In this document: positions 1 to 64,000 of the stretch, piece by piece
Layout of the letters: every line of letters starts with the position of its first letter
Position numbering within the stretch: position 1 is the first letter of the stretch
Sequence record: MT446421.1
Reading direction: 5' to 3' (one strand)
DNA from: Escherichia virus TH55
DNA length: 64,000 nt
Notes under the pieces: generated by a model
Databases searched by the model: none
What the model saw: only the letters and a program-made list of their open reading frames with translations
Told to the model about the DNA's origin: nothing
Translations under genes and position numbers: made by a program

Positions 1-9277: not shown

Positions 9278-9577
9278 TTAGAAAGAACCAGAACCTTTAA
9301 TTGTGTTCTGGCGACCTTTATTTTCTAATTCAGAATGGTCGATTTCGTATGCTTGTGCTACACCAAAGGCCTTTTTAACTTTAGCTAAAGAGCCTTTAGA
9401 TGTGACAATATTAAAAGTATTGCCTTTAGTAAAATCAACCAAATCCACTTGTACACCCTGTTTACCGAGGCTTGCTACAATAGCATCAACATATTGTTGG
9501 TCTAAATTGCCCTGGACTCCGATTTGAAATGCTTTGGGAGCTTTGGCTTCAGTAATAAATTCTTGATAAGTTTTCAT
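9278..9577 (-). CDS. internal-protein-like protein with capsid targeting sequence
   Basis: starts MKTYQEFITE, the T4 IP capsid-targeting leader with L/I-x-E cleavage site; adjacent to denV as ipII/ipIII are in T4. Confidence 0.55.
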   Translation of the reverse strand: MKTYQEFITEAKAPKAFQIGVQGNLDQQYVDAIVASLGKQGVQVDLVDFTKGNTFNIVTSKGSLAKVKKAFGVAQAYEIDHSELENKGRQNTIKGSGSF

Positions 9578-9625
9578 TTTATATTCCATTGTTTGGTTAA
9601 TAAAATCATTATACAACCTTTTTAG

Positions 9626-10042
9626 TTAAGCGTACACAGCTTTCCCATAGTATTTGTACCAAGCAGGCTTTTGAGAAATTTTCTCATTCAGTCTAGCTTG
9701 ACTGATTTCAATTGACCAGATTGATGGTTGATAATCATTCTTCCATTCATCAGGAATATCAGTTAAATCTTGGGTAGAAATATCTTTTATGTTAAACCCT
9801 CGCTTTAAACATTCCGCAATAAGTTCTTGATGCCGGTTTTTAAGGAACAAAAGCTTATCATAAAAGAAGGTGACATGACCAGTCCCTAAAAGGAAAGATG
9901 ATGGGATTTTAAAGTCAGAAACCTTTTTACCATTTTGTACATGCTTACGAACAGCACCAAACACGCGAGGAAGCTCACGATATTCAGCCATAAGATGTTG
10001 GTCAGCGAGTTCAGATACCAGGGTTAAGTTAATGCGAGTCAT
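9626..10042 (-). CDS. denV: endonuclease V (pyrimidine dimer DNA glycosylase)
   Basis: 138 aa, [35 protein letters not shown]... near-identical to recalled T4 DenV. Confidence 0.9.
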
Positions 10043-10095
10043 GTTTGTTCTCCGTAGTTGATAGGGTCATTATAACCCTATCATTTGGAGATGTA
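10043..10095 (-). promoter_or_regulatory. early promoter/hairpin cassette (family 1) upstream of denV
   Basis: coding strand tgtaca...atagggt TATAAT gaccctat caactacggag ATG; -10 inside inverted repeat. Confidence 0.45.
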
Positions 10096-10097
10096 CA

Positions 10098-10367
10098 TCA
10101 TTTCTTAGAGTATTGACCCATAAGTTTAGCGATATCACCCAATTTCTGATTAAACAAATAATCCACTTCTTTGCCAGATTTATCTACAATTTGCCACTGA
10201 CCATTTCCTTTGTTGCCAAAGGTCCAATCACCGACTTTAAATGAAGTTCCATTAACTTTTTTAATAGAAGTAAACTCAAAGCCTTCTTTCTTAGCTAAAA
10301 ATGCCATGCGGCTTTCATCTGATTCATTTAATACAGATTCAGCCAAAAATTCTTGATACGTTTTCAT
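10098..10367 (-). CDS. internal-protein-like protein with capsid targeting sequence
   Basis: starts MKTYQEFLAE; 89 aa. Confidence 0.55.
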   Translation of the reverse strand: MKTYQEFLAESVLNESDESRMAFLAKKEGFEFTSIKKVNGTSFKVGDWTFGNKGNGQWQIVDKSGKEVDYLFNQKLGDIAKLMGQYSKK

Positions 10368-10375
10368 ATTTTACC

Positions 10376-10867
10376 TTATTTGTATGCGTCAAAAGTTCCG
10401 GTGCGGAAAGTTTCAATAACTCGTTTAGCCCGGTTCGGAGTCTGGACTTTATACCATCTTGAGTCTGCCAGTTCCTTGGCAGCCGCTTCCCATGATTTAG
10501 CCTTCAGCAATCGCATACCCTTAGGAAAACCCGCAACACCAGCAACACCCATCTGGAATACCATATTAATGAGTGCACAACGACGAACTTCATCAAGTAC
10601 ATCATAAACAGGTTTTAAGACAGGATGTCTCAAGATTCCGGCTTTAGCCTTTTCGACCGAACGGTTAAACAGTGTTTCGGCTTCGTGTTGGGTTATACGA
10701 CCATTACAGACGCGACCCATGAGCTTATCGAGCTCGGCGCGAGCAACATCTTTAGATGGGTTCTTAGTTATCAGTTGCCCGATGCCAATGGTCCAATAGC
10801 CTTCAGTATCTTTATACAAATCCAACTTACAACCTTCATCTATGCGTAACATTTCGAATATATTCAT
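10376..10867 (-). CDS. e: endolysin (T4 lysozyme)
   Basis: [12 protein letters not shown]...[13 protein letters not shown]...[12 protein letters not shown]...[22 protein letters not shown] matches T4 lysozyme. Confidence 0.92.
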
Positions 10868-10893
10868 AATACCCCCTTATATAGGGGTATTTA

Positions 10894-11352
10894 TTATCCG
10901 AAAATTTGAGTCATTACCTTGTACATCGATTTGCCCATCACATACTGCCATTGACTCGGTTTAATCAGAGCAAATGCATCGAACTCTGGAACCGAACTAC
11001 CATCCGGGAAGGTATGATAGGCAGAGCATTTACTATGTCTAAACTGCTCATGCTCAACCGGAACCGTGTACAAAAACAGGTGAAGATTTTTGTTATCTGA
11101 ATAACGGAACTCACCCAGGTCCTTTAAGAATGCCGGGTCGTATTGGGTAAACCCGGTTTCTTCTTCGGTTTCACGGATAGCCGCTTCAATCGGGGATTCA
11201 CCAGCTTCAACATGGCCCTTAGGGATGTCCCATTTATGTGCAGGCATACCTGGTTTACGAGAACAAGTCACACGACCCATGAATAACTCTTTATCTTCAG
11301 TCATGAAAATAATGCCAGCAGATAATTCTTTCACCTTGTTTTTCTTACTCAT
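10894..11352 (-). CDS. nudE: Nudix hydrolase
   Basis: Nudix box GHVEAGESPIEAAIRETEEETG; position after e as in T4; start at MSKKNK. Confidence 0.8.
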   Translation of the reverse strand: MSKKNKVKELSAGIIFMTEDKELFMGRVTCSRKPGMPAHKWDIPKGHVEAGESPIEAAIRETEEETGFTQYDPAFLKDLGEFRYSDNKNLHLFLYTVPVEHEQFRHSKCSAYHTFPDGSSVPEFDAFALIKPSQWQYVMGKSMYKVMTQIFG

Positions 11353-11581
11353 CGTCACGTTTCCATGATTGGTTAAAAATATCACTCATTAAAAATTCAA
11401 GTCTATTTTCCAATGAAGGGCTTTCACTACTAGAAACTTGAACCATGTAGTCGGAAATAGGTCGGAACATATCCAAGTCAGTTTCTAAATCATCTTTGAT
11501 TTTCTCTTCTGATGTACCTGTATCATAGGAATACAGATAAGAATCACATGACTCTGATTTAATATAAATTGCAATACTCAT
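11345..11581 (-). CDS. hypothetical acidic protein
   Basis: 78-aa ORF. Confidence 0.4.
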   Translation of the reverse strand: MSIAIYIKSESCDSYLYSYDTGTSEEKIKDDLETDLDMFRPISDYMVQVSSSESPSLENRLEFLMSDIFNQSWKRDDE

Positions 11582-12165
11582 TTACGGCATTCCTCAATAA
11601 AGGAGTTCAATGTATTTTTCTTAGTGATATCGTCATATACCTTTTTAACTTTAGAAATACGAAAAGGTACTTCAATAACCATAGTCCATAAAAATGATGC
11701 AATAAGTCCAGCAAGAGCAGTAGAAAAGCACGCACCCATTACAGCTACGGGTGCTTCATTTTTGCCTGTCAAGAAAAACCACAGGAATGGTAAAAATAAG
11801 ATTCCAGCCCAGGCATAAAACCTGGAACAAATTAACTTATCAAATTCATCACTCCAGGTACGAAATCCATATTTCTTGCTATAAGAAATTAATGGGTCGG
11901 GTGTCTGTTCTTTGAGTGGTTCTGGTTGATACCCATTAATGATATATCCCATTTTATATTCCTTAATTAAAAGCTCTTTCACATGACGATTGCATCGCGA
12001 CCAATCAACATTTTCCACCTTGATTCCTTCATCACCATCATCAAGGTTCGCCCAATATTTTTTGGTAATCATAAATTCATCTCTTGATACAATTATACCT
12101 GCATTTTCCGACCGACGGATGAAGTTTACATCAACACCCATACAACCCGGCTCATAAAGGGCCAT
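11578..12165 (-). CDS. hypothetical membrane protein with C-terminal FIEECRK tail
   Basis: 195 aa; soluble N-domain, two hydrophobic helices, basic tail ending NSFIEECRK. Confidence 0.45.
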   Translation of the reverse strand: MALYEPGCMGVDVNFIRRSENAGIIVSRDEFMITKKYWANLDDGDEGIKVENVDWSRCNRHVKELLIKEYKMGYIINGYQPEPLKEQTPDPLISYSKKYGFRTWSDEFDKLICSRFYAWAGILFLPFLWFFLTGKNEAPVAVMGACFSTALAGLIASFLWTMVIEVPFRISKVKKVYDDITKKNTLNSFIEECRK

Positions 12166-12851
12166 TACCAGCCCTCCATAGGGAATTCCAGATATACTTG
12201 AGCATTAACGCGGATTTCATTTGTAATCTTTTTAACACGGTCGGTATTACGAGACACACGACCAAACCAGCGCCAACCGTTACTTACTGCGCGAGAACCT
12301 GTATGCCATGTCTGCCAATCAAACTGGAGCAACGTGCGGTCAGGAGCATCCCACTTGGCTAATTCATTGGACTCAATTTTTTCCAGAACTTCTTTATGCC
12401 ACTGACGATAGATAAGTTCGCCTTCAGGAATCTGACTAAATTGTGCAGTTCCGGTTGCAAAATAAGTAGGACACACATCAGCGTTAACAAGACCAAGAAT
12501 ATGTTCAGAATGGTAACGAGGATTATCATAATCAGGTTGCCCTGCAGTAATAAAGTGTTGACCAACCGGAATATCCGGGCGTGGTACATCGTCATGGTGA
12601 TAACCTGGGATAGCAGGATACCAACCAGGCATCAGCATATGAACCCGAGAATCAAATACAACCTGGTCGGTGTTCCAATCATCCGGCAGACTCATAATAA
12701 AGCTACGAGTAATAGGACCGCCATTGTCAAAAGCGAAAGCCAATGAGCTGTTGAAGAACATAGTTTCGTTTTTGATTTTATCATTAGAAATTTTACCAGC
12801 GAAACTGCCTACTGCATGAGCTTGAGAATTAAAAGTTTTTGGACCGTTCAT
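12165..12851 (-). CDS. hypothetical protein
   Basis: 228-aa ORF preceded by promoter/hairpin cassette. Confidence 0.45.
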   Translation of the reverse strand: MNGPKTFNSQAHAVGSFAGKISNDKIKNETMFFNSSLAFAFDNGGPITRSFIMSLPDDWNTDQVVFDSRVHMLMPGWYPAIPGYHHDDVPRPDIPVGQHFITAGQPDYDNPRYHSEHILGLVNADVCPTYFATGTAQFSQIPEGELIYRQWHKEVLEKIESNELAKWDAPDRTLLQFDWQTWHTGSRAVSNGWRWFGRVSRNTDRVKKITNEIRVNAQVYLEFPMEGW

Positions 12852-12905
12852 AATATTTTCCTCATTGATTGTGGGACCATTGTGTCATAGTCCCACTTGG
12901 ATGTA
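12852..12905 (-). promoter_or_regulatory. early promoter/hairpin cassette (family 1)
   Basis: inverted repeat gtgggac/gtcccac then caatcaatgaggaaa before ATG; GTGTAC upstream. Confidence 0.4.
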
Positions 12906-12910
12906 CACAC

Positions 12911-13891
12911 TTATTTTTCGAAAGGACGAATTAAATGTTGGTTAGCCTTGAAACGTTTAACATAGTCTTCGTGACCCAGGGTGTTGTACATATTAACCAC
13001 TTCCTGGTAATGTTCCCAGGCATACTCGCGGAACCATCCAGAAGTAATGGAGGTGCAGACTTTTTCCAGCGCAATATGGAAGCTCACGGATGGAGAGATA
13101 TTGAACTCATTGGGAACCTGCGAACGCTCCAGAGCGAGTACACATGCTTCTTCATAAACCCCTGCCAGTTTAATAATCTCAGGGAGTGCTTCAAATTTTT
13201 CACGCGAGGTCATAACTTCTGAATCATCTTTCATATAGAACTTATATGCAGGCTTATCAGCAAGCGCCACGGCCTCGTGGATGGAGTCATGGTCAAGGGT
13301 ATAGATTGTATCATTAAAGAAAGTTTTCTTGCCCACGTCTAGTTTAGGGTGACTATATGACAATGTTTCTGCCTGGCGCTGCAGCATGATTTTATGCAGT
13401 TCGTCATTAAGAACAACCCCCTTATTGCGAAGGTAATTAATATGACTCATGGTCTTCAGGAAGAATGGATTGTTCTTCAGGTAACGATGAGACAATTTAA
13501 TTGCCAGACAAATATCAGGAGTCGCCCAGTAAAAACCAGATAGACGGTCTTTCTGAATATTTGCCTTCGCATATTTGAGTAAACGATAACTGGAGGTAAA
13601 ATCTTCCTCTTGTAGCTCATCAGTCAGCTCACGAACACTTGTCAATGCGCGGACGATGTACGCTTCAAAATAGGTTTCTTTACCATTGTGCATACATTTA
13701 AAAGCTTGAACATCTGGGTTATCCACATGCACATGTTGTCCCATCATCTGGGTTTTAAAGCTATTCCAGGAGCCCTGGTCAGCGATAAAGTCCCAATCAG
13801 AGTTTTCAATTTTCTGACTTTCAATCAGACCAGCGTTATGTAATGCACGAGAACCAATAACTAACATCATAATATTTTCCTCAAATAACAC
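12911..13891 (-). CDS. hypothetical protein (326 aa)
   Basis: long ORF; N-terminal VIGSRAL...SDWDF loosely NTase-like, unconfirmed. Confidence 0.45.
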   Translation of the reverse strand: MLFEENIMMLVIGSRALHNAGLIESQKIENSDWDFIADQGSWNSFKTQMMGQHVHVDNPDVQAFKCMHNGKETYFEAYIVRALTSVRELTDELQEEDFTSSYRLLKYAKANIQKDRLSGFYWATPDICLAIKLSHRYLKNNPFFLKTMSHINYLRNKGVVLNDELHKIMLQRQAETLSYSHPKLDVGKKTFFNDTIYTLDHDSIHEAVALADKPAYKFYMKDDSEVMTSREKFEALPEIIKLAGVYEEACVLALERSQVPNEFNISPSVSFHIALEKVCTSITSGWFREYAWEHYQEVVNMYNTLGHEDYVKRFKANQHLIRPFEK

Positions 13892-14122
13892 TTAAATTTC
13901 AGCAGCAGAGATATTAGATTCATCTATCATCTCAGAGGCGGACCCCTTAACGATAGGAACCAATTTGCCATAGAGGTCTTCATTATAAGGGTCGTTGATA
14001 CAGTGTGCATCTTCAAAACGAACACCGTAATCAGACTTCTTATAAACGAGACCGTAAATCTTTGTAAACTTAGCACGACTAATTTTTACAGGCTCATCAG
14101 TCATTGGGGCGTAATACCACAT
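13892..14122 (-). CDS. hypothetical protein
   Basis: 76-aa ORF behind promoter/hairpin cassette. Confidence 0.4.
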   Translation of the reverse strand: MWYYAPMTDEPVKISRAKFTKIYGLVYKKSDYGVRFEDAHCINDPYNEDLYGKLVPIVKGSASEMIDESNISAAEI

Positions 14123-14180
14123 AATGTTTTCCTCATTAGTTGACGAAATAATGATACTACATTTCTTTAGGCTTGTACAC
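14123..14180 (-). promoter_or_regulatory. early promoter/hairpin cassette (family 1)
   Basis: coding strand GTGTAC...gaaat gtag TATCAT t atttc gtcaactaatgaggaaa ATG. Confidence 0.45.
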
Positions 14181-14225
14181 TAAATTTCTGCACATAAGTC
14201 CTCCTATCACATCCTTGTGATTAAA

Positions 14226-14453
14226 TTATTTTCCTAACGAAATACGAGTAGGTTTTTTACCGAAATATTCTTCATAGGAACCATCTAAACGACCTGCTTT
14301 AGACCGACAGTATGAATCATACTTTTTGTAATAAGTCAACTCTGTATTGTAACGTGGATGTCTATCAGCCATAATAATACTTAACGGCCAGCCTTTAGCA
14401 TAATCGATAAGACCATTTATTTTACGAATATATCTTTTCTTTAATTTTAGCAT
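14226..14453 (-). CDS. hypothetical basic protein
   Basis: 75-aa ORF. Confidence 0.35.
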   Translation of the reverse strand: MLKLKKRYIRKINGLIDYAKGWPLSIIMADRHPRYNTELTYYKKYDSYCRSKAGRLDGSYEEYFGKKPTRISLGK

Positions 14454-14680
14454 GAGCTTGGGTACCAGATTTTACCATCGGCACGAGCAACGAAGGTGCG
14501 ACCAGCTTCTTCACCATAACAAGAGCTGTTCAACCAGTCTTCAAGACGGACTTCGCCGTCATAATCATCAAGCTCGACACCGAAATCTTGAGCAGAAGCC
14601 ATATCTTTTACTTTCTTATACAGCGCGGCCAGTTCAAGGGCAGCTTTTTCTAATTCAGCATGTTCAACAGCAGTAGTCAT
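14447..14680 (-). CDS. small protein, paralog family with C-terminal W-x-SS-C tail (member 1)
   Basis: 77 aa; N-terminal helix, ends WYPSSC; internal WLNSSC. Confidence 0.45.
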   Translation of the reverse strand: MTTAVEHAELEKAALELAALYKKVKDMASAQDFGVELDDYDGEVRLEDWLNSSCYGEEAGRTFVARADGKIWYPSSC

Positions 14681-14689
14681 TTTATCACC

Positions 14690-14920
14690 TTAGCAAGTCA
14701 TAGAGGAGTTAAACCAGAAACCCTGGCCATCATTGATGCCGTAATCACTGCGAATCCAGTCATATTCTTCATATTCTTCGCTAGAAGCCGGAATATAACG
14801 TTGGAAACGGTCTGCGGCGTGTAAATTAAAAATTTCACCGGTTTTATCGGCTAACTGCTCACCTTCACAGATTAGTGCACGGATTTGGTCTTCAATTTCT
14901 TTAACAGTTTTAGTAGTCAT
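14690..14920 (-). CDS. small protein, paralog family (member 2)
   Basis: 76 aa; ends FWFNSSMTC. Confidence 0.5.
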   Translation of the reverse strand: MTTKTVKEIEDQIRALICEGEQLADKTGEIFNLHAADRFQRYIPASSEEYEEYDWIRSDYGINDGQGFWFNSSMTC

Positions 14921-14929
14921 TTTATAACC

Positions 14930-15127
14930 TTAGCATTCATAAGAGGAGGACACCCAAGAGGTACCGCTAATAGTAATACAACCATTATAAAGCGTAATAT
15001 GTTGTTCCAGATTACGCTGACCGTCAATATAGATATCAGCTTCTTCGCGTTCTTCTTTGCAAATCTGGATAACGTTTTCAATAGCTGCCGCGGCAGTACG
15101 GATTGCACAATCTAATTCACGAGACAT
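14930..15127 (-). CDS. small protein, paralog family (member 3)
   Basis: about 65 aa from MSRELD; ends SWVSSSYEC. Confidence 0.5.
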   Translation of the reverse strand: MSRELDCAIRTAAAAIENVIQICKEEREEADIYIDGQRNLEQHITLYNGCITISGTSWVSSSYEC

Positions 15128-15135
15128 ATAATTCC

Positions 15136-15417
15136 TTAACATTCAGAAGAGGAGGACACCCAACCGCCATTTTCTAGGTCGGTTGTGTAGTCATGAGTAT
15201 TAACAATAGCCCATTCAGGATGACCATCTTCTTCCCAATGAGCAAGGTCAGCTTTCAAGGCGCCAGGAGAATAATAGTCACCGCCCATACCGCGAGCAGG
15301 GTATATATTAAAATGAGTCTCATATTTGTCTGCAATTTCCTCAGCACGGCGAATGGCTTCATGGATTTCTTTTACTGCGGCCAGAAGCTCTGGTTGGTTA
15401 TGGTTATCATTCATCAT
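15136..15417 (-). CDS. small protein, paralog family (member 4)
   Basis: 93 aa from MMNDNH; ends GGWVSSSSEC; longer ORF-track start is a spurious extension through member 5. Confidence 0.5.
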   Translation of the reverse strand: MMNDNHNQPELLAAVKEIHEAIRRAEEIADKYETHFNIYPARGMGGDYYSPGALKADLAHWEEDGHPEWAIVNTHDYTTDLENGGWVSSSSEC

Positions 15418-15418
15418 A

Positions 15419-15709
15419 TTAGCACATCTCAGAAGAGGAAACCCAGGCACCAACAGTAACAACGCCGTTTTCAACTCGCCCGCCGTTGTTTTCAATATGG
15501 TGAGCGAACCATTCGGAACATTCATAACCAACTGGATGATATGTACGGCCGGTGCCGTAATCACCAGTGCTGAATTCGATACCATATTCATCTGCGATTT
15601 CTTCACAGTGTTTTTCAATTTCAGAGGTCTTATTTAGAAGAGAATAGATGGCTTTTTCTGCAGATTTCTCATCATAATACTTGGGGATAGCAATTTCAAT
15701 TTTATTCAT
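15419..15709 (-). CDS. small protein, paralog family (member 5)
   Basis: 96 aa; ends GAWVSSSEMC. Confidence 0.5.
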   Translation of the reverse strand: MNKIEIAIPKYYDEKSAEKAIYSLLNKTSEIEKHCEEIADEYGIEFSTGDYGTGRTYHPVGYECSEWFAHHIENNGGRVENGVVTVGAWVSSSEMC

Positions 15710-16152
15710 GATTTACATTCCTTAATAAAGGTTTCAAGGTCATTACGTTTTGTTTTGTCTAGGAACTTATTATACTCAGCCATTGCCAAAGCGTATCTCT
15801 TTCGGCTGGGAGCATTCACGGCATTTGTGTGACAGATATCATACACAACCGGGATAAAATAAGCCACAACAGCCGGAGCAATTATCATAAAGAAGCCCAT
15901 CTCAATAGGCATGACTCCCTCGATTGCAGCCATAACCGTGGTCATTACCAGACCAACCAAACCACCAAGCATGGCAGTGACAATCCCCAATAATAAATTG
16001 CCGCCAATATCATATTCAGCCAATTGATAAACATGTGATGCAAGACTAGGCCGTTCCATTACGAACCTCCTTAATAAATTCTTCGGCACATTTAATTTTG
16101 TGCTCTTCTTGTAGGGAAACACATTTTTGTTCCCACTCTTTAACTCGTCCAC
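15706..16152 (-). CDS. hypothetical membrane protein with C-terminal FIKECKS tail
   Basis: 148 aa; two hydrophobic helices; start may be internal Met near 16059. Confidence 0.45.
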   Translation of the reverse strand: MDELKSGNKNVFPYKKSTKLNVPKNLLRRFVMERPSLASHVYQLAEYDIGGNLLLGIVTAMLGGLVGLVMTTVMAAIEGVMPIEMGFFMIIAPAVVAYFIPVVYDICHTNAVNAPSRKRYALAMAEYNKFLDKTKRNDLETFIKECKS

Positions 16153-16441
16153 GGTATCCTTTATTCATATGATTTTGATGCCACACATTTATCAAAATCA
16201 TACTCAGGACTGTAATAAAAGGAGCTGCGATTATTAGCGCCCAGGCAACTCCAACACTAATGATACTCATATCCCCACAAAGCACCATCATTATAACCCC
16301 AACGATGCATATGGACAGGGCCCCAAATGCTGGCATAAGGTCTTTATCAATTTTGTCTGCGTATACAAATTTTTCTGGTTTACTTGGCAGATATAACGTT
16401 CGCATTTTGAACCCCTTTAGCATATTCACGACATTCAGCAA
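16046..16441 (-). CDS. hypothetical membrane protein
   Basis: 131 aa; two hydrophobic helices; tail EEFIKEVRNG; overlaps both neighbours in other frames, start uncertain. Confidence 0.4.
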   Translation of the reverse strand: MLNVVNMLKGFKMRTLYLPSKPEKFVYADKIDKDLMPAFGALSICIVGVIMMVLCGDMSIISVGVAWALIIAAPFITVLSMILINVWHQNHMNKGYRGRVKEWEQKCVSLQEEHKIKCAEEFIKEVRNGTA

Positions 16442-16952
16442 TAAAACGATTAAGCTTACGTTTCCGTTTACGACCCTCTAATGTATACTCAGCCGCCAAA
16501 TCAAGAAGCTCATCTTTATCATAATTTTTAATATCAGTATAAGTTGGGCGGCGGTCAACCATTCCAAAGTGGTCACCATTTTCCAACATCAAATAACACA
16601 CCAAATGGTCATCATCGTCCGCATTAATAAGCTGCTTATAATCACTTGGTTCATTTAACGCATACACAGAATAACTCAGCCCAGCGAATTCCACTCGTTG
16701 AATACCCAGATTTACGTCAATAATTTCCAAGGCATCTGCAAAAGAAAGGTCTTCAGCTAAAGCAAAAATAAAAGGCAATTTGGTAGTATCGCCGCGACTT
16801 GTTGTTCTTCTTAAGAAATCATTGGAATAGCCCAAGTCGCGGCGGATTCTATAAAGAACTGTGTTAGTTTCAGTGGCAAGACCACTACCGCCAAACCATT
16901 CCACATTTGATAAAAGATTATCATATAAAGTCATAATTTTCTCCTCTCCCAA
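16380..16952 (-). CDS. hypothetical protein with KRKRK...FIAECRE tail
   Basis: 190 aa soluble ORF; C-terminus overlaps next gene. Confidence 0.45.
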   Translation of the reverse strand: MGEEKIMTLYDNLLSNVEWFGGSGLATETNTVLYRIRRDLGYSNDFLRRTTSRGDTTKLPFIFALAEDLSFADALEIIDVNLGIQRVEFAGLSYSVYALNEPSDYKQLINADDDDHLVCYLMLENGDHFGMVDRRPTYTDIKNYDKDELLDLAAEYTLEGRKRKRKLNRFIAECREYAKGVQNANVISAK

Positions 16953-16976
16953 TTAGGGGGCTTTGCCCCCTTTATC

Positions 16977-17570
16977 TTACTTAAGTGAATTGATGTATTC
17001 TTCAATGTCAGCGGACGTGGTATCCACACCAACCTGTGGACCTTTGAAGGTTTCAACACGCATCAAGGTGTCTTCAATATCAATCTTAGTCAATGCAGCG
17101 ATTTCAACAACATCATCTGCAGTCGCAATACCCAGGGCAGATACCTTACGGGTTTCGCGGATGTATTCCAGTTTAACAGCTAGTTCCTGACGAGAATCAT
17201 CCAGCTCTTTAACTTTCAATTTAATTTCATTACGCATTTCAACATAATCGTCTGCCTTCTTACGAAGTTGTTTAGCAGTGCGACGATACAGGAGACCCAG
17301 TTTAGCATGGACCTGGACATCAGCACCATCAGCAATCAGTTTGCGGATTTCACGCTCTTTTGAGGCGGCGAGTTGGTCTTTTTCATTCGCTAACTCGCGG
17401 ATGCGTTTTTCTTCATTAACAGACTTAACGTGGGCGGTCTGGAGCTCAGTAATCTTGTCAATCAGGGTAGACGCCGCTTGAGTATATTGGTCTTCAATAG
17501 ACAGGTTTTTTGCCATTGCAGTACCCAGTTTGGAGCGGATGAATTCAACAAGTTTCTTTAAAGTATTCAT
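16977..17570 (-). CDS. coiled-coil protein (possibly PspA/IM30-like)
   Basis: 197 aa, long charged heptad-like helical segments. Confidence 0.4.
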
Positions 17571-17642
17571 GGTATTTCCTTCAGTTGGTTAATGTTTTAT
17601 TATCCAGGGAACATACTATCATGTTCCCATTAAAGCACTAAT

Positions 17643-17948
17643 TTAGATTTTGTTTTCCTGCACACCATAGTAAAGTTCATCAGACACAATATCCAGGATG
17701 CGGCGAACATATTCATCATGGTATTGGCAGTCAAAATCAAATGCAACAGTAGTTTCCGCTTCACGAGTGAATTTAACTTGCACATTCAGGTGATTAACAA
17801 CGTTAGTTAATTTATCAGTAAAGAACTCTTTTGCTACCGCCTGTTGGACTTGTACTTTGAACTTGGTGTTGCGAATCATATTTTCAGCAGATGCGAAATT
17901 ACCAGTTTTATCAAAGTCAACAAGCGCCAGGTTGATGATGAATTTCAT
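17643..17948 (-). CDS. hypothetical protein
   Basis: 101-aa ORF behind family-2 promoter cassette. Confidence 0.45.
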   Translation of the reverse strand: MKFIINLALVDFDKTGNFASAENMIRNTKFKVQVQQAVAKEFFTDKLTNVVNHLNVQVKFTREAETTVAFDFDCQYHDEYVRRILDIVSDELYYGVQENKI

Positions 17949-18010
17949 TTTATTCTCCAGTGTTTTATTTGGTAACTCAGTATGGAATCATTATGCCTTA
18001 AAGCAGGGGG
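17949..18010 (-). promoter_or_regulatory. early promoter/5' leader cassette (family 2)
   Basis: coding strand CATAAT gattccatactgagttaccaaataaaacactggag ATG. Confidence 0.45.
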
Positions 18011-18034
18011 CTTGTATACCCCCCCCTTTTTGAA

Positions 18035-18478
18035 TTAAATTTCAAATTCTTTGCGGAAGTTGGAAGCATAAGACTGAACTGATGCTTTGTTGAACCCAAA
18101 CTCACGCACAATCATATCAATAACAGCTCTGCGAGCAGCACCATTAGACATATTAACAGTTTTGAACATATCATAGCATAAATCTTTGTTGCTCATACCG
18201 GAGCGTTTAGGTGCCTTACGTTCAGCTTTTGGTTCAGCTTTAGGAGTAGGTTTAACTTCTGGTTTAACCTGTCCATCATTCAGACCTTTAAAAATTTTAC
18301 CTGCCAGAGTTGCCAGTTTAGCAGCTTCGCCACGAGTGATACCAAATACTGCCGGGTTAAATGAAATACCTTCAGCTGTCAGACGTTTGAAGAACATACG
18401 GGCTGCGGATTGTGCTTCAGCTTCAGAAGAGTTGTTTAATGCCAGTTTAACGTACTTAACCAGTTTTGAAGTTTTCAT
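18035..18478 (-). CDS. hypothetical protein (paralog of 18562..18987)
   Basis: 147 aa from MKTSKL; C-terminal NGAARRAVIDMIV...VQSYASNFRK shared with neighbour. Confidence 0.45.
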   Translation of the reverse strand: MKTSKLVKYVKLALNNSSEAEAQSAARMFFKRLTAEGISFNPAVFGITRGEAAKLATLAGKIFKGLNDGQVKPEVKPTPKAEPKAERKAPKRSGMSNKDLCYDMFKTVNMSNGAARRAVIDMIVREFGFNKASVQSYASNFRKEFEI

Positions 18479-18540
18479 TTTATTATCCCGTTTGTTTATT
18501 TGGTAACTCAGTATGGGATAATTATACATTATCCCACCTG
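18479..18540 (-). promoter_or_regulatory. early promoter/hairpin cassette (family 2)
   Basis: coding strand GTTTTAC...gggata atg TATAAT tatccc atactgagttaccaaataaa...ATG. Confidence 0.5.
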
Positions 18541-18561
18541 GAAGTAAAACACTTTTCTCAA

Positions 18562-18987
18562 TTATTTTTGAGCTTTGCGGAAGTTGGAAGCATATGACTG
18601 AACAACAGTCTTTTTGATATCATGGGTGTTAACCAGAACATCAATCAGAGCGCGACGAGCTGCACCATCTGCCATATCAATTTCTGCAAATGCCTGGAAG
18701 CAAATGTCACGAGCATTACCAGATTTTGACTGGATTTTTTCTTCTTTAACTTCTTCAATTGGGAATTCAATCATTTCAGCTTGGATTAATTCAATGATAG
18801 ATTCTTTTGACTGTTTGGTGTTTACCTTCAGTTCAGAATTAAGGGACTTGGCGATGGCAACAATCTGGGTTGAAGTCAGATGAATAAGTGCATCTTCACG
18901 AATGCAGATTTCACATACTTCATCGGCAACCATTTTGTTGGTGATGCGGGTAACAGAGAATGCAGAGGTCAGGGTCAGGAAGTTCAT
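18562..18987 (-). CDS. hypothetical protein (paralog of 18035..18478)
   Basis: 141 aa from MNFLTL; C-terminal DGAARRALIDVLV...VQSYASNFRK. Confidence 0.45.
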   Translation of the reverse strand: MNFLTLTSAFSVTRITNKMVADEVCEICIREDALIHLTSTQIVAIAKSLNSELKVNTKQSKESIIELIQAEMIEFPIEEVKEEKIQSKSGNARDICFQAFAEIDMADGAARRALIDVLVNTHDIKKTVVQSYASNFRKAQK

Positions 18988-19060
18988 TTTATTTCTCCAA
19001 AGTTTTGTTTGATTCAGTGTGTAACTCAGTATGGAATCATTATGCATCCAGTCAATTCGG
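18988..19060 (-). promoter_or_regulatory. early promoter/leader cassette (family 2)
   Basis: coding strand GTGTAC...CATAAT gattccatactgagttacacactg...ggag ATG. Confidence 0.45.
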
Positions 19061-19108
19061 ATGTACACTACTTTTTGAAGAAAATTTCAAATTTATTCGG
19101 GGTATAAA

Positions 19109-19127
19109 AAAGCCCGCAATGCGGGCT
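19109..19127 (-). terminator. rho-independent terminator
   Basis: agcccgc aat gcgggct hairpin next to A-run (T-run on minus strand), right after stop of 19129..19683. Confidence 0.5.
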
Positions 19128-19128
19128 G

Positions 19129-19683
19129 TTAGTTCTTATAAAAGCGGAACGGATTTATATGAAAGGCGAGCATAGCCTTAGGGATTGGTCGGGACAGAAG
19201 GCTCTTGAGCTTCCAACCACAATAAACGCGCAGATAAAAGGTGATTCCACCGACCTTGAGATAAGGAACAGAAGCAAAAACACCCCAGGCATTATCCGTC
19301 CACATCCAGAGCCATCCGTGATGAGCTTTATCCGGGGAACCGGATTCAACATCAGGATTGCCTTTATAATGGAATTCTGAATTGCAATCACGACCGAGCT
19401 TGTGGTAAGCAAAATTGTATGCTTTGTTTCGCCAGAGCCAAGCTACTCGTTGGAAGTAAACACCTAACGGCCATTTTCGGATTTTTGACCAACGTTTGAC
19501 ATGACCCCGGTCACCATCAATCGGATTATCATAAGTCATCATCCAATCAAACCCGAACGGAAGTTTACCAGTCTTTTTATTATAGAATGGAACTACAAAT
19601 GGAGCCAGGATAACGGCCAGAATCATGGAGATAAAATCCAGTGGAACTAACAGAATCCAACTCAAATATTTTAACAGTTTCAT
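19129..19683 (-). CDS. hypothetical membrane-anchored protein
   Basis: 184 aa from MKLLKYLSW with N-terminal hydrophobic helix; longer ORF start runs through upstream terminator. Confidence 0.45.
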   Translation of the reverse strand: MKLLKYLSWILLVPLDFISMILAVILAPFVVPFYNKKTGKLPFGFDWMMTYDNPIDGDRGHVKRWSKIRKWPLGVYFQRVAWLWRNKAYNFAYHKLGRDCNSEFHYKGNPDVESGSPDKAHHGWLWMWTDNAWGVFASVPYLKVGGITFYLRVYCGWKLKSLLSRPIPKAMLAFHINPFRFYKN

Positions 19684-19706
19684 ACGTTTCTCTTTAGTTG
19701 ATTTAT

Positions 19707-19735
19707 AAAAAAGCCCCAACCTTTCGGAAGGGGCT
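19707..19735 (-). terminator. rho-independent terminator
   Basis: agcccc...ggggct stem with tcgg-type loop and adjacent A-run on plus strand. Confidence 0.5.
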
Positions 19736-19772
19736 ATACCTTGTCGGGGTTCCACCTGCAAGGCAAGTGTTC

Positions 19773-20168
19773 TTATCCGCGAGCGAATGCCATTGCAGCG
19801 CGTTCGTTAGCACGGTCGGTGATGTTCAAGAATTTATCACGAGCGATTTCGATTGGAGCACCAACCCAGTCAGCAGCACCATTACCTGGAGACTGTTTAG
19901 GGCGAACCATATAAGTTGAAACTTTGGAACCGGCTAGTTTGGCACCAGGTGCCGCGGCATTTTTAACGTCTTTAGCTTTGATGCCAAACCCAGTTACGAT
20001 ACCCCAAGAAACGCCATTAACTGGTTTCTTGAACATAACACGGTCACCAATTGAAACACCGGCTTTTTCTGGAGCCACTAAAGAAAATTTACCAGCTTCA
20101 GTCAGTACGGATTCGGTGATGGTATTGCGATTTAAAAATTCTGCATATGTAAGCATTTTGTTTTCCAT
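19773..20168 (-). CDS. hypothetical protein, possible internal-protein-like leader
   Basis: 131 aa; N-terminus MLTYAEFLNRNTITE loosely resembles the MKTYQEFIAE leader. Confidence 0.4.
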   Translation of the reverse strand: MENKMLTYAEFLNRNTITESVLTEAGKFSLVAPEKAGVSIGDRVMFKKPVNGVSWGIVTGFGIKAKDVKNAAAPGAKLAGSKVSTYMVRPKQSPGNGAADWVGAPIEIARDKFLNITDRANERAAMAFARG

Positions 20169-20205
20169 TATTAGGGTTGTTGTTAATATTTATATTCCAT
20201 AGTAC

Positions 20206-20254
20206 CGGATGCACCATCCGCTCGGATTTCTCATACTACCGGACGCACCGTCCG
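20206..20254 (-). ncRNA. two tandem covarying hairpins (candidate small stable RNA or processing signal)
   Basis: cggatg-cac-catccg and cggacg-cac-cgtccg with compensatory changes, in a 225-bp noncoding stretch beside the tRNAs. Confidence 0.3.
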
Positions 20255-20392
20255 CTCTGGAAAAACTCCGTAAAAGGGTGCGCCGTTTCAGCTGTGATAT
20301 AAGGGGGCATCAACAAATCGTAAAGATTTATTAATGCCAGTCCTTAAACAGGGAACTTCAGTCCGACGACTTACCGGTAGCGACCCGGTTTC

Positions 20393-20632
20393 TCATTCAA
20401 TTGTAATAGCTAATTTGACTTTAACAACCTTATAATTGGAATCAAGGTCATTGAATTCCATAAAATTTGTTGCTAATCTGCGAGTCGGGAAACTTAGATA
20501 TTTATTATGCTCAGGTGGAGCGGTTAATGCAAACCATGGGACTTGTTTATCATTTTCATCAAACTCATCAAAGCTATAAACCAACTCGTTGTTGGTTATA
20601 TCCATAACTGCATATGATTCACTAATAACCAT
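20393..20632 (-). CDS. hypothetical protein
   Basis: 79 aa from MVISESY with GAGGA SD; longer ORF start overlaps tRNA-Arg. Confidence 0.35.
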   Translation of the reverse strand: MVISESYAVMDITNNELVYSFDEFDENDKQVPWFALTAPPEHNKYLSFPTRRLATNFMEFNDLDSNYKVVKVKLAITIE

Positions 20633-20648
20633 AATATCCTCGGTAATT

Positions 20649-20724
20649 GGTCGGGGTGGTGGGATTCTAACCCACAACCTACGGTTTAGAAGACCGTTGC
20701 TCTATACAATTGAGCTACACCCCG
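20649..20724 (-). tRNA. tRNA-Arg (anticodon TCT)
   Basis: hand-folded cloverleaf: acceptor CGGGGTG/CACCCCG, D-arm GCTC/GAGC, anticodon arm ACGGT-CTTCTAA-ACCGT, T-arm GTGGG-TTAGAAT-CCCAC, encoded CCA. Confidence 0.8.
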
Positions 20725-20800
20725 GGTGGCCCCATCCGGACTTGAACCGGAAACCTGCCAGTTATGAGCCGGATGCTCTAACCAATTGAGCTACAGGGCC
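20725..20800 (-). tRNA. tRNA-Met/Ile2 (anticodon CAT)
   Basis: acceptor GGCCCTG, D-arm GCTC-AATTGGTTA-GAGC, loop CTCATAA, T-arm TCCGG-TTCAAGT-CCGGA; anticodon stem has one mismatch; abuts tRNA-Arg. Confidence 0.7.
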
Positions 20801-20805
20801 TAAAA

Positions 20806-21075
20806 TTAAATTACAAATCCAGCGGGAGCATTATCATCTTTAACCATATGCTGAATTGTATGATAAGTCATTTCTTCTGGTGCAACCAGATAAGCCGCAG
20901 TGTTAACCAACGGGATTAATTTGACTTTATTGAATGTTGAACAACCAATTGACATAAAGGTTTCGCCTGTTGGATGCTGAATTTCGCCAAATTGGCACTC
21001 ATACGAAATAGAGCAACGTTTGGTAGTGGTTGTCTTTGTTTTAGGGTCGTAAAAAGCTAATTTTAATACTAACAT
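20806..21075 (-). CDS. hypothetical protein
   Basis: 89-aa ORF. Confidence 0.4.
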   Translation of the reverse strand: MLVLKLAFYDPKTKTTTTKRCSISYECQFGEIQHPTGETFMSIGCSTFNKVKLIPLVNTAAYLVAPEEMTYHTIQHMVKDDNAPAGFVI

Positions 21076-21195
21076 AACACCTCAAATAAAATTAAGTAAA
21101 GTAAGTTTGATTAATAGCACATGCTATTATGAAAGGTTCTTTGAGGGAAGAACCTTTGGTAATAGAGGGTACTTATTAATAATAACGCGTTTTTA

Positions 21196-21678
21196 TTAAA
21201 GCATATCAAGCGCTTTAACAGATGGGATTTGGATTTCTTCTTCGATTATATATAGCTTAACATAAGAAATTACACGCATGAAATCACCATCATTTTCACA
21301 AGCCATGCCTAAAAGTTCGGTCAGGGCTTCATTCAGGTAGTATTCTTCATCATCGCCATTTAGCAATGCATCTAAATCTTCTACACCCAGAACCTTACTT
21401 AAAAATTCATGGGTTAACTGACCAGATTTTACACCAGATGCAATGTAGTCGATAACCAAGTGTTTAACCACATCCCATTCTGAATTACCACATTTGTTGC
21501 GGTTATTGCAATGCGAACCATAGAAAAGTTCCAGGATATATTTGTACTGTTGTATTTCTTGTTCTTCTACACCAAATACAGTCTGGGTTTTATAATTATC
21601 ACCATCATTTTCCCAGGTTTCAATTTCAATCACATAACCTTTAGGGATGGTCTGACCAAATTTGATATTCATTCGCAT
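21196..21678 (-). CDS. hypothetical protein
   Basis: 160-aa ORF. Confidence 0.4.
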   Translation of the reverse strand: MRMNIKFGQTIPKGYVIEIETWENDGDNYKTQTVFGVEEQEIQQYKYILELFYGSHCNNRNKCGNSEWDVVKHLVIDYIASGVKSGQLTHEFLSKVLGVEDLDALLNGDDEEYYLNEALTELLGMACENDGDFMRVISYVKLYIIEEEIQIPSVKALDML

Positions 21679-22058
21679 GTTCCTTCATCAACAATAGTAT
21701 GCGTATTGGCATTAACAATCTGCCACCAGTCAAAACGGTTGGAACCATAACAAGGCTTCTTCTCGTTTTCTTTAATGATATCACGCAGTTCATCTTCAGT
21801 CGCAGCTTTTGCAATTAAGTCAGCATAACCGCCACGAGGATAATAGCTATCACCAGCAAAGAGCAAAAAGTTTGTTTTGATATTCTTGAATTCTTCAAGA
21901 GTAATAACTGTTCCACCCGGTTGAACAATATCCACATAACTATACCCTAATTCCTGGGCTTTATCTACTGCTTCAAGCAGGGTGTCATACGCCCACCCAA
22001 TTTGGCAATCTGATTTTTCAGATGGATTTGCCTGATAATCCGCATACACTTTATACAT
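21669..22058 (-). CDS. hypothetical protein
   Basis: about 129 aa from MYKVYADY; ORF-track N-terminus overlaps upstream gene. Confidence 0.4.
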   Translation of the reverse strand: MYKVYADYQANPSEKSDCQIGWAYDTLLEAVDKAQELGYSYVDIVQPGGTVITLEEFKNIKTNFLLFAGDSYYPRGGYADLIAKAATEDELRDIIKENEKKPCYGSNRFDWWQIVNANTHTIVDEGTCE

Positions 22059-22059
22059 T

Positions 22060-22245
22060 TTACTCACCTTTGGAGATTTTATCCATAACGAAAGAGATTG
22101 AACCAATTAAAAATGCAACTACTAAAGAGATTATATTCTCAGAAGTTGAAAGCATATTCAACATAAAGCCAGCAAACATGCTAAAACCAAAAACGGTAAC
22201 AGCAACAAGGGCAGTAACATTTCTAATTAATTCACAACGTTTCAT
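22060..22245 (-). CDS. small hydrophobic membrane protein
   Basis: 61 aa, two hydrophobic helices, behind family-1 cassette. Confidence 0.4.
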   Translation of the reverse strand: MKRCELIRNVTALVAVTVFGFSMFAGFMLNMLSTSENIISLVVAFLIGSISFVMDKISKGE

Positions 22246-22300
22246 TTTATTCTCCTCAGTAGTTGATGGGATAATTATACGCTATCCCATTCAAAAGTAC
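22246..22300 (-). promoter_or_regulatory. early promoter/hairpin cassette (family 1)
   Basis: coding strand gtgtac...gggata gcg TATAAT tatccc atcaactactgaggagaataaa ATG. Confidence 0.5.
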
Positions 22301-22302
22301 AC

Positions 22303-22557
22303 TTATTTTTTAGGGATACGATAGTAACGCATCTCAACATCTTTCTGCTTGTGCCACTTTTTGATAAGGTCTTCAGAACCTTTAATAGTAACGATGTCAT
22401 AGCGACCATCATGCGATACTTCAGCACTTAACTGCATGAAGTTGTCTAGTGAACGGCGCAATTCCTCATTAGAAAAACTACCACGCGGGGAACCAACATA
22501 AGCAAACTCAACTTTTGCATCTGCGGCTTCGTTAATAAATTCTTGATAAGTTTTCAT
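22303..22557 (-). CDS. internal-protein-like protein with capsid targeting sequence
   Basis: starts MKTYQEFINE; 84 aa. Confidence 0.55.
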   Translation of the reverse strand: MKTYQEFINEAADAKVEFAYVGSPRGSFSNEELRRSLDNFMQLSAEVSHDGRYDIVTIKGSEDLIKKWHKQKDVEMRYYRIPKK

Positions 22558-22612
22558 GTTGTCTCCAGTAGTTGATGAGATAATTATACTGCAGTTATCC
22601 CATCGCGTATAC
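22558..22612 (-). promoter_or_regulatory. early promoter/hairpin cassette (family 1)
   Basis: coding strand ...cagTATAATtatctcatcaactactggagacaac ATG. Confidence 0.45.
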
Positions 22613-22613
22613 T

Positions 22614-22856
22614 TTATTTTAAGTCTTCCAGACGTTTTTTCATCTTGGTGCCATTCTTAGCAATCTCGCCGGCATCAGAACAAAGAGCAAGGAGAGCTTT
22701 AACTTTACCCTGGTCGCCTTTAAAAGATGATGCATCTACTGAATCAGCAAGTTCTTTGATACGTGCAAACAGGCGCTCTGCTTCAGCAAGGGCTTGACCA
22801 AGTTTAACTTCCATACCATGGGAAGATTCTGTTATAAATGTTTGATAAGTTTTCAT
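22614..22856 (-). CDS. internal-protein-like protein with capsid targeting sequence
   Basis: starts MKTYQTFITE; 80 aa. Confidence 0.55.
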   Translation of the reverse strand: MKTYQTFITESSHGMEVKLGQALAEAERLFARIKELADSVDASSFKGDQGKVKALLALCSDAGEIAKNGTKMKKRLEDLK

Positions 22857-22864
22857 TTGAAATC

Positions 22865-23137
22865 CTATTTTAGATAAATTGCATATTTTTTATAACCAGC
22901 CGTCTCATGGCGAAGACCCTTGTCATTGGCAAAACGCTCAATGTTATTAATTTGGTTCTGGTCAAGTTCTGAAATGTCAAACGCAAAAAAGTTGCGTTTG
23001 TTACCAATTGTTATATGGTCAGTTAAGTCAATGCTATACAGGTGATTGATATTGTCAATCATAGCTTTGACTGCTTTACTAATTTTTACTTCTTCATTCA
23101 GTTGTGACTCGTTGAAAAATTCATTGAAAGTTTTCAT
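22865..23137 (-). CDS. internal-protein-like protein with capsid targeting sequence
   Basis: starts MKTFNEFFNE; 90 aa. Confidence 0.5.
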   Translation of the reverse strand: MKTFNEFFNESQLNEEVKISKAVKAMIDNINHLYSIDLTDHITIGNKRNFFAFDISELDQNQINNIERFANDKGLRHETAGYKKYAIYLK

Positions 23138-23145
23138 AAGAAACC

Positions 23146-23478
23146 TTATTTATAAAGTTTTGCCAGTTCTTTACGTCCGCGTGCAGACATAATAAATTGT
23201 TCATCGCCAATTTTAAAATAAGCCATACCGCCGTCAACAGCGATACCAATTTCTTTAGTACCTTCTTTGCCTTTCCACTTGCCACCAGATTTCAGGACAG
23301 CTTCAACTGCAGCTTTGGAATATTTGGACGTTTGAAAACGTTCATTACCAATCTGAAAGAAAACACCATCTGCATTTTTGGTTAAACCAAATTTCAGAGA
23401 GCCTTCACTATCATCAATTGATTTGGTCTCATTGATGGCGGATTCGGCTAAAAACTCGTTGTAAGTTTTGATGTTCAT
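23146..23478 (-). CDS. internal-protein-like protein with capsid targeting sequence
   Basis: starts MNIKTYNEFLAE; 110 aa; position equivalent to T4 ipI. Confidence 0.5.
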   Translation of the reverse strand: MNIKTYNEFLAESAINETKSIDDSEGSLKFGLTKNADGVFFQIGNERFQTSKYSKAAVEAVLKSGGKWKGKEGTKEIGIAVDGGMAYFKIGDEQFIMSARGRKELAKLYK

Positions 23479-23540
23479 ATTGACTCCGTTTGTTCATTCG
23501 TTGGTGTAGGAACATAATACTGCACCTACACTTATTTGTA
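23479..23540 (-). promoter_or_regulatory. early promoter/hairpin cassette (family 1)
   Basis: coding strand GTGTAC...gtgtagg tgcag TATTAT gtt cctacac caacgaatg...ggag...ATG. Confidence 0.45.
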
Positions 23541-23542
23541 CA

Positions 23543-24233
<691 letters not shown>

Positions 24234-24234
<1 letters not shown>

Positions 24235-24911
24235 TATATTACCTTATTAATTTTATCAAAAAGTTCTTCGAGTGTGCCATTGTTTTTAATAACAATGTCA
24301 CTAGCTAGTGGTGGAAGTCCAGCTTCCGTAATGTGTGTATCGGTAGAATGATTTGCTTCATCGCGTTCTACAAAGATTATTGTAGCACCCATCGCCCGAA
24401 GCGAATCAAGTTCGTTCTTTTGACGAACATCTGGGACAACGTAATATTTATATCCAGAATAGAGGTTGTCAAGATAATCGCACGCAAAAGTTTTAATCCA
24501 AAACATGCTGTCGAACTCTGTACAAACGATGTCAGTTCCAAGGGTCTGCATGAAACGTCTAACTGTCCAGGGCTCAACATTATTTAGTGTGTGAAATTCA
24601 ATGATTTTACGAACCATATCTGGATTCGGAAGGTCAAGATTGTATTGTTGTTTCAACCATTCAAGAGCATCAACCAGAAGAATATAAGCTTCGGTGTTGT
24701 TCATTATCAAGGTTTTTTCACGGTCATAACCTTGTCCATCAAAATTTTCCAGGGTCAAATTGTGTGGCAGGTCTTGACGAATCCACGCTTTATAAAGCGC
24801 TTCTTTAATCGGACCTGCAAGCTGCCACTTTGTTCCGTTTTGACTAATAACATAATCAGCAGTCGTATCTTTACCACTGCGTTTTTTACCCACAATCGCA
24901 ATTAATTTCAT
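24234..24911 (-). CDS. 1: deoxynucleoside monophosphate kinase gp1
   Basis: P-loop GKKRSGKDTTAD, ...MGATIIFVER...DTHITEAGLP matches T4 gp1. Confidence 0.88.
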
Positions 24912-25507
24912 ACGTTTCTCATAGATGGATGCATTGACTTAGACCTGATTTCCTGTTGCATTGCTGCATTACTATCAATCTGTGGTCTACCTTCTATTAT
25001 TATACCATCAATTTCTACAGCAAAAGACTTAAAGTTAAAAGTTGCTGTTGCATTGATAGCCGGGTCAGAATCTTCTTTATATGAATACTGAATCTCTGAC
25101 AGGTCGGACGGCCATGCTCCATAGTAATGGATTGACATGACAATTTTGTCCTTGTTGTTATCTAAGATATGAAGCGTGACCGCTTCGGGACGACCCTTCG
25201 GATGCCATGCTTTTGATTCGTGTGTGATGTAGTTGTTGAGCGAGAGCATCCATTTATAAATGTCAAGCCATGCTCTTAGGTCTTTGTCACACAGAAAGTT
25301 AACAATCAGTGGGTCGAATTCTATTGTACTACCAGGAAGACTGGAGCGATTTATACCTTGTGTTCCCCCAGGAACATCTGTCACAGGGATGTGAACACCA
25401 GGGAGGGTAACGTCTTGAACGTTGAGTTTAAAGGTCTGTGTGAGGTTTGAATCGCTTACCTCTAATATAAAGTTAGTCGTGTTAGTTTGATTATATAAAC
25501 CTGACAT
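24908..25507 (-). CDS. 3: tail completion/sheath stabiliser protein gp3 (by position)
   Basis: 199-aa ORF between genes 1 and 2, ATGA coupling to gene 1. Confidence 0.6.
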   Translation of the reverse strand: MSGLYNQTNTTNFILEVSDSNLTQTFKLNVQDVTLPGVHIPVTDVPGGTQGINRSSLPGSTIEFDPLIVNFLCDKDLRAWLDIYKWMLSLNNYITHESKAWHPKGRPEAVTLHILDNNKDKIVMSIHYYGAWPSDLSEIQYSYKEDSDPAINATATFNFKSFAVEIDGIIIEGRPQIDSNAAMQQEIRSKSMHPSMRNV

Positions 25508-25592
25508 AATGCACCTTGTTTGCTTTAAAACAATCAGTGTTATAATGGTTCTAGACCTTTTGTCCTTACCAATAACACTGACCGATAATAGA

Positions 25593-26267
25593 TTATTTTA
25601 TTAATGTGTTAAGTCTTAGCTTAGTCATAAACGGATAACGTTCCAACATTGGCTTTACCCAGTATCGAGGATGCAATTCCTTTTTATATGCTAAGACCAA
25701 CTCTCGAGCTTGCTCGACGGTATCAACTCCGAAGTTTTTACACATTTCTTGCCTATCTTTTTCCCACCGGCGCTTTCTCAATTCATCCTGAATCTCTTTA
25801 TTTTTAAAATGACCATTATTGCGAGAATGTTTTGTACCCTTGGTTGGACTGTAATGTCTTCCTTTGACAAACCCATCCGGAATATTTTCCCATGGAAATA
25901 GTTTTATCGATTTGACACCATTATTAAAGTAAACTTTACCGGTTTGACTTTTAGAAATATTGTCAGCGTGTCTACGTCTTAACCAACCAAATAATTTATT
26001 ATTGCGTTTCAAATACTTGCTTGACTGGCACATGGATGTAGCAGCAAAACTTAAACCTGGATTTGTAGGATATATTTTAACCAATAGTTGATGGGCTACA
26101 TAATGTTCCTCAGGAGTCAAATCGACCAGATTATCTGGGTCATTTGAACCACCCATACATTTCGGAATGATGTGATGAGATTCTTTATATGAAATCAGGA
26201 CCCTGTTACGGGCCCTTTCAATTAACGATGAATATATAAACTGATAATTCAAAGTGAATTTCTCCAT
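25593..26267 (-). mobile_element. HNH homing endonuclease (Mob-like) inserted between genes 3 and 2
   Basis: 224 aa; HNH core HHIIPKCMGGSNDPDNLVDLTPEEHYVAH; not present at this locus in T4. Confidence 0.7.
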
Positions 26268-27076
26268 ACTTTCTGGGAAGAATATCTTTTGCCTTTTGAA
26301 AAAAACTGCTGAAGGGGGAGTAATACCACATTTGCCCAGTCGCTGGGCTTGATTTCAGTGATAGTACCTTTTATATTGCCGGGTATATATGCTTTAATCA
26401 TCTGGTCAGCCCCTTTAAATCCCTTCACCTTTGACCAATCAATCTTCAGATGAGTCTTGTTTGTAATCGTAGGAGTATTAGCATATTGCTTAAGAAGTTC
26501 CTCAAGGAACTCTTGACGTGCCTTCGGTGGAATATAGTGCAAGTTCAAACCGTACATCAAATTATGCTTACCTAGACCAAGATAAATGATTAACGGATAT
26601 TTGTCCCAGTATGGAAGAGTATCCTTATGCTTTGCATCATAGATATAAGCATAAAGTTTACCTGGTTGAGGTTTAGCCGTTACGTGGCCGCGAACTGATT
26701 TCTTAATTGTCTCTGCGAACCATCTGGCAGATTTGGTGTTGCTTGCAGCGCCTTCGTTAGCAATCTTATCTCTTATGCTCTTCCTAAAGCTATTCACCAT
26801 TATCAGCTGGCGTTCAGCCTTCGTAAGTTTACCAGCAGGTTTCTTTTTGAGCTTGGATACTTTATAAGCAGTCTGAATTCTTGAATGATACCTCGACATG
26901 CTTTTGGTAAAGGTCGAATAGTTGATTCCTTTCTCTTCAGCAAACTTCTTCGAGGTCATTCCTTTTTCTTTTGCTGTATAAAATTCAACCCCTATCTCAA
27001 CCCATTGTTGTTCTGATTTACTGGGTTTCGGACCTGGTTTATCTGCAGATTCATTGATAAATGTAAAAATACTCAT
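26249..27076 (-). CDS. 2: DNA end protector protein gp2 (by position and size)
   Basis: about 275 aa; ATGA overlap with gene 4 stop; synteny 4-2-3-1. Confidence 0.6.
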
Positions 27077-27522
27077 CCTTTCCATCCTAATTTTTTCAGG
27101 CCGTTTTCGGTTAGAATGCGAAATGTAATACCCATTTTATCTGCGGTAGCTTGTGCAGCTTTCCACTTATCCCTGTTCACAGAATAAGTGTACATTTCGT
27201 TTATATAACGTTTCTTACTGGCTGCTGTATTATTTACAGGAATTTTTGGGGGCTGTGTTTCTTTGAATGGTTTTATTTCAATAAAAAATTGCTGGCCGGT
27301 ATCAAATTTACACCATATATCCATATAGTAACGGCGCTTTTTGCCATCAGCATTGCTAAAATATGGAATAACAACAGTCTCAGAACCCCATTGAACAACA
27401 TTGGGGTGAGTGTCGAGCCACTTGAACATATATGCCTCCCAACTCGACCTGTACTGTATTTTCTTCCAATCACCTTTATATTTTTCTAGATTTGTTGGTT
27501 TAAACTTCCCGGAGTACGCCAT
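27073..27522 (-). CDS. 4: head completion protein gp4 (by position and size)
   Basis: 150 aa from MAYSGKFKP; position between gene 2 and the divergent gene 53 operon. Confidence 0.6.
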
Positions 27523-28207
27523 TTTTAAGTACCTTACAATTTTCACCATGCCAACGTTTATAGTTGCCTGGATTTGTTATTTTTCCACAGTGTTCACAGG
27601 TGTGACGGGGAGCATTTTTATTAAGCTCTGATAAACGTTTTCTGACATCATCAGTAATACCTTGCTTTATTTTCTCGCTATGATTTACCAAAACTCTTTC
27701 TTTATTTGCCTTGGATATTTTTGCTCGCCAATCATCTGTAAACACTCTTTCTGATAATTTCTTACAATGTTCTTCAGAGAACTTTTTACCCTTTGCTGCT
27801 TCTGACAACTTTTTGCAATGCTCTTCAGAGCGCGGGCCATATTTCTTACCTTTAAGAGCTTTTGAAATATTTTCACATGTTTGTTTTGAACGTTTACGTC
27901 CAGTGTGAAACTTAATGGAAGTCTCAACAGCGCGGATGCGCACCCATTCAAATTGTTTGTTATTGTAATTGTTGGAACCCATTAGAATTTTCGCAGCATG
28001 TGCTAACGAGTGATTATCTGGATAAATTTTAACCAATAACAGGTGGGCGACAAAATGTTCAGGAGCGGTAAGCTCGACTAAATTTTCATCAGTATCTAAT
28101 CCGCCCATACATCTTGGAATAATGTGATGTTTCTCTTTGTAACCATCAATGGGTGCTCGATTTTTAGCTCGTTGGATTAAGTTATTGTAATGTTTTAGAT
28201 AGTTCAT
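27500..28207 (-). mobile_element. HNH homing endonuclease (paralog of 25593..26267) between gene 4 and gene 53
   Basis: 235 aa; HNH core HHIIPRCMGGLDTDENLVELTAPEHFVAH; internal repeats GKKYGPRSEEHCKKLSE / GKKFSEEHCKKLSE. Confidence 0.7.
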
Positions 28208-28225
28208 TTATATTTTCCTCATATG

Positions 28226-28237
28226 TATTTATAAATA
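28226..28237. promoter_or_regulatory. palindromic divergent late promoter TATTTATAAATA
   Basis: TATAAATA readable on both strands; serves gene 53 rightwards and the HNH/gene 4 side leftwards. Confidence 0.55.
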
Positions 28238-28277
28238 GAGTATATCATACTTAAACCATATTGTAAATGGAGGCTTT

Positions 28278-28880
28278 ATGCTTTTTTCATTTTTTAACCC
28301 AATTGATTATGATGCTAAAACAATCAGAAAAAACTCGGCATCATTAACGAAAGAAGATGTCTTAAGCATCCCAATGACTGACATCTTCAGAAACTATCGT
28401 GCATATTTTGATAAGGTCGCGGTTAATTATACACCGAAAACATATTACATCGCCGGAGCTCCGAGACCTGAAGAACTTGCATATCAGCTCTATGGTAATA
28501 CTCAACTCTATTGGGTTCTCCTTATGCTTAATAATATCTATGACCCGTATTATGGTTGGATATGTTCACAAGAATCATCATATCAGGCATCAATTCAACG
28601 CTATTCGAATATAGGTGGTAATCAGGTTCTTTATCATGTAAATGAAGATGGTGAAAAATTCTGGAATCTTGTTTCTTATCCTGATAATCCATACACATGG
28701 TATGATAAAGGTGATAAGAACAAATTATACCCACAGTATGAAGGCCCATTAGCTGCAGTGGATATCTACGAAGATGCTATTCGCAAAAATGAATATAAAC
28801 GAGAAATAAAGATAATCGACCCTAATGATATCGAATCATTTATTTCGGCATTAATCCGCGAGATGGAGAAGGCGCTATGA
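28278..28880 (+). CDS. 53: baseplate wedge protein gp53
   Basis: 200 aa, first gene of baseplate operon before gp5. Confidence 0.75.
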   Translation: MLFSFFNPIDYDAKTIRKNSASLTKEDVLSIPMTDIFRNYRAYFDKVAVNYTPKTYYIAGAPRPEELAYQLYGNTQLYWVLLMLNNIYDPYYGWICSQESSYQASIQRYSNIGGNQVLYHVNEDGEKFWNLVSYPDNPYTWYDKGDKNKLYPQYEGPLAAVDIYEDAIRKNEYKREIKIIDPNDIESFISALIREMEKAL

Positions 28881-30619
28881 TTAATATGTCAGATAGTGTA
28901 AGTTGGTTCGTCGGTGTTGTCGAAGACCGAATGGACCCACTTCAACAAGGTCGTGTTCGTGTTCGTGTATGGGGTATGCATCCATATGAGAAATCGCAAG
29001 GGCCTGTAAAAGGTATCAGAACTGAAGACCTGCCCTGGATGTCTGTATTGATGCCAACATCATCTGCATCGGTTTCCGGTATTCAAACTGCCATGACTGG
29101 TATGGTCCCGGGTACTCAAGTATATGGTCACTTTTTGGACAAGTGGAAGCTCAATGGATTAGTCCTTGGTACATATGGCTCAGCATCAAGACAGAAGGCA
29201 AACACAACAGAAGGTTTTAGTGACCCCACAGGGCAATATCCGCTTTATGTGGGCAATGATGCTGCTGCGCTTAACCGAGGCGGTGAGGTCGGTTATGATG
29301 ACACTTCAAACGTAATACAAGATGCAAACACTGATGTAGGTATTAATCCAGACGGGTTAGATTTAAGCCAAGTTAAGCCTGATGATAATCCTAATTTCAC
29401 AATAGAAAACATGCTTCACCGCGATGAAGGTCTTCGTCTGAAAGTATATTGGGACACTGAAGGTTATCCTACTATAGGTATAGGACACTTAATTACACCA
29501 CAACCTATTAGAGATATGAATCAGATAAACAAAATATTATCCAATCAAATAGGCCGTGAAGTTAAAGGTAACCCTGGTGCAATATCAATGGACGAGGCTT
29601 CTAAGTTATTCCAAGAAGACCTTAAAAAAGTCCAAAATGATATAGGTAGACATAGTGTTGTAGGTCCGGTTTACAATAAAGAAAACCGTTCAAGACAAAT
29701 GGCTCTTGAAAACATGGCTTTCCAAATGGGATTAGGTGGACTTGCTAAATTTAAAACGATGCTCGCTGCAATGTTAGCCGGAGATTATAAGAAAGCATTT
29801 GATGCCGCTCGTGATTCTGTATGGTTTAACCAAACTAAAGGCCGTGCATCAAGGGTATCAATGATTATCCTCACAGGTAACATGGAATCATATGGTATTA
29901 TGGCCCCTAAAGAAAGGTCATTTAAAGGGCGTTCATACAGGATGATTCAAACCTTTGTGGCCCCTACAAATTCCGACCCGGCCGACCCGTGGACTCCAGA
30001 AGATACGAGGATTCTATTTAAAGAGCCAGAATCAAGTTACAAAGGTGAATATCCTTACGTGCAGACAATGCAAACTGAAGGCGGTCATATTCAGGAATTT
30101 GATAACACTCCAGGACAAGAACGTTATCGACTGATTCATCCGACCGGTTCCTATGAGGAAGTTGCACCAGATGGTCGTAAGACTTCGAAGACGGTAGCCG
30201 ATGGCTATTATATGACCCAGGGCGATTCAAGCACTTATGTTGGTGGGAATAATAAAGTCAACGTTGGTGGTGATGAAACCTATTACAATATGGCTAACGT
30301 TCGTCGTCAGACCGATGGAAACGAAACCATCCATATTCGTGGTAACGAAGAGAAAACTGTAGAAGGTAATGGAACACTCAGAGTTAAAGGCAACGTTACT
30401 GTTATTGTTGAAGGAAATGCTGATGTTACTGTTAAGGGTGATGCGACTACCTTAGTAGAAGGTAATGAAACTCGCACGACTAATGGTAATTTAAACTGGA
30501 CTGTAAATGGTACCGTATCTTGGACTTGTGCAGGTGCTTGGTCCGAGACTATGGCTTCAATGAGTTCTATTGCATCTGGTCAATATACTATTGATGGTTC
30601 GAGGATTGACATTGGCTAA
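28877..30619 (+). CDS. 5: baseplate hub/cell-puncturing protein gp5 with lysozyme domain
   Basis: 580 aa; FVGVVEDRMDPLQQGRVRVRVWG; lysozyme domain YWDTEGYPTIGIGHLI; C-terminal VxGNxT beta-helix repeats. Confidence 0.92.
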   Translation: MINMSDSVSWFVGVVEDRMDPLQQGRVRVRVWGMHPYEKSQGPVKGIRTEDLPWMSVLMPTSSASVSGIQTAMTGMVPGTQVYGHFLDKWKLNGLVLGTYGSASRQKANTTEGFSDPTGQYPLYVGNDAAALNRGGEVGYDDTSNVIQDANTDVGINPDGLDLSQVKPDDNPNFTIENMLHRDEGLRLKVYWDTEGYPTIGIGHLITPQPIRDMNQINKILSNQIGREVKGNPGAISMDEASKLFQEDLKKVQNDIGRHSVVGPVYNKENRSRQMALENMAFQMGLGGLAKFKTMLAAMLAGDYKKAFDAARDSVWFNQTKGRASRVSMIILTGNMESYGIMAPKERSFKGRSYRMIQTFVAPTNSDPADPWTPEDTRILFKEPESSYKGEYPYVQTMQTEGGHIQEFDNTPGQERYRLIHPTGSYEEVAPDGRKTSKTVADGYYMTQGDSSTYVGGNNKVNVGGDETYYNMANVRRQTDGNETIHIRGNEEKTVEGNGTLRVKGNVTVIVEGNADVTVKGDATTLVEGNETRTTNGNLNWTVNGTVSWTCAGAWSETMASMSSIASGQYTIDGSRIDIG

Positions 30620-30629
30620 TATACTTCCG

Positions 30630-31151
30630 ATGAGCACTGACCTAGGAGACTCCATGGAAGGAGCCTCAATCGATGTTACGTTTACAGCTCAATTAGAAAC
30701 AAACGAAACATTAGTCGAAATAAATATAACTGAATATGAGGTCACCCCTGGCGTTAATGTTGAGGGAAATCATCTTTATGGTGTTTATGAATCCGTGTTT
30801 GGATTTGCAGATGATGCACTTAAATATCGGCTTAATGATGAATTTAAAACTGCTGGTTCATGGGAAGACCTTCCTACCGATAAGAGTACTCAATTGTATC
30901 TCTGGAGGGCCCCATCGAGCCTCCAGAAGGTCTTTTCATACACGGTAACCCTAACCTATGATTTTCAAGAAGAGAGCTCTGGCGGAGACACAGGGAACTC
31001 TGGTGGCAGTAATAGCCGTACAGGTAATGAGACCGACCCACCTCCTGCTCCAGTAAGAAAGACAATGACAAAAGTTTACACAAAAACTATCGTTGGCAAC
31101 TGGTCAAGATGGGCCGATAAATTGCGTTCATACGTATACGCGAGGGATTAA
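30630..31151 (+). CDS. 5.1: baseplate-associated protein gp5.1
   Basis: ORF between gp5 and gp5.4; start at first ATG after gp5 stop. Confidence 0.6.
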
Positions 31152-31444
31152 TGGCTGGATTAAGTTTTAATCAATGTGTTACAGCAGGCCACGAAGCATG
31201 GCCGCCGACTGTAATTAATGCAACTCAAGGTAAAGTATTCACCGGGGGAATTCCAGTATTAGTCGCCGGAGACCCTATTACCGAGCATACCGAAATTAAA
31301 AAACCATATGAAACCCACGGCGGAGTAACACAACCGCGTACATCAAAGGTATTTGTTACTGGTAAGAAAGCTGTTCAAATGGCAGACCCGATTTCATGTG
31401 GTGATACTGTGGCTCAAGCCTCATCAAAAGTCTTTATAAAATAG
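31151..31444 (+). CDS. 5.4: PAAR-repeat spike tip protein gp5.4
   Basis: 97 aa, same size and position as T4 gp5.4. Confidence 0.8.
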
Positions 31445-31452
31445 GAAATAAA

Positions 31453-33399
31453 ATGGCTACTCCTACGAATTACCAATTAACAAGAACCGTTAACGCTATC
31501 CCAAAAGTATTTGTGGGAGCTACGTTTGAAGAAATTAAAAAGAATATCATCGACTGGTTATCAAGCCAGGATGAATTTAAGGATTATGATTTCGTAGGTT
31601 CGCGAATGAATATCCTGATTGACATGCTTGCATATAATACATTGTATATGCAGCAGTTTGCTAATACAGCGGTTTATGAATCATTTATTGGAACTGCAAA
31701 CTTAAGGTCTTCAGTTGTTCAGGCTGCGCAGGATAATGGATATCTTCCATCTTCTCGCTCGGCTGCAAAGACTTCGGTTATGTTGACATGTTCTCATGCT
31801 TTGCAGCCGTCGAATATTGAAATCCCACGAGGAACTAAATTCCTGGCTTATGCTCGTGATACATCAGCTGACCCTTATGTTTTTGTTACCACGGAAAACG
31901 TTATCGCGGTTAAAGATATTAACAACCAATACCTTCCGATTGTATCTCTGGCACAGGGTCGTATTATTCGTACGGAACTTTTATATGACCCGAAACAACC
32001 TATTCTTATCCGCGACCCGGATATTGACCGCAAAGAAGTTAAGTTATATGTGAATGGTGTTGAGTGGGATGACTGGACGAACAAATCAATGGTTCACGCT
32101 GGTTCGACTTCCACCATATTTTATATGCGTGAAACAATCGATGGCTATACCGAATTTTTCTTCGGTGAAGGCGAATCCACCAAATCTGTGGCCGGTGGCG
32201 TTATGGAAGCCAACTATATTGGCGGTCTTAAACCTGTGCAAGATTCAACAATTGTTATTGAGTATCTTCGTACTTCCGGGGCAGATGCAAACGGCGCTGT
32301 CGATTTCAGTTATGCTGATACGTTGTCTTATATCACAGTGGATAAGATTACTGAAAACTACAATAATGACCCTGATTATGTCGGTGCTGATGGTGGTGGT
32401 GACCCAGAAGATATCGAACGTATCCGTGAACTGGCTGTTGTTAAACGTGAAGCGCAGATGCGTGCTGTCACCGGAACAGATTATGATACCTTCGTATCCG
32501 AAAGATTTGGGTCAATTGTACAAGCCGTGCAGACGTTTACAGACGCTAATAAACCTGGATATGCGTTTATATCAGTTAAGCCTAAATCGGGCTTGTATCT
32601 CACTGCAGTGCAGCGTGAGGACATCCAGAACTACCTTAGCGAGTTCAACGTATCAACAATTACACCATCGGTAATTTCTCCGGATTATTTGTTCCTTAAA
32701 CATAATATCAAAGTGTCTTATGCGCTGAACAAATTGCAAGAATCTGAACAATGGTTGCAAGCACAAATCATTAATCAGATTGACCGTTATTATATCGATG
32801 AAGTTGAAATCTTTAACAGAAGTTTTGCTAAGTCAAAAATGCTTACATATGTGGATAATACCGACCATAGTATTCTTGGCTCGTCTGCAACCATTTCGAT
32901 GGTGCGTGAAGTCCTGAACTTCTTTAAGACTCCGGAATCCGGCATTAAATACTATAACCAGTATGGCAACCGTTCAGTCGAATCAAGCGAATTTGAATTT
33001 GTTCCGACTACGGGTGAAGCCTATAACGTTCGCATTGTTGCAACTGATAAAGATTCTCGCGGTGATGGCAAAATGGTAATTGGTCCATTCCGTCCGGGTG
33101 ATGTTATCGAAAACGTAAACATCCAGCCTTACCTCCAAGATGACTTTAATAAAATGGAAGCTCCGGCTGACCAAACAGTTTATTACGCAATTGGCGAAAT
33201 TGACTATTACTCTGATTATATTTTTTGGGATATCGCCGCGATTGGATTGACCTCCGAGCGCTTTGAAGTTCAATCAATCGAACTTTATGCAAGTCCCAAC
33301 CAAGATAATATATACACGCAAGATGGTTCACTGATTGTATTTGAGAATGACCTTCGTCCGCAATATACAAAGATTGACCTTGAACCGATTACACTATAA
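31453..33399 (+). CDS. 6: baseplate wedge protein gp6
   Basis: 648 aa, synteny. Confidence 0.85.
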   Translation: MATPTNYQLTRTVNAIPKVFVGATFEEIKKNIIDWLSSQDEFKDYDFVGSRMNILIDMLAYNTLYMQQFANTAVYESFIGTANLRSSVVQAAQDNGYLPSSRSAAKTSVMLTCSHALQPSNIEIPRGTKFLAYARDTSADPYVFVTTENVIAVKDINNQYLPIVSLAQGRIIRTELLYDPKQPILIRDPDIDRKEVKLYVNGVEWDDWTNKSMVHAGSTSTIFYMRETIDGYTEFFFGEGESTKSVAGGVMEANYIGGLKPVQDSTIVIEYLRTSGADANGAVDFSYADTLSYITVDKITENYNNDPDYVGADGGGDPEDIERIRELAVVKREAQMRAVTGTDYDTFVSERFGSIVQAVQTFTDANKPGYAFISVKPKSGLYLTAVQREDIQNYLSEFNVSTITPSVISPDYLFLKHNIKVSYALNKLQESEQWLQAQIINQIDRYYIDEVEIFNRSFAKSKMLTYVDNTDHSILGSSATISMVREVLNFFKTPESGIKYYNQYGNRSVESSEFEFVPTTGEAYNVRIVATDKDSRGDGKMVIGPFRPGDVIENVNIQPYLQDDFNKMEAPADQTVYYAIGEIDYYSDYIFWDIAAIGLTSERFEVQSIELYASPNQDNIYTQDGSLIVFENDLRPQYTKIDLEPITL

Positions 33400-33417
33400 G
33401 CCTCTTCGGAGGCTTTT
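33398..33417 (+). other. RNA hairpin at gp6/gp7 junction
   Basis: agcctc ttcg gaggct followed by ttttt between gp6 stop and gp7 start. Confidence 0.35.
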
Positions 33418-33427
33418 TAAGGAAACC

Positions 33428-36400
33428 ATGATGAGTGTTAAAGCCCCTTATGTAACCAGCTTACGGATTGATAAACTATCTGCTAACCAGGTTAGCATAA
33501 AATGGGATAATGTTGGCGCCAACTTTTATTATTTTGTTGAGATTGCTACGACAAAAGAAAATGGTGTTGCTATTCCAGAAGAAAATCTGTTATGGAGGAA
33601 TTTAGGTTATACTCCAGACAATGAATGGTTCGAACAAGATTTTATTCGTCCAGTATCATTTTACAAAATGCGTGTTGCTGTTGCAGCAATGGGTTTTGAA
33701 CAATCTGATTGGGTTTATACCGAAGAATTTGAAACCTTTGCAACTAACGCATACACATTTGAGCACATGCGTGAATTTACATTAACAAATAAATTCATCG
33801 AAGAAAAATTTACAAACAATAACCAAGCTTATATCAACTTTAATAATGATGCAATTATGGCATCGCTGATGTCTGAAGATTTTAGCTTTACTCCTGCGTA
33901 TTCTCATTTGTCTTCAATTTCAAACTATGTATTAAAAGAAGACCAATACCACGAAATCCAGGGTAGCATTCAGCCGGTATGTAACGATGTTAATCGTACA
34001 ATGATTGCTGAACTCGGTGGCGTACTGTATTTGTTTGAACGATTCCAGACAACTGTCAAAGTCTCCAATGATAAAGGGCAGAACTGGTATTATGTAAAAT
34101 TGTTTAATGACCGTATCGGTAACCCAGTATCGCGCACAATTTATTATCAATCAGATACGACAACTTACGTACTCGGGTATGACCGAATTTTTTACGGCCG
34201 CAAATCAAGTGACATAAGATGGTCTGCTGATGATGTTCGATTCAGTTCCCAGGATATAACATTTGCAAAAATTGGTTCGGATATCAATCTTGGATTTGAT
34301 ATTGAAATATTTGGCACATACGCAAGACTTCCTGCTTATATCTCGACAATTGCTGAAGCAATCACTACGACCGATTCCATGATTTACGTTGCCGGGCGCG
34401 ACCGTGTGTACAAAGCTAAATCTTCTGATGCTCCAATTGATAACGACCCCAACTCCCCAACATTCGGTGAAAAATTATTTGAAGCTGGATATAGCACAAT
34501 AAGTGGTAATCCAAAAGCTGTTTGTTATAAGATGGATGCAATTGATGGTGAAGTATTTGCATTAATCACGGGGGAAGTAAAAGAAGAGCGACAAGACCCG
34601 ACTAAACCTGAAAACGTTGTCGATTCGTTATCTAAGGGCGTTTATAAATTAAATGCTGACACCGATACATGGACACGAGTTTTTGGTAACACAGAGGATG
34701 AACGTCGACGTATTGAACATGGTTACACAAGCATGTCAACCGACGGAATTGAACTTTTTATCAGTTCAAGTAACTTCCGTTATTCCGTAGAGCCGGATAC
34801 TGAACTCCCTGCTAAGTATCCTGAAGAAGTTAATGAAGCAGTCAAATATGTGTATGACGAACAATGGATACATGACAAGCATTATTTGATGATGAGTTTT
34901 AGGTCGAATAAAGATTCAGGTTGGGAAGAGTTTAAACCTGGCCGTATGTCATATTACGCTGAACCGTTCTTTAACTGGTCTCGTCGTGATGATACTCGTT
35001 GTTGGATTACTACGTCAGACAGAGCTCTGGTTGTATATAATGACATGCTGTATCAAAAGATTATCGATACCTTTGGTGGTTCATCCCCTGAACGTATTGT
35101 ACACGAATACTGGAATAAAGGTCAAGTAAAAGTTACTTCTCCTAACATCGAATTCAATGGCTTTAAAAAATACGCCTCGGGTATTATGTTACACAAAAAT
35201 ACTGGAGAGCTTATTGGCTATTTTGAATTTGACTATCGTAGGCGTGATGAAGTTAGATTAATCTGGAAACCGAAAGAAGTTATGTTCACTGCAGAATTAC
35301 AGAACCAGGAACATGATATTCCATGGACACCAGATAATGACGAACAAGAGAAAGACCCAGACTTGCGTCCTCTTTTAACAAAGATGGTTCCAGATAGTTA
35401 TTTGCTCCAGGATAGCAACTTTGAAAAATTCTGTGAATATTATTTGCAGTTTATCAGTGATGGCTCTGGTACATATTATAACAACCTTTTGAACTTAATT
35501 CGCAACCAGTACCCGCGCGAGGAAGATGCATGGGAATACCTTTGGAGCGAAATGTACAAAAGAAATATATATTTGTCAAAGACCAAGCGTGACGAAGTAG
35601 TTCGTTTCTTTGAAGCAAGACAGTCTGATTTTTGGGCCACTAAGGGTACTGAAGCATCCTATAAATTTTTGTTCAAATTGTTATATAATGAAGACGTTGA
35701 AATCGATATTGAATCCAAGAACGGAACCGAGTATGACATAATCGTCGAATCTGATAACATCAGCGAAGATATTGTTGGACAAACAATTTACACACCAACT
35801 GGTCGCAGTAACGTTACTTATATGGAACGTGACTACAAACAGGGTAAATTGAGATGGCGTATCACGATTCATAACTTACTTGGTCGCTTTATTGTTGGGC
35901 AAGAAATTAAATCCGAAAGGACTTCCTTTGAAGGTATGATTGTTCAGGGTGTTCGTGGGAAAGAATTACTTAGCAACAACATCGATTATATCAACCGAAA
36001 TCGTTCTTACTATGTAATGACCATTAAATCAAGTCTCCCAACATCTCGTTATCGTAATGACGTATTGCGATTTGTTCATCCGGTTGGATTTGGATTCGTT
36101 GGAATTACATTATTGACAATGTTTGTTAATGCTGGTCTGTCATTAAAACATACCGAAACTATTATCAATAAACTGAACAACTATCGTTGGTCGTCAGGTA
36201 TTCCGTCAGAATGGTGCGACCGTATCGCAGTTATTGGGGCCGATGGAAACATTGAGCGTAGTCCTGTTACAGGTGAAGCGGTATATAATATTGCTCCTAA
36301 TGCAGGTTTACCATTCCCATTACCAGCAGATTATGATGCCGAAAACGATTTTTCAGATTTTCATGGGACTCTCCCGTCTGAACGTCGTAAAAAATACAGT

Positions 36401-36526
36401 CCATTGTTTGACCAGTCTGCCGTGACTTTTGCTAACTGGCGCAATTTGGTTAATCAACGTCTTAAGGATGATATTGGTAATCCACGCGACCCGAAAGAAC
36501 CCACACAGGTAAAGGTAAATGAATAA
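33428..36526 (+). CDS. 7: baseplate wedge protein gp7
   Basis: 1032 aa from MMSVKAPY (same length as T4 gp7); ORF-track start overlaps gp6. Confidence 0.85.
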   Translation: MMSVKAPYVTSLRIDKLSANQVSIKWDNVGANFYYFVEIATTKENGVAIPEENLLWRNLGYTPDNEWFEQDFIRPVSFYKMRVAVAAMGFEQSDWVYTEEFETFATNAYTFEHMREFTLTNKFIEEKFTNNNQAYINFNNDAIMASLMSEDFSFTPAYSHLSSISNYVLKEDQYHEIQGSIQPVCNDVNRTMIAELGGVLYLFERFQTTVKVSNDKGQNWYYVKLFNDRIGNPVSRTIYYQSDTTTYVLGYDRIFYGRKSSDIRWSADDVRFSSQDITFAKIGSDINLGFDIEIFGTYARLPAYISTIAEAITTTDSMIYVAGRDRVYKAKSSDAPIDNDPNSPTFGEKLFEAGYSTISGNPKAVCYKMDAIDGEVFALITGEVKEERQDPTKPENVVDSLSKGVYKLNADTDTWTRVFGNTEDERRRIEHGYTSMSTDGIELFISSSNFRYSVEPDTELPAKYPEEVNEAVKYVYDEQWIHDKHYLMMSFRSNKDSGWEEFKPGRMSYYAEPFFNWSRRDDTRCWITTSDRALVVYNDMLYQKIIDTFGGSSPERIVHEYWNKGQVKVTSPNIEFNGFKKYASGIMLHKNTGELIGYFEFDYRRRDEVRLIWKPKEVMFTAELQNQEHDIPWTPDNDEQEKDPDLRPLLTKMVPDSYLLQDSNFEKFCEYYLQFISDGSGTYYNNLLNLIRNQYPREEDAWEYLWSEMYKRNIYLSKTKRDEVVRFFEARQSDFWATKGTEASYKFLFKLLYNEDVEIDIESKNGTEYDIIVESDNISEDIVGQTIYTPTGRSNVTYMERDYKQGKLRWRITIHNLLGRFIVGQEIKSERTSFEGMIVQGVRGKELLSNNIDYINRNRSYYVMTIKSSLPTSRYRNDVLRFVHPVGFGFVGITLLTMFVNAGLSLKHTETIINKLNNYRWSSGIPSEWCDRIAVIGADGNIERSPVTGEAVYNIAPNAGLPFPLPADYDAENDFSDFHGTLPSERRKKYSPLFDQSAVTFANWRNLVNQRLKDDIGNPRDPKEPTQVKVNE

Positions 36527-37523
36527 TTCATCTGTAGTTTATCGTTCGATAATTACCTCGAAATTTCGAACTGAAAAAATGTATAACTTTTATAAAATGA
36601 TTGGTAACGAGCCTGACCAGAATACGATGTATGTAACATTCGGTCGGGCTGAACCCTGGGCTTCGAATGAGAATGACCCGGGGTTCGCCCCTCCTTATCC
36701 GGTTGATACAGCACAAGGTGTTGAAGATACTTGGACCAATATGATGGGGGCAGTCAAAGTTTATAAGTCAATGCTTGATTGTGTTGTCCCACGTAAAGAC
36801 TGGGGCGATATCAGATATCCTAATCCGCTTAACTTCCAGGTAGGGGAAATTGTTGTAGCTAACAGTGCTCCATATAACCGAACTGATGTTGGTAAAGGTT
36901 GGATGGTTTATCGTTGCGTGGATGTTCCTGATGTTGGGACTTGCTCCATTTATTCCATTATCAATAAAGAAGAGTGCTTAAAACTCGGTGGTAAATGGAC
37001 GGCAGAATATAACTCGACGAGAGCTCCAGCAGGGACTGGCGACACTGAAGGACGAGTTGATATGGGCGATGGTTATCTCTGGGAATATTTGTATGAGATT
37101 CCGCCTGATGTATCCATCAACCGTTGTACTAACGAATATATTGTTGTTCCATGGCCTGAAGAAATCGAAGAAGACCCGTCACGCTGGGGTTACAAAGATA
37201 ATATCAGCTGGCAACAAGATGATTTCGGTTTAATATATAGAATCAAAGGATATACAATCAGATTTAAAGCATTTATGGATTCCATTTACTTCCCGGAATT
37301 CAGTCTCCCGGGAAACAAAGGCTTCCGACAGCTGTCGATTATATCCAACCCACTTGAAGTTAAAGTACATCCTAATGACCCAAATATCAAAGCAATCAAA
37401 GAATACTACGATGCAATTGATTTGGACCGTCATTCTGGGGAAATGATTTATATGGAAAACCGCCCACCAATTATTCGTGCAATGGACCAGACAGAAGAAG
37501 TTAACATTATTTTTGAATTCTAA
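36519..37523 (+). CDS. 8: baseplate wedge protein gp8
   Basis: 334 aa, same size as T4 gp8. Confidence 0.85.
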   Translation: MNNSSVVYRSIITSKFRTEKMYNFYKMIGNEPDQNTMYVTFGRAEPWASNENDPGFAPPYPVDTAQGVEDTWTNMMGAVKVYKSMLDCVVPRKDWGDIRYPNPLNFQVGEIVVANSAPYNRTDVGKGWMVYRCVDVPDVGTCSIYSIINKEECLKLGGKWTAEYNSTRAPAGTGDTEGRVDMGDGYLWEYLYEIPPDVSINRCTNEYIVVPWPEEIEEDPSRWGYKDNISWQQDDFGLIYRIKGYTIRFKAFMDSIYFPEFSLPGNKGFRQLSIISNPLEVKVHPNDPNIKAIKEYYDAIDLDRHSGEMIYMENRPPIIRAMDQTEEVNIIFEF

Positions 37524-37526
37524 CTA

Positions 37527-37549
37527 GGGACCTTCGGGTCCCTTTTTTA
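37527..37549 (+). terminator. rho-independent terminator after gene 8
   Basis: gggacc ttcg ggtccc followed by T7. Confidence 0.7.
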
Positions 37550-37552
37550 TTC

Positions 37553-37560
37553 TATAAATA
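37553..37560 (+). promoter_or_regulatory. late promoter TATAAATA upstream of gene 9
   Basis: exact TATAAATA about 28 nt before gp9 ATG. Confidence 0.6.
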
Positions 37561-37587
37561 TAGCTATATCAATAACGAGGCTTACCT

Positions 37588-38457
37588 ATGATTAATCAAA
37601 CCCCAAAATTATTAGTAGACATCGGCGAGATTGGTAACGCTAGCACCGGTGATATTCTATATGAAGGCGGTCGTAAACTGAACGTGGATTTAGACAGTTT
37701 GTATAATACATTTGGCGACCAACGTCTGTACTCTGTGAACAATGGAGAAAACACCCAGGTCCTTCATGCGACTGGGTACTATCAAAAAGCTACAAATATC
37801 ATCGAATGGAACTCAACTGTTGCTCTCGGTTCTATGCGTGATGTCAATACTGCCGAAGGTGTTATCACCGCAAGAATTGCAAAAGGTAAAGCAGGCGAAG
37901 GTGTTATCTTTATTAACTCCAATGGTTCATTATCTACCTCGATGCCTCTGGAAGTTGAACTACAAGGCACGGATTCATTCCTGACCGCTGCAACGAACAA
38001 AATGAAATTTACTCAGCCTTATACAAAAATTACATTGTGGTGTATTGACGATGCTAACGGCGTAGGGACCTGGGACTACAAAATTGAAAGTATGTTTGGT
38101 AACCAATCTGTATTGCTCGACAAAACATACAATATGAGCTCGGTTGTTCGTGATATTCCAATCGCTTACCGCGCAGATTATAAAACTATCAAATTGATGC
38201 TTACGGCTATTTCAACAGACGAAACTAAATACAAAGCATCAGAAATGTTACTTTACATCGACCTTAAGGACCGCAAGGTATATAGCACAGAATACGCTGT
38301 AATCAGACGTGGACAAGCTAACGACGATGATGAGATATATGCTATCGATTTTAGAATTGATAACCAGGACATCATACAGGCGGCTATAAGCTCACCCACT
38401 GCCATGAAGCTCGCTATTAAAGTAATTTCCGCCCAAACAATCGGAGTACCGGTATAA
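37588..38457 (+). CDS. 9: baseplate wedge protein gp9 (long tail fiber socket)
   Basis: 289 aa, synteny. Confidence 0.85.
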   Translation: MINQTPKLLVDIGEIGNASTGDILYEGGRKLNVDLDSLYNTFGDQRLYSVNNGENTQVLHATGYYQKATNIIEWNSTVALGSMRDVNTAEGVITARIAKGKAGEGVIFINSNGSLSTSMPLEVELQGTDSFLTAATNKMKFTQPYTKITLWCIDDANGVGTWDYKIESMFGNQSVLLDKTYNMSSVVRDIPIAYRADYKTIKLMLTAISTDETKYKASEMLLYIDLKDRKVYSTEYAVIRRGQANDDDEIYAIDFRIDNQDIIQAAISSPTAMKLAIKVISAQTIGVPV

Positions 38458-40268
38458 TGAAACAGAATTTAAAAATTGGCAATATGGTTGATGATGGTAC
38501 TGGTGATTACCTTCGTCTCGGCGGTCAAAAAATAAATAATAACTTTGATGACCTTTATTATCAGCTAGGGGACGGTGAAAATCCCCATGCAGCTGGTGCA
38601 TGGAAAACTTGGACTACGCAAGAAGGTACCGAGTTGTCCGCTGTTATGGGCCGAAGCTATACCATCGATACATCAGCGGGTGCCGTTCGAGTCGTCCTTC
38701 CGAAAGGAACAACTCAAGAATACAATTATGTAATTCGCTTGCGTGATGTGTTTGCTACCTGGCAAATCAACCCGGTGACAATTGTTCCTGCAGTCGGGGA
38801 TACGATTAAAGGCTCACCGAATCCAGTAGAAATTAAACGCAACTTAGCTGACCTTGAACTTGTATATTGTTCACCAGGTCGTTGGGAATATATCGATAAT
38901 AAACAAGTCGATAAAATTTCAAATAACGACGTTGCCACAGTTGCATCCCAACAGTTTATTGCCACCGAAGGACAAACTGACTTTATCAATGTGTTTGGTG
39001 CTATTCCATATAGCGTATCGAACTTAGAAGTCAAACATCGTGGTAACGACCTGTTTTATGGTAAAGATGATATTTTTGACCCGGTGAATGCTGAATTTGG
39101 TTCCCCTGGTGCAAACCCTGGTGAAATCGTTGCGCTTGATGGTAAAAGCATCCGTCTGAAAATGCCATGTGCTGAAGGTGATACTGTTATCATCCGAACA
39201 TTTAATGATGGTATTGCTCAATGGCGTAGTTCGTATAATCGTCGTGATATACTTGTTCGTAGTCAAGACAGGACCAAAGAAACAACAATTAATGGTTCTT
39301 TGATTGTTACAGATTTGACAACCAAACACACCTTTACAATTGAAGAACTTGGTATTTCTCCTGGTAGCCCAATTAACCCAAACGCATGTCAGGTATTCAT
39401 TAACAGTATTTTGCAACATCAAGCTGGTACTGCGGGAACTCCAGTATTTTATTGTGAAGGTGCACAAGGTTCTACTGCTGCAGAATGTAGTGCAAATGGT
39501 GGTAGCTGGTCTGAATCAAACCAGGATTATTTGCTGCAATTTGATGATGATAACCGTATCGAAGGCATTAGCATTTACCGTGAATTTGAAGACGGTGATA
39601 TTCTGTCAGTCATTTGGTACAATAACGATATCGGCACAACTATGACCATGGATGAAATCCGTGATGAGACTGATACTCTTTATGTTTCTCAGGGAAATAC
39701 GTTGAGCCTAACCGGTCGTGTGCGTATTACAGATTTTGATAATCCGTTTGCACCAAACGTTGAACCAGTCGGTCTTCAGGAAGTTGTTCCATCTTCTGTT
39801 GGCGTTATCTTTGAATTATTCTATCCGGTCGGTACAATTTACGAAAATACGGTTAACCCAAATAACCCGGTTACTTATATGGGATTTGGTTCATGGAAAC
39901 GTTTGAAAGAACGTGTAATTGTTGCCTGGTCAGACGACCCTGCCTCAAACTTCCATACAAACAATAATGACCTGGATTCTGGTGGTAACCCACAAGCGAC
40001 AGCAGGTGGTACAGGTGGTAGCGTTGAAGTTCATATTAAAGATATAAACGTACCTAAACTTGAAACTGATGAGAAGGTTTTAGTTGTTGATGATAATGGC
40101 CCGATTGTTGTCGGTGGTTGTCAGGTAGACCCAGATGCACAAGGTCCAGCCTATACCAAATACAGAGAAGACAAAGCCACCATTAATCAGGCGCAAGACC
40201 CTCAAGCTCAACCGGTTTATACAATGCCTCCATATTTGATTGCTCATCGCTGGGTAAGGATTGCTTAA
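38457..40268 (+). CDS. 10: baseplate wedge protein gp10
   Basis: 603 aa, synteny. Confidence 0.85.
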   Translation: MKQNLKIGNMVDDGTGDYLRLGGQKINNNFDDLYYQLGDGENPHAAGAWKTWTTQEGTELSAVMGRSYTIDTSAGAVRVVLPKGTTQEYNYVIRLRDVFATWQINPVTIVPAVGDTIKGSPNPVEIKRNLADLELVYCSPGRWEYIDNKQVDKISNNDVATVASQQFIATEGQTDFINVFGAIPYSVSNLEVKHRGNDLFYGKDDIFDPVNAEFGSPGANPGEIVALDGKSIRLKMPCAEGDTVIIRTFNDGIAQWRSSYNRRDILVRSQDRTKETTINGSLIVTDLTTKHTFTIEELGISPGSPINPNACQVFINSILQHQAGTAGTPVFYCEGAQGSTAAECSANGGSWSESNQDYLLQFDDDNRIEGISIYREFEDGDILSVIWYNNDIGTTMTMDEIRDETDTLYVSQGNTLSLTGRVRITDFDNPFAPNVEPVGLQEVVPSSVGVIFELFYPVGTIYENTVNPNNPVTYMGFGSWKRLKERVIVAWSDDPASNFHTNNNDLDSGGNPQATAGGTGGSVEVHIKDINVPKLETDEKVLVVDDNGPIVVGGCQVDPDAQGPAYTKYREDKATINQAQDPQAQPVYTMPPYLIAHRWVRIA

Positions 40269-40933
40269 TGAAAACATTAACGAATAAAAAGGCTGGAGTA
40301 ATTTCCCGCCTTGCTAGTTGCTTAGAATTTCAAAATACATCAAAAAATATTACGGCTGTCATGGGTCAACGAGCAATCGGCGGCCCATCCGCAACACAAA
40401 CAACCGAAGGTATTTTTTATCCAACAGTTCAGAGCGCAATAGATGATATTGCGTTTCGATATGAGCTTCCGGTTGGCAGTGTAATTACTAATACGAATAA
40501 CCTTTCTCCTGCAGCAATCAGTCAGTCGGATAAAATTAAATTTACCGGGTCTATTTCTGGTGCTGGGGTTGGTGATACTGTTTTATTTTTCATTTTTGGT
40601 ATTCCAGTTGAGGTTATTGTCGGGGATTCGGCTGTATTAGTTGCTTCCAAGGTTAACGATGCTTTGCTGGCGGCTGTTGCTGATAGTTTAATTGTGTCAA
40701 GCTCTGCAATTGATAGTGTAGACCAGTCTATATTAAATATTACATATAACGACTATCAAAACCATAATTTTGCACCTTTTGCTCAATATGGTTGTACGCT
40801 TAGCCAGACTATTATACAGCAACCGCGCGGTGGTTATGGTTCCTGGGAATATCTTGGAACTTCAACCCAGACATTATCAGGTGGCACAGCAGATGGCGCA
40901 ATTTCACTTTACCATTATAAGCGAGTATCGTAA
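40268..40933 (+). CDS. 11: baseplate wedge protein gp11
   Basis: 221 aa, synteny. Confidence 0.85.
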   Translation: MKTLTNKKAGVISRLASCLEFQNTSKNITAVMGQRAIGGPSATQTTEGIFYPTVQSAIDDIAFRYELPVGSVITNTNNLSPAAISQSDKIKFTGSISGAGVGDTVLFFIFGIPVEVIVGDSAVLVASKVNDALLAAVADSLIVSSSAIDSVDQSILNITYNDYQNHNFAPFAQYGCTLSQTIIQQPRGGYGSWEYLGTSTQTLSGGTADGAISLYHYKRVS

Positions 40934-42483
40934 TGACAACGACTAACACGCTAAAACACATTAGCGATAAATCCGAATATAAAACATTCGACCCGACGGG
41001 AACAGCTTTCCCGTCGACTGTTACCAACGTGCAAGAGGCTTTAGGGTCTCTTAATAAAATTGCGTTAGATGGATATATCCCAGCCTCATCCGAAACGACC
41101 GCAGGACTCATCAGGCTAGCCACCACACAAGAAGTTATTGATGGTATTAGTCCAGACTCTGCAGTTACTCCAGCGACCTTAAAAGCTCGTTTAGACATTC
41201 CTACGCAAGCTACAGAAACTTATGTAGGTATTACCCGTTATGCAACCAATGCCGAAGCAATTGCCGGGACAGTAACCGATGCAGCTATTGTTCCATCTTC
41301 ATTAAAAGCAACAATTGATGATGTTTTTACTGTTCGTGTTGGTACTGAAAATAACCTGGGTGTTCTTCGTATTAGTACCGAGGATGCAGCTTTAGCTGGC
41401 ACAGATGACACAACCGCTATGTCTCCGTTGAAAGTTGCTCTGGCAATTGGCAAAGCAACAGCGGCGCTTCCAACTTATTCAACTGCCACACAAACTGTTT
41501 CTGGTTTAGTACGAATTGCTACAAATGCTGAAGTGCAAGCAGGAACCCTGGGTGACGGTGTAGCAATTTCTCCAGCAGGTTTAAATGCTCGTACAGCAAC
41601 ACAAGACCGCGCTGGGATTATTCGTCTTGGTAATCAGTCAGAGATTAATAACAGTGCTGATGGTGTTGCGGTAACTGGCGCAACTCTTAATGGTCGTGGA
41701 GCCACAACCGATAATCGCGGCGTCGTTAGATTAACTACTCAGGCTGGGGTTGCTCCTGGTGGTGATGGTGCCGGTGCACTGGCTTGGAATGCTGATGTAA
41801 TCAACACTCGCGGTGGTCAACGAATTAATGGAAGTCTTTCTTTAGATTATATTTCCACCGGCAATTTTGATTCCAATACAGCTCATATGGGCGGTCAATT
41901 ACTTTCTACACAGCGTTATGCTTCTGAACGGGTTCCAGTTGGAACGGTGATGATGTTCGCAGGTGATAGTGCTCCTCCTGGCTGGATTATGTGTCACGGC
42001 GGCACCGTTAATGGTGACCAATTCCCTGACTATCGAAATACTGTTGGAACTCGTTTCGGTGGCGATTGGACCAACGTCGGTATTCCTGATATGCGTGGTT
42101 TGTTTGTTCGTGGTGCTGGTACCGGTGGACATATTCTGAATAACCGCGGTCAAGATGGTTATGGCAAAGACCGTTTGGGTGTTGGTTGTGATGGTTCATG
42201 GGTCGGTGGTGTACAAGCTCAGCAAATGTCATATCATAAACACGCGGGTGGTTGGGGTGAATACCAACGTAACGAAGCTCCATTTGGTGCATCAGTTTAT
42301 CAAGGTTATCTGGGTACAAGAAAATATGCAGACTGGGATAACGCTTCATATTTTACTAACGATGGATTTGAACTCGGTGGCGGCAGAGATGCTTTAGGTA
42401 CGTTAAACCGTGAAGGTCTTATTGGTTATGAAACTCGCCCATGGAATATGTCTTTAAACTATATTATCAAAATTCATTACTAA
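40933..42483 (+). CDS. 12: short tail fiber protein gp12
   Basis: 516 aa; TAMSPLK, ATLNGRG.T...RGVVRLTT...ALAWNADVI..RGGQ.INGSL, C-terminal ...YHKHAGG.GEY...RPWN.SLNYIIK match T4 gp12. Confidence 0.92.
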   Translation: MTTTNTLKHISDKSEYKTFDPTGTAFPSTVTNVQEALGSLNKIALDGYIPASSETTAGLIRLATTQEVIDGISPDSAVTPATLKARLDIPTQATETYVGITRYATNAEAIAGTVTDAAIVPSSLKATIDDVFTVRVGTENNLGVLRISTEDAALAGTDDTTAMSPLKVALAIGKATAALPTYSTATQTVSGLVRIATNAEVQAGTLGDGVAISPAGLNARTATQDRAGIIRLGNQSEINNSADGVAVTGATLNGRGATTDNRGVVRLTTQAGVAPGGDGAGALAWNADVINTRGGQRINGSLSLDYISTGNFDSNTAHMGGQLLSTQRYASERVPVGTVMMFAGDSAPPGWIMCHGGTVNGDQFPDYRNTVGTRFGGDWTNVGIPDMRGLFVRGAGTGGHILNNRGQDGYGKDRLGVGCDGSWVGGVQAQQMSYHKHAGGWGEYQRNEAPFGASVYQGYLGTRKYADWDNASYFTNDGFELGGGRDALGTLNREGLIGYETRPWNMSLNYIIKIHY

Positions 42484-42491
42484 GGACCAAA

Positions 42492-44117
42492 ATGATTAAT
42501 AAACTCAGTCTCAAAGAACTGCCGTATAGCATCGGTATTCCAGACGAAGGTCAACAGAGAATTCGTTGGATACAAAACGGCGATTGTATGACTGCGGCCA
42601 GTACCAAATATGGTCATGATGGTAATTTGAACGCCGCTGCAGTTGGCGTTCAAACAAACGTAGATACACTCGACGACAACTCAAATGCATCTAAAGAAAA
42701 AATAAACGAAATTATTGATAACGTCAATAATATTCAGGAAGCTTTGAATATAACAACTAACACGGAAGTTGTTAAACAAATTGAAAAAAACCGTACGGAT
42801 ATTCTTGACCTTGATGAACGTCAATTTAATACCGAATTGTTATCAAGCGAAACATCTGAAGACCTTAAAAAGTTAAAAGAAGATGTTGGTGTTTATGACC
42901 CGTTAACCGATTCATATTATCGCACAGTTCGTAATGACCTCGTATGGATTAAAAATGAATTAGGCCAGTATGTTGACCAAGATATAAATGGTCTCCAGGT
43001 TATCGGCAATCCGTCAAAAGGCATGAAACGCCGCATCATCGATAACAGTTCGGCTATTGTTGCTCATGGAGTTCGTATTAAGACTCTTGAAGATAACTAT
43101 CATGATTCTGATGTTGGTTCTCTTAACGTAAAAGTAATTAAAATTCGTGAAGAATTAGGTGAGTCTACTTTAGCAACAGGTAAACCGGCTGTATTTGTTC
43201 GACTGAATACTCTTGATGGTAAAGCAGTTGAAATTGACGAAGATATTGCCAACATTCAAGAAGCTATTGGTTTTGGTACCGGACTTGCAATTACAACTCG
43301 CGTTGAAAATCTTGGTGGACGTGTTTCGGTCAATGAAACAGATATTGTGGATATCAAACCAAGACTTGCTAAGGTTGAAGCTGATATCGGCACCGCTCTG
43401 GAACCGTTAACAATTAATGGTCGAATCAGTGCTTTGCGTTCGGATGTTAATGGCTTACAGGTTGTTGTTGGCCAGGATTCAAGCTCTGGTTTACGCGGAA
43501 CCACTGCATGGCTTTCTCAGAGAATCGGTACAGAGCAATCTCCGGAGCCAAACACTATCACGTATAAGTTGAATGCGACCACTACACTGGCTAACGAAAC
43601 TGCATCAGGCCTTCAGGATGTACAGGCCGAAATCGGTACAAATAACACTGGTATGAAAGGCTCTATTTTGACTTTAACTAGCCAGATGAATGGTACAAAC
43701 CCTAACGGTGCTACCGTGGCTGAACGTGGTGTTCTTCCGGTTGTAATTAACTTGGATATGCTGATGGCGTCCAAGCTGAACGACGCACCATTGGACAATA
43801 AGTTATATGGTCGCAAGCAAGGAAACTGGACTGAAATTATCGATACCAGAACCGAGATTGATGCAATTAAACTCGATACTGCAAAAATTGCACCATTAAC
43901 CACTCGCGTGACAACCCTTGAAGGTACAGTAACTCCGCTCCCTGGTCGCCTGGATGCGGCCGAGGCGAAGATAACTACTTTAGAAGGTAAAGTATCAGCC
44001 TTAGAAACAGAGCTCGCCAAAAGGCCTCCTGTCGCTCCTGCAGCTGATGGTCTCCCTTATGTGCTCGTTGATAATGCATGGGTTCTTTTGTCTACATTCG
44101 TGACTGTTGGACCATAA
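42492..44117 (+). CDS. wac: fibritin (whisker antigen control) with C-terminal foldon
   Basis: coiled-coil protein ending ...DGLPYVLVDNAWVLLSTFV (foldon-like); start at MINKLSLKELPY after gp12 stop. Confidence 0.85.
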   Translation: MINKLSLKELPYSIGIPDEGQQRIRWIQNGDCMTAASTKYGHDGNLNAAAVGVQTNVDTLDDNSNASKEKINEIIDNVNNIQEALNITTNTEVVKQIEKNRTDILDLDERQFNTELLSSETSEDLKKLKEDVGVYDPLTDSYYRTVRNDLVWIKNELGQYVDQDINGLQVIGNPSKGMKRRIIDNSSAIVAHGVRIKTLEDNYHDSDVGSLNVKVIKIREELGESTLATGKPAVFVRLNTLDGKAVEIDEDIANIQEAIGFGTGLAITTRVENLGGRVSVNETDIVDIKPRLAKVEADIGTALEPLTINGRISALRSDVNGLQVVVGQDSSSGLRGTTAWLSQRIGTEQSPEPNTITYKLNATTTLANETASGLQDVQAEIGTNNTGMKGSILTLTSQMNGTNPNGATVAERGVLPVVINLDMLMASKLNDAPLDNKLYGRKQGNWTEIIDTRTEIDAIKLDTAKIAPLTTRVTTLEGTVTPLPGRLDAAEAKITTLEGKVSALETELAKRPPVAPAADGLPYVLVDNAWVLLSTFVTVGP

Positions 44118-44121
44118 CAAA

Positions 44122-44140
44122 AGGGCTTCGGCCCTTTTTT
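44122..44140 (+). terminator. rho-independent terminator after wac
   Basis: agggc ttcg gccct plus T6. Confidence 0.7.
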
Positions 44141-44142
44141 CG

Positions 44143-44150
44143 TATAAATA
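44143..44150 (+). promoter_or_regulatory. late promoter TATAAATA upstream of gene 13
   Basis: exact TATAAATA 19 nt before gp13 ATG. Confidence 0.6.
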
Positions 44151-44168
44151 CAGTAAAGAGGAAAACAT

Positions 44169-45107
44169 ATGGCAACTGAATCATACAACCCGAAACAATT
44201 AAAAGATGCAATCCTTCGACGTCTTGGTGCTCCAATTACGAATATCGAAGTTACGACCGAACAGGTCTATGATTGCATCCAGCGTGCATTAGAATTATAT
44301 GGCGAATATCATTATAATGGTTATAACAAAGGTTATCAGGCTTTTTATATCGGTCATGATGACGTTTCACAACAGAAATTTCGCGATGGTGTTTTCGATT
44401 TAAAAGGCCGTAATATTTTTGCAGTAACGCAGATTATTCGTACTAACGTCGGTTCATTAACTTCGATGGATGGTCAAGCTACATATCCATGGTTCACAGA
44501 TTTTGTTCTGGGACTGGCCGGGATTAACGGTGGAATGGGTAGCTCATGTAACAGCTTTGGTCCAAATGCTTTTGGTGCAGACCTTGGTTATTTTACACAG
44601 CTTATGCAATATCGTTCAATGATGCAAGACCTGATGGTTCCGCTTCCGGATTACTGGTATAATGACGATACTGAACAACTTAAAATTATGGGCAACTTCC
44701 GTCAGGGAGATGTGATTGTAATTGAAGTTTATACCAAATCGTATAACGGCGTGGATTCAATGGTAGGTAATACAGCTGGATATGGTTTTGCTTCGGCCGA
44801 TTGTGATAATCCGTGGAATGCTGGCGCACAGTGGGATAACCCGGCACGCAGAATAAGCGGCATGAGAGCAGGTGAGGACCTTGGACTTCAAGATGGCGCA
44901 TACAACAACCGTTGGGTGAAAGACTATGCCACGGCGCTCGTTAAGGAAGTTAACGGCAACGTATTGGCTAAACACCAGGGGATGATGATGCCAGGTGGTA
45001 CCACGGTTGATGGTGTTCGTTTAATTGAAGAAGCTCGTATGGAAAAAGAACGTCTTCGTGAGGAACTTGACCTGCTGGATGCACCGACTCCTATATTGGT
45101 GGGCTAA
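44169..45107 (+). CDS. 13: neck protein gp13
   Basis: 312 aa, synteny. Confidence 0.85.
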
Positions 45108-45892
45108 TGGCTACTTATGACGCAAGATTATTCGCCCGGCTCGAAGACGGGACCGGGTATGACAATACCAATGCTACAGAGATATTGAACCCTTATGTAA
45201 ACTTTATGCATCATGAAAATACCCAGACTTTAGCCGATGCTATTGTTGCTGAAAGTATTCAGATGCGCGGAATGTCTCTTTATTATATCCCAAGGCAATT
45301 CGTTAAACCGGATTTGTTATTTGGTGAAGACCTCCAGAGTAAATTTGATAAAGCATGGAAATTTGCTGGATATCTGGATACGTTCGATGCATATCAGGGT
45401 GATGGTTCTATCTTTAGTAAATTCGGTATGACTGTGAACGATGAAATTACAATATCCATTAACCCTAATCTGTTTAAACACCAATGCAATGGAACTGAAC
45501 CTATTGCCGGGGATTTGATTTATTTCCCTCTTGATAACAGCCTGTTCGAAATTACATGGGTGCAACCTTATGACCCATTCTATCAGGTAGGTCAAAATGC
45601 TATCCGTAAAATCACCGCGAGCAAATACATTTACTCCGGAGAAGAGCTTAAACCCGAATTGCAACGAAATGAAGGTATTAATATTCCAGAATTCAGTGAG
45701 CTCGATTTACAACCAATCCACAATATCGATGGTCTTACAGATATCAGCGATATCCCTTATGCTGAATCCAATGAGATTAACGCAGAAGCAGCTGAATATG
45801 TTAAACCATATTTTGTGCAGAATGGTCGTGGACTTGAGGCTCCACCTAAGGCAAAACAGGATAGCTTTGACGATAGTTTCTTTGATGAATAA
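45107..45892 (+). CDS. 14: neck protein gp14
   Basis: 261 aa, synteny. Confidence 0.85.
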
Positions 45893-45935
45893 ATACATTT
45901 ATTAATGCGCCCGAACTGGGCGCCTGGAGGTTACT

Positions 45936-46807
45936 TTGTTTGGGCATTTTTATAATTCGTCTCTGCGTCGCTATATCGTTTTAATGGGCGATTTATTTTC
46001 CCATGTACAAGTGGCCAGAACCAGAGAAGACACTGGACTTAAATATATTAAGGTCCCTATTTCTTATGCTTCAAAAGAAAAATTCATGATGCAGCTTGGA
46101 AAATGGACCGCTATTCAGAATACACCGACTCCTGACATGTCACCACAAGAACGTGCTGCTCAGAAGGCTAAAATCGAGACCATATTGCCCCGTATGAACC
46201 TACATATGGTTGACTTGATGTATAATGGGCAATATAAAACGGCTCTCCAGAATCACACACAGGCGCGATTTGCTAATAACGACCCTCGCAAGCAGATATC
46301 TCAATATTCTCCTGTACCGGTCAAAATGATTTTCGAGCTTGGAATATATACAAGGCATCAAGATGATATGTTCCAGATTATCGAACAAATCATGCCTTAC
46401 TTCCAGCCACATTTTAATACAACCATCACTGAACTTTATACGAATGAAATTACGTTCGAACGTGATATAAGAATCGTATTGCAGTCCATAGCAATGGATG
46501 AGCAAATTGAAGGTGATGCAATGACTCGTCGTAGACTCGAATGGTCCATTATGTTCGAAGTTAACGGTTGGTTATATCCACCGGTCAAGGAAGTAGCCGG
46601 GGAAATCCGTACTATCTATCTTGACTTCTTTGCAAATTCCAGAGAGCTTGCACCGGAGGGCAATTTCGAATCTGTTGACTCGGAAGCTGTTCCACGAGAC
46701 GTCGACCAAGAAGACTGGCAAGGTGAATCTGTTCAAACATATTCGCAGGATATTCCTGTACCGGTTGACCCAGCACCGCCAGCCCCAAGAAAAAATAGGG
46801 TACCACT

Positions 46808-46811
<4 letters not shown>
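45936..46811 (+). CDS. 15: tail sheath stabiliser/terminator gp15
   Basis: 291 aa; [13 protein letters not shown]...; synteny. Confidence 0.85.
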
Positions 46812-49118
<2,307 letters not shown>

Positions 49119-49147
49119 AAGTAAAGCAAACTATTAGAGGACTCAAA

Positions 49148-51127
49148 ATGGCTTTATTATCCCCGGGCATTGAGCTCAAAGAAACAACGGTACAAAGCAC
49201 TGTTGTTCGTAACGCGACGGGTCGTGCGGCGCTGGTTGGTAAATTCCAGTGGGGCCCAGCTTTCCAGGTAACTCAAATTACAAACGAAGTTGAACTTGTT
49301 GATTTGTTTGGTGGTCCGAATAATGAAACAGCAGATTACTTTATGAGTGGGATGAACTTCCTGCAATATGGTAACGACCTCCGTACTGTACGTGTTGTTA
49401 ACCGTGACGAAGCTAAAAACGCATCCCCTATTGCTGGCAATATTGAAACTACCATCGTAACTGCTGGTACAAACTATGCTGTCGGTGATGTTATTCAGGT
49501 TAAACACAACCAGACTGTTGTTGAACCGGCTGGCCGTGTGACCAAGGTCGACGTTGATGGTAAAATTCAGGCAATCTTTATTCCTACCGATAAGATTATT
49601 GCATTTGCCAAAACTATTAACCAGTATCCTAATTTAGGTAGTGCATGGACTGCAGAAGTTACAACCACTTCTTCTGGCGTATCTGGTACCATCACCGTTG
49701 GGAAAATTGTTACCGATTCTGGCATTCTGTTGACTGAAGCAGAAAATAGTGAAGAAGCAATTACTTCTCTGGAATTCCAGGCATCATTAGCAAAATATGC
49801 AATGCCAGGTGTTGTTGCTCTTTATCCAGGTGAAATCGGTTCGACTCTGGAAGTTGAAATCGTATCTAAAGCTGAATTTGAAAAAGGCGCAGCTGCAAAT
49901 CTGAATATTTTCCCGGGCGGCGGAACGCGTGCTTCTGTGGCTCGTGCCGTGTTTAACTATGGCCCACAGTCTGAAAACCAATATGCAATTATCGTTCGCC
50001 GCGATGGTGCAATCGTCGAAAACGTTGTTTTGTCTACCAAGCAGGGCGAAAAAGATGTTTACGGTAATAACATTTACTTGGATGACTACTTTGCAAAAGG
50101 TACTTCCAACTACATCTATGCAACATCTCGCAACTGGCCTGCAGGCTTCAGTGGTATCATCAATCTGTCAGGTGGTATTTCTGCAAACGATAAGATTACC
50201 GCTGGTGATTTGATGCAAGGTTGGGACCTGTTTGCTGACCGTGAAGCACTGCATATTAACCTGCTTATCGCTGGTGCAGTAGCTGGTGAAGGTGATGCAA
50301 CCGCTTCCACTGTTCAGAAACACGTGGTTTCTATTGCTGACGAACGTCAGGATTGTCTGGCATTTATTTCCCCGCCGAAAGGTCTGTTGGTTAACGTTCC
50401 TCTGACCCGTGCAGTGGATAACCTGATTGACTGGCGTACAGGTGCTGGCGCATTTGATACTGATAACATGAATATCAGCACGACTTATGCAGCGATTGAT
50501 GGCAACTATAAATATCAGTATGATAAATATAATGACGTTAACCGTTGGGTTCCTCTGGCAGCTGATATGGCTGGTCTGTGTGCTCGTACTGATGATGTTT
50601 CTCAGCCTTGGATGTCTCCGGCTGGTTATAACCGCGGTCAGATTCTGAACGTTCTGAAATTGGCTGTTGAACCACGTCAGACCCAACGTGACCGCATGTA
50701 TCAAGAAGCTATCAACCCGGTTGTTGGTTTCGCAGGTGGTGATGGTTTTGTTCTGTATGGTGATAAGACTGCAACTAAAGTTCCATCTCCGATGGACCAT
50801 ATTAACGTTCGTCGTCTTACGAATATGCTGAAGAAAAATATCGGTGATGCATCCAAATATAAACTGTTTGAGCTTAACGATAACTTCACTCGTGCATCAT
50901 TCCGTATGGAAACTTCTCAATACTTGGATGGTATTCGTGCACTTGGTGGCATTTATGAAGGTCGTGTAGTTTGTGATACTACTAACAACACCCCGTCGGT
51001 CATAGACCGAAATGAGTTTGTTGCTAGCATTTATTTTAAACCTGCGCGCAGCATCAACTACATCACTCTTAACTTCGTAGCCACTAGCACTGGTGCTGAT
51101 TTTGATGAGCTGATTGGGCCACAATAA
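49148..51127 (+). CDS. 18: tail sheath protein gp18
   Basis: 659 aa, same length as T4 gp18. Confidence 0.92.
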   Translation: MALLSPGIELKETTVQSTVVRNATGRAALVGKFQWGPAFQVTQITNEVELVDLFGGPNNETADYFMSGMNFLQYGNDLRTVRVVNRDEAKNASPIAGNIETTIVTAGTNYAVGDVIQVKHNQTVVEPAGRVTKVDVDGKIQAIFIPTDKIIAFAKTINQYPNLGSAWTAEVTTTSSGVSGTITVGKIVTDSGILLTEAENSEEAITSLEFQASLAKYAMPGVVALYPGEIGSTLEVEIVSKAEFEKGAAANLNIFPGGGTRASVARAVFNYGPQSENQYAIIVRRDGAIVENVVLSTKQGEKDVYGNNIYLDDYFAKGTSNYIYATSRNWPAGFSGIINLSGGISANDKITAGDLMQGWDLFADREALHINLLIAGAVAGEGDATASTVQKHVVSIADERQDCLAFISPPKGLLVNVPLTRAVDNLIDWRTGAGAFDTDNMNISTTYAAIDGNYKYQYDKYNDVNRWVPLAADMAGLCARTDDVSQPWMSPAGYNRGQILNVLKLAVEPRQTQRDRMYQEAINPVVGFAGGDGFVLYGDKTATKVPSPMDHINVRRLTNMLKKNIGDASKYKLFELNDNFTRASFRMETSQYLDGIRALGGIYEGRVVCDTTNNTPSVIDRNEFVASIYFKPARSINYITLNFVATSTGADFDELIGPQ

Positions 51128-51184
51128 TTATCATCGCTTAGAATGAATTAATCAGTTAGAAACCGTAGAACCATTATACAGTGA

Positions 51185-51192
51185 TATAAATA
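51185..51192 (+). promoter_or_regulatory. late promoter TATAAATA (distal) upstream of gene 19
   Basis: exact TATAAATA in gp18-gp19 intergenic. Confidence 0.5.
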
Positions 51193-51271
51193 AAAGCATA
51201 ATCGGTTCTACGGGCTCCTGTGGTTGATTCTGGGAAGCCATTATCTTGAGATGATGAATCATATTACCTAG

Positions 51272-51279
51272 TATAAATA
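51272..51279 (+). promoter_or_regulatory. late promoter TATAAATA (proximal) upstream of gene 19
   Basis: exact TATAAATA. Confidence 0.5.
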
Positions 51280-51331
51280 CATGCATCAGGGACGCGTTCG
51301 CGCGACCTGTGTCTATAAAGAGGATTCCTTA

Positions 51332-51823
51332 ATGGAGTTGACCGATATCACACGCGCTTTCGAATCCGGCGACTTTGCTCGCCCTAACCTGTTCGAAGTC
51401 GAAATCCCATTCCTGGGTAAAAACTTTGCTTTCCATTGTAAAGCAGCCCCGATGCCAGCAGGCATTGTAGAAAAAGTTCCTGTCGGTTACATGAACCGTA
51501 AAATCAACGTTGCGGGCGACCGTACATTTGATGACTGGACTATTACGATTTATAACGACGATGCTCATAAAGTTCGTCAAGCAATTGTTGATTGGCAAAA
51601 CCTGTGTCACGGTATGACTAACGAAATCACCGGTGCAGCTCCTGCTGATTATAAGAAAACCGCTACTGTTCGTCAGTTCCATCGTGATGGTAAGACCGTT
51701 ACGAAAGAAGTTGTTATTACCGGCATGTGGCCAACCAACGTTGGGGAAGTCCAGATGGATTGGGACAGTAACAACGAAATTGAAACGTTCGAAGCAACGT
51801 TCGCAATTGACTGGTGGGAATAA
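51332..51823 (+). CDS. 19: tail tube protein gp19
   Basis: 163 aa from MELTDITRAFESGDFARPNLF, matches recalled T4 gp19. Confidence 0.9.
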   Translation: MELTDITRAFESGDFARPNLFEVEIPFLGKNFAFHCKAAPMPAGIVEKVPVGYMNRKINVAGDRTFDDWTITIYNDDAHKVRQAIVDWQNLCHGMTNEITGAAPADYKKTATVRQFHRDGKTVTKEVVITGMWPTNVGEVQMDWDSNNEIETFEATFAIDWWE

Positions 51824-51824
51824 G

Positions 51825-51832
51825 TATAAATA
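51825..51832 (+). promoter_or_regulatory. late promoter TATAAATA upstream of gene 20
   Basis: exact TATAAATA then gaggcttcggcctc hairpin in leader. Confidence 0.55.
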
Positions 51833-51880
51833 AAGTTATTATGAGGCTTCGGCCTCATTTCCCAAACTTCGGAGACTCTA

Positions 51881-53455
51881 ATGGCAGGTTTTAACACAAT
51901 ACTAAATTTTCTTAAGCCTTGGGCTAAAGAAGATGAACAAGAATATAAGCAACAAGAAAAAAATAATTTAGAGTCAATGACCGGGCCGAAGTTTGACGAT
52001 GGGGCTCGCGAAATTGAGTCACAAGAACAAAACGTCCCGTATAATGCATTGATGCAACAGATGTTCGGGAGTAATGAACCTGAAGTAAAAAATACCAGGG
52101 AATTAATTGACACCTACCGCAACTTACTAAATAATTATGAAGTTGATAACGCGGTGCAAGAAATTGTGTCTGATGCTATCGTTTTTGAAGACGGTAAAGA
52201 TGTTGTAGCTCTTAATCTTGATGCTACCGAATTTAGTCAGAAAATTAAAGACCGAATCCTCGAAGAATTCGCGGAAGTTAATAACCTCCTTAATTTCGAG
52301 CGTAAAGGTTCTGACCACTTTAAACGTTGGTATGTGGATTCTCGAATTTTCTTCCACAAAATTATCAACCCTTCAAAACTTAAAGATGGAGTTCAAGAAC
52401 TTCGTCGCCTTGACCCAAGACAAATCCAGTTCATCCGTGAAATCGTTACACGCATGGAAAATGGCACAAAAATTGTCGACGGTTACAGAGAATATTTTGT
52501 ATACGATACTGGCCACGAAAGTTATTGTGCCGATGGTCGTATATATGAAGCAGGTACTAAAATAAAAATTCCTCGTGCGGCGATTGTATATGCGCATTCT
52601 GGATTACTCGATTGCTGTGGCAAGAATATCATCGGATACTTACAACGAGCAATTAAACCTGCAAACCAATTAAAACTATTAGAAGATGCTTTAGTCATTT
52701 ATCGTATAACTCGTGCCCCAGACCGCCGAGTCTTTTATATCGATACTGGGAATATGCCGTCTCGTAAAGCAGCAGCACACATGCAACATATTATGAATAC
52801 GATGAAAAACCGTGTCGTATATGATGCAACCACGGGTAAAATCAAAAACCAACAGCACAACATGTCAATGACAGAAGACTATTGGTTGCAACGTCGTGAT
52901 GGTAAAGCAGTCACCGAAGTTGATACACTCCCGGGTGCACAAGGCATGTCGGATATGGACGATGTTCGCTGGTTTAAGAACAACCTATATCAGGCTCTCC
53001 GAATTCCATTATCTCGTATCCCTAATGACCAAAACAGCGGCGTTATGTTTGATGCGGGCGCGACAATTACTCGCGATGAATTGAATTTCTCTAAATGGAT
53101 TAGGCAGCTACAGAATAAATTTGAAGAAGTTTTCCTCGACCCGCTTAAAACCAACCTTATCCTGAAAAAAATTATTTCAGAAGAGGAATGGGAAAAGGAA
53201 CTAAATAATATTAAAGTTACGTTCAACCGTGATAGCTATTTCACCGAAATGAAAGACGCAGAAATCATGGAACGCAGAATCAATATGCTAACGATGGCTG
53301 AACCGTTTATCGGTAAATATATTTCGCATCAAACGGCTATGAAGGACTTCCTCCAGATGTCTGATGAAGAAATTAATCAAGAAGCTAAGCAAATTGAATT
53401 GGAGTCCAAAGAGGCTCGTTTCCAAAACCCTGAAGAAGAAGAAGAGGATTTCTAA
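51881..53455 (+). CDS. 20: portal vertex protein gp20
   Basis: 524 aa, same length as T4 gp20. Confidence 0.92.
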
Positions 53456-53709
53456 TGGATGATTTATTTGAAGCCATTAAATCAAACGACCTCGTAGCCG
53501 TTCGCAAATATTTTGCTGAAAACATTGGCCCAGTATGCGGTAGTTTGATTGAAGAACGTAAGATTGAAATTGCACGTTCCATCATGATTGAAGGCGAAGA
53601 GCCTAAAGAAGATGATGAAGACGGTAAAGCAGAAAAGAAAGACAAAAAAGAATCTGATGACGCCGACGAAGGCGACGATGACGAAGATGATGATGAGGAC
53701 GATGAATAA
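53455..53709 (+). CDS. 67: prohead core protein gp67
   Basis: 84 aa with poly-acidic C-terminus. Confidence 0.8.
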
Positions 53710-54137
53710 TGTTTATTATCCCTGATGATTACGAATTAACTCTTGAAAACATTGAAAGTGTTTCCGAAGAAGCTCAGGGACAATTTGATTCATTATCTGA
53801 AGCCTTAGAAAAAGACGATATAAATATTATTGTAGAAAACATGTTTGCAGCCGGTGAATATGAAAAAGCAACGGTTATCGGCGCGCTGAATGAAGGTGTT
53901 CAGCTTAACGAATTTATCGTTAAACATGTATCGTCTCGCGGTGAGTTAACCCGCACAAAAGACCTAGCTACTCGTAAGCGTAATGCTTTCCAAACAACTG
54001 GTCTTTCTAAAGCTAAACGTCGTCAAATTGCCCGTCTGGCTACTAAAACGAAAAGAGCAAACCCATCTACGCAAATCAGAGCAGAGCGCAAGCGCAAAAA
54101 AGCTCGAGCTAAGCGTAAAGCATTCGGACTTGATTAA
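53709..54137 (+). CDS. 68: prohead core protein gp68
   Basis: 142 aa with basic C-terminus. Confidence 0.8.
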
Positions 54138-54775
54138 TGGAACAGAAACCAGAGTTACTAATCGAACACTGGGGTCAACCGGGCGAAATTAAAGATGGTG
54201 TACCGATGTTGGAATCTCATGACGGTTCCAACAGCGATTTAAAGCCAGGACTTTATATTGAAGGTATTTTCCTACAAGCTGAAGTTGTTAACCGTAATAA
54301 ACGACTTTATCCTAAACATATTTTGGAAAAAGCCGTTGCTGATTATATGGCAGAACAGGTTGCTACTAAACAAGCTTTAGGAGAATTAAATCATCCGCCC
54401 CGTGCTAACGTCGACCCTATGCAAGCCGCTATTATTATTGAAGATATGTGGTGGAAAGGTAATGATGTATATGGTCGCGCGCGCATTATCGAAGGCGACC
54501 ATGGCCCAGGTGATAAACTTGCTGCAAATATAAGAGCAGGTTGGATTCCAGGTGTATCTAGTCGTGGACTTGGTTCCTTGACTAAATCAGCAAAAGGTTA
54601 TAGCATCGTTAATGAAGGTTTTAAATTGACGGTTGGAGTAGATGCAGTATGGGGGCCAAGTGCTCCGGACGCTTGGGTCAAACCAAAGCAGATTACAGAA
54701 TCACAAACGGCAGTTGCCGATACCAGTGCCGATGACGCCTTTATGGCTCTCGCAGAGGCTTTAAAGACGTTATAA
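54137..54775 (+). CDS. 21: prohead core protease gp21
   Basis: 212 aa, same size as T4 gp21. Confidence 0.9.
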   Translation: MEQKPELLIEHWGQPGEIKDGVPMLESHDGSNSDLKPGLYIEGIFLQAEVVNRNKRLYPKHILEKAVADYMAEQVATKQALGELNHPPRANVDPMQAAIIIEDMWWKGNDVYGRARIIEGDHGPGDKLAANIRAGWIPGVSSRGLGSLTKSAKGYSIVNEGFKLTVGVDAVWGPSAPDAWVKPKQITESQTAVADTSADDAFMALAEALKTL

Positions 54776-54778
54776 ATA
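54771..54778 (+). promoter_or_regulatory. late promoter TATAAATA upstream of gene 22
   Basis: exact TATAAATA overlapping gp21 stop. Confidence 0.55.
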
Positions 54779-54807
54779 AATGTATATCTTAACAACAGGA
54801 CTACAAA

Positions 54808-55626
54808 ATGCTTAAAGAACAACTCATTTCTGAAGCTCAGAATATCGATGCTTCCGTTGCTCTCGATAGTATTTTCGAATCAGTTAATTTGTCCCCGGAA
54901 GCGAAAGCTACCTTCGGCACTGTATTCGAAGCTACCGTCAAGCAACACGCCATCAAACTGGCAGAATCTCACATTCACGCCATCGCTGAAAAAGCTGAAG
55001 AAGAAGTCGAAAAGAATAAAGAAGAAGCCGACGAAAAAGCAGAGAAAAAACTGAAAGAATCTGCAGCTAAATTCCTGGACCACGTTGCTAAAGAATGGCT
55101 CGCTGAAAATAAACTGGCTGTCGACCGTGGCATTAAAGCTGACCTGTTCGAATCCATGTTCACCGGCATGAAAGAACTGTTCGTTGAGCACAACGTTGTT
55201 GTTCCAGAAGAATCTGTCGATGTTGTTGCAGAAATGCAGGAAGAACTGGCTGAACAGAAAGAAGAAACCGCTAATCTGTTCGAAGAAGTTGCTAAGCGTG
55301 ATGCTTATATCAATTATGTCCAACGTGAAGTTGCGTTGACTGAAGCGACTAAAGACCTGACTGAATCTCAAAAAGAAAAAGTTGGTTCTCTGGTAGAAGG
55401 CATGGAATACTCTGATGCATTCGGTACCAAAATTGGCGCTATCGTTGAAATGGTTAAAGGTCAGGTAGAACCCACCGACAAACCAATCACCGAAGCCGCT
55501 ATAAATAAAAATGTAGACGATGCTGCGGCACTGAATTACATTTCAGAAGCAGTTGAAGAAAAAGGCGCCAAGCCTACCCTGTCCTTCGCGGACTTGTCTG
55601 CTCTCGCAGCATCACGAATTTCTTAA
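54808..55626 (+). CDS. 22: prohead core scaffold protein gp22
   Basis: 272 aa acidic coiled-coil. Confidence 0.88.
   Translation: MLKEQLISEAQNIDASVALDSIFESVNLSPEAKATFGTVFEATVKQHAIKLAESHIHAIAEKAEEEVEKNKEEADEKAEKKLKESAAKFLDHVAKEWLAENKLAVDRGIKADLFESMFTGMKELFVEHNVVVPEESVDVVAEMQEELAEQKEETANLFEEVAKRDAYINYVQREVALTEATKDLTESQKEKVGSLVEGMEYSDAFGTKIGAIVEMVKGQVEPTDKPITEAAINKNVDDAAALNYISEAVEEKGAKPTLSFADLSALAASRIS
55499..55506 (+). promoter_or_regulatory. possible internal late promoter TATAAATA for gene 23
   Basis: exact TATAAATA inside 3' end of gene 22, about 140 nt before gp23 ATG. Confidence 0.35.
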
Positions 55627-55647
55627 TTTAATAAGGTTATACAACAC

Positions 55648-57207
55648 ATGAAAAAGAATGCATTAGTTCAAAAATGGTCCGCTCTGCTGGAAAACGAAGC
55701 TCTTCCGGAAATCGTTGGTGCTTCTAAACAAGCTATCATCGCTAAAATCTTTGAAAACCAGGAACAAGATATTCTGACCGCTCCTGAATACCGTGACGAA
55801 AAAATCTCCGAAGCATTTGGTTCTTTCCTGACCGAAGCTGAAATCGGTGGTGACCATGGTTATGATGCTACCAATATCGCTGCTGGCCAGACCTCTGGTG
55901 CAGTAACTCAGATTGGGCCGGCAGTTATGGGTATGGTTCGTCGTGCTATCCCACATCTGATTGCGTTTGATATTTGTGGCGTACAGCCTCTGAACAACCC
56001 GACTGGCCAGGTATTTGCCCTGCGTGCAGTTTACGGTAAAGACCCTGTAGCTGCTGGTGCTAAAGAAGCTTTCCACCCGATGTATGCTCCAAATGCTATG
56101 TTCTCTGGTCAGGGCGCTGCTGAGGCTTTCGAAGCTCTGGCTGCAAGCAAAGTTCTTACCGTTGGTAAAATTTATTCTCACTTCTTCGAAGCAACCGGTG
56201 CCGCGCACTTCCAGGCTGTTGAAGCTGTAACCGTTGATGCTGCTGCTACTGATGCCGCTAAACTTGACGCCGAAGTTACCAAACTGCTCGAAGCTGGTAA
56301 GCTGGCCGAAATCGCTGAAGGTATGGCTACCTCTATCGCCGAATTGCAGGAAGGCTTCAACGGTTCTACTGATAACCCGTGGAACGAAATGGGCTTCCGT
56401 ATCGATAAACAAGTTATCGAAGCTAAATCCCGTCAGCTGAAAGCAAGTTACTCCATCGAACTGGCACAGGACCTGCGCGCTGTTCATGGTATGGATGCTG
56501 ATGCCGAATTGAGTGGTATTCTGGCTACCGAAATTATGCTGGAAATCAACCGCGAAGTTATCGATTGGATTAACTACTCCGCACAGGTTGGTAAATCTGG
56601 TATGACCAACACCGTTGGCGCTAAAGCTGGTGTGTTTGACTTCCAGGACCCGATTGATATCCGTGGCGCTCGTTGGGCTGGTGAAAGCTTCAAAGCTTTA
56701 CTGTTCCAGATTGATAAAGAAGCCGCTGAAATCGCTCGTCAGACTGGCCGTGGTGCAGGTAACTTCATCATCGCTTCCCGTAACGTAGTTAACGTACTGG
56801 CTGCAGTTGATACCTCCGTATCTTATGCTGCTCAGGGTCTGGGTAAAGGTTTCAACGTTGACACCACTAAAGCTGTGTTCGCTGGTGTTCTGGGTGGCAA
56901 ATACCGTGTATACATCGACCAGTATGCTCGTGCAGACTATTTCACCATCGGTTACAAAGGCGCTAACGAAATGGATGCTGGTATCTACTACGCACCATAT
57001 GTTGCACTGACCCCGCTGCGTGGCTCTGACCCGAAAAACTTCCAGCCGGTTATGGGCTTCAAAACCCGTTACGGTATCGGTATTAACCCGTTCGCTGACC
57101 CGGTAGCTCAGGCTCCGACCAAGCGCATTCAGAACGGCATGCCAGACATCGTTAACAGCCTCGGCTTGAACGGTTACTTCCGCCGCGTATATGTTAAAGG
57201 AATTTAA
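55648..57207 (+). CDS. 23: major capsid protein gp23
   Basis: 519 aa, gp23-like. Confidence 0.93.
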   Translation: MKKNALVQKWSALLENEALPEIVGASKQAIIAKIFENQEQDILTAPEYRDEKISEAFGSFLTEAEIGGDHGYDATNIAAGQTSGAVTQIGPAVMGMVRRAIPHLIAFDICGVQPLNNPTGQVFALRAVYGKDPVAAGAKEAFHPMYAPNAMFSGQGAAEAFEALAASKVLTVGKIYSHFFEATGAAHFQAVEAVTVDAAATDAAKLDAEVTKLLEAGKLAEIAEGMATSIAELQEGFNGSTDNPWNEMGFRIDKQVIEAKSRQLKASYSIELAQDLRAVHGMDADAELSGILATEIMLEINREVIDWINYSAQVGKSGMTNTVGAKAGVFDFQDPIDIRGARWAGESFKALLFQIDKEAAEIARQTGRGAGNFIIASRNVVNVLAAVDTSVSYAAQGLGKGFNVDTTKAVFAGVLGGKYRVYIDQYARADYFTIGYKGANEMDAGIYYAPYVALTPLRGSDPKNFQPVMGFKTRYGIGINPFADPVAQAPTKRIQNGMPDIVNSLGLNGYFRRVYVKGI

Positions 57208-57230
57208 TCCTAGATTAAGTTAAATAAAAA

Positions 57231-57258
57231 GGGACCCTTGAGGTCCCTTTCTTGTTTT
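57231..57258 (+). terminator. bidirectional rho-independent terminator after gene 23
   Basis: gggacc cttga ggtccc with flanking A5 and T-rich runs. Confidence 0.65.
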
Positions 57259-57539
57259 CATACCATACCATTTAAATGAACTTCTACCCGGCGCTTGATG
57301 AGGTCTCTGAAGTTAACATTGTTTTCTTGAAGTTTCAACCAGTTACCATTTTTATCTTTAGTGTGAGTAGAATAATTACCATTCCACCAGAAATCAGTGT
57401 CATATGCTAAGTTTTCATATTTTTTAACTAGTTTGTTCAGAGCATTACCATTAACACCATTTGGGTATTTGTTGACCAATGTAATAACTTCAATTTCCAA
57501 TTTTTTAAAGGTGTTCAGAAGGAAAGTTGCTTTGTTCAT
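57258..57539 (-). CDS. hypothetical protein on opposite strand between genes 23 and 24
   Basis: 93-aa ORF with its own family-2 early promoter cassette. Confidence 0.5.
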   Translation of the reverse strand: MNKATFLLNTFKKLEIEVITLVNKYPNGVNGNALNKLVKKYENLAYDTDFWWNGNYSTHTKDKNGNWLKLQENNVNFRDLIKRRVEVHLNGMV

Positions 57540-57611
57540 TTTTAAACTCCAAGGTTTTGTTTGTTAACTCAGTATGGAATCATTATGTCTTATCTTAATC
57601 TGGTTGTAAAC
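57540..57611 (-). promoter_or_regulatory. early promoter/leader cassette (family 2)
   Basis: coding strand GTTTAC...CATAAT gattccatactgagttaacaaacaaaaccttggag ATG. Confidence 0.5.
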
Positions 57612-57617
57612 AACTTT

Positions 57618-57625
57618 TATAAATA
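57618..57625 (+). promoter_or_regulatory. late promoter TATAAATA upstream of gene 24
   Basis: exact TATAAATA, abuts -35 of divergent early promoter. Confidence 0.55.
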
Positions 57626-57651
57626 AAGTATATCACAAAAGGAAAGCGCAA

Positions 57652-58932
57652 ATGGCAAAGATTAACAAATTACTGCGCGAGTCAACTATTACTACCAGCA
57701 ACTCCTTGGGCCGCCCGAATCTTGTTGCTTTGACCCGCGCTACGACTAAATTGATTTACCGCGATATCATCGCTGAACAACGTACTAACCAACCTGTTGC
57801 TGCACTGTATGGTGTTAAATATCTTACTCCTGATAATGAATTCAGTTTCCAGACGGGCGCTACTTATGGAGGCGAAGTCGGTTCTAAAGACCGCACAACT
57901 ATTCCAGAATTAACTACAGCCACTCAGCCTGTGGCTAAAGGCGAATATATAAAATACCAAAATATCGTTTACAAAGCTCTGGTTGATAATCCATTTGCAT
58001 CGACCACAGAAACAGTGTTATCTGATGTTCTGCAAGAAGGTCTTATTGCATCGACTATTCGCCTTGTTCCTGATGCCGCACACACTGAAAAATTCGAAGC
58101 CGGTGATGTTGAAATTAGCAATGCTGTATTCCAGGTTAACAAATGGAATGCTCCGGTTAAAACACGTAAATTGAAAACTGCATTAACTGTTGAACTTGCC
58201 CAGGATATGGAAGCAAATGGTTTTAATGCTCCTGCTTTCTTAGAAGACCTGCTTGCCACTATTATGGCAGATGAAATTAACAAAGATGTTCTTCAGTCTC
58301 TTATTACCGTTTCCAAGCGTTATAAAGTAACTGGCGTTTCTGACAATGGCACCATCGATTTAACATACGATGCAGCCCCAGAAGGTGCACGTAAACTGTA
58401 CGAACTGGTTTGCGAAATGAACTCCGAAATTCAGAAAACTACATCTTATTCCGGTACCTTTGTTGTTGCCTCTAGCCGTGTTGCTGCTATGTTGGCCGGT
58501 TCTGGTTGGTTGAAACACAGACCAGAAGACGAACAGTGGCTCCCCGAAACAGCGTACGGTTATTTGATTAATGGCCTCCCTGTATTCTGTGATGTTAACA
58601 GTCCATTGGATTATGTAACTGTTGGTGTTAAAGAAAATTACGGCGGAAACGAAGTCGTAGGCGCAATTTTCTATGCTCCTTATACCGAAGGCCTGGACTT
58701 GGATGATGAAGAGCACGTTGGTGCGTTTAAGGTCATTGTGGACCCAGACAGCTTGCAGCCATCTATCTCTCTGATGGTTCGTTACGCACTTTCAGCTAAC
58801 CCGTACACCGTTGCTAAAGACGATAAAGAAGCTCGTATTATCGATGCAACCAATATGGATTTAATGGCCGGTCAGAGCAATATGTCTTATCTGCTCGGTG
58901 TTAAACTTCCGCCAATCATTTATGAGGCGTAA
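57652..58932 (+). CDS. 24: head vertex protein gp24 (copy 1)
   Basis: 426 aa; gp23-like fold protein after gene 23. Confidence 0.88.
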   Translation: MAKINKLLRESTITTSNSLGRPNLVALTRATTKLIYRDIIAEQRTNQPVAALYGVKYLTPDNEFSFQTGATYGGEVGSKDRTTIPELTTATQPVAKGEYIKYQNIVYKALVDNPFASTTETVLSDVLQEGLIASTIRLVPDAAHTEKFEAGDVEISNAVFQVNKWNAPVKTRKLKTALTVELAQDMEANGFNAPAFLEDLLATIMADEINKDVLQSLITVSKRYKVTGVSDNGTIDLTYDAAPEGARKLYELVCEMNSEIQKTTSYSGTFVVASSRVAAMLAGSGWLKHRPEDEQWLPETAYGYLINGLPVFCDVNSPLDYVTVGVKENYGGNEVVGAIFYAPYTEGLDLDDEEHVGAFKVIVDPDSLQPSISLMVRYALSANPYTVAKDDKEARIIDATNMDLMAGQSNMSYLLGVKLPPIIYEA

Positions 58933-60216
58933 ATGCAAAAGATTAATGCACTAATTCACGAATCAACATTAACGGCGGCCAACCAGGTCGCCCGTCCTAA
59001 TTTGCTTTCTTATACTCAAGCCACGAATAAACGAATTTTTAAAGCGCTCGTGGCCGAACAGAAAACTACCCAGCCTGTTGCAGCGCTGTATGGTGTTCGT
59101 GTTCTGAACCCAGATGATAAAATGACTTATCTCGGTGGAGCAACATTTGCAGGTCAGATTGGTATGTTCGAGCGTAAGAATATTCCAGAATTTACAAACA
59201 AAGACGAAGCTTATGCAGTCGGCGATATGTTCCAGTTTGAAAGTGTTGTGTTCAAAGTTTTGGAAGCATCCCCATTCGCCGGTACACTCGAAACTGATTT
59301 AGGTGAAGTTATTTCTGAAGCCATTGCTGCTGGGCATATAAGAATGATGTCAGATGCTGCTTTCACTGATAAATTTGAAAAGGGGCATCCTGAAATTGCT
59401 GAAGCTGGTTTTCGTATCGATAAATGGCAGACTGAAGTTAAATCCAGAAAGTTGAAAACTTCTTTAACTGTCGAGCTTGCCCAGGACCTGGAAGCAAACG
59501 GTTTTGATGCAACAGACTTCATCGATAATATTCTCGGCATTCAAATGGCAGAGGAAATTAATAAGGATGTATTGCAATCCCTTATTACTGTTAGTTCCCG
59601 CTTCAAGGTGCAAGGTGTTTCGGAAAAAGGTGTATTGAATCTTACTGACCCGAAATATGATAACGCGCAGGACCGCGCGCGAACCCTGTATTATTATATG
59701 TGTGAAATGAATTCTGCAGTTCAACGTCAGACTTCGTTTGCTGGTACATATGCGGTTGCTTCTTCCCGTTGTGCAGCTATTTTAGCCGCTTCTGGCTGGG
59801 TTGAGAAAAAGGAAGACCAGGATGAATTGGCCTATGGTGTTCTGAAGAACGGTTTGCCTCTTTACGCTGATATGAATAGTCCATGTGATTATGTTATTGT
59901 TGGTGTAAATGCAGATATGGGTGAAGGTCAGACGGTCGCATCTTTGTATTATGCGCCTTATACGGAAGGGCTTAGCGAAGTTGATGATGAGGGTGATACC
60001 TCGGTTGGGGAATTCAAGGTTATTGTTGACCCTGAAAGCTTACAGCCTACGGTTGCACTGTTAGCTCGTTATGCTTTGACTGCGAACCCTTACACCGTTG
60101 CTAAAGATGATAAAGAAGCTCGCCTTATTGATGGAGCTGATATGGATAAGATGGCTAACCAAAGTCAATTGAGTTCTTATCTTGGTGTTAAACTTCCACC
60201 GCTGGAAAAAGAATAA
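58933..60216 (+). CDS. 24: head vertex protein gp24 paralog (copy 2)
   Basis: 427 aa; colinear similarity to copy 1 (MQKINALIHESTLTAANQVARPNL vs MAKINKLLRESTITTSNSLGRPNL; both end PYTVAKDDKEAR.ID). Confidence 0.8.
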   Translation: MQKINALIHESTLTAANQVARPNLLSYTQATNKRIFKALVAEQKTTQPVAALYGVRVLNPDDKMTYLGGATFAGQIGMFERKNIPEFTNKDEAYAVGDMFQFESVVFKVLEASPFAGTLETDLGEVISEAIAAGHIRMMSDAAFTDKFEKGHPEIAEAGFRIDKWQTEVKSRKLKTSLTVELAQDLEANGFDATDFIDNILGIQMAEEINKDVLQSLITVSSRFKVQGVSEKGVLNLTDPKYDNAQDRARTLYYYMCEMNSAVQRQTSFAGTYAVASSRCAAILAASGWVEKKEDQDELAYGVLKNGLPLYADMNSPCDYVIVGVNADMGEGQTVASLYYAPYTEGLSEVDDEGDTSVGEFKVIVDPESLQPTVALLARYALTANPYTVAKDDKEARLIDGADMDKMANQSQLSSYLGVKLPPLEKE

Positions 60217-60237
60217 GGGCCTTGCGGCCCTTTTTTT
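60217..60237 (+). terminator. rho-independent terminator after gene 24 copy 2
   Basis: gggcc ttgc ggccc plus T7. Confidence 0.7.
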
Positions 60238-61243
60238 ATTCACTAATTAATGCAATCCAAACATGTCTTAATGTTTCTCTTACATTTGCGATAAGTTGCT
60301 TTTTAACTTCAACAGGATTTTCTGTTTGGGTCAATTCAAGGCCTTCACGACCCGCTTCTTCCAGGATATCCTGGACAGTCAAACCCATTACCTTCCCAAA
60401 ATCCTTAGGTGTTACTTCCCCAATCTTACTGATAACATTATTGATACGGTTGACAGTCACATAATCAGTAAACTTCCATAAAACATCCAGGTCTTCCTGG
60501 GACAACACAACAGCAGCCTTAATAGGCTTATCAGACTTTTTCTTTTCGCTGAATTTAGAGTTCTTACATTTAATCGCTACACGCTCGCCGTTAGGTAACC
60601 ATGCAGGAACATCAGGTTTTAATACAAATCCTTCAGCAGTGAATACTTTACCTTCCACCTTTGCATCAAAATCAGTGGTATTTGCTGTAGTCAATCCTGC
60701 GTTATCCACTGTAAAATTGTAATCAGGGACCACAGAATCCAGGTCATTAGGGAGCTTAATCAAGTCTTCAAAGCTACCTGTGGCCAGGCGTGGGGCAACT
60801 TTAAACTTATGAATAATACAAAAGGCTTCCATAAGTGTGTCAGTCAGGACGGATTCAGAGCCATCTTCCTTAGTAACGCGGATATCAAACACATAGAAAT
60901 CTTTATCGCCGTAATCCACATTCTTCTGAATACCTGTACCAGCAAACTCGCCATAAATCTGGTAAGCCTGGTAATTAATATCCTGTAAAAGTTTCTGCAC
61001 AGATTTAATAGAATCTGCGTAGTTCTTTAATACAATTTCATAACCATAGAAATCTTCTGCAGGTAGAATAGGTCCAGTGCGTTTCGCGCATGTCACATTG
61101 TCTTGTTCAATGATTAAACTAAAGTTGGTACCATGAATCTTTTCACGAGCTACCCATTCACCGCTGGTGAAGCCTTGCAGGCGAATCTTTTCAATGAACT
61201 TGTTATTATAGTGATTTTCAAGGCTGTTGTATTTCTTAAACAT
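60236..61243 (-). CDS. rnlB: RNA ligase 2
   Basis: 335 aa; [19 protein letters not shown]...[14 protein letters not shown] (ligase lysine motif), ...[22 protein letters not shown] matches T4 Rnl2. Confidence 0.9.
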
Positions 61244-61373
61244 AATCTCTCACTTTTGATGTTATAAATATCATTATAAATTAGACCCACTATACTTTCT
61301 TTCTCTGAAAGGAATTAATAGTTGCAAAGGGTCTAGAACCATTATACCGCATTTTTATTTGAAGCAAAAAGGG

Positions 61374-61637
61374 TCAGAATTTTACATACAGCATTGGCTT
61401 GGATTCTTGCCAATCATAATTCCAGGTAAAAGATGTAAATTTTTCTGCTCGCAGAAATTCAGATATCTTTGCACGGTTTCCTTCTTCATACTCTTTTTCA
61501 GAAACTGCCATATTAACAGCATCTTTGCCGTTCTCGGCGGCGGCAATAGCCACTTTGCGAAATATAGAAATAAAGTCATTTGCAACTTTATCTTGTGACT
61601 CTTTGGCTATTTGGCGTAGTTCTTCTGCGAATGTCAT
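61374..61637 (-). CDS. hypothetical protein
   Basis: 87-aa ORF. Confidence 0.4.
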   Translation of the reverse strand: MTFAEELRQIAKESQDKVANDFISIFRKVAIAAAENGKDAVNMAVSEKEYEEGNRAKISEFLRAEKFTSFTWNYDWQESKPMLYVKF

Positions 61638-61837
61638 TTCTTCACCTTTTTGTTATTCAAACGTTTACGATAAACAATCTTTTCTTTCGCTTTAAATTTA
61701 GCTTTGGCTTGTTCTACATCAACCCAGGCCTTTGCCATCTCTTTAGCAGTCCCGCCTAATACCTTGGCGATTTCAATAAATGTCATGCCAGATTCATGCA
61801 GAAAATGTACTTTAACCTTATCCATAATGATTCTCAT
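61634..61837 (-). CDS. hypothetical basic protein (possible HTH)
   Basis: 67-aa ORF with lysine-rich tail. Confidence 0.4.
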   Translation of the reverse strand: MRIIMDKVKVHFLHESGMTFIEIAKVLGGTAKEMAKAWVDVEQAKAKFKAKEKIVYRKRLNNKKVKK

Positions 61838-61975
61838 GTTGAGTTAGTGAAGCTATCTTAACATGGAATTTTTAACTTGTAAACATGATTTTTATGCCAG
61901 ATGAACAATTGTTATGGTATGACCACAAGGACTCACTAGAGAAAGGGGGCCAGGCAACGTTTGCTCAGTACCATA

Positions 61976-62004
61976 AAAATAAAGGGACCCGAAGGTCCCT
62001 TTTT
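61976..62004 (-). terminator. bidirectional rho-independent terminator after hoc
   Basis: gggacc cgaa ggtccc flanked by A- and T-runs. Confidence 0.6.
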
Positions 62005-62006
62005 AA

Positions 62007-63140
62007 TTAATAAACGTAATCGTATATAATACCAGTTTCTAAAGCGGTGCGATGAATAACTCGACCATTACGAGATTCTTGTACATCAACCTCTGGATAG
62101 TCGGTAATCATTTTTTGAAGTGTGTATCGGTGCAAATAATACGGGCTATCTGGGTCATCAGTTTTCCAGTCTTGTCCGGCAAGAGTCATTTTCTGAATTT
62201 CATCCATAACCCACCAACCACACCAGATATAAGCTGAATTACGTACTGGCAATGGGTGAATATATGGTAATTCGCCATCTGGAACTGGTGCGACTTTAGC
62301 CGTGACTGTTACATTACCAGTTTTGGTAACGGTTACAGGGTTATAATCTGTAGCAGATACAACAACAGAAACTTCAATTAACTGGGAACCTTCGGCGCTT
62401 GTATCGATTGCTAAAGTATCCGTGGTACCAGCGACTGGTGAACCATCTTTCTTCCAAGAATAGGCAAAAGTAGCACCAGCAGGCGCACCGGCTACAGTAG
62501 CTTTAAAAGAAGCCGGAGTTCCTTCAGGAACATTAATAGAGGTCGGTGCTAAAGTAACAGAAACACCCGACATAGTTTTCTTAACAAAAGTTACCGCAGC
62601 TCCTTTAGATGCGGTGCCATTATTATAATCGGGTGCAGAAACAGTAACTTCACAGTTCAATGTATAATTTGCTTCTGCTGATTCGGTGACGGTAATAGTT
62701 TTACCAGTTTGACCTGCGATTACGCTAGTGTTACGTTTCCAAACGTAAGCGATTGTTGCACCAGAAGGAGCGCCTGTCACGTTAGCAGTAACAACTTGAG
62801 ATTGTCCTATTTCTTTAGTAACAGAGGCTGGGTCTAAAGTCAGCGTGATTGCCGGCATTGTTTTATTCTGGATAGTTAAAGTCGTCTCAGCCTCAGCAGT
62901 TTCCGGTTCGCCGTCCGCTGGTGTAGTTGTTGCAACAACTTTAATAGTCTTACTGCCTGCTGGGCCAACAGCGACATAAGCCATTGCTGCAGTCACAGAA
63001 GATTGAGGAACGCCATCAACGGTCCATACAAATGATTCAACACCTTCAGCTGCAGCACCAGAGCCGGTTGCAGTGAAATTGGTTGTTGCTCCAATAACGG
63101 CCGTAGCCGCCAAAGGAGCAATAGCTACGGTATAAGCCAT
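62007..63140 (-). CDS. hoc: highly immunogenic outer capsid protein Hoc
   Basis: 377 aa; repeated Ig-like T/S/A/V-rich modules and C-terminal capsid-binding region; position after rnlB. Confidence 0.8.
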   Translation of the reverse strand: MAYTVAIAPLAATAVIGATTNFTATGSGAAAEGVESFVWTVDGVPQSSVTAAMAYVAVGPAGSKTIKVVATTTPADGEPETAEAETTLTIQNKTMPAITLTLDPASVTKEIGQSQVVTANVTGAPSGATIAYVWKRNTSVIAGQTGKTITVTESAEANYTLNCEVTVSAPDYNNGTASKGAAVTFVKKTMSGVSVTLAPTSINVPEGTPASFKATVAGAPAGATFAYSWKKDGSPVAGTTDTLAIDTSAEGSQLIEVSVVVSATDYNPVTVTKTGNVTVTAKVAPVPDGELPYIHPLPVRNSAYIWCGWWVMDEIQKMTLAGQDWKTDDPDSPYYLHRYTLQKMITDYPEVDVQESRNGRVIHRTALETGIIYDYVY

Positions 63141-63149
63141 AATAAACCC

Positions 63150-63818
63150 TTATTTTAAAGTGACAAAAGATGAGTTACGAGTTTCTCGTACTAGAACAGA
63201 CCCATTACGATTGATGTAATAAATCAAACTGAATAGGGTTTGATGTGCGGTGGGATGTGGGAAAGCAGTTGGACGTTCTTTCCAATCCGGAGTCTCAGAA
63301 ATCCACTGATAAATCCACCATGGAACAGTACAGAATCCAGGGTTCTTGCCAATAAGCATAAGATTTGGACTAAAGTTTTTTGGTAGAGCAAATACAGGTT
63401 TTTCAGATTCGATAACCTTAGCAACAGCTGCTTCGAACTTTTCTTCGATAAAAGGAACATCTTCTTCAACCAAAACTGTTGCAGGTTTTTCAATTTCTAC
63501 AACTTCAACCTTTGCTTCGGTCGGAGCATCAAATAATAGTTTGGCTTCTTCTTTAGCAGACTCATCGCCTTCGAATTTAGCACCAGATAATTCATCGTCG
63601 GCATCGATAAGGTCAGTGATGCTCAGACCTTCATTATCATCAGGCATAGGCATGTCAGCAAATGCTTTAAGTCCTGCTTCCAGGTCAGCCAACATATTAT
63701 CAAAGGTTTTTGTTTTCTTAACATCAACGCCAAGTGATGCTGCGTATTCGGCTAATTTTTCTTTAGCTTCTTTTTTCTCGAGGACACGAATTTCCTCAAT
63801 GTAGTTCTTGTCAATCAT
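63150..63818 (-). CDS. inh: prohead protease inhibitor Inh (by position)
   Basis: 222-aa acidic ORF immediately upstream of hoc as in T4. Confidence 0.55.
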   Translation of the reverse strand: MIDKNYIEEIRVLEKKEAKEKLAEYAASLGVDVKKTKTFDNMLADLEAGLKAFADMPMPDDNEGLSITDLIDADDELSGAKFEGDESAKEEAKLLFDAPTEAKVEVVEIEKPATVLVEEDVPFIEEKFEAAVAKVIESEKPVFALPKNFSPNLMLIGKNPGFCTVPWWIYQWISETPDWKERPTAFPHPTAHQTLFSLIYYINRNGSVLVRETRNSSFVTLK

Positions 63819-64000
63819 GATGAACCTCGGTTAGTGTATAAATATAGATATATTTATTACCTTGGAATCATCATGGATATTAAAATCAACTTTCTAAATT
63901 TTAGTCACGTGCATGTTGAATGTGAAGATGGAATCTTCTACGAACTCCGTGATTACTTCAGCTTCGAAGCTGAAAACTATCGCTTCAATCCAAAATTCAA

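Follow-up and report, generated by a model that had tools for sequence, protein, structure and literature searches.

Twin covarying hairpins in a late-gene cassette that stands in place of rnaC beside rnaD in T4-like Gapriverviruses: a tentative RNA boundary element

Introduction

Bacteriophage T4 encodes two small RNAs of unknown function, rnaC and rnaD (PMC3014915), that are processed out of a tRNA precursor (PMC3014915, PMC9697503) and accumulate late in infection (PMC9697503). Composite cassettes made of a stem-loop and a promoter have been documented at indel hot spots in the genomes of T4-like phages (PMC2839356, PMC4122927), where they are known as PeSL and PmSL cassettes (Arbiol 2010, PMC2839356; Comeau 2014, PMC4122927). 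T-even phages also swap internal-protein (IP) gene cassettes (Repoila 1994, cited after PMC2839356 and PMC4122927), in which unrelated small genes share a regulatory leader and an N-terminal targeting sequence. Finally, there is a precedent in T4 for a late promoter that lies inside the 5' strand of a helix masking a ribosome-binding site (PMC3014915).

The locus described here resembles the PeSL and PmSL cassettes in that a stem-loop stands directly before a promoter, a ribosome-binding site and the start of an ORFan, in that it is a replacement site separating close relatives, and in that degraded duplicates lie nearby. It differs from them in its promoter, which is of the gp55-dependent late type and not sigma-70-like (PeSL) or MotA (PmSL); in its stems, which are not of the G-run/C-run type and have no U-run; in its two tandem hairpins with an invariant GGUGC loop; and in its confinement to a single locus, as against many dispersed copies in hyperplastic regions. 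With the IP cassettes it shares the exchange of unrelated small genes behind a common regulatory leader and targeting sequence, but it occupies the rnaC slot and not the IP loci at 22.3-23.1 kb, and it carries a late promoter where the elements of the IP loci are early promoters with AT-rich stem-loops (PMC2839356). The hairpins are a narrowly distributed local variant of the known T4-like stem-loop/promoter composites and no new kind of system.

Here, we describe a computational analysis of this locus in a 64-kb stretch of DNA, which as a whole is called the window and to which all coordinates refer. Over the 1.2 kb around the twin hairpins, its identity to Escherichia phage UPEC07 (MW250787), a T4-like member of the genus Gaprivervirus, is 100%. 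We present evidence that the locus consists of an rnaD gene followed by a late-gene cassette that has replaced rnaC. The hairpins would form the stem-loop half of this cassette and act as an RNA boundary element, an overall reading that we favour tentatively and to which we give a little less than an even chance.

Results

An rnaD homologue fills the upstream half of the noncoding stretch

Around the hairpins all genes are on the minus strand, in the order tRNA-Met, tRNA-Arg, a 79-aa ORF, the noncoding stretch, a small gene and an intrinsic terminator. The two tRNA genes found by ARAGORN, tRNA-Met(CAU) at 20800-20725 and tRNA-Arg(UCU) at 20724-20648, match the Rfam tRNA family at 62-74 bits, and their transcripts run from upstream towards the hairpins. 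The 79-aa ORF (20393..20632, phrog_33509) separates tRNA-Arg from rnaD and is missing in TH40, RB3 and the metagenome contig L318. The terminator, AGCCCCUUCCGAAAGGUUGGGGCUUUUUU at 19707..19735, is shared with the phages that carry rnaC.

An earlier note on this DNA had described the stretch as noncoding and had pointed to the stable RNAs of T4. Its reading that the stretch holds no convincing ORF stands: the one candidate, a 41-aa plus-strand ORF at 20209-20334 that is annotated as a CDS in the UPEC07 record, overlaps rnaD and is disrupted by indels in relatives. The stretch is not, however, empty. A sensitive BLAST search against 50,697 phage records gave matches in 732 of them, nearly all confined to minus-strand positions 20393-20277, with hundreds of Tevenvirinae records matching the same 117 nt. 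This segment is annotated as the ncRNA rnaD, or "species II RNA", in RB3, RB10 and Aplg8, and positions 20396-20277 share 94% identity over 117 nt with the rnaD annotated in RB3 and RB10. Homology to annotated rnaD thus identifies the roughly 120 nt at 20277..20396 on the minus strand, unannotated in the UPEC07 record, as the rnaD gene of this phage. The suggested relation to T4 stable RNAs therefore applies to this interval and does not extend to the hairpins, which belong to a separate segment.

A consensus fold derived from an alignment of six variants contains a 5' hairpin, CCGG...CCGG, and a long-range stem in which GUCGUCG pairs with the 3'-terminal CGGCG.AC and closes the 3' end of the RNA (...GGCGCACC). 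The conserved predicted fold is consistent with the expression and processing of a stable RNA of about 120 nt. Like T4 rnaD, the copy in the window lies downstream of tRNA-Arg, and the two agree in their conserved 5' hairpin and 3' end. Unlike T4 rnaD, it is parted from tRNA-Arg by the 79-aa ORF, with 251 nt between the two genes, and its partner rnaC is absent; in TH40 and L318, rnaD directly adjoins tRNA-Arg. Rfam searched over 19000-22000 at E<=10 returned only the two tRNAs and noise, with no rnaD or hairpin family, noise alone over rnaD and nothing over 20198-20276. The empty result over rnaD is explained by the lack of an rnaD model in Rfam. The rnaD 3' end GGCGCACC is complementary to GGUGCG(C/U)C of the hairpins, and this pairing is used in some minimum free energy (MFE) folds; it is probably coincidental, since it is absent in the Kanagawaviruses and the rnaD segment is already paired within rnaD.

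Two hairpins in a direct repeat precede a late promoter and an orphan gene

Read on the plus strand, the downstream half of the stretch contains the hairpins CGGATG-CAC-CATCCG at 20206-20220 and CGGACG-CAC-CGTCCG at 20240-20254. They are held in a 26-nt direct repeat (20198-20223 and 20232-20257) whose copies are identical at 23/26 positions and spaced by 34 nt, and whose 19-nt core occurs twice in the window where 0.02 occurrences are expected by chance. Both the hairpins within a direct repeat and the compensatory reading of their T/C and A/G differences had been put forward in the earlier note, and both were found as described: the differences between the copies are complementary, and the pattern extends to orthologues in relatives.

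In the minus-strand RNA, repeat unit A (20232..20257) comprises GAG (20257-20255) and the stem-loop CGGACG-GUG-CGUCCG (20254-20240), with a fold energy of -9.3 kcal/mol; its tail, GUAGUAUGAGAAAUCC, extends to 20224 and resembles a decayed late promoter. Repeat unit B (20198..20223) comprises GAG (20223-20221) and the stem-loop CGGAUG-GUG-CAUCCG (20220-20206; -7.9 kcal/mol), after which GUACUAUGGAA runs into the late promoter. The window contains 29 perfect hairpins with a 6-bp stem and a 3-nt loop, so a single one means little and the significance of this pair comes from relatives. With 4-6 G-C pairs and energies of -7.3 to -11.4 kcal/mol, the 6-bp stems are GC-rich, like that of an intrinsic terminator. 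No U-tract follows either hairpin (tails GUAGUAUG and GUACUAUG), which argues against canonical intrinsic terminators, and a terminator scan calls neither. A search for the GAG-stem-GUG signature gave this locus alone, both in the 64-kb window and in 100 kb of Kosakonia phage 305; a dispersed regulatory motif is thereby excluded, and the hairpins are a locus-specific element. There may be some resemblance to the REP elements of E. coli (CCGGATGC...).

Hairpin B ends 11 nt upstream of a T4-type late promoter, TATAAATA (20187..20194, minus strand), which matches the consensus exactly and is invariant in relatives; no sigma-70-like promoter was called at the hairpin locus. A ribosome-binding site and the ATG of a 127-aa orphan gene (19773..20156, minus strand) follow. 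The earlier note had placed the start of this gene at 20168. By comparison with relatives the start is almost certainly ATG 20156, because the A4 at 20161-20164 is an A5 in them, so that the upstream ATG is not in frame; the gene of VR20 is annotated from the downstream ATG.

The 127-aa protein is encoded in 15 phage records, with 100% amino-acid identity in 14 and 99.2% in one, and a search among 5.8 billion proteins gave one 98% cluster as its sole other match. Pfam, PHROG, NCBIfam and PDB gave no match. At the N-terminus, the sequence MLTYAEFLNRNTITE/SVLTE/AG is similar to the leader that targets T4-type internal head proteins to the capsid; it aligns with the M-K/L-T-Y/F-x-E-F-I/L-x-E leaders of the internal head proteins annotated at 22.3-23.1 kb and of RB3 IpI, as well as with the phrog_2280 family. 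The aligned residues MLTYAEFLNRNTITE/S..LTE/A include candidate (L/I)xE protease sites, and family models gave no match. From these features we infer that the product may be a late, prohead-targeted and packaged head protein of the "internal protein" kind.

The cassette occupies the position of rnaC

In the sister Gapriverviruses CJ20, P479, SP18 and VR7, rnaC directly follows rnaD and is itself followed by ACACTTGCC...terminator sequence, as found in UPEC07 at 19771-19707. Pairwise BLAST shows that homology to these rnaC-carrying sisters breaks at 20278/20277 and at 19771. The right junction lies at 19772/19771 and the left one in the leader at 20258-20276, so that between identical flanks there are 506 bp here and 148 bp, comprising rnaC, in the four sisters. 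These alignments show 20276-19772 to be a 506-bp cassette that replaced rnaC in a subset of Gapriverviruses. It is made up of a 19-nt U-rich leader between the rnaD 3' end and hairpin A (CUUUUACGGAGUUUUUCCA, 20258..20276, minus strand), the two hairpin units, the late promoter and the 127-aa gene. Within the leader, GGAG at 20269-20266, which might be a target of RegB, is kept in 6/6 aligned relatives.

Matches to the hairpin segment were found in 15 phage records, all of them Gaprivervirus (14 Escherichia phages and Yersinia phage vB_YenM_P8), together with an additional match of 40 nt in Kosakonia phage 305. The distribution of the 127-aa gene coincides exactly with that of the hairpins: both are present in these 15 phage records and, in addition, in two metagenome contigs, whose hairpin variants were already known. 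In both contigs the cassette is joined to an rnaD whose central arm is of a third type, which points to mosaic recombination around the cassette. Searches of IMG/VR and of metagenome contigs with three patterns added no members: the tandem-hairpin pattern returned only collagen-like Gly-X-Y coding repeats, the exact-hairpin pattern VR20 alone plus chance matches in GC-rich coding sequence, and the hairpin+ATAAATA pattern genes with the release-factor GGQ motif.

Hairpin and late promoter form a unit shared with Kanagawaviruses

The same twin hairpins, 35 nt apart, are present in the Kanagawavirus phages Kosakonia 305, IME523, CIP9, Q7622 and MY742. The first reads GAG-CAAGCG-GTG-CGCTTG; the second, GAG-CGGACG-GTG-CGTCCG or GAG-TGGACG-GTG-CGTCCA, ends 8 nt before ATAAATA, and the gene that follows begins MLNFNEFITE, the same kind of leader as that of the 127-aa gene. 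The UPEC07 and Kosakonia proteins are alike over their first ~20 residues only, so that homology between the genera takes in the hairpins, the promoter and the ribosome-binding site and ends with the targeting leader. Internal-protein genes that have been shuffled, and PeSL cassettes, are described as showing such a pattern (PMC2839356, PMC4122927).

Copy A of UPEC07 and its 5' flank CCAGAG are identical to the promoter-proximal copy of Kosakonia, and the copy A tail GTAGTATGAGAAATCC matches, by eye, the Kosakonia promoter region ATATGATAAATA at 10/13 positions. Copy A therefore looks like a hairpin-plus-promoter unit with a decayed promoter, and copy B looks like a later duplicate in which the promoter was kept or improved. 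The best explanation of these alignments is that hairpin and late promoter constitute one unit, present here in two tandem copies.

The Kosakonia-type gene belongs to a family, phrog_2280, with 145 matching records. In JS09, JS98, PG7, Pet-CM3-4, Marfa and fHe-Yen9-01, a strong intrinsic terminator with a UUCG loop stands before the phrog_2280-type gene, with TATAAATA or CATAAATA within a few nucleotides of it, and the layout of terminator followed by late promoter also occurs at 37553 and 44143 in the window. The twin hairpins occupy the place where these related phages have an intrinsic terminator directly before the late promoter: UPEC07-type phages have no terminator between rnaD and the late promoter, only the twin hairpins. 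In common with the terminator junctions, the tRNA/small-RNA cluster ends here in a GC-rich hairpin, 3-11 nt before TATAAATA; the canonical junction has one stem of 7-12 bp with a UUCG loop, followed by a U-tract, whereas the two stems here have 6 bp each and GUG loops and lack a U-tract. CHI14, Vettismorki (Winklervirus) and EcS1 have a single degenerate copy of GAGCAAGC... that forms no hairpin, between terminator and promoter, and evidently manage without the hairpins.

The stems covary and the loop is invariant

Covariation was counted over nine distinct hairpin units from two phage genera, paralogues and orthologues together. All six stem pairs are paired in every unit (54/54 cells), and five of the six have changed on both sides. 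The observed covariation score was reached by 0/500 shuffles, and sliding the 3' partner by 1-3 columns reduced pairing to 15-56%. This sample represents two lineages plus paralogues, with few sequences, some of them recently diverged. The twin hairpins are kept in two genera with every pair preserved.

Individual variants illustrate the pattern. Hairpin A is CGGACG/CGTCCG in UPEC07, TH44 and TH54 and CGGGCG/CGCCCG in VR20, TH40 and UPEC01, a double compensatory change. In hairpin B of TH40 and TH44, an A-to-G change gives CGGGUG/CAUCCG: the minus-strand RNA keeps the stem by means of a G·U pair, but the plus strand has a C-A mismatch and does not form the hairpin. As judged from the pairing, this variant fits minus-strand RNA only.

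The stems change as fast as their flanks in the aligned relatives, and the preservation of every pair shows, at the level of the alignment, that they are under structural constraint. Paired changes of this kind could also arise by quasi-palindrome-templated mutation of the T4 type without selection on RNA. In contrast to the 10/10 outer stem columns, all of which vary, eight columns are invariant, namely GGUGC, which comprises the loop and its closing pair, and the 5' GAG; a post-hoc estimate puts the probability of an invariant loop and GAG with all outer columns varying at P ~1e-5.

Discussion

T4 late transcripts begin a few nucleotides downstream of the late promoter TATAAATA. Since the hairpins lie upstream of this start, the only RNA to contain them would be read-through RNA from the tRNA/rnaD operon. 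We propose that they fold in this minus-strand read-through RNA and constitute a transcript boundary that parts the precursor of the stable RNAs from the late mRNA. Such a boundary might work in any of three modes: by stalling 3'-to-5' exonucleases, which would fix the 3' side of the stable-RNA precursor; by attenuating read-through at the hairpins; or by way of cleavage in the U-rich leader, which would leave a 5' hairpin on the downstream fragment. This explanation would include a part for the hairpins in the processing or delimitation of the tRNA/rnaD precursor, close to the processing signal that the earlier note had entertained. The invariant GGUGC loop and 5' GAG appear to fit specific recognition better than a generic barrier.

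Specific recognition would be expected if the hairpins were operator sites for a phage or host RNA-binding factor, of the kind represented by boxB or the coat-protein operators, whose binding controls the processing, stability or read-through of the transcript that leads from the tRNAs and rnaD into the late gene. The eight invariant columns beside ten variable outer ones speak for such sites, as do the tandem layout with its 34-35 nt spacing, preserved in two genera, and a stem of 5-6 bp with a loop of 3-5 nt, dimensions suited to hairpin-binding peptides. On the other side, no protein emerged as a candidate binder, the motif is confined to one locus with related phages doing without it, and the invariance is based on few and partly recently diverged sequences; we consider operator sites unlikely, yet the main rival to the boundary. 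The lambdoid boxB (nut) hairpins are likewise short hairpins of nascent RNA with covarying stems and a conserved loop, but the loop here is not GNRA-like and neither a boxA nor an N-like protein was identified, so the likeness is one of form only. The twin-hairpin segment might instead survive the processing of the precursor as a small stable RNA of ~70-90 nt in the rnaC slot. It follows rnaD exactly where sister phages have rnaC, two stable hairpins could protect such a fragment, and rnaC and rnaD themselves, cut from a tRNA precursor and accumulating late (PMC3014915, PMC9697503), provide the precedent. Yet the segment has no likeness to rnaC in sequence or structure and no Rfam match at E<=10, it has no promoter or terminator of its own, and as a whole it folds no better than shuffled sequence (z = -0.3); moreover, the Kanagawavirus hairpins follow a terminator-like stem in genomes where an rnaC-like RNA is present too. 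We regard the survival of such an RNA as very unlikely. When the two ideas are combined into the single claim that the hairpins are either a recognition element, an operator for an RNA-binding or processing factor, or the core of a new stable small RNA that occupies the rnaC slot, we rate that claim as distinctly improbable.

T4 is a classical system for quasi-palindrome-templated mutation, and the hairpins could lack any function: a quasi-palindrome that originated in the DNA of a promoter leader, duplicated by slippage and kept perfect by templated strand-switch mutation that mimics covariation. Stems that change as fast as their flanks would be expected under this explanation, and so would the narrow distribution of the element and its dispensability in related genera. 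It has to be set against at least five independent double changes without one broken pair, the G·U state in two phages, the invariant loop and flank, and the retention of both copies in two genera, and with these in mind we think it quite unlikely. Least probable of all, and hardly to be expected on present evidence, is a role as riboregulator or as a mask of translation. Complementarity exists between GUUUUUCCA (20265-20258) and UGGAAAAAC, which lies at the ribosome-binding site in relatives, an arrangement for which T4 offers the precedent given above. This pairing is absent from the MFE structure and from the ensemble in six relatives, where the probability for the A-run is <=0.3; one A is lost in UPEC07 itself, and Kanagawaviruses have no such complementarity involving the hairpins. 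In this the locus is unlike the masking leaders of T4 genes e, soc, 49 and I-TevI, as a helix at the ribosome-binding site is not predicted in any of the six relatives. The mutually exclusive pairing proposed in the earlier note, in which ATCCG of the first hairpin would pair with a downstream CGGAT, fails on loop size, conservation and folding: it leaves a 2-nt loop, is broken by a C-to-A change in TH44 and is not predicted by folding.

For the boundary that we tentatively favour, the wider interest depends on the loop. If the loop is specifically recognised, it points to an unknown RNA-binding activity in T4-like infections; if it is not, the locus holds one more boundary hairpin, of local interest only. 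Should the hairpins prove to be a recognition element or a new RNA, they would couple the maturation of the tRNAs and rnaD to the expression of an injected head protein. The comparison corrects the annotation of this group of phages, in which rnaD is present yet unannotated and overlapped by a spurious CDS on the opposite strand, and rnaC is absent. It also adds a late-promoter version to the "promoter + stem-loop" shuffling cassettes known from T4-like phages, one characterised by a small hairpin, strong covariation and an invariant loop. Near-identical phages that carry either rnaC or a late-gene cassette in one slot make a clean natural experiment, and comparison of the two could help to test the role of rnaC, a question that has been open since the 1970s.

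Recombination at the rnaD/cassette junction

The 5' and 3' ends of rnaD, the homologue of the T4 species II small RNA gene, are conserved, whereas its central arm (window about 20300-20350, minus strand) differs among close relatives (L006, L007, L146, L148 and the metagenome contig L318). Three unrelated central-arm types occur among them: one in UPEC07 and RB3, a second in TH44 and UPEC01, and a third in SP18, P479 and metagenome sequence. Each of these types occurs together with the cassette, a pattern that marks the rnaD/cassette region as a recombination mosaic. On the other side of rnaD, a 79-aa ORF of unknown function (phrog_33509; 20393-20632, minus strand) is inserted between tRNA-Arg and rnaD, its stop codon overlapping the rnaD start; in TH40, RB3 and contig L318, tRNA-Arg directly adjoins rnaD.

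Complementarity between rnaD and the twin hairpins

The 3' end of rnaD, GGCGCACC (20277-20285, minus strand), shows complementarity to GGUGCG(C/U)C, which spans loop and 3' arm of each hairpin (20240-20248 and 20206-20214). In VR20, a cassette-carrying relative, this complementarity is a perfect 8 bp; in Kanagawaviruses it is absent. Some MFE folds replace hairpin A with this pairing.

Annotation of the UPEC07 region

The UPEC07 GenBank record leaves rnaD (20277-20396, minus strand) and both tRNAs without annotation, and places a 41-aa hypothetical protein on the plus strand (20209-20334), spanning the hairpins and rnaD; this coding sequence is probably spurious. The A-run just upstream of the cassette gene start codon (20161-20168, minus strand) is A4 in UPEC07 versus A5 in relatives, bringing an upstream ATG (20168) into frame, so that the gene is annotated as 131 rather than 127 aa; with A4, the ribosome-binding site also lies closer to the ATG. 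Downstream of the cassette, a DUF7338 gene (19129-19683, minus strand), labelled 'holin' in UPEC07, stands after a terminator and a near-consensus late promoter, TATAAATC (region 19700-19735). At 19070-19137, Rfam gives a sub-threshold match to the enterobacterial sRNA STnc370 (36.7 bits, E = 0.01; gathering score 54). A hairpin that forms a bidirectional terminator (19111-19127) lies within this match, which most likely reflects the terminator alone.

Leaders of Kanagawaviruses and Winklerviruses

In Kosakonia phage 305, the tRNA cluster is followed by roughly 600 nt of noncoding DNA that carries no annotation (L003 976-1575). Within it lie a 3' domain resembling that of rnaC (tagcgtcaac...ggttcgaatcc...) and another stretch similar to a T-arm, the second of its kind; Rfam returned zero matches for either element, and they are therefore probably additional small RNAs of tRNA-like type. 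In Kanagawavirus and Winklervirus leaders (L003 about 1527-1570; equivalents in the relatives L138-L144), the late promoter is flanked by an inverted repeat of 8 nt, GAAUAUGA...UCAUAUUC. The repeat stops 1-2 nt short of the ribosome-binding site AAGGA and could serve, on read-through RNA, as a translational mask of the gene e type.

Follow-up and report, generated by a model that had tools for sequence, protein, structure and literature searches.

Stem-loop cassettes at early promoters of a Gaprivervirus: complementarity around the -10 box, dependence on genomic context and a probable role in insulating gene modules

Promoter stem-loops described in T4-type phages

Stem-loops that overlap the -10 box are listed as a subclass of the promoter early stem-loops (PeSLs) by Arbiol 2010, in which the elements of T-even phages, which combine a T4 early promoter with a weaker AT-rich stem, are considered to be PeSL analogues and not homologues (PMC2839356); the T-even elements of the IP locus are attributed there to Repoila 1994. 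One PeSL stem-loop of RB49 reduced lacZ expression to the same extent as rrnB T1, and the same paper, which makes no mention of translation or ribosomes, speculates on a stem-binding recombination protein and cites a need for less than 50 bp of homology in T4-type recombination (PMC2839356). PeSLs were extended to PST/T4 and nt-1/KVP40 by Comeau 2014, where middle-promoter variants (PmSLs) were also described (PMC4122927). At the orthologous sites of ipI and trna.4, the GenBank annotation of a T4-type phage has a 'T4 early promoter' that overlaps with a predicted terminator, and the consensus of this promoter according to GenBank annotation is GTTTAC(N14)gtggTAttaT with an upstream A-rich element and a start approximately 7 nt past the -10 box. 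The target of RegB/S1 is GGAGAAUAAAA (Durand 2006, PMC1702504), RNA structure protects from cleavage by RegB (PMC1702504, PMC3014915), and gating by a promoter that lies within a hairpin is known only for the late promoters of e, soc, 49 and I-TevI (PMC3014915).

The window analysed here, that is, the whole stretch of 64,000 nucleotides, is 100% identical to Escherichia phage UPEC07 (MW250787.1; Straboviridae, Tevenvirinae, Gaprivervirus; T4-like). Positions 1-28200 of the window, on the minus strand, constitute a T4-like early region with 57A/57B, internal-protein (ip) genes, trna.3/.4, two tRNAs, e, nudE, denV, ipII/III, regB, vs, tk, rI, mobD and numerous small hypothetical ORFs; an Rfam search returned the two tRNAs and nothing else. 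The cassettes of this region are PeSL-like and belong to a type known from T-even phages, and they are newly documented here in a Gaprivervirus. Their anatomy matches the PeSL assignment made in a first-pass annotation of this DNA, with the caveat that they are strictly T-even analogues and not RB49-type PeSLs.

Anatomy of the cassettes

Two cassettes lie in front of a membrane-protein gene and an internal-protein-like ORF, respectively; stems are given with folding energy and z-score against shuffles.

22243..22302, minus strand: cassette before the gene of a 61-aa membrane protein (trna.4-like), ATG 22245; -35 GTGTAC 22302-22297; -10 TATAAT 22279-22274, within the loop; 5' arm ATGGGATA 22290-22283 and 3' arm TATCCCAT 22273-22266; predicted +1 A at 22267; GGAG 22255-22252, part of GGAGAATAAAA; -10-spanning stem of -11.1 kcal/mol, z -2.86 (dinucleotide shuffles)
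22555..22612, minus strand: cassette before an 84-aa internal-protein-like ORF (MKTYQEFINE...), ATG 22557; -35 GTATAC 22612-22607; -10 TATAAT 22588-22583; 5' arm GATGGGATAA 22604-22595 and 3' arm TTATCTCATC 22583-22574, with one G.T pair; predicted +1 A at 22576; GGAG 22566-22563; -10-spanning stem of -9.9 kcal/mol, z -2.59

The other cassettes of the window on which the argument draws are the following.

23476..23543, minus strand: cassette after gene 57B, ATG 23478; -35 GTGTAC 23543-23538; -10 TATTAT 23519-23514; 5' arm GTGTAGG 23531-23525 and 3' arm CCTACAC 23510-23504; -10-spanning stem of -13.9 kcal/mol, z -3.31
12849..12907, minus strand: cassette before a 228-aa ORF, ATG 12851; -35 GTGTAC 12907-12902; -10 CACAAT 12883-12878; 5' arm GTGGGACTAT 12895-12886 and 3' arm ATGGTCCCAC 12879-12870; -10-spanning stem of -17.3 kcal/mol, z -3.54
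10040..10098, minus strand: denV cassette, ATG 10042; -35 ATGTAC 10098-10093; -10 TATAAT 10074-10069; 5' arm GATAGGGT 10082-10075 and 3' arm ACCCTATC 10067-10060; anti-SD TCTCC 10091-10087; SD GGAGA 10053-10049; -10-spanning stem of -14.5 kcal/mol, z -3.84
17568..17640, minus strand: cassette before a 197-aa ORF, ATG 17570; GGGAACAT 17628-17621 with ATGTTCCC 17614-17607, around TAGTAT 17618-17613; -10-spanning stem of -12.2 kcal/mol, z -2.65
18476..18549, minus strand: cassette absent from the first-pass list, ATG 18478; -35 TTTTAC; stem GTGGGATAA/TTATCCCAT around TATAAT; second-family leader with ATACTGAGTTACC; -10-spanning stem of -14.9 kcal/mol, z -3.67
14120..14180, minus strand: cassette with -35 GTGTAC, 18 nt, -10 TATCAT; leader GTCAACTAATGAGGAA
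7443..7505, minus strand: cassette of regB (6990-7448, true ATG 7448); -35 GTGTAC 7505-7500; -10 TATGAT 7481-7476
3357..3417, minus strand: cassette before a 67-aa ORF (3156-3359; record annotation MobD); -35 GTTTAC 3417-3412; -10 TACTAT 3393-3388; exact family-1 leader

Nine copies of one minus-strand module had been counted in the first pass, and all nine were found in place on that strand. Every one of these sites except 17640 carries a promoter with GTKTAC, 17-18 nt and a TATAAT-like box, the -35 being of the T4 type and not TTGACA, and these promoters sit 19-29 nt before SD and ATG. The pattern GTGTAC-N17/18-TANNAT was matched 6 times (0.20 expected from shuffles), and the leader ATCAACTACTGAGGAG 5 times with at most 3 mismatches (0.42 expected); the leader had been called conserved, which at this tolerance is true of five of the nine copies and not of the remaining ones. 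A generic sigma70 scan with the TTGACA consensus gave no excess of sites over shuffles at positions 1-20000, and such a scan is uninformative for T4-type promoters. GGAG together with the A-rich end of the leader matches the 11-nt GGAGAAUAAAA exactly at 22302 and 18019 and partially in the other cassettes. Compared with close relatives, the cassette at 17640 shows a 4-nt deletion that removed its -35, and the remaining TGCTTTA (17637-17631, MotA-box-like), 12 nt and TAGTAT are arranged like a MotA-type middle promoter.

For comparison, 271 cassettes (236 unique, 133 non-redundant) were collected from 33 T4-like contigs around denV and from the window, the choice being made by hexamers, SD and ATG only. 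The denV loci were chosen as anchor; a locus search based on regB gave 8 loci. Since sequence distance was the sole basis for thinning, some shared ancestry is left among the 133 cassettes. Their logo, GTTTAC ... TGn TAtwAT (a/g)n(t)CCTAT(c)AAA, agrees with the sequence consensus of T4 early promoters and has an A in 76% of cases 7 nt past the -10 box; the TGn before the -10 is mostly absent from the window copies. Judged by its position, this conserved A is the probable +1, and a literature search yielded no start-site mapping paper for T4 or Gaprivervirus. As in PeSLs, A/T predominates at -4 to -14 from the first -35 base, a stem lies next to or overlaps the promoter (in six of the nine first-pass copies, z <= -2.6), and the cassettes end with SD and start codon before small ORFs in the hyperplastic region. 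The G/C-rich (polyG/polyC) stem of PeSLs was not found, the stems here being AT-rich and highly variable and devoid of a U-tract, with arms of 7-10 bp and loops of 6-18 nt. Their 3' arm begins in or just past the -10 box and ends 4-12 nt past it. As the predicted start marks the end of the stem, the cassette's own transcript would lack the hairpin, which could be formed only by read-through RNA (or single-stranded DNA).

Complementarity, genomic context and exchange between relatives

A hairpin had been proposed for the module as such. It was recovered at 22302, 22612, 23543, 12907, 10098 and 17640 (z -2.6 to -3.8) and was not found at 14180, 7505 and 3417. The gaaat/atttc stem previously assigned to the cassette at 14180 folds with -2.3 kcal/mol (z +0.23) and is no better than chance; a helix between -10 and ATG, GTAGTATCAT with ATGTGGTATTAC, is possible there. 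The regB cassette has no -10-spanning stem, its promoter segment alone giving z +1.7, and the cassette at 3417 lacks one as well, having a -35/spacer stem with z -2.2.

When 14 window promoters, picked by hexamers alone, were examined by pairing the spacer with the segment behind the -10 box of either the same or another promoter, own partners were more complementary than swapped ones (p = 1.5e-4). In 44 of the 133 cassettes (33%), the -10 box is enclosed by a helix with six or more Watson-Crick pairs, compared with 9.45 (7%) after permutation of partners (z = 14.6). Covariation was measured on alignments anchored on invariant motifs, and in the ungapped -10-anchored alignment the commonest register reached 0.243 versus 0.186 +/- 0.012 in shuffles, a value attained by none of 500 shuffles and higher than in each slid register. 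Orthologous genes possess unrelated stems, for instance GGGAACAT, GAGGAC, GATGGAAGC and GTGTAGGAG, and in the counterpart of the 12907 cassette in the relative L331 a T to C exchange in the 5' arm turns a G.U into a G-C pair. MAFFT with RNAalifold on the regB and denV cassettes returned no structure, the alignment being out of structural register. The selection on stem structure suggested in the first pass is supported by the partner swap, the permutation and the covariation, and the excess of own-partner pairing together with covariation shows that complementarity exceeds chance both in the window and among the 133 cassettes.

The occurrence of the -10-spanning stem depends on what lies upstream. 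It was found in 33 of 74 cassettes in which the stop of an upstream co-directional ORF is at most 12 nt away from the -35, in 5 of the 59 others (p = 2.7e-6), and in one of 19 cassettes preceded by a canonical terminator. In 69 of the 133 cassettes, the end of the closest co-directional stop on the upstream side falls in the range from 10 nt inside the -35 to 9 nt before it. In the window, the stem is missing at 3417 and 19068, both located after terminators, at 18019, where a G5/C5 hairpin is situated at the -35, and at 28268 and 57611, which have no co-directional upstream gene. Canonical terminators with a GC-rich stem and a T-run do exist in the same region (3456-3429, a separate element upstream of the 3417 cassette, and 19127-19111). 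This dependence on context points to a role exerted on RNA arriving from upstream, hence to the insulation of modules, and speaks against a function in the mechanics of the promoter or at the DNA level.

A second class of helix pairs promoter-region sequence with SD or ATG. In orthologous denV and regB cassettes elsewhere, CTCC stands 2-3 nt past the -35 and is paired to leader and SD, examples being CTCCTGTAG/CTACAGGAG, CTCCGTTTG/CAAACGGAG and CCTCCAAG/CTTGGAGG. Spacer CTCC is confined to positions 2-3 after the -35 (47 of 236 cassettes), pairing continues past CTCC/GGAG for 3.94 pairs compared with 1.10 +/- 0.26 for permuted partners, and the covariation of this helix is 0.338 compared with 0.110 in shuffles, none of 500 reaching the observed value. 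Further cassettes, including that of regB in the window, pair the -10 and discriminator with the stretch from SD to ATG; there, AGTTATGATTATC (7484-7472, -10 and discriminator) pairs with GATAATCATGACT (7455-7443), which runs from the last base of the SD through the ATG, and the L331 equivalent of this helix scores 28. Taken together, SD/ATG-pairing helices reach z = 9.5. In the window denV cassette, the SD within read-through RNA has a predicted unpaired probability of 0.00, and orthologous denV cassettes form anti-SD:SD helices of 8-12 bp; at 3417, TCCTCA (3410-3405) is complementary to TGAGGA (3372-3367), which contains the SD. The predicted openness of the ribosome site in this class is 0.30 in read-through RNA, 0.46 after scrambling of the 5' arm and 0.73 in the own transcript. 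For the window cassettes as a whole, the ribosome site in read-through RNA was no less accessible than in controls with the upstream sequence shuffled (7.30 versus 7.74 +/- 0.46), and pairing of SD/AUG is absent at 22302, 22612, 23543 and 12907. According to these predictions, translational gating in the window may concern at most regB and, via shorter helices, denV, 3417 and 19068. The two classes are nearly exclusive, both occurring in 2 cassettes, the -10-spanning form alone in 36 and the SD/ATG-pairing form alone in 30, and combined they cover 57 of the 74 tight junctions versus one of the 19 terminator-preceded cassettes (p = 9e-9).

The cassettes had also been regarded as marks of modular units, which is borne out by the breakpoints relative to VR20-, VR25-, VR26-, PSD2001- and SP18-type genomes that fall within them. 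Of 20 homology breakpoints identified by comparison with three VR-type genomes, 8 lie in cassettes, which make up 4% of the region (0.82 expected; p = 6.6e-7), and cassettes are found at insertion, deletion and replacement junctions between close relatives, as are PeSLs. VR26 carries ip6 in place of the ORF body at 22316-22511 and keeps both flanking cassettes and the MKTYQEF leader; PSD2001 and SP18 have a chimeric cassette with a 5' part like that of 22612 and a 3' part like that of 22302. In front of denV, L331 and L332 cease to be homologous at 10074, where the -10 box begins, and L333 at 10095, inside the -35. The breakpoint with L331 is located at 17641/17629, at the 17640 cassette, and the 18549 cassette coincides with a duplication/insertion junction in L331. 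At 14180, a 103-nt intergenic block is 97% conserved and both flanking genes differ in L331 and L333. The element under study recurs in T4-type phages with approximately 82% identity.

Interpretation and comparison with described systems

We propose, with a probability of roughly 0.6 for the explanation as a whole, that these are self-contained early-gene cassettes whose hairpins act on read-through RNA and thereby insulate neighbouring modules. The host sigma70 RNA polymerase would read a T4-type early promoter (GTTTAC/GTGTAC, 17-18 nt, TATAAT-like -10), and the leader of about 20 nt, with its GGAG and A-rich sequence, would serve as ribosome-binding site and as target of the RegB nuclease. 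The inverted repeat, which extends from a 5' arm located in the spacer to a 3' arm that occupies the discriminator and stops at about +1, would fold in vivo on read-through RNA and provide a 3'-end, attenuator or processing structure for the upstream cistron; its placement inside the promoter is explained by the upstream stop codon, which abuts the -35 and leaves no other room. As a result, the gene module would be insulated from upstream transcription. Sister cassettes may reach the same end by the other helix, in which promoter-region sequence is paired with SD or ATG, so that read-through RNA would stay untranslated and presumably shielded from RegB, and locally initiated RNA would be open. 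The conserved module of about 60 nt would in addition offer a homology patch for the swapping of neighbouring ORFs between phages. A helix with its 5' arm upstream of the cassette's own start may be near-obligatory at those early promoters of T-even-type phages that abut an upstream gene (57/74), in two near-exclusive forms and with terminators as substitutes where there is room, and would amount to a general insulation code, a reading for which we would give slightly less than even odds.

An unlikely alternative is that the stems are ordinary intrinsic (rho-independent) terminators that halt upstream transcription before the next promoter. This is the function given to stem-loops in the original description of PeSLs, where the RB49 stem-loop was comparable to rrnB T1 (Arbiol 2010), prediction software called the orthologous hairpins of phage SA21RB terminators, and the near exclusivity of stems and canonical terminators would be expected if both did the same job. 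However, the -10-spanning stems are followed by a mean of 1.7 T in 8 nt, with at least 5 T in only one of 38, which makes canonical termination unlikely; they are AT-rich, with 7-10 bp and loops of 6-18 nt, a terminator scan based on a GC-rich stem and a U-tract listed none of them, and the genuine terminators nearby indicate that the phage uses the canonical form where there is room. We suggest that the hairpins would be read-through insulators rather than terminators. Even less probable, in our view, is an action of the inverted repeats in DNA, as cruciform or hairpin targets of recombination and repair or as sites that direct shuffling. The concentration of breakpoints between relatives in cassettes would fit this view, as would the stem-binding recombination protein considered by Arbiol 2010 (PMC2839356) and the counts of G.U versus A.C mismatches in the stems (44 versus 27; permuted control 468 versus 355), which do not differ from that control and show no strand preference. 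Yet plain homology of about 60 nt suffices for T4-type recombination, and the high diversity of stem sequences does not fit a sequence-specific binder. The repeats moreover need an abutting upstream ORF and alternate with SD-pairing helices that are meaningful only in RNA. Cruciforms also form poorly when arms of 7-10 bp enclose loops of 6-18 nt.

We regard it as similarly improbable that the hairpin sequesters the anti-SD-like discriminator (CCTAT, CTCC) and in this way keeps the ribosome site of polycistronic RNA open. Scrambling the 5' arm of -10-spanning stems lowered the openness of that site from 0.538 to 0.487 (p = 0.003; 28/44 cassettes), and window cassettes with strong stems are more open than with shuffled upstream sequence; the effect is small, though, it leaves the exclusivity with terminators unexplained and is opposite to that of the alternative helix class in the same context. 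Functionless complementarity, arising as a by-product of the promoter consensus or of shared ancestry, already looks unlikely and is the reading to which we attach the least weight. It could draw on the R-R at -8/-7 and the C-C at +9/+10 from the first -10 base in all cassettes and on the gggata/tatccc arms common to several window copies, but the permutation of partners keeps composition and still yields z = 14.6, the covariation exceeds that of shuffled and slid controls, and a dependence on genomic context would not be expected. Insulation of modules by hairpins on read-through RNA is thus the explanation that we prefer.

The cassettes delimit real expression units of the early region and the true start codons, and several GenBank starts, including that of regB, fall inside the promoter. 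They also account for gene-swap sites between related therapeutic coliphages and represent natural insertion points and portable expression modules for phage engineering. A testable rule follows, namely a hairpin wherever an upstream gene abuts the promoter, which bears on the independence of neighbouring modules in dense phage genomes. If the general insulation code were true, the known gate of a late promoter within a hairpin would also hold for early promoters, among them the promoters of regB and denV, and the PeSL-type stem-loops of T-even phages would not be terminators.

The T4 hairpins of e, soc, 49 and I-TevI offer a parallel in that a helix can have its 5' strand upstream of the point where an internal promoter starts, so that the long RNA would be closed and the local RNA open. 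This likeness applies to regB, more weakly to denV, 3417 and 19068, and to approximately 17-24% of related cassettes. In contrast to those late promoters, for which translation is delayed, the embedded promoter is early here and the main stem class excludes the SD. The RegB/S1 site corresponds to one sub-element of the cassette only, and cleavage here is predicted from the sequence match.

With the PeSLs of RB49/phi1 (PMC2839356), the cassettes share the order of stop codon, AT-rich stretch, -35, -10, stem-loop, SD and ATG as well as the position before small ORFs of the hyperplastic region and at indel or replacement junctions. RB49 PeSLs have near-perfect sigma70 promoters (TTGACA) and G/C-rich stems (GGGG...CCCC), one of which was tested as a terminator, whereas the -35 is GTTTAC/GTGTAC here and the stems are AT-rich and variable without a U-tract. 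Gaprivervirus lies outside the genomes analysed in the papers on PST/T4 and the T-even IP locus (Comeau 2014; Repoila 1994, as cited by Arbiol 2010). In PST, the stem-loops are placed just upstream of the promoter according to a figure legend in PMC4122927, whereas the stem brackets the -10 box here and at ipI/trna.4 of T4-type phages. The 17640 copy resembles the PmSL of Comeau 2014. Like the PeSLs of PST/T4 (PMC4122927), the cassettes show the consensus TTTACW-N17-TAYWAT and weak, variable stems, and they are tied to internal-protein genes with a common MKTYQEF leader.

Second-family cassettes and gene starts

Besides the promoter cassettes, the early region carries tRNA genes and canonical terminators, located in the window as follows.

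57611, 19068, 18549 and 18019, minus strand: second-family cassettes with a conserved long leader
20648-20800, minus strand: tRNA-Arg(tct) and tRNA-Met
3429-3456, 19111-19127 and 16955-16971: canonical terminators (GC-rich stem and T-run) at three early-region intergenic sites

In the second family, the leader reads GATTCCATACTGAGTTACC(A)AATAAA..., is preceded by a -10 box CATAAT or TATAAT and places 35-45 nt ahead of the Shine-Dalgarno (SD) sequence. The GenBank starts annotated in MW250787.1 for regB and two other ORFs (7487, 19047 and 18529) lie within the promoter itself, and the cassette layout supports the ATGs at 7448, 18987 and 18478 as their probable starts. Several product names in this record also look wrong, for example that of a 77-aa 'major capsid protein'.

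CTCC in the promoter spacer

Among the early-promoter spacers of the related T4-like loci L331-L377, CTCC was found in 47 of 236, solely 2-3 nt past the -35 box. Because a ribosome ending at an abutting upstream stop codon could come within reach of this CTCC, the anti-SD helix, in which it pairs with the leader and SD, might serve translational coupling as an alternative to a simple block. Three small paralogous ORFs are arranged in tandem at 14453-15127, with conserved 3' ends (...tcctcctct.tgaatg.taagg) and gaps of 8-9 nt that hold no promoter cassette.

Recombination junctions and an altered promoter

The recombination junctions in the internal-protein (ip) genes (9544-9579 and 22511-22557) reach approximately 30-46 nt inside the coding sequence and span the common capsid-targeting leader MKTYQEFI; the homology patch at these loci therefore consists of cassette plus leader peptide.

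At the site equivalent to 17607-17640, the relatives L331 and L332 carry GTTTAC or GTGTAC, whereas in the window 4 nt are deleted, leaving TGCTTTA, 12 nt and TAGTAT. This cassette looks like an early promoter turned into the geometry of a MotA-type middle promoter, with the hairpin retained.

Follow-up and report, generated by a model that had tools for sequence, protein, structure and literature searches.

Four consecutive small genes in the 64,000-nucleotide stretch of Escherichia virus TH55 DNA analysed here (MT446421.1; the window) begin with what looks like the capsid-targeting leader of the T4 internal proteins. The question that this locus raises is whether these genes encode a set of packaged and injected proteins of the T4 kind and, if so, how far what is known of the T4 proteins applies to them. 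The T4 leader routes proteins to the scaffolding core, and these proteins are later injected along with the DNA (PMC3012670, PMC9391042). A preliminary description of this DNA noted, correctly, that T4 packages its internal proteins and injects them, and that IPI* blocks a type IV restriction system (PMC3012670, PMC12373910). IPI* is an inhibitor of GmrSD, and Ip2 and Ip3 inhibit two other GmrSD variants, one each, with no cross-protection between them (PMC12373910). Our reading, which we hold with good confidence, is that the four genes are the variable ip locus of a T4-like phage, and that their proteins would be packaged, cleaved and injected and would likely act against host defences.

Four leader-bearing genes at the position of T4 ipI

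The four ORFs follow one another on the minus strand, exactly where the preliminary description had placed them and with the N-termini that it gave:

22303-22557, minus strand: ORF1, 84 aa, leader MKTYQEFINE; divergent Ip6 relative
22614-22856, minus strand: ORF2, 80 aa, leader MKTYQTFITE; Ip5 family
22865-23137, minus strand: ORF3, 90 aa, leader MKTFNEFFNE; Ip9 family
23146-23478, minus strand: ORF4, 110 aa, leader MNIKTYNEFLAE; internal-protein candidate

Positions 21000-25000 of the window are 100% identical to Escherichia phage UPEC07 (MW250787.1; Straboviridae, Tevenvirinae, Gaprivervirus), and the exact sequence is already in GenBank. The gene order is trna.3, trna.4, the four ORFs, 57B, 57A, 1 and 3. 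In the T4 record, a single ipI lies between trna.4 and 57B, which is the same position as that of the cluster, and the surroundings of the cluster are those of an ip locus (trna.4-ipI-57B or denV-ipII-ipIII-e). The neighbour on the upstream side is the anti-CBASS gene Acb1. The two flanking genes are as follows:

22060-22245, minus strand: trna.4 homologue, downstream flank (phrog_1692; Trna.4 in VR26; T4 order)
23543-23998, minus strand: 57B/Acb1 (anti-CBASS), upstream flank (Pfam Acb1, 1.2e-59; synteny with T4 57B)

The gp23 capsid protein and the gp20 portal are also encoded in the window, as are the protease and the scaffold with which leaders of this kind would be expected to interact:

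54137-54775, plus strand: gp21 prohead protease (Pfam Peptidase_S77, 2.1e-101), which would be expected to cleave off the leaders
54808-55626, plus strand: gp22 scaffolding core protein (Pfam T4_CASP, 3.4e-91), the presumed target of the leaders

We searched for ORFs of at least about 40 aa that begin with M, 0-2 residues, K, T or S, one of Y, F or W, any two residues, F, any two residues and E. Six leader-bearing ORFs were found in the window, compared with none in 400 shuffled windows. The two that lie outside the cluster are as follows:

10098-10367, minus strand: fifth leader-bearing ORF, 89 aa, leader MKTYQEFLAE, between lysozyme e and denV (phrog_8765)
9278-9577, minus strand: sixth leader-bearing ORF, 99 aa, leader MKTYQEFITE, downstream of denV (phrog_2667, internal head protein, 8.4e-43)

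These two ORFs flank denV beside lysozyme e and are the counterpart of the T4 denV-ipII-ipIII-e locus.

The four ORFs of the cluster are small, their bodies match no Pfam family and no NCBIfam family, and ORF1 and ORF4 carry the label 'hypothetical protein' in UPEC07, all of which would suit decaying remnants or chance ORFs without function. A PDB sequence search with ORF1 and ORF4 likewise gave no match. Against such an origin, each of the four ORFs is preceded by a ribosome-binding site, homologues are kept across genera, and two of the ORFs (ORF3 and ORF4) yield folded models of sufficient confidence. When the genes were compared with orthologues from six sister phages, the 110-aa, Ip9 and Ip5 genes had pN/pS values of about 0.02-0.03, and the 84-aa gene had a value of about 0.18. 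From these values, we conclude that the four ORFs are genuine genes under strong purifying selection, which effectively refutes the idea of remnants or chance ORFs and leaves it a negligible probability.

Leaders and predicted cleavage sites

In the T4 record, IPII and IPIII both begin with MKTYQEFIAE, and IPI begins with MKTFKEF. A T4-like leader of about 10 residues matches directly in three of the four ORFs, and in ORF4 the match begins after a two-residue N-terminal extension (MN-IKTYNEFLAE). The preliminary description had assigned to all four proteins a capsid-targeting leader with a gp21 cleavage site. At the level of motifs, this stands for ORF1 (I-N-E), ORF2 (I-T-E) and ORF4 (L-A-E), where L/I-x-E is present at the end of the leader, but it does not stand for ORF3, whose 10-residue leader ends with F-N-E at residues 8-10. 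ORF3 has a canonical L-N-E at residues 13-15, and ORF4 has a second I-N-E at residues 15-17. Because T4 IPI has 95 aa in the T4 record and IPI* has 76 residues (PMC3012670), the IPI leader is 19 residues long and ends with I-T-E. By analogy, ORF3 may be cut five residues further in, resembling the longer IPI leader. In the AF2 models of ORF3 and ORF4, the leader forms a short helix, and the pLDDT of the segment after it, where the cut is predicted, falls below 50; a modelled low-confidence linker after the leader helix fits an exposed protease site.

ORF4 starts with MN-IKTY, and its relatives all start with MKTY or MKTF, which indicates that in this genus the ancestral Met codon is now Ile and initiation is shifted two codons upstream. 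A longer start for ORF4 taken from VR26 (MFLHQRTNGVKMNIK...) was rejected, because the reading frame here is interrupted by a TGA six codons before the ATG and the extension is thus not conserved.

Family assignments of the four bodies

The bodies behind the leaders had been described as unrelated, and the comparison bears this out. With the leaders removed, the best BLASTP match among the four had an E value of 5.4, and the four proteins belong to four different PHROGs. ORF1 falls in phrog_8111 (internal virion protein, 1.6e-15) and is 36% identical to VR26 Ip6 (E 3e-8). It forms only 3 clusters among 5.8 billion proteins; 14 phage records contain a copy at least 90% identical, and a further 231 records hold Ip6-type relatives below 60%. 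By sequence comparison, ORF1 is best described as a rare divergent Ip6 relative, at most 50% identical to mainstream Ip6. ORF2 belongs to phrog_3499 (internal head protein, 2.4e-41), and its body is identical to VR26 ip5; its predicted mature form has 70 aa and a pI of 8.8. ORF3 belongs to phrog_7673 (internal head protein, 1.7e-56), is 79% identical to RB15 Ip9, and corresponds to ip9 in VR26. The AF2 model of ORF3 (pLDDT 75.8) is a generic alpha/beta sandwich, and fold comparison with this model gave no coherent match. Three of the four predicted mature forms are basic, with pI values of 8.8-9.3, and Ip9 is near neutral at 6.8. The UPEC07 annotation labels two of the four genes 'internal head protein', and sister genomes label three (ip5, ip9 and ip6).

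The likeness to the T4 internal proteins lies in the leaders and the loci and not in the bodies. T4 IPI resembles the cluster genes in position, in the kind of leader (MKTFKEF compared with MKTFNEF of ORF3), in small size and in the presence of the protease and scaffold genes. T4 IPII and IPIII share a nearly identical leader (MKTYQEFIAE) with the proteins found here, and two leader-bearing genes lie at the matching e/denV locus, but their PHROGs differ, BLASTP detects no similarity, and the gene order around denV is not the same. BLASTP against T4 IPI, IPII and IPIII gave E values above 0.4 for all pairs, with differing PHROGs; not one of the six leader-bearing proteins of the window is in the same PHROG as any of the three T4 proteins or resembles them by BLASTP, and the IPI* fold was not found.

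The closer parallel is with the polymorphic ip genes of T-even phages, which likewise have variable cargo behind a conserved leader and among which ORF2 (Ip5), ORF3 (Ip9) and, at a distance, ORF1 (Ip6) find their places. ORF1 departs from these genes as a rare variant no more than half identical to mainstream Ip6, and ORF4 departs from them in that its family, phrog_3966, has no internal-protein label in nearly all records. That a conserved capsid-targeting sequence carries variable cargo is stated in a review (PMC3012670), and the concept goes back to Repoila et al. 1994, according to PMC3012670 and PMC12373910. The cluster is the long-known polymorphic ip locus of T-even-type phages and is mostly ordinary. 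With three of the four genes in named families, the practical gains are modest and include a clean annotation of the locus. What is added here is the leader anomalies of ORF3 and ORF4, mapped breakpoints and a rough census of cargo diversity, together with the recognition that the 110-aa proteins form a so far unannotated family of internal proteins, for which a Whirly/PUR-like fold is predicted.

The 110-aa protein

ORF4 belongs to phrog_3966 ('unknown function') and is called 'hypothetical protein' in nearly all of 55 phage records. Its predicted mature form has about 98 aa and a pI of 9.3. The family comprises 11 clusters at 90% identity, and a search of 1.84 billion proteins returned six representatives at 50% identity, five of which are genuine relatives, all with the leader. 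Among the relatives examined, the family was never met without a leader. In Citrobacter and Salmonella phages, the ORF4-family gene adjoins the endolysin, which is the other ip locus, and so the cassette has moved between loci. A remote relationship to ORF4 that extends past the leader was found for the 89-aa protein encoded at 10098-10367 (hhalign probability 92%).

ORF4 contains an internal duplication, with an alignment score of 48 compared with 21 +/- 4.4 for shuffled sequences, none of 2000 of which reached it. The AlphaFold model (pLDDT 76.7, pTM 0.64; the other four models were weaker, with pLDDT 53-67) has the leader helix followed by two beta4-alpha units, and these predicted tandem beta-beta-beta-beta-alpha repeats are those of a Whirly-like fold. 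The comparison is with the Whirly, PUR, MRP1-MRP2 and SsgB proteins, in which beta4-alpha repeats bind single-stranded nucleic acid. ORF4 differs from these proteins in that sequence identity is 8-13% and its repeats are shorter, at about 45 aa, and its model is of moderate confidence. ORF4 is not in the PUR, Whirly or SsgA Pfam families (E up to 1), and in a BFVD fold search with ORF4 the convincing match was its own homologue only. On the model, ORF4 is probably an internal protein that binds nucleic acid.

Exchange of cassettes among close relatives

The preliminary description had proposed variable cargo behind a conserved leader, and this variation can be seen directly among seven Gapriverviruses, which have seven cassette arrangements. 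Common to all seven are the 110-aa gene and Ip9 beside 57B, both of which are nearly identical across the phages compared. The distal cassettes that follow them are these:

UPEC07: Ip5 - 84 aa
EAWsc9: 99 aa - Ip5 - 84 aa
P8: Ip5 - 84 aa - 73 aa
UPEC01: 99 aa - 92 aa - 84 aa
PSD2001: 99 aa - 92 aa
VR25: 99 aa - Ip6
VR26: Ip5 - Ip6

The 99-aa cassette protein of the sister phages has a variant leader, MQTFHEFLVE. A scan of IMG/VR with a leader DNA pattern, covering at least 80 loci, gave at least 114 distinct leader-bearing ORFs in at least 33 BLASTP-unrelated body clusters, and the number of internal proteins reported is 'at least 10' (PMC12373910).

The exchanges can be located on two kinds of repeat, one within the leader-coding sequence and one between genes:

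22528-22557, minus strand: leader-coding 30-nt direct repeat, reference copy (family D1; four copies, 70-83% identical)
22827-22856, 23108-23137 and 23443-23472: the other copies of the 30-nt leader repeat (family D1)
22250-22280, minus strand: 31-nt intergenic repeat upstream of trna.4, with a second copy at 22559-22589 upstream of ORF1 (family D2; 87% identical)

Homology to VR26 ends at 22316 and restarts at 22511, with the leader-side breakpoint within 22511-22557, and therefore only the body of ORF1 has been replaced. The EAWsc9 insertion is bounded by 22843-22856, a stretch that corresponds to the leader's first 14 nt. The extra cassette of P8 is flanked by the 31-nt intergenic repeat, with a homology overlap at 22240-22270. 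With breakpoints in both, the leader and the intergenic repeat appear to serve as recombination handles.

The intergenic repeats also contain putative expression signals. The 31-nt repeat contains TATAAT, a stem-loop and a ribosome-binding site, and a stem-loop overlapping a TATAAT-like element is found before each of ORF4, ORF1 and trna.4. The stem-loop before ORF4 overlaps the promoter-like TGTACA-17-TATTAT, and a perfect late-promoter motif precedes the Ip9 gene:

23504-23531, minus strand: stem-loop with a 7-bp outer stem, between 57B and ORF4 (-13.9 kcal/mol, z -3.25)
23147-23154, minus strand: TATAAATA, the T4 late-promoter consensus, a perfect motif that ends 10 nt before the Ip9 start codon

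The motif TATAAATA occurs 20 times in the window compared with 5 expected; a single copy is inside the cluster, and another is upstream within gene 1. No exact late promoter was found directly before ORF4, ORF2 or ORF1. In T4-like genomes, PeSL promoter/stem-loop modules are recombination hot spots (PMC4122927), and PeSL cassettes mediate modular shuffling (PMC2839356, PMC4122927). The regions of the 31-nt repeat resemble PeSL modules in sequence, in that a TATAAT-like element is combined with a stem-loop and one repeat flanks an indel between sister phages. They are unlike the PeSL case in that several of the breakpoints here are in the leader coding sequence and not in the intergenic element.

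Probable packaging, injection and function

A literature search on the virion proteomics of VR7-like phages turned up no report of the four proteins in virions or of their processing. By analogy with T4, it is most likely that all four are packaged, processed and injected, and somewhat less likely for ORF4 and ORF3, given that their leaders are atypical. Each protein would be made late in infection, and its N-terminal helix of 10-12 residues, the capsid-targeting sequence, would bring it into the gp22 prohead core, where gp21 would cut after the glutamate of L/I-x-E at the leader end. The mature protein, at 7-11 kDa small and in most cases basic, would stay in the head with the DNA and then be injected. 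If they act as T4 Ip1, Ip2 and Ip3 do, the injected proteins would most likely neutralise first-line host defences before phage gene expression, and acting so early they would help decide which hosts can be infected. The set carried by each phage would be reshuffled by recombination in the conserved leader and in the intergenic promoter/stem-loop repeats, and the 110-aa member would probably act by binding nucleic acid. On this analogy, a counter-defence role for the four proteins is plausible because the distal cassettes are swapped and the neighbouring gene is Acb1.

The proteins could instead be packaged and yet be mainly general DNA-associated head components, concerned with charge, DNA organisation, or protection and escort at ejection, and not specific defence inhibitors. 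Such a role would suit the basic pI of three of the four mature forms (8.8-9.3), the Whirly/PUR-like nucleic-acid-binding fold predicted for ORF4, and the near identity of the 110-aa gene and Ip9 in all seven Gapriverviruses (pN/pS about 0.02), and the lysines of the T4 internal proteins do touch DNA phosphates (PMC3012670). However, Ip9 itself has a near-neutral pI (6.8), each of the three T4 internal proteins that have been tested has a specific GmrSD target, and the distal cassettes (Ip5, 84 aa, Ip6, 92 aa, 99 aa and 73 aa) have been exchanged among very close relatives, which is more typical of accessory counter-defence genes. We therefore regard a general DNA-associated role as a serious but unlikely alternative to injected counter-defence proteins. 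A different possibility concerns the leader itself. The conserved 5′ end might be mainly a DNA module for recombination and translation initiation, with some of the proteins, particularly ORF4 (because of its shifted start) and ORF3 (because of its F-N-E), unpackaged and acting only as ordinary proteins of the cytoplasm. The cassette breakpoints do lie in leader DNA, the leader is a repeat 70-83% identical at the DNA level, the ancestral start codon of ORF4 has been lost, and T4 IPIII expressed in the cell is functional in the cytoplasm without its leader (PMC9391042). Yet the leader is kept at the amino-acid level despite synonymous differences and across distant phages, it ends in the protease motif in nearly all cases, and the ORF4 family never occurs without it. 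A leader acting mainly as DNA thus seems quite improbable to us, and the reading we prefer remains that of a variable ip locus whose products would be packaged, cleaved and injected.

DNA chemistry and possible targets

Whether the T4 targets can be assumed for these proteins is a separate matter, and here the T4 functional paradigm does not match the DNA chemistry of the genus, a mismatch that is also added here. A tblastn search with T4 gp42, a-gt and b-gt against the whole UPEC07 record gave no match, and UPEC07 is annotated with DenA, DenB, Alc and dCTPase. Gaprivervirus as a genus is likewise without hmC and glucosylation genes, and an unidentified non-canonical base is suspected (PMC8056088, PMC12115623). 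By gene content, the phage would lack glycosylated-hmC DNA, on which the enzymes inhibited by the T4 proteins act. Because gp42, a-gt and b-gt are absent, the glucosyl-hmC/GmrSD context of the T4 proteins is not obviously applicable. A GmrSD-inhibitor function carried over from T4 was thus rejected: with bodies that have no homology to Ip1-3, in a phage without the hmC genes, GmrSD should not be assumed as the target. Since the genus has a full ip set together with an apparently unusual DNA chemistry, its internal proteins are good candidates for targets beyond GmrSD.

One speculative form that such a function might take, which we consider doubtful, is that in Gapriverviruses, which have neither the hydroxymethylcytosine pathway nor any of the three characterised T4 internal proteins, the invariant 110-aa protein is an injected Whirly/PUR nucleic-acid binder that travels with the DNA and shields the incoming genome, which perhaps carries an unusual base, or sequesters a nucleic-acid signal, and that the swappable distal cassettes hit defences other than GmrSD. 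If this were true, the mode of action of ORF4 would differ from the protein-protein inhibition known for IPI*.

As a separate observation, the invariance of the 110-aa gene and Ip9 in the seven Gapriverviruses fits a housekeeping role as well as it fits a role in an arms race.

Two internal-protein loci

The four minus-strand internal-protein-like ORFs at 22303-23478 lie beside a known counter-defence gene, since the adjoining gene encodes Acb1, the anti-CBASS phosphodiesterase corresponding to T4 57B (Pfam, 1.2e-59), for which an 'RNA ligase' label persists in many records. Two further ORFs with the T4-type capsid-targeting leader flank denV beside the lysozyme gene e; the order is IP-denV-IP-e in the window, whereas it is denV-ipII-ipIII-e in T4.

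23543-23998, minus: Acb1 (57B)
9278-9577, minus: leader-bearing ORF, 99 aa, MKTYQEFITE, phrog_2667
10098-10367, minus: leader-bearing ORF, 89 aa, MKTYQEFLAE, phrog_8765
23504-23531, 22559-22589 and 22250-22280, minus: intergenic stem-loops overlapping TATAAT-like elements

The 89-aa protein shows remote kinship past the leader to the product of the 110-aa ORF of the cluster (23146-23478; hhalign probability, 92%), and TACAAATAAG is found 5′ of both ORFs (23479-23548 and 10368-10400, minus strand). It differs from the late-promoter motif TATAAATA at one mismatch and may be a late promoter. The intergenic TATAAT/stem-loop elements resemble the PeSL promoter/stem-loop modules of T4-like genomes; those at 22559-22589 and 22250-22280 form a 31-nt repeat with 87% identity, and one element borders an indel between sister phages.

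Leader-bearing ORFs elsewhere

When IMG/VR was scanned with a leader DNA pattern, at least 114 distinct leader-bearing ORFs in at least 33 unrelated body clusters were found (80 loci listed), and two large body clusters among the matches listed consist of 137-179 aa proteins of uncultured phages with the leaders MKTYQEFMLE and MKTFKEFLEE. Outside the window, the UPEC07 record also contains a 55-aa ORF with a leader-like N-terminus, MKTFKDFINE (158551-158718, plus strand; 30452-30619 in piece L010). This ORF is distant from either ip locus, is annotated as 'major capsid domain-containing protein' and had no match in Pfam.

DNA modification genes and homing endonucleases

Across the whole UPEC07 record (L009, L012, the window and L010), no homologue of T4 gp42 (dCMP hydroxymethylase) or of the alpha- and beta-glucosyltransferases was found, and DenA, DenB, Alc and dCTPase are annotated despite the absence of these homologues. 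Gaprivervirus phages have been reported to lack the gp42 and glucosyltransferase genes, and an unknown modified base is suspected (PMC8056088, PMC12115623). The T4 gene 42 position, between imm and uvsX, is occupied by a 176-aa ORF with no Pfam match (L010 24507-25037). ORFs annotated as homing endonucleases lie on the minus strand at 25593-26267 and about 27500-28207, among the gene 3, 2 and 4 region; T4 has no homing endonuclease between genes 3 and 2.

Follow-up and report, generated by a model that had tools for sequence, protein, structure and literature searches.

Two Mob-type HNH endonuclease genes among the late genes of the T4-like phage UPEC07, one a bare cassette and one linked to a divergent gene 4 allele

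Gene organisation of the locus

The analysed stretch of 64,000 nucleotides (the window) corresponds with 100% identity to Escherichia phage UPEC07, a T4-like phage of the genus Gaprivervirus. Two minus-strand open reading frames at 25593..26267 and 27500..28207, here named HNH1 and HNH2, were found exactly as a sequence-only reading of this DNA had claimed, the first in the 3/2 interval and the second in the 4/53 interval (Table 1). Both positions had been described as gene-free in T4, and no ORF was indeed present in its 106-bp 3/2 or 47-bp 4/53 interval. HNH1 and HNH2 are free-standing ORFs between genes, with intact flanking genes and no intron or intein. A tblastn search of the window with Mob, Seg and I-TevII queries revealed no endonuclease genes beyond these two. 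They are uncharacterised members of the known T4 Mob family, and the label 'homing endonuclease' already stands in the UPEC07 GenBank record.

Table 1 Features of the UPEC07 locus in window coordinates
Feature	Position	Strand	Remarks
gp3	24908-25507		flanks HNH1
HNH1	25593..26252	-	Mob-type free-standing HNH gene, 3/2 interval; 219 aa from TTG at 26252
HNH1 catalytic core	26091..26177	-	H26, H27, N41, H50, H54, counted from the TTG start
GC-rich hairpin	26197..26216	-	7-bp stem, 6-nt loop; begins 36 nt into the HNH1 ORF
TTGA	26249..26252	-	HNH1 TTG start overlaps new gp2 TGA stop; GGAG 8 nt upstream
gp2	26249-27076		flanks HNH1
Gene 2 3' polymorphic patch	26282..26330	-	16 differences in 49 nt against ECML-359; 14 inside 26297-26330
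Gene 4 (head completion), foreign allele	27073..27522	-	linked to HNH2; diverged tract 27100-27522
HNH2	27500..28207	-	Mob-type HNH gene, 4/53 interval; 235 aa
HNH2 C-terminal CCHC zinc knuckle	27536..27598	-	C204, C207, H220, C224; ...RWHGENCK
HNH2 NUMOD3-type helical repeats	27608..27901	-	include GKK(Y/F)..EEHCKKLSE; presumed DNA-binding region
HNH2 catalytic core	28043..28129	-	H27, H28, N42, H51, H55; putative beta-beta-alpha unit
Shine-Dalgarno GAGG of HNH2	28217..28220	-	9 nt before ATG
12-bp palindrome TATTTATAAATA	28226..28237	.	two overlapping T4-type late -10 boxes
Late -10 box TATAAATA	28233-28226	-	would drive HNH2-4-2-HNH1-3
Late -10 box TATAAATA	28230-28237	+	would drive genes 53 and 5
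gp53	28278-28880		flanks HNH2

HNH1 and HNH2 belong to the T4 Mob family

The two proteins shared 45% identity over their N-terminal 137 aa (E 1e-31), and their genes a DNA repeat of 122 nt with 70% identity. The common HNH core motif proposed earlier was present in both ORFs (HHIIPKCMGGSNDPDNLVDLTPEEHYVAH in HNH1 and HHIIPRCMGGLDTDENLVELTAPEHFVAH in HNH2), except that HNH1 reads DNLV, not ENLV. The catalytic residues were retained, H27, H28, N42, H51 and H55 (HNH2 numbering) being invariant in a 64-sequence family alignment that takes in HNH1, and an AlphaFold2 model of HNH2 (pLDDT 92.6) contained an apparent beta-beta-alpha unit. Residue for residue, these positions correspond to the cores of McrA, pyocin AP41 and one group II intron maturase, with which the HNH1 core aligned, and the family profile matched McrA HNH (E 7.7e-4), followed by group II intron maturase, Cas8-HNH and IscB. 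An I-HmuI-type relationship was rejected, as I-HmuI was absent from both single-sequence and profile searches of PDB sequences; the core comes nearer to the kind of HNH seen in McrA, colicins and group II introns.

The phrog_655 homing endonuclease family was matched by HNH1 (E 1e-58 to 8e-58) and HNH2 (E 1e-61 to 6.6e-61). The Pfam HNH model (PF01844) scored 19.5 bits on HNH1, below its gathering score of 21.4, and gave no match on HNH2; this shortfall is a matter of the threshold of one model and not a defining biochemical feature. In precomputed tables, PF01844 was present in some homologues. A search of NCBIfam returned no useful match.

By BLASTP, T4 MobB showed 50% identity to HNH1 over 107 aa (E 2e-31) and 49% identity to HNH2 (E 4e-24), while the catalytic domain of MobC was 40% identical to HNH1 and 35% to HNH2; tblastn also matched the T4 mobA remnant. 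This comparison covered MobA, MobB and MobC. The likeness to MobB and MobC lies in the catalytic domain (N-terminal ~100 aa), with its start MNY..IY..LI...HHIIPRCMGG..D..NLV.LT.EEH..AH, whereas no relationship exists in the C-terminal halves. MobB and MobC also occupy other places in the genome, the former between a-gt and a-gt.2 and the latter between nrdG and nrdD. The annotations of VR7 and RB32 already read 'similar to MobB'.

Same-site orthologues were found in other T4-like genera with 57-69% identity over the full length. The HNH1 group comprises RB32 ORF146c (61% identity) and members in Karamvirus, Winklervirus and Dhakavirus, and the HNH2 group phiR1-RT g148, KpV477 gp159 and an orthologue in Aeromonas phage 25 (57-61%), with identical junctions in each group. 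HNH1 and HNH2 are therefore not recent duplicates of one another: their 46% identity is limited to the catalytic domain, MobB stands at 49-50% to each, and the same-site orthologues in other genera are closer.

HNH2 also carries the internal GKK(Y/F)...EEHCKKLSE repeats noticed by the sequence-only reading, two 31-nt copies at 27749-27779 and 27800-27830 with 84% identity, in a region to which TRF assigned a period of 27. The repeats are NUMOD3 elements (PF07460; 21.3 bits, cut-off 20.4) and form a run of helices in the AlphaFold2 model; HNH1 gave no NUMOD3 match against PF07460. Most homologues contain PF07460. The consensus of the zinc knuckle, CPHCxK...RWHxDNCK, is conserved across the family, and the same CCHC knuckle is borne by the GIY-YIG endonuclease that relatives encode in the 2/4 interval. 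Unlike MobB and MobC, HNH2 adds NUMOD3 repeats and a CCHC knuckle. This modular arrangement, in which NUMOD3 helices and a zinc finger come after the nuclease domain, resembles I-TevI and other NUMOD3-containing phage endonucleases, but I-TevI has a GIY-YIG catalytic domain and is intron-borne, whereas HNH2 is an HNH protein outside any intron. HNH1 and HNH2 are very probably T4 Mob-family free-standing homing endonuclease genes (HEGs), with an N-terminal HNH domain, different C-terminal DNA-binding modules and lineages tied to their sites.

HNH1 is a bare cassette at the gene 2 stop codon

HNH1 is a 659-bp promoterless ORF cassette inserted exactly at the stop codon of gene 2, where the old gp2 stop is replaced by HNH1's own stop. 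The longest ORF (25593..26267, 224 aa) opens with an ATG at 26267, but this previously assumed start was not upheld: the codon sits within native gene 2 sequence and is missing in VR7. The conserved start is an NTG overlapping the gp2 stop in 8 phages (six named genera and one unclassified phage), the same overlap or abutment being present in RB32, KaAlpha, Gravdalen, X20, QL01, Ursula and VR7. The true start is probably the TTG at 26252, in place of which the orthologues have ATG. Since this TTG overlaps the new gp2 stop, translational coupling is probable, and HNH1 would be read in this way from the late 4-2-3 transcript.

The hairpin near the start of HNH1 was terminator-like by scan and also appeared in the centroid fold. 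Over 8 orthologues, 98% of its cells were paired, with 2 compensatory pairs, a result matched by 5 of 500 shuffles. It may act as an attenuator by analogy with the internal hairpin of T4 mobE. MobE, encoded between nrdA and nrdB, is likewise a free-standing HNH homing endonuclease (Wilson & Edgell 2009, PMC2790892); its gene is promoterless and contains an internal hairpin terminator, and the enzyme nicks its target and drives co-conversion. HNH1 and HNH2 resemble it as members of the free-standing HNH family with an intronless life style, and HNH1, like the promoterless MobE, would be read from upstream transcription. The MobE hairpin lies 27 nt after the AUG and is a weak terminator, comparable in position with the conserved HNH1 hairpin, although the latter is without a clear poly(U) tract. 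The sites differ, with MobE at the nrd genes and HNH1 and HNH2 among late structural genes.

A polymorphic patch at the 3' end of gene 2 was common to the HNH1 carriers UPEC07, TH22 and VR25 and partly shared by P479 and fPSFA. It was also found in RZ, which lacks HNH1, while the patch of VR7 is that of the HNH1-less SP18 and CJ20. The patch is thus largely linked to HNH1, with imperfect segregation in RZ and VR7, and may represent a tract of co-conversion or a variant that resists cleavage.

HNH2 is part of a module with a foreign gene 4 allele

HNH2, in contrast to the bare HNH1 cassette, is no simple insertion and came with a foreign gene 4 allele. It is part of a module of ~1.2 kb that also comprises this allele and a remodelled promoter region. 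HNH2 occupies the usual place of gene 4 behind a predicted late promoter and the ribosome-binding site, and gene 4 now follows downstream. The last 23 nt of HNH2 overlap the start of gene 4 (ATG at 27522) in a different frame; the overlap is conserved in phiR1-RT and KpV477, although it measures 11 nt in the orthologues.

Against every HNH2-less relative, gene 4 showed 15-36 mismatches per 100 nt, compared with 0-9 for neighbouring genes. Against ECML-359, its pS was 0.69 at 85% amino acid identity, while that of gene 2 was 0.115. The allele and the remodelled 4/53 interval were seen exclusively together with HNH2, with 83 diagnostic sites across 27100-28263. HNH2 in turn was never seen apart from this private allele, which is saturated at synonymous sites. 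Between UPEC07 and phage 212, the HNH2-gene 4 block was 98-100% identical, though gp53 differs by 5-17%. As judged from these alignments, flanking sequence is inherited together with the endonuclease gene, the hallmark of co-conversion. In a blastn search, the best match to gene 4 outside the three HNH2 carriers was the native genus allele (79%), and no donor of the allele was found. The contig with the closest HNH2 homologue (64% identity) was rejected as donor, as it belongs to a different T4-like phage with ~70% nucleotide identity. That contig carries the endonuclease gene at the same site.

The late leader of HNH2 was unstructured, with a minimum free energy of 0 kcal/mol, and an RNA structure masking the ribosome-binding site, as in the I-TevI model, was rejected on this basis. 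HNH2 is like I-TevI in having a late promoter, here a predicted one, directly upstream of its ORF, but its ribosome-binding site is not sequestered by RNA structure. The fold at the HNH2/gp4 junction was no better than that of shuffled sequence.

A putative palindromic late promoter lies between HNH2 and gene 53

The perfect 12-bp palindrome reported at 28226-28237 is real and the sole copy in the window, with 0.03 expected and an occurrence in 3 of 100 shuffles. It contains a perfect late -10 box TATAAATA on both strands, the ATG of HNH2 following at a distance of 18 nt and that of gp53 at 40 nt. This box occurred 20 times in the window against 5 expected (4-fold enriched). All copies up to 28233 lie on the minus strand and all those from 28230 on the plus strand, in agreement with a divergent late-promoter region. 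In T4 and HEG-less relatives, the native 4/53 interval contains late -10 boxes as an inverted pair, and on sequence grounds the palindrome is a fused form of this pair. Among 26 loci scanned, it was present only in the HNH2 carriers UPEC07, TH22 and 212 and in the HEG-carrying KpV477 locus, whereas phiR1-RT retains the T4-type spaced pair.

The palindrome would be used as a promoter in both directions, serving as the late -10 box of an HNH2-4-2-HNH1-3 operon on one strand and of genes 53 and 5 on the other. From 28226 down to 24452 the minus strand contained no further perfect box, and a search for embedded late promoters for genes 4, 2 and 3 within the endonuclease genes gave only one-mismatch candidates. 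Generic terminator and sigma-70 scans yielded counts no higher than in shuffles.

Distribution of the two genes in Gaprivervirus

Presence and absence were determined from sixteen aligned Gaprivervirus loci and the coverage pattern of 27 genomes. In this genus (~27 genomes), HNH1 was found in 6 and HNH2 in 3, and most genomes had precise empty sites. Both sites were empty in ECML-359 and ~15 other phages; phage 212 carried only HNH2, VR7 and VR25 only HNH1, and both genes occurred together only in the near-identical UPEC07 and TH22. The genes are thus absent from some close relatives instead of standing at identical sites in all of them, and comparison with the endonuclease-less relatives placed the insertion junctions exactly to the base. 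These precise empty sites, together with the intact catalytic residues, support the reading of both ORFs as homing endonucleases.

The same polymorphism could have arisen by repeated loss from an endonuclease-carrying ancestor, without gain by homing. The orthologues at the same two sites in many genera, which show that the association of endonuclease and site is old, and the RZ genome, where a carrier-type gp2 patch stands without HNH1, fit such a history. However, the junction at the empty sites is exactly alike in Gaprivervirus and T4, and there the native stop codon, ribosome-binding site and promoter pair are undisturbed, features that imprecise deletion would not restore. The gene 4 linked to HNH2 is also 21% diverged from the genus allele while its flanks differ by 0-5%, a contrast that indicates import and not loss. 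Repeated loss is accordingly very improbable.

Endonuclease content in the genus changes at three sites, which hold HNH, GIY-YIG or zinc-finger proteins. Three endonuclease-type genes border gene 4, namely an HNH gene (4/53), a GIY-YIG gene (2/4) and a gene for a treble-clef zinc protein (2/4). The allele classes of gene 4 track the adjacent endonuclease genes, with each of two sites having its own synonymous-saturated class.

Discussion

By analogy with MobE and the Seg proteins, gain by homing would proceed as follows. In a mixed infection with a phage devoid of the gene, the late-made enzyme would nick or cut the unoccupied allele close to the point of insertion, towards the 3' end of gene 2 for HNH1 and in gene 4 or the 4/53 region for HNH2. 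Recombinational repair would then copy the endonuclease gene and flanking DNA from the carrier genome, which would itself be shielded from self-cleavage by the divergence of its flanks, namely the gp2 patch and the gp4 allele. T4 already offers established examples of free-standing Mob-type HNH genes, of their insertion without a promoter or with displacement of one, and of co-converted flanks.

Alternatively, the genes may be retained but immobile, as stranded or domesticated Mob-type endonucleases kept in place only by overlaps with essential genes, at the gp2 stop and the gp4 start, and by an operon promoter and gp4 ribosome-binding site borne by HNH2. Among the five T4 Mob proteins, activity is listed for MobE alone, with the rest entered as 'not determined' (PMC2988022). 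The same source describes embedded and displaced promoters and argues that these, like gene overlaps, raise the cost of a clean deletion. The weak TTG start of HNH1 and the rarity of HNH2 (3 of ~27 genomes) are also compatible with immobility. Against it stand pN/pS values of 0.03 for HNH2 and 0.09-0.17 for HNH1, from which strong purifying selection is seen to act on both ORFs, and the invariance of all catalytic residues. Moreover, UPEC07 and phage 212 carry the HNH2-gene 4 module in backgrounds that differ, and HNH1 occurs in some backgrounds that have an endonuclease gene in the 2/4 interval and in others that do not. Immobility is therefore an unlikely explanation.

The locus also invites comparison with HEG-islands (Barth, Dunham & Seed 2023, PMC10448857), as its endonuclease genes bracket the essential genes 2 and 4. 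HEG-islands exceed 10 kb, whereas the UPEC07 block spans ~1.2-2.6 kb. An island is much better conserved between phages than the genome around it, as is true of the HNH2-gene 4 block in UPEC07 and 212; the whole 25.6-28.2 kb bracket, with both endonuclease genes, is a candidate island found only in the near-identical UPEC07 and TH22. For HEGs around essential genes, a role in moving those genes as cargo has been suggested (PMC10448857), and SegB is reported to help phages evade immunity through the amplification of anti-defence loci (PMC13096335). The nucleases could serve the phage by excluding markers of competing phages or by promoting the recombination or amplification of adjacent genes, homing then being incidental, and the gene 4 alleles that follow adjacent endonuclease genes would suit this idea. 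Yet most of the genus has neither gene, no defence or counter-defence cargo is indicated at the locus, and the mechanism overlaps with homing, from which sequence alone does not separate it. Such a service is very unlikely as the primary role, and homing is preferred.

Gene 4, whose product has a TnsA-like nuclease fold, might be a target for which several endonuclease lineages compete. Each endonuclease gene would then form a co-adapted selfish module with its private gene 4 allele and sweep by displacing the resident one. We put this forward only tentatively; if it is true, HEG-driven diversification of a structural gene would be testable in crosses of sequenced natural isolates.

Both genes fit the established T4 pattern, and little here is new in kind. 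The value of the locus lies in junctions exact to the base, in a gene 4 allele that hitch-hikes with each bordering site, and in an ORF wired into its neighbour's stop. With isolates that hold every combination of occupied and empty sites, Gaprivervirus is an unusually clean natural experiment. It offers ready-made partner phages for activity tests in the Mob family, where MobE alone has been shown to work, and allows measuring how far HEGs drag essential structural genes between phages.

HNH1 and HNH2 are Mob-type free-standing endonucleases

Positions 24900-28900 of the window match Escherichia phage UPEC07 (MW250787.1; Straboviridae, Tevenvirinae, Gaprivervirus) at 100% identity and phage TH22 at 99.9%. 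UPEC07 (Uganda) and TH22 (USA; locus L014), the two phages carrying both endonuclease genes, share this 99.9% identity over 4 kb although they come from different continents. The sequence-only reading had placed two HNH homing endonuclease ORFs here at positions that are gene-free in T4. Indeed, T4 contains no ORF in its 106-bp 3/2 interval or its 47-bp 4/53 interval, and all the elements described (two ORFs, a repeat, a palindrome and late boxes) were found in the sequence. Both genes are already labeled "homing endonuclease" in the UPEC07 GenBank record.

Gene order and coordinates in the window
Feature	Position	Strand
Gene 1, dNMP kinase	24234-24911	minus
Gene 3	24908-25507	minus
HNH1	25593-26252 or 26267	minus
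Gene 2, DNA end protector	26249-27076	minus
Gene 4, head completion	27073-27522	minus
HNH2	27500-28207	minus
Gene 53	28278-28880	plus
Gene 5	after gene 53	plus

Beyond gene 1, four tandem small minus-strand ORFs at 22303-23478 start with MKTYQEF, MKTYQTF, MKTFNEF and MNIKTYNEF. These N-termini resemble the capsid-targeting N-terminus of T4 internal proteins, and the ORFs look like a paralogous array of internal proteins.

HNH1 and HNH2 shared 45% identity across the first 137 residues (E 1e-31) and a common 122-nt DNA repeat at 70% identity. Both matched PHROG 655 "homing endonuclease" (E 8e-58 and 6.6e-61, respectively), and 414 homologs were retrieved from a large protein collection. In an alignment of 64 homologs with HNH1 and HNH2, the columns E25, H27, H28, P31, G36, N42, H51, H55 and L58 were invariant, the catalytic histidines H27, H28, H51 and H55 thus being retained; this H-H...N...H...H arrangement corresponds to the pattern of a colicin/McrA type HNH nuclease. 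Searches against PDB sequences, with single sequences as well as with a profile, aligned the HNH core with McrA (profile E 7.7e-4), as well as with pyocin AP41 DNase, a group II intron maturase, Cas8-HNH and IscB. The Pfam HNH model left HNH1 just under threshold and did not match HNH2. In an AlphaFold2 model of HNH2 (pLDDT 92.6), the invariant residues lay on a strand-strand-helix unit (25-28, 43-46, 48-61), and beyond it came a helix series, the NUMOD3 repeats, and at the C-terminus a small CCHC knuckle. Whole-model fold searches were not significant and returned local HNH matches only, so the fold supports the assignment without deciding it. The internal repeat noted in HNH2 is present in the DNA (27749-27779 and 27800-27830, 84% identical) and matched the NUMOD3 DNA-binding motif above the Pfam gathering score.

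The catalytic domains of both proteins were 49-50% identical to T4 MobB and 35-40% to T4 MobC; they are therefore Mob-type free-standing HNH endonucleases. The description of the two genes as paralogous holds at the family level only, because HNH1 and HNH2 are as far from each other as either is from MobB. They are uncharacterized but already annotated members of a known family, with no feature outside known categories; the original observation is confirmed and its interpretation supported, with refinements.

Distribution among relatives

The phage collection contained 27 distinct Gapriverviruses, classed by coverage pattern; 16 loci were fetched and aligned, and the states of the others were taken from coverage and match length. 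The genes varied among these genomes, 16 of which had no extra gene, so that the presence of both genes at identical sites in all relatives, which would have refuted the sequence-only reading, is excluded.

Extra genes in 27 Gapriverviruses
State	Genomes	n
HNH1 and HNH2	UPEC07, TH22	2
HNH2 only	phage 212	1
HNH1 only	VR7, VR25	2
HNH1 and a different gene between genes 2 and 4	P479, fPSFA	2
Gene between genes 2 and 4 only	vB_YenM_P8, RZ, DK-13, PSD2001	4
No extra gene	ECML-359, SP18, UPEC01 and others	16

Orthologs of HNH1 (60-69% identity) adjoined gene 2 in Tequatrovirus, Dhakavirus, Karamvirus, Winklervirus and Kosakonia and Citrobacter phages, and those of HNH2 (57-61%) occupied the 4/53 interval in Tegunavirus, Jiaodavirus and Aeromonas phages. 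Such a distribution points to old, site-faithful lineages, and the within-genus pN/pS of 0.03 for HNH2 and 0.09-0.17 for HNH1 indicates purifying selection and argues against decaying relics.

A third insertion site, empty at ~27083 in the window, lies between genes 2 and 4 in P479, vB_YenM_P8, RZ, PSD2001 and fPSFA. It holds a 215-aa GIY-YIG, NUMOD3 and CCHC-knuckle endonuclease in vB_YenM_P8, PSD2001 and P479, and in RZ and fPSFA an unrelated protein of 242 aa that matches a treble-clef zinc finger (DUF4379). Gene 4 in all five belongs to a third allele class (pS ~0.87 vs the native one).

Insertion of HNH1 behind gene 2

Compared with empty genomes, the HNH1 insert comprised 659 bp of extra DNA (25596-26254). 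The empty junction reads ...AAT TCA TAA TCTATTATC, with the insertion point after TCA, and the occupied one ...AAT TCA CTT TGA..(HNH1)..AAA TAA TCTATTATC. Therefore, gp2 is one residue longer and ends at a new TGA, and the HNH1 stop takes the place of the old gp2 stop. The same logic was seen in the Tequatrovirus pair T4 (empty) and RB32. The ATG at 26267, annotated as the HNH1 start in UPEC07, is part of the native gene 2 sequence and absent from VR7. The start common to RB32, KaAlpha (Karamvirus), Gravdalen and X20 (Winklervirus), QL01 (Dhakavirus), Ursula and VR7 is an NTG overlapping or abutting the gp2 stop, equivalent in UPEC07 to the TTG at 26252, which forms part of TTGA and has a GGAG 8 nt upstream. 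Given this junction and start anatomy, HNH1 is a bare ORF cassette without its own promoter, and its translation from the late transcript is most likely coupled to that of gene 2. The HNH1-linked tract was short, with 16 differences, nearly all at wobble positions, in a polymorphic patch at the 3' end of gene 2 (26282-26330), and its linkage to HNH1 was imperfect (exceptions RZ, VR7, SP18 and CJ20).

A GC-rich hairpin with a 7-bp stem (26216-26197, minus) and no clear U tract begins 36 nt into HNH1 and was kept in 8/8 orthologs from several genera. It showed two compensatory pairs and 98% of cells paired, a level matched by 5 of 500 shuffles in this small sample. It resembles the hairpin that acts as a weak terminator 27 nt into T4 mobE (PMC2790892) and may likewise attenuate transcription, although the downstream gene, gene 3, is essential.

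The 85-bp spacer between gene 3 and HNH1 (25508-25592), which separates genes 2 and 3 in empty genomes, was near-invariant in 16/16 Gapriverviruses. It includes a 9-bp inverted repeat (CAGTGTTAT...ATAACACTG) and is free of perfect late promoter boxes. On its plus strand, TTGCTTTA-N12-TATAAT (25520-25547) resembles a T4 middle promoter (MotA box and -10) and would read toward HNH1, gene 2 and gene 4 in antisense; the corresponding T4 position has ATGCTTTA-N13-TATAAT.

Insertion of HNH2 and the linked gene 4 allele

Empty genomes lacked 27522-28208 and 14 and 6 more intergenic bases. The final 23 nt of HNH2 are the first gene 4 codons in another frame (...AAT GGC GTA CTC CGG GAA GTT TAA over ATG GCG TAC TCC GGG AAG TTT), and the phiR1-RT and KpV477 orthologs, ending ...NGL*, share this overlap with the gp4 ATG. 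Beside HNH2, gene 4 has lost the AGGAGG ribosome-binding site and uses TAAGG inside the HNH2 ORF instead. HNH2 itself has a GAGG site and an unstructured leader behind a minus-strand late-promoter box, TATAAATA. HNH2-4-2-HNH1-3 is probably one late operon, because the minus strand has no further perfect late box as far as 24452.

Annotation of the gene 4 start is inconsistent wherever HNH2 or an ortholog is present: the UPEC07 protein is made too long (158 aa; window 27522-27549), and those of phage 212 (locus L003, 2015-2371), phiR1-RT (L012, 3283-3636) and KpV477 (L013, 3279-3635) too short, at 117-118 aa. The conserved start, MAYSGKF, overlaps the endonuclease 3' end. The gp4 protein matches Pfam Tn7_TnsA-like_N (E 1.7e-20), giving this essential virion-completion protein a nuclease fold, and is named "head completion nuclease" in some records.

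Outside the gene 2 patch, genes 1, 3 and 2 showed 0-9 mismatches per 100 nt vs UPEC07; gene 4 (27100-27522) showed 15-36 in every genome without HNH2 and 0-4 in phage 212, which carries it. Between UPEC07 and ECML-359, pS was 0.69 for gene 4 (85% aa identity) and 0.115 for gene 2; gene 4 from genomes with a gene at 2/4 reached 0.87-0.89 vs the native allele (78-79% aa identity). From 83 diagnostic sites, the HNH2 module spans ~27100-28263, and it is common to UPEC07 and phage 212 despite unlike gp53 (5-17 mismatches per 100 nt) and gp2 (pS 0.22). The pattern indicates that a foreign gene 4 arrived together with HNH2, as would be expected from gene conversion carrying flanking DNA along with an endonuclease gene. 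No donor of this allele was found in the phage collection, where the best foreign match was 79%. The contig of the closest HNH2 homolog, considered as donor, belongs to another, more distant T4-like phage.

A putative palindromic late promoter

The proposed bidirectional promoter, the palindrome TATTTATAAATA (28226-28237), is the sole copy in the window, where 0.03 would be expected by chance. The late box TATAAATA occurred 20 times vs 5 expected, a four-fold enrichment, and the strand of the boxes switches exactly at the palindrome. In T4, ECML-359 and phiR1-RT, the 4/53 interval contains the inverted pair TATAAATA-N7 to N10-TATTTAT(A/T), which reads as two crossed late -10 boxes, one each for gene 4 and gene 53. 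HNH2-carrying alleles have the box adjoining gene 53 destroyed (TACAATAT) and the two boxes fused as the 12-bp palindrome, which lies upstream of both genes, 18 nt from the HNH2 ATG and 40 nt from the gp53 ATG. Beside it, ATTTATAAATA(G)AGTATATCA corresponds, in opposite orientation, to the native promoter and leader of gene 4. A single palindrome that would serve both directions is a reasonable reading; the palindrome is a variant of the native promoter arrangement. Among 26 loci scanned, it occurred only in UPEC07, TH22, phage 212 and the endonuclease-carrying locus of KpV477, and it appears to travel with the endonuclease module.

Proposed mechanism and implications

By analogy with MobE and Seg endonucleases (PMC2790892; PMC2988022), the enzymes would be made late in infection and would nick or cut the gene-less allele of a co-infecting phage, and repair off the carrier genome would copy the endonuclease gene with its flanks. 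The overlaps with essential genes and the capture of the operon promoter by HNH2 would also hinder loss, an argument made earlier for T4 endonuclease genes containing embedded promoters (PMC2988022). The bracketing of essential genes by two endonuclease genes would be in keeping with the "HEG-islands" that Barth et al. describe (PMC10448857). The most useful products of this analysis are the base-exact junctions, the corrected HNH1 start and the linked gene 4 allele, and relatives with and without HNH1 and HNH2 provide natural partner phages for direct tests.

Follow-up and report, generated by a model that had tools for sequence, protein, structure and literature searches.

Phage T4 carries a free-standing GIY-YIG homing endonuclease gene, segD, on the antisense strand between its genes 23 and 24, in the exact slot and orientation of the small ORF described here. 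A 2010 review could identify no segD-specific promoter in T4 and expected transcript levels to be very low (PMC2988022). In 2022, a time-resolved omics study detected the protein and classed segD as "early RNA, middle protein" (PMC9697503, supplementary files 4 and 6). A second described system is the promoter-early stem-loop (PeSL) cassettes of T4-type phages (Arbiol 2010, PMC2839356; Comeau 2014, PMC4122927), which have been linked to insertions and deletions between close relatives (PMC4122927).

The closest counterparts of our ORF are RB69ORF188c, JS98 ORF173c and VR7ORF190c, which belong to the same family and have the same position, antisense orientation, promoter block and shared terminator. 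These three ORFs were unmentioned in the literature we searched, a scope that stopped short of the VR7 genome paper and of Sokolov et al. 2018 on SegD; the sole match to "ORF188c" concerned unrelated ORFs of phages 44RR and RB49.

Here we analyze a stretch of 64,000 nucleotides from Escherichia virus TH55 (MT446421.1), referred to below as the window. In our view, the antisense ORF is likely to form an accessory gene cassette, complete in itself, that sits in a polymorphic slot of a VR7-like T-even phage, with late genes 23 and 24 on either side.

Gene Order and Borders of the Slot

Over the 1.1-kb stretch around the ORF that we compared, the window is 100% identical to Escherichia phages UPEC07 and TH22 and 92-99% identical to other Gaprivervirus members (VR7, SP18, VR20 and others). 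By this sequence comparison, the phage is a Gaprivervirus, a VR7-like T-even coliphage. The local gene order is 68, 21, 22, 23, the minus-strand ORF, 24(1), 24(2) and rnlB (minus strand), with the following features in and around the slot:

55648-57207, plus strand: the slot's left-hand border, gene 23 for the major capsid protein (Pfam Gp23, E 2.9e-122)
57226-57252, both strands: bidirectional intrinsic terminator common to gene 23 (plus) and the ORF (minus), from a terminator scan and folding
57258-57539, minus strand: 93-aa accessory gene of the VR7ORF190c / JS98 ORF173c / RB69ORF188c family (ATG ORF, phrog_6003)
57547-57550, minus strand: Shine-Dalgarno sequence GGAG, 7 nt 5' of the ATG, read from the sequence
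57652-58932, plus strand: the slot's right-hand border, gene 24(1) for the capsid vertex protein (Pfam Gp23 family, E 9.1e-98)

The gene 23 product is labelled major capsid protein in the UPEC07 and VR7 records, and gene 24(1), with its ATG at 57652, is 24(1) of the VR7 annotation. The original prediction, made from the window's sequence, had placed a 93-aa minus-strand ORF between genes 23 and 24 and had it end at the gene 23 terminator hairpin. The coordinates of the ORF (57258-57539) were borne out, and so was its end: the stop codon lies 5 nt from the hairpin, which scores as a terminator on both strands. The hairpin folds at -15.9 kcal/mol on the plus strand and -17.0 kcal/mol on the minus strand (z -3.25 and -2.76, respectively), and a hairpin occupies the corresponding position in VR7, JS10 and PhAPEC2. 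Rfam returned sub-threshold matches only, driven by this hairpin, and a tRNA search found none.

On the other side of the slot, gene 24 is present as two tandem capsid vertex protein paralogs (57652-58932 and 58933-60216) that are 55% identical, the second beginning at the base right after the stop codon of the first. The pair is named 24(1)/24(2) in VR7 and 24a/24b in JS10; the gene is single-copy in T4, in the Mosigvirus PhAPEC2 and in one metagenomic contig (L014). A hairpin at 60215-60232, between gene 24(2) and the convergent rnlB, is terminator-like on both strands, a layout that mirrors the one at 57226-57252.

Comparative Evidence for a Conserved Gene

The ORF protein matches phrog_6003 with an E value of 2.5e-46, its residues 1-90 falling on profile positions 1-90 of 90, and it is 100% identical to UPEC07 protein QUL77563.1. 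Both the ORF and its position are already in public annotation as a hypothetical protein, the label used in the UPEC07, VR7, JS10 and PhAPEC2 records. The VR7 record names it VR7ORF190c, "similar to JS98 ORF173c", and the PhAPEC2 record gives "similar to RB69ORF188c".

A tblastn search found homologues in 237 phage records at 33-100% identity. The identities fell into three tiers, at 90-100% (31 records), about 60% and about 37%, which, judged from the loci we examined, appear to correspond to Gaprivervirus, Dhakavirus and Mosigvirus, respectively. One record is Acinetobacter phage ABPH49, at 33% identity. An alignment of 12 family sequences, in which the JS10, UP19 and PhAPEC2 copies align with the window protein, contains ten invariant columns, and dN/dS was 0.07-0.23 among pairs unsaturated at synonymous sites. 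In every T-even examined that carries this family, the gene lies antisense between genes 23 and 24, and T-even-like metagenomic contigs have it in the identical slot. Nothing essential sets the Gaprivervirus copies apart from the RB69ORF188c / JS98 ORF173c family; they have a C-terminus 4-5 residues longer than that of other family members, and a "family-2" −10/leader region that is described below. These comparisons show the 93-aa ORF to be a genuine gene on which purifying selection acts.

An open frame arisen by chance in A/T-rich spacer DNA would be one way to explain short products that match no family of known function, in a family where a glycosyl hydrolase label (see below) shows annotation pipelines guessing. 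Such a frame would not be expected in 237 records at this range of identities with invariant residues and dN/dS well below 1, nor with a confident structure prediction and a consistent ribosome-binding site and promoter. We give this explanation practically no chance; the comparative data refute it.

In phage mogra (MN850579; L024 3388-3656), the annotation divides the ORF188c-family gene into two overlapping parts, 38 and 51 aa long. The split presumably reflects either a frameshift that made a pseudogene or an error in sequencing.

Protein Model and Search for Relatives

We modeled the ORF protein with AlphaFold from an eight-sequence alignment (pLDDT 87.5, pTM 0.72). Helices were placed at residues 3-24, 31-48 and 77-91 and a hairpin at residues 56-69; the predicted protein is small, soluble and basic, with three helices and a beta-hairpin.

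Pfam yielded nothing significant for the window protein or any of the 12 family members (best DUF4859, E 0.0029, in 2 members), and an NCBIfam search was likewise without a significant match. No PADLOC-DB defence or anti-defence profile matched it at E <= 10 (0 families). The best hit in a PDB sequence profile search (E 0.036) was an unrelated protein, and the family has no solved structural relative. An exhaustive HMMER search of 1.84 billion representatives returned 5 matches, two of which we discounted: P0006 (1633 aa) is a low-complexity repeat match, and P0007 looks like a chimeric contig. A profile search of 5.8 billion proteins gave 23 clusters, all unnamed or hypothetical; the JGI name "curcumin reductase" on one of them is implausible for a 90-aa protein. 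As far as these sequence searches can detect, the protein has no relative of known function.

One member of the family does carry a functional label. The same 93-aa ORF in phage EAWsc9 (PQ341120; L019 659-940) is called "glycosyl hydrolase family 25", for which we found no support: none of the 12 members has a Pfam match to the GH25 domain at E <= 1, the model is helical, and the protein has only 93 aa. The label is probably an annotation error.

ABPH49, a phage listed under Vequintavirinae, and two large metagenomic contigs hold distant homologues, each within a run of small co-oriented ORFs without family assignment. No dedicated sigma-70 promoter was found directly upstream of these non-T-even copies. 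From its timing, size and distribution, our guess is that the protein is a dispensable early host-interaction factor, acting in host takeover or counter-defence and binding a macromolecule.

A Polymorphic Slot between Genes 23 and 24

The interval between genes 23 and 24 was found in four states: empty, with the ORF, with segD, or with the ORF and segD together. A T4 slot query matched 922 records, 53 of which cover most of the segD-containing span; the remaining matches span about 470 bp as against 1201. Most T4-like genomes lack segD, whereas the ORF is close to fixation in Gaprivervirus, Dhakavirus and Mosigvirus. Empty slots were seen in Tequatrovirus SA20RB, in Jiaodavirus Mineola and in the Gaprivervirus TH57, and in all three no more than about 15 nt separate the late box of gene 24 from the gene 23 terminator ahead of it. 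The box is TATAAATA in SA20RB and Mineola; in TH57 it reads AATAAATA. Both GTTTAC and the antisense gene are absent from the empty slots of SA20RB, Mineola and TH57. In TH15, a SegD orthologue 72% identical to T4 SegD replaces the ORF, and in the Dhakavirus UP19 the ORF is followed 3 nt on by a segD-like gene.

Two details of TH57 deserve mention in their own right. Its late box (L009 1810-1890) reads as if a deletion junction lay inside the box, and its terminator matches that of the segD-bearing TH15.

The gene can be regarded as accessory and dispensable because it is absent in TH57 and TH15 and split in mogra. The original prediction had called it "inserted", which fits the empty slots of segD-less Tequatrovirus, Jiaodavirus and TH57. 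The low G+C content of the ORF region (28-35%, versus 45-55% in gene 23) agrees with this wording as well. Comparison of the 23-24 region among relatives was also informative about the promoter: where the ORF is absent without replacement (TH57), the −35 is absent too, and where it has been swapped for segD (TH15), the promoter block is retained. The promoter therefore belongs to whichever antisense cargo is present and not to the ORF alone.

The coincidence of slot, orientation and promoter block with those of segD, together with the apparent single transcription unit of UP19, might suggest that the ORF is not an independent gene. It could be a remnant of the segD homing element, such as a degenerate nuclease fragment, or a helper or protective partner of it. 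The protein itself speaks against such an origin, since it has no similarity to T4 SegD (BLASTP E 3.1) and no Pfam match to the GIY-YIG domain or to any other nuclease family, and its predicted fold is helical and not nuclease-like. The distribution is no more favourable: the ORF is found in 237 records, segD stands beside it only in UP19 among the loci examined, and no called nuclease gene adjoins the distant non-T-even homologues. We hold a segD-derived origin or role to be highly improbable and continue to treat the ORF as a gene in its own right.

A Probable Early Promoter and a Late Promoter Stand Back to Back

Four elements lie between the ORF and gene 24:

57565-57586, minus strand: −10/leader module ATAATGATTCCATACTGAGTTA, a 22-mer (four copies against 0 expected)
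57582-57610, minus strand: sigma-70-type early promoter TTTACA-N17-CATAAT (promoter scan and nine-locus conservation)
57605-57625, both strands: block TGTAAACAACTTTTATAAATA, in which the antisense −35 and the late box of gene 24 stand back to back (unique in the window)
57618-57625, plus strand: TATAAATA, the late box of gene 24, with 26 nt between it and the start codon

On the minus strand, the −35 TTTACA occupies 57610-57605 and the −10 CATAAT 57587-57582. This is the best sigma-70-type match in 55000-61500, with a score of 10/12. Taken alone, the scan is weak evidence because the 5 matches observed in that interval do not exceed the shuffle mean of 12.6; they are in fact fewer. The −35 and the N17 spacer fit the T-even early promoter consensus TTTACW-N17-TAYWAT (PMC4122927), and the −10 differs from it at the first base. 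Upstream of the ORF there is neither a TGCTT MotA box nor a minus-strand TATAAATA.

The late box is better supported statistically, with 20 copies of TATAAATA in the window versus 5.06 +/- 2.22 in shuffles, a four-fold enrichment. The record of phage SA20RB labels the same box as a late promoter of T4 type. The copy before gene 24 fits this promoter type and would depend on gp55/gp33/gp45.

We aligned nine occupied loci from the antisense start codon to the gene 24 start codon: the window, VR7, TH15 with segD, JS10, UP19, two metagenomic contigs, PhAPEC2, and T4 with segD. The block TGTAAA(C/T)A..TT(T)ATAAATA is near-invariant across these divergent loci, and within it TGTAAA and ATAAATA are invariant. 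All nine keep GTAAAC-N5/6-TATAAATA, and all have a −10 hexamer (CATAAT, TACTAT, TATTAT or TATAAT) at equal distance. The 21-bp block is common to Gaprivervirus, Dhakavirus, Mosigvirus and T4; the spacer and leader, unlike the block, are variable. With the ORF in 237 records and the block near-invariant across nine loci, these features exceed what chance would give. The original prediction had described "interlocked divergent promoters", with the −35 (plus-strand gtaaac, 57606-57611) abutting the late box. Both elements are at those positions with a 6-nt gap between them, and the arrangement recurs in nine out of nine occupied loci. As far as the aligned sequences show it, the back-to-back pair is a property of every occupied slot and is gone when the slot is empty.

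The T4 segD locus is the closest parallel. Besides slot and orientation, it has a homologous block, TGTAAATAAC-TTTATAAATA, and it too ends at the gene 23 terminator. Our scan called a segD promoter there, TTTACA-N17-TATTAT with an extended −10 TG (AF158101; L008 2754-2782, minus strand), and on TH15 it called TTTACA-N17-TATAAT ahead of segD. The cargoes are unrelated, a 223-aa nuclease in T4 versus a 93-aa helical protein in the window. In sequence terms, the architecture of the ORF locus is parallel to that of the known segD locus. Our reading of the T4 sequence disagrees with the review (PMC2988022), and the later omics data favour expression of segD.

The ORF had also been predicted to be an early gene. 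Its sigma-70-type promoter, the missing MotA box and the homologous T4 segD promoter with its early RNA are all consistent with that assignment, so the window promoter is probably an early promoter by homology with T4. The suggested early timing of the ORF itself draws on the same promoter sequence and on the homology with segD.

Middle or late expression would be the alternative, for example by read-through from minus-strand promoters upstream of rnlB. Read-through was proposed for T4 segD in the review (PMC2988022), the SegD protein accumulates at middle times (PMC9697503), and the −10 CATAAT is imperfect. Against this, polymerase would have to traverse both gene 24 paralogs in antisense as well as the terminator at 60215-60232. 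The segD RNA of T4 is classed early, the sequence upstream of the ORF has no MotA box or minus-strand late box, and the same promoter module is common to about a dozen other places per genome before small minus-strand ORFs. We regard middle or late expression as very unlikely and retain the early promoter as the preferred reading.

A different possibility is that the element acts as DNA or RNA, the antisense promoter or its transcript regulating genes 23 and 24 through occlusion of the late promoter or pairing with gene 23 read-through RNA. Such read-through RNA would be complementary to the ORF mRNA, the polymerase footprints at a −35 just 6 nt from TATAAATA should overlap, and the promoter block is more conserved than its flanks whatever the cargo. 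But the purifying selection on the ORF coding sequence acts at the protein level, and the predicted transcript is bounded by a strong terminator and overlaps neither capsid coding region. Moreover, capsid gene expression does not need the antisense promoter, because the slot is empty in most T-evens, with terminator and late box only, and TH57 has no −35. We therefore give little credence to a purely regulatory element, and we return to a protein-coding cassette with its own early promoter.

A second early/late promoter knot was seen at 28226-28267. It consists of the palindrome TATTTATAAATA, which places late boxes on both strands (+28230 and -28233), and a minus-strand early-type promoter, TTTACA-N17-TATACT, just upstream of the palindrome. 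Its geometry is unlike that at 57605-57625.

A Dispersed −10/Leader Module

The original prediction had assigned the ORF a "family-2" early cassette. This was upheld by the 22-mer ATAATGATTCCATACTGAGTTA, which occurs in four minus-strand copies in the window, at 17973, 18504, 19022 and 57565, versus 0.00 expected. It covers the −10 and about 15 bases at the start of the transcript; at the ORF, transcription is predicted to start at about A57575. Each copy is followed by a Shine-Dalgarno sequence, a short spacer and a small ORF that opens with ATG. The GG of that sequence aligns across the four copies, of which three read GGAG and the one at 18548 GGGA. Further upstream, the sister cassettes have "...AAAAAG(T)nGT(T/G)TAC" at the same place, aligned with "TATTTATAAAAGTTGTTTAC" at the ORF promoter.

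A 37-nt query over the module matched each Gaprivervirus genome at 10-14 places and Morganella phage MP1 at five (one of them annotated "promoter"), with a single place in each of the two Dhakavirus records listed. At the 23-24 locus, JS10, PhAPEC2 and T4 have a different, shorter leader, and the Gaprivervirus lineage would therefore have replaced the −10/leader part of its promoter, with the module adding about 13 nt. RNA structure does not account for leader conservation because the four leaders fold worse than shuffles (z +1.0 to +1.8), and we rejected the leader as a structured RNA element.

The module resembles PeSLs in several respects. It is dispersed and multicopy, it supplies an early promoter, Shine-Dalgarno sequence and start codon before small ORFs, and its copies stand at points of insertion, deletion or replacement between close relatives. 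The ORF copy has GGAG-N7-ATG at the module's 3' end, and its −35 fits TTTACW. Recombination may have taken place at this module. There are also differences. No stem-loop lies upstream of the −35 at the ORF, where the gene 24 late box stands instead and only a 4-bp CTTT/AAAG pairing can form; the −10 is CATAAT as against TAYWAT; and the copy is inside the conserved head module, whereas PeSLs have been described mostly in hyperplastic regions. Because the upstream stem-loop is missing, we do not class the ORF copy as a PeSL.

Inverted repeats do lie upstream of the module's three other copies, at 17.9-19.1 kb, and in this respect those copies are closer to PeSLs. They are clustered on the minus strand at 17930-19100, each before a small ORF, and the short inverted repeats preceding them are TTGAAATTTAATTCAA, CTCAAAAATAATTGAG and TTGAAATTTTCTTCAA. 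At the 18018 copy, a G8...C5 hairpin also overlaps the −35. A C-terminal motif, ...GAARRA.ID....SYASNFRK, is common to two of the ORFs behind these modules. The cluster looks like a true PeSL array.

Proposed Use of the Two Promoters

If the ORF is an accessory cassette with its own early promoter, unmodified host RNA polymerase would transcribe it in the first minutes of infection, producing an RNA that starts near 57575 and stops at the hairpin. Early promoters of T4 have an A/T-rich upstream tract at about -43 to -50. The A/T-rich late box, whose complement TATTTATA falls at that distance, may double as this tract for the antisense promoter. Changing TATAAATA to TACGAATA would be expected to lower gp24 and, should the box double in this way, early ORF mRNA as well.

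Because the −35 is only 6 nt from TATAAATA, the polymerase footprints of the two promoters must overlap. The promoters would then be unable to hold polymerase simultaneously, and their use would be separated in time, with sigma-70 transcription early and gp55/gp33/gp45 at TATAAATA late. In T4, AsiA blocks −35 recognition some minutes into infection, before late transcription by gp55/gp33/gp45. In the Gaprivervirus lineage, the −10/leader part would have been swapped for the dispersed PeSL-like promoter module.

A more ambitious version of this scheme treats the 21-bp block and the gene 23 terminator as a landing pad for unrelated antisense cargoes (an ORF188c-family gene, segD, or both), the 93-aa protein then acting early in counter-defence or host takeover, with its gene kept in genetic linkage to that of the major capsid protein. 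We think this version unlikely. Our preferred reading remains the accessory cassette in a polymorphic slot.

Three points were not found described in the literature we searched: the sharing of one promoter block by the ORF188c family and segD, the candidate early promoter of T4 segD, and the four occupancy states of the slot. These are minor additions. Their practical value is modest, and the understanding of these phages is unchanged. The family phrog_6003, nearly fixed in three genera of coliphages used for therapy and with no relative of known function or solved structure found, is a reasonable knockout candidate for host-range or counter-defence screens. T4 segD gains a plausible promoter, as TTTACA-N17-TATTAT matches the early segD RNA seen in the omics data. 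For the T-even family, the head-gene module, usually taken as rigid, holds a small slot with at least four occupancy states, and all of the occupied ones would be driven from a single conserved early/late promoter block.

Follow-up and report, generated by a model that had tools for sequence, protein, structure and literature searches.

The head of bacteriophage T4 is the reference system for the building of a large prolate capsid, and all 11 of its non-portal vertices are made by one protein, gp24, encoded by a single gene 24 located between gene 23 and rnlB. The vertex protein has been proposed to derive from a duplication of gene 23 (PMC9958956, PMC10580926), and it is cleaved after Glu10, losing 10 N-terminal residues (PMC9958956, PMC9546572). 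Some T4-like phages carry two gene 24 copies in a row, and this arrangement is already annotated in public records and is not new: the two genes are labeled 24(1) and 24(2) in VR7, 24 and 24b in JS98 and IME08, capsid vertex protein I and II in VR5, VR20, VR25, VR26 and CJ20, and head vertex protein I and II in Salmonella phage CGG4-1. A full-text literature search found no published discussion of the two copies and retrieved neither expression or proteomic data nor structures for phages that have both, and a PDB search with both copies returned T4 gp24 as the only match, with no structure from a two-copy phage.

The pair described here lies in a 64,000-nucleotide stretch of Escherichia virus TH55 (MT446421.1), the whole of which is referred to as the window and matches Escherichia phage UPEC07/TH22 (Gaprivervirus) at 100% identity. 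Its features are collected in Table 1, where the two genes are termed copy 1 and copy 2. The initial annotation had reported two adjacent, co-oriented reading frames, paralogous along their length, of gp24 type and both following gene 23, against a single gene 24 in T4. The frames were found exactly as given, with the same limits, lengths and strand, and the single gene of T4 was confirmed; the order relative to gene 23 also stands, with the refinement that a minus-strand ORF of 93 aa (57258-57539) and a terminator lie in between. On the right-hand side, rnlB is the neighbor of the pair just as it is of gene 24 in T4, and the pair sits in the late head-gene cluster, with gene 23 upstream, convergent rnlB downstream and a late promoter in front.

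Table 1. Positions of genes, expression signals and protease motifs at the gene 24 pair, in window coordinates
Feature	Position	Strand	Basis or remark
Gene 23, major capsid protein	55648..57207	+	519 aa
Hairpin and T-run terminator 3' of gene 23	57228..57250	both strands	terminator scan; parts gene 23 from the vertex-gene operon
T4-type late promoter TATAAATA	57618..57625	+	26 nt upstream of copy 1 ATG
Shine-Dalgarno AGGAAA of copy 1	57640..57645	+	read from sequence
Gene 24(1), copy 1, capsid vertex protein, T4 gp24 orthologue	57652..58932	+	426 aa; ORF and homology
T4 gp24 prohead-protease motif L-R-E, copy 1 codons 8-10	57673..57681	+	N-terminus MAKINKLLRE/ST; cleavage predicted
Shine-Dalgarno GAGG of copy 2	58924..58927	+	inside last copy 1 codons, 5 nt before copy 2 ATG
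TAA/ATG junction, copy 1 stop abutting copy 2 start	58930..58935	+	same reading frame
Gene 24(2), copy 2, deep-branching gp24 paralogue	58933..60216	+	427 aa; ORF and homology
(L/I)-x-E protease motif I-H-E, copy 2 codons 8-10	58954..58962	+	N-terminus MQKINALIHE/ST; cleavage predicted
Hairpin and T-run terminator, bidirectional	60215..60232	both strands	common to vertex-gene operon and convergent rnlB
rnlB, RNA ligase 2	60236..61243	-	convergent with gene 24 pair

The paralogy of the two proteins was borne out by BLASTP, which aligned them from first to last residue at 55% identity, with 75% positives (E = 3e-173, well outside chance similarity). Both match Pfam PF07068 (Gp23 family) along their entire length (E about 1e-97). 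Residues 1-424 of the T4 gp24 structure 1YUE are matched by copy 1 at E = 1e-193 and by copy 2 at E = 4e-148, copy 2 being collinear with T4 gp24 over this span with three small indels only. Identity to T4 gp24 is 69% for copy 1 and 56% for copy 2, and each copy is 28-29% identical to the window's own gene 23 product, in the C-terminal 250 residues only. Both copies are members of the gp24 branch of PF07068, far nearer gp24 than gp23, and an HK97-like fold with an inserted I domain is predicted for each. A 10-residue propeptide motif ending in (L/I)-x-E is present in both (LRE/S and IHE/S), and (L/I)xE followed by serine is kept in all 14 of the copy 2 orthologues examined.

Matches to the late-promoter motif number 20 in the window, with 5 expected, and none lies within 57626-60216; the promoter in front of copy 1 is the sole one from the gene 23 terminator to the end of copy 2, and its position is kept in 10/10 two-copy genomes examined. 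The Shine-Dalgarno sequence of copy 1 is kept as aggaaagcgca in Gaprivervirus, Dhakavirus, Gelderlandvirus and Marfavirus, and the GAGG of copy 2 in the first three of these. At each of the 14 two-copy loci, the copy 1 stop codon and the copy 2 start codon abut, overlap by 1 or 4 nt, or are separated by a 1 nt gap (in one locus, L026), a layout that permits translational coupling of the two genes. Every lineage examined has the pair set between a single late promoter and a single terminator, with a stop/start junction of this kind inside it, so that both proteins are expected to be made together late in infection: transcription from 57618 to the terminator at 60215 would yield copy 1 and then, by way of the stop/start junction with its embedded ribosome-binding site, copy 2. 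Additional head-fibre or decoration genes downstream were considered as a correlate of copy 2, which was rejected as inconsistent across genomes; such genes are found in JS10, VR7, FBB1 and some contigs, and are absent from the window, the S16 group and F48.

Copy 2 was found in about 120-125 of 1,418 gp24-bearing phage records from at least five genera, so that the two-copy state accounts for about 9% of sequenced gp24-bearing phages. Confirmed two-copy genera are Gaprivervirus, Dhakavirus, Gelderlandvirus, Marfavirus and Roskildevirus, and four metagenomic contigs also carry the pair. The arrangement is the conserved state in this lineage and in at least four other genera, in about 125 records, an outcome that the initial annotation had itself named as counting against its reading. 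In each of the 14 loci examined, genomes and contigs alike, copy 2 directly follows a copy-1-type gene. The records at least 80% identical to copy 1 and to copy 2 number 92 and 93, and from these matching counts neither core-type copy appears to occur alone; a copy-2-type gene as sole gp24 was found neither in the phage collection nor in a set of 5.8 billion proteins in which contexts were checked. In Dhakavirus MX01 the entire pair has been swapped for a single foreign gp24, with a gp23 96.5% identical to that of its relatives.

Identity between orthologues falls across genera, from 96 through 89, 84 and 74 to 62% for copy 1 and from 98 through 91, 84 and 80 to 69% for copy 2, while copy 1 and copy 2 inside one genome are always 53-57% identical, in the five genera and the four contigs. 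The distance matrices of the two copies co-diverge (r = 0.95). In the trees, all of them neighbor-joining and with about 50% support at the deepest node, copy 1 is placed within the T4-type radiation, and it alone joins the single-copy gp24 genes of the Tevenvirinae with the other copy left outside, as a T4 orthologue does. Copy 2 is placed below the entire Tevenvirinae gp24 radiation, in a separate and deep clade with 94-100% bootstrap support. A clade exclusive to copy 1 and copy 2 was recovered in 0/200 bootstrap replicates, and the closest clade tested in 1/300. Copy 2 is as near to outgroup proteins as copy 1 is (45 versus 43% identity to Krischvirus, 50.7 versus 50.5% to MP1), and is therefore not a fast-evolving recent duplicate. 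The divergence of copy 2 predates the radiation of gp24 genes in the Tevenvirinae and the pair is ancient, one old tandem duplication being its simplest origin. As a further stand-in for the phage phylogeny, rnlB proved too mosaic and was abandoned.

The principal competing account of this origin, which bears on origin only and not on function, takes copy 2 as a xenologue, a second gp24 from a distant T4-like lineage that recombined beside the resident gene 24, after which the cassette spread horizontally. The copy 2 branch is as deep as, or deeper than, that of Acinetobacter phage ZZ1 gp24, and the history of the cassette is at odds with that of gp23: the copy 1 genes of Gaprivervirus, Dhakavirus, Gelderlandvirus and Marfavirus come together with 99.5% support, whereas the gp23 tree joins Gelderlandvirus with Moonvirus (99% support) and Marfavirus with Karamvirus (85%). 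Swaps of the cassette or within it are also seen directly, in MX01, in LHE83 and in L024 compared with L028. Against it, no phage or contig in either collection has a copy-2-type gene as its only gp24, and the nearest relative outside the copy 2 clade, Jiaodavirus gp24, is at only 64-65% identity; transfer from a distant lineage is considered rather unlikely. Jiaodavirus gp24 itself, in sliding windows, is T4- or copy 1-like at the N-terminus and somewhat copy 2-like in the middle. Its interpretation as a copy 1/copy 2 fusion was set aside, the signal being modest and the trees placing it with Tegunavirus.

Both copies are under strong purifying selection, with dN/dS between 0.04 and 0.075 in copy 1 and between 0.007 and 0.07 in copy 2. 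Scaled to gp23, single-copy gp24 diverges by 1.84, copy 1 by 1.88 and copy 2 by 1.55; both copies are thus as constrained as single-copy gp24, copy 2 slightly more so, and neither is drifting toward a new role, as the initial annotation had suggested one of them could be. What does distinguish copy 2 is a set of 16 positions at which it has a fixed residue, while copy 1 and single-copy gp24 conserve a different one. Positions diagnostic for the two paralogues are, in T4 numbering, 25, 26, 32, 34, 36, 56, 57, 72, 108, 244, 261, 267 and 335. Half of the 16, eight positions, fall within residues 1-81 (Fisher p = 0.006), a segment that in T4 gp24 comprises the N-arm and I-domain linker 1, which make contacts within the pentamer and to the neighboring gp23 hexamer (PMC9546572). 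Finer mapping of these changes to the N-arm or the I-linker was not significant with 14 copy 2 sequences, and a paired change at positions 25-27 and 66-72, on the two sides of the N-arm/I-linker contact, was apparent among 10 copy 2 sequences but was lost after four divergent ones were added, leaving the wider enrichment in residues 1-81 as the significant one. No gp23 column was found that separates two-copy from single-copy genomes, and co-adaptation of gp23 was rejected for want of any gp23 residue specific to two-copy genomes. A change in capsid size was likewise rejected, since the genome lengths of two-copy and single-copy phages overlap completely.

Taken with the distribution and the operon structure, the locus is probably an ancient, conserved two-gene late operon whose products are both paralogues of the T4 head vertex (penton) protein and are not redundant with each other. 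Both proteins would quite likely enter the prohead shell as penton subunits and be trimmed by the gp21 protease, and the two copies seem, on balance, not to be interchangeable. Strong selection on both, with neither core-type seemingly alone, argues that the second protein does something in these capsids that a single gp24 does not, while the MX01 swap indicates that the need for a second vertex protein can be bypassed.

The MX01 swap, in which one gp24 can suffice with Dhakavirus gp23, also speaks for a different functional interpretation, that one copy is enough per capsid and the other is a redundant or conditional spare, serving for instance at another temperature, in another host, or as an altered form that evades a host defence able to recognize the vertex protein; that the VR phages are described as low-temperature phages can be counted in its favor as well. 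Redundant duplicates normally decay or are lost, yet dN/dS is about 0.07 or less for both copies, constraint is relaxed on neither, and neither core-type appears alone in about 92-125 genomes, again by matching record counts. The shared promoter and coupled junction moreover leave no means of differential expression, and a spare copy is regarded as improbable.

Slightly more improbable still is a role for copy 2 outside the pentons, as a minor component of the shell or of assembly, acting near the portal or triggering the prohead protease, for example, with copy 1 alone building the 11 vertices. In T4, gp21 is presumed to become active when gp24 attaches (PMC9958956), which would suit such a role, as would the concentration of fixed copy 2 changes in the N-terminal 81 residues, the site of inter-subunit and inter-capsomer contacts in T4. 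Against it, copy 2 retains the collinearity with T4 gp24 and the gp24-type propeptide and cleavage motif noted above, it is more conserved than copy 1, and no core-type copy 1 appears alone, as would be expected if copy 1 sufficed everywhere. A recent tandem duplication peculiar to this phage or to its genus, in which one copy has begun to diverge, as the initial annotation could be read, would fit two adjacent, co-oriented, in-frame genes of nearly equal length but is very improbable and already refuted by the distribution and the trees, the copies being neither mutual closest relatives nor limited to one shallow lineage, with a constant internal identity across genera and contigs, 0% bootstrap for an exclusive clade, copy 1 nearer to T4 gp24 (69%) than to copy 2 (55%), and equal constraint on both.

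If both paralogues are indeed penton subunits, separate homopentamers on different subsets of the 11 non-portal vertices would be the tentative choice over mixed pentamers of copy 1 and copy 2, the latter arrangement being unlikely; mixed and specialised vertices had both been raised in the initial annotation. A more specific form of the former, also doubtful, would have chemically different vertices in one prolate head, with one paralogue confined, for example, to the lone apical vertex or to a ring of five and its partner at the rest, each forming its own homopentamer through its own N-arm/I-linker contacts. These would be the first position-specific penton paralogues in a tailed-phage capsid, and the 11 "equivalent" vertices of T4-type heads would be distinguishable during assembly. 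All 55 gp24* subunits of T4 are conformationally alike (PMC9546572), so that it is not obvious why the structure would need position-specific pentons, and the swap in MX01, with gp23 nearly unchanged, indicates that one kind of vertex protein is enough for what is essentially the same lattice of gp23.

The pair is a pointer to an unexplored detail and not a discovery, the arrangement being known. Two different vertex proteins have nevertheless been kept through the radiation of a whole subfamily in about 9% of gp24-bearing phages, and the question of why bears on vertex recognition in assembly, on capsid stability and on the engineering of T4-like heads for display or delivery.

In comparison with known systems, T4 gp24 (1YUE; in situ 5VF3, 7VS5, 7VRT and 8GMO) is like both copies in length, gene position, late promoter and 10-residue propeptide motif. 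T4 and most T4-like genera have one gene 24, whereas here two non-identical genes lie in one operon, and copy 2 differs from T4 gp24 in forming a distinct clade and in being found only together with copy 1. Genes 24(1) and 24(2) of VR7 are the same two genes, 96-98% identical and of identical layout, as is the pair of JS10, at 89-91% identity; between the annotated pairs of VR7, JS98, IME08, VR5, VR20, VR25, VR26, CJ20 and CGG4-1 and that of the window, nothing material differs. The proposed duplication of gene 23 that gave gp24 offers a further parallel, the pair being another round of duplication in the same capsid-protein family that was kept under purifying selection. However, gp23 and gp24 share about 20-29% identity and play clearly separate roles, in hexamers and pentamers, whereas the two vertex copies share 55% and any division of labor between them is putative.

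The window carries two complete capsid vertex (gp24) genes in tandem, gene 24(1) (copy 1) and gene 24(2) (copy 2). As the initial annotation proposed, the two adjacent ORFs are paralogous, with 55% identity and 75% similarity over their whole length (protein pairwise, E = 3e-173), and the equivalent T4 position indeed holds a single gene 24. Pfam PF07068 aligns with each over its full length, and each also matches residues 1-424 of the T4 gp24 structure 1YUE (copy 1, E = 1e-193; copy 2, E = 4e-148); identity to T4 gp24 is 69% for copy 1 and 56% for copy 2. The upstream gene 23 product shares only 28-29% identity with each, confined to the C-terminal 250 residues.

Coordinates of the vertex gene pair and related features, in the window and in comparison loci
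Sequence	Feature	Position	Strand	Remarks
Window	Gene 23	55648-57207		Upstream of the pair
Window	Hairpin terminator	57228-57250		After gene 23; terminator scan
Window	ORF between gene 23 and gene 24(1)	57258-57539	-	93 aa; no Pfam match
Window	T4-type late promoter TATAAATA	57618-57625	+	Only one from gene 23 terminator to copy 2 end
Window	Octamer TATAAATA, examples	44143, 48612, 49111, 50507, 51185, 51272, 51825, 53819, 54771, 55500, 57618	+	
Window	Ribosome-binding site AGGAAA			Downstream of the 57618-57625 promoter; serves copy 1
Window	Copy 1 ORF	57652-58932	+	426 aa
Window	Copy 1 stop/copy 2 start	58930-58935		TAA then ATG, no gap
Window	GAGG			5 nt upstream of copy 2 ATG, within last codons of copy 1
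Window	Copy 2 ORF	58933-60216	+	427 aa
Window	Bidirectional terminator	60215-60232		End of copy 2
Window	Downstream variable region	62007-63140	-	hoc only
VR7 (L002)	rnlB (RNA ligase 2)	6083-7087		
VR7 (L002)	Downstream variable region	7812-8587		Collagen-repeat protein
JS10 (L004)	Downstream variable region	7085-8964	+	'Tail fiber protein' and Hoc-like genes
MX01 (L008)	Single foreign gp24 gene	~3900-5284		
FBB1 (L009)	Downstream variable region	1082-2912	+	Two ORFs directly after copy 2
KP1079 (L010)	Single gp24 gene	2501-3781		
LHE83 (L023)	Copy 1 and copy 2	2478-5042		
Contig L024	Downstream variable region	4890-6427		

With one late promoter, an abutting stop/start junction and a shared terminator, both proteins should be made together. 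The same layout recurs in 10 of 10 two-copy genomes: a single late promoter precedes the pair, none lies inside it, and the stop and start codons adjoin or share 1 or 4 nt; four metagenomic contigs have a like junction, with stop and start 1 base apart in contig L026. The promoter octamer TATAAATA occurs 20 times in the window against 5 expected by chance; the sites point in the direction of the structural genes, which is what a T4-type late region should show. The small ORF between gene 23 and gene 24(1) is labelled 'hypothetical' in UPEC07, VR7 and JS10, and in T4 a homing endonuclease gene fills the same slot on the same strand.

The pair exists as described, is nothing unusual in its lineage, and was annotated before. 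Its region is 100% identical to Escherichia phages UPEC07 (MW250787) and TH22 (Gaprivervirus, Tevenvirinae), and the UPEC07 record labels both genes "capsid vertex protein". The VR7 record, deposited in 2010, names 24(1) and 24(2); the VR5, VR20, VR25, VR26 and CJ20 records list capsid vertex protein I and II; the JS98 and IME08 records call the second gene 24b; and that of Salmonella phage CGG4-1 gives head vertex protein I and II. The arrangement was therefore already on record, and, being confirmed in five genera (Gaprivervirus, Dhakavirus, Gelderlandvirus [the S16 group], Marfavirus and Roskildevirus), the duplication singled out in the initial annotation is the conserved state of its lineage, an outcome which that annotation had itself named as refuting its proposal. 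GenBank labels for gp24 genes are inconsistent, including 'major head protein', 'hypothetical protein', 'homing endonuclease', 24b, 24(2), and I/II in either order. A literature search that covered few subscription papers, and neither the JS98 nor the VR7 genome paper, found none that addresses the function of the vertex pair and turned up no transcript or protein measurements for it. Added here is that copy 2 is ancient, is seen only downstream of copy 1, is constrained like any gp24, and is exchangeable as part of a cassette.

In a tblastn census, which consists of summary counts rather than a genome-by-genome table, about 1,418 phage records contain a gp24 homologue and about 120 give two strong matches with either copy as query. 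The most divergent copy 2, from Erwinia phage FBB1, found copy 2 orthologues at 60% identity or more in 125 records, and the pair was also detected by tblastn in Erwinia phages Cronus and IT22 and a Proteus phage. Only one gp24 is present in Tequatrovirus, Mosigvirus, Moonvirus, Karamvirus, Kanagawavirus, Jiaodavirus, Tegunavirus, Zedzedvirus, Gualtarvirus and Krischvirus. Among 5.8 billion proteins there were 21 copy-2-type clusters (66-100% identity), and in all four contigs inspected, the most divergent included, the copy-2-type gene lies directly downstream of a copy-1-type gene. None of the 14 loci inspected carried copy 2 alone, and matching numbers of records at least 80% identical by tblastn (92 for copy 1, 93 for copy 2) suggest that neither core-type copy occurs by itself.

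The two copies make up separate orthologous series across the five genera, with identities to UPEC07 for copy 1 and copy 2, respectively, of 96% and 98% in Gaprivervirus, 89% and 91% in Dhakavirus, 84% and 84% in Gelderlandvirus, 74% and 80% in Marfavirus, and 62% and 69% in Roskildevirus; within any one of the 14 genomes, the two share 52.6-57.5%. In bootstrapped neighbour-joining trees (Kimura-corrected distances, not maximum likelihood), copy 2 is monophyletic at 94% with gp23 as root and at 100% in a gp24-only alignment, and an exclusive clade of both copies receives 0%. Copy 1 of four genera forms one group (99.5%) within the T4-type radiation; the branch to copy 2 leaves the tree deeper than any Tevenvirinae gp24, close to Acinetobacter phage ZZ1, with support of only ~50% at the deepest node. 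Copy 2 is as close to outgroups as copy 1 (Krischvirus, 45% versus 43%; MP1, 50.7% versus 50.5%), and its depth is therefore no artefact of fast evolution. On these trees and identities, copy 1 is the gene 24 orthologue and copy 2 an old paralogue. The pair would be explained most simply by a single tandem duplication that preceded the Tevenvirinae radiation, with loss or replacement occurring repeatedly afterwards. Acquisition of copy 2 from an unsampled lineage is a less likely origin, no lineage with copy 2 alone having been found among the phage records and metagenomic contigs examined. The single gp24 of Klebsiella phage KP1079 (Jiaodavirus) has a mosaic look: residues 1-60 are 81-89% identical to T4 or copy 1 versus 56% to copy 2, and residues ~121-330 are closer to copy 2 (61-72% versus 44-67%), so that it may descend from a recombination event between the two paralogue types.

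Replacement has an observed instance in MX01 (Dhakavirus), where identity to JS10 is 95-100% on both flanks, ending ~100 nt short of the gp24 start and resuming at the gp24 stop. Between breakpoints just upstream of that start and at that stop, a single foreign gp24, closest to that of Edwardsiella phage PEi20 (74% identity), replaces both genes. Copy 1 and copy 2 pairwise divergences are closely correlated (r = 0.95). The gp23 tree never unites the two-copy genera, joining instead Gelderlandvirus with Moonvirus (99%), Marfavirus with Karamvirus (85%), and Gaprivervirus/Dhakavirus with Kanagawavirus (98%); this conflicts with the vertex pair, so either the cassette or gp23 moved between lineages. 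Alleles are also shuffled inside the cassette: in LHE83, copy 1 is of the Dhakavirus type (88.7% to UPEC07) and copy 2 of the Gaprivervirus type (94.6%), and the divergence between contigs L024 and L028 rises from 2.3% in gp23 to 5.6% in copy 1 and to 17% in copy 2. The VR7 rnlB gene groups with that of T4 in the rnlB tree, apart from other Gaprivervirus, a placement that indicates recombination immediately downstream of the pair. Gene content downstream of the pair is highly variable, contigs related to FBB1 likewise having two + strand ORFs directly after copy 2, and comparison of JS10, VR7, FBB1 with its related contigs, and the window revealed no regular association with carrying two copies.

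Neither copy shows relaxed constraint, copy 2 being the better conserved of the two (dN/dS 0.007-0.07, versus 0.04-0.075 for copy 1; divergence relative to gp23 1.55, versus 1.88 for copy 1 and 1.84 for single-copy gp24). The (L/I)-x-E motif is retained in both; in T4, cleavage after this motif by the prohead protease removes the first 10 gp24 residues (PMC9958956, PMC9546572). The copies are least similar across T4 residues 58-147 (36-40% identity), a stretch that in T4 runs from I-domain linker 1 through the I domain into linker 2 (PMC9546572 for the boundaries). At 16 positions, all 14 copy 2 sequences share a residue differing from that conserved in copy 1 and single-copy gp24, and 8 of the 16 fall within residues 1-81 (odds ratio 4.6, p = 0.006); finer mapping within this segment had no statistical support with 14 sequences. 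In T4, gp24 residues 11-20 extend onto the adjacent gp23 hexamer, and residues 26-29 pair with the I-domain linker of a neighbouring subunit in the same pentamer (PMC9546572). The N-terminal changes are consistent with altered subunit contacts in copy 2, and the copy 2 changes lean, weakly, towards each paralogue occupying its own pentamers.

Because the two are predicted to be co-expressed, are strongly conserved, co-diverge and are apparently not lost singly, the best-supported reading is that they would be non-interchangeable penton subunits of one capsid. That both are virion penton subunits is probable; for the 11 vertices, their assembly into separate homopentamers can be proposed tentatively, and mixed pentamers seem somewhat less likely. 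Smaller weight is given to one copy being a conditional spare or having a non-vertex role. The pair offers specialists in capsid assembly a tidy, testable question, not a surprise. Several observations argue against a strict structural need for two proteins: column comparison found no gp23 residue specific to two-copy genomes; genome size is the same in these phages, so head size presumably is too; MX01 makes do with a single foreign gp24 beside a gp23 that is 96.5% identical to that of its relatives; and in T4 itself all 55 gp24 subunits look alike (PMC9546572).
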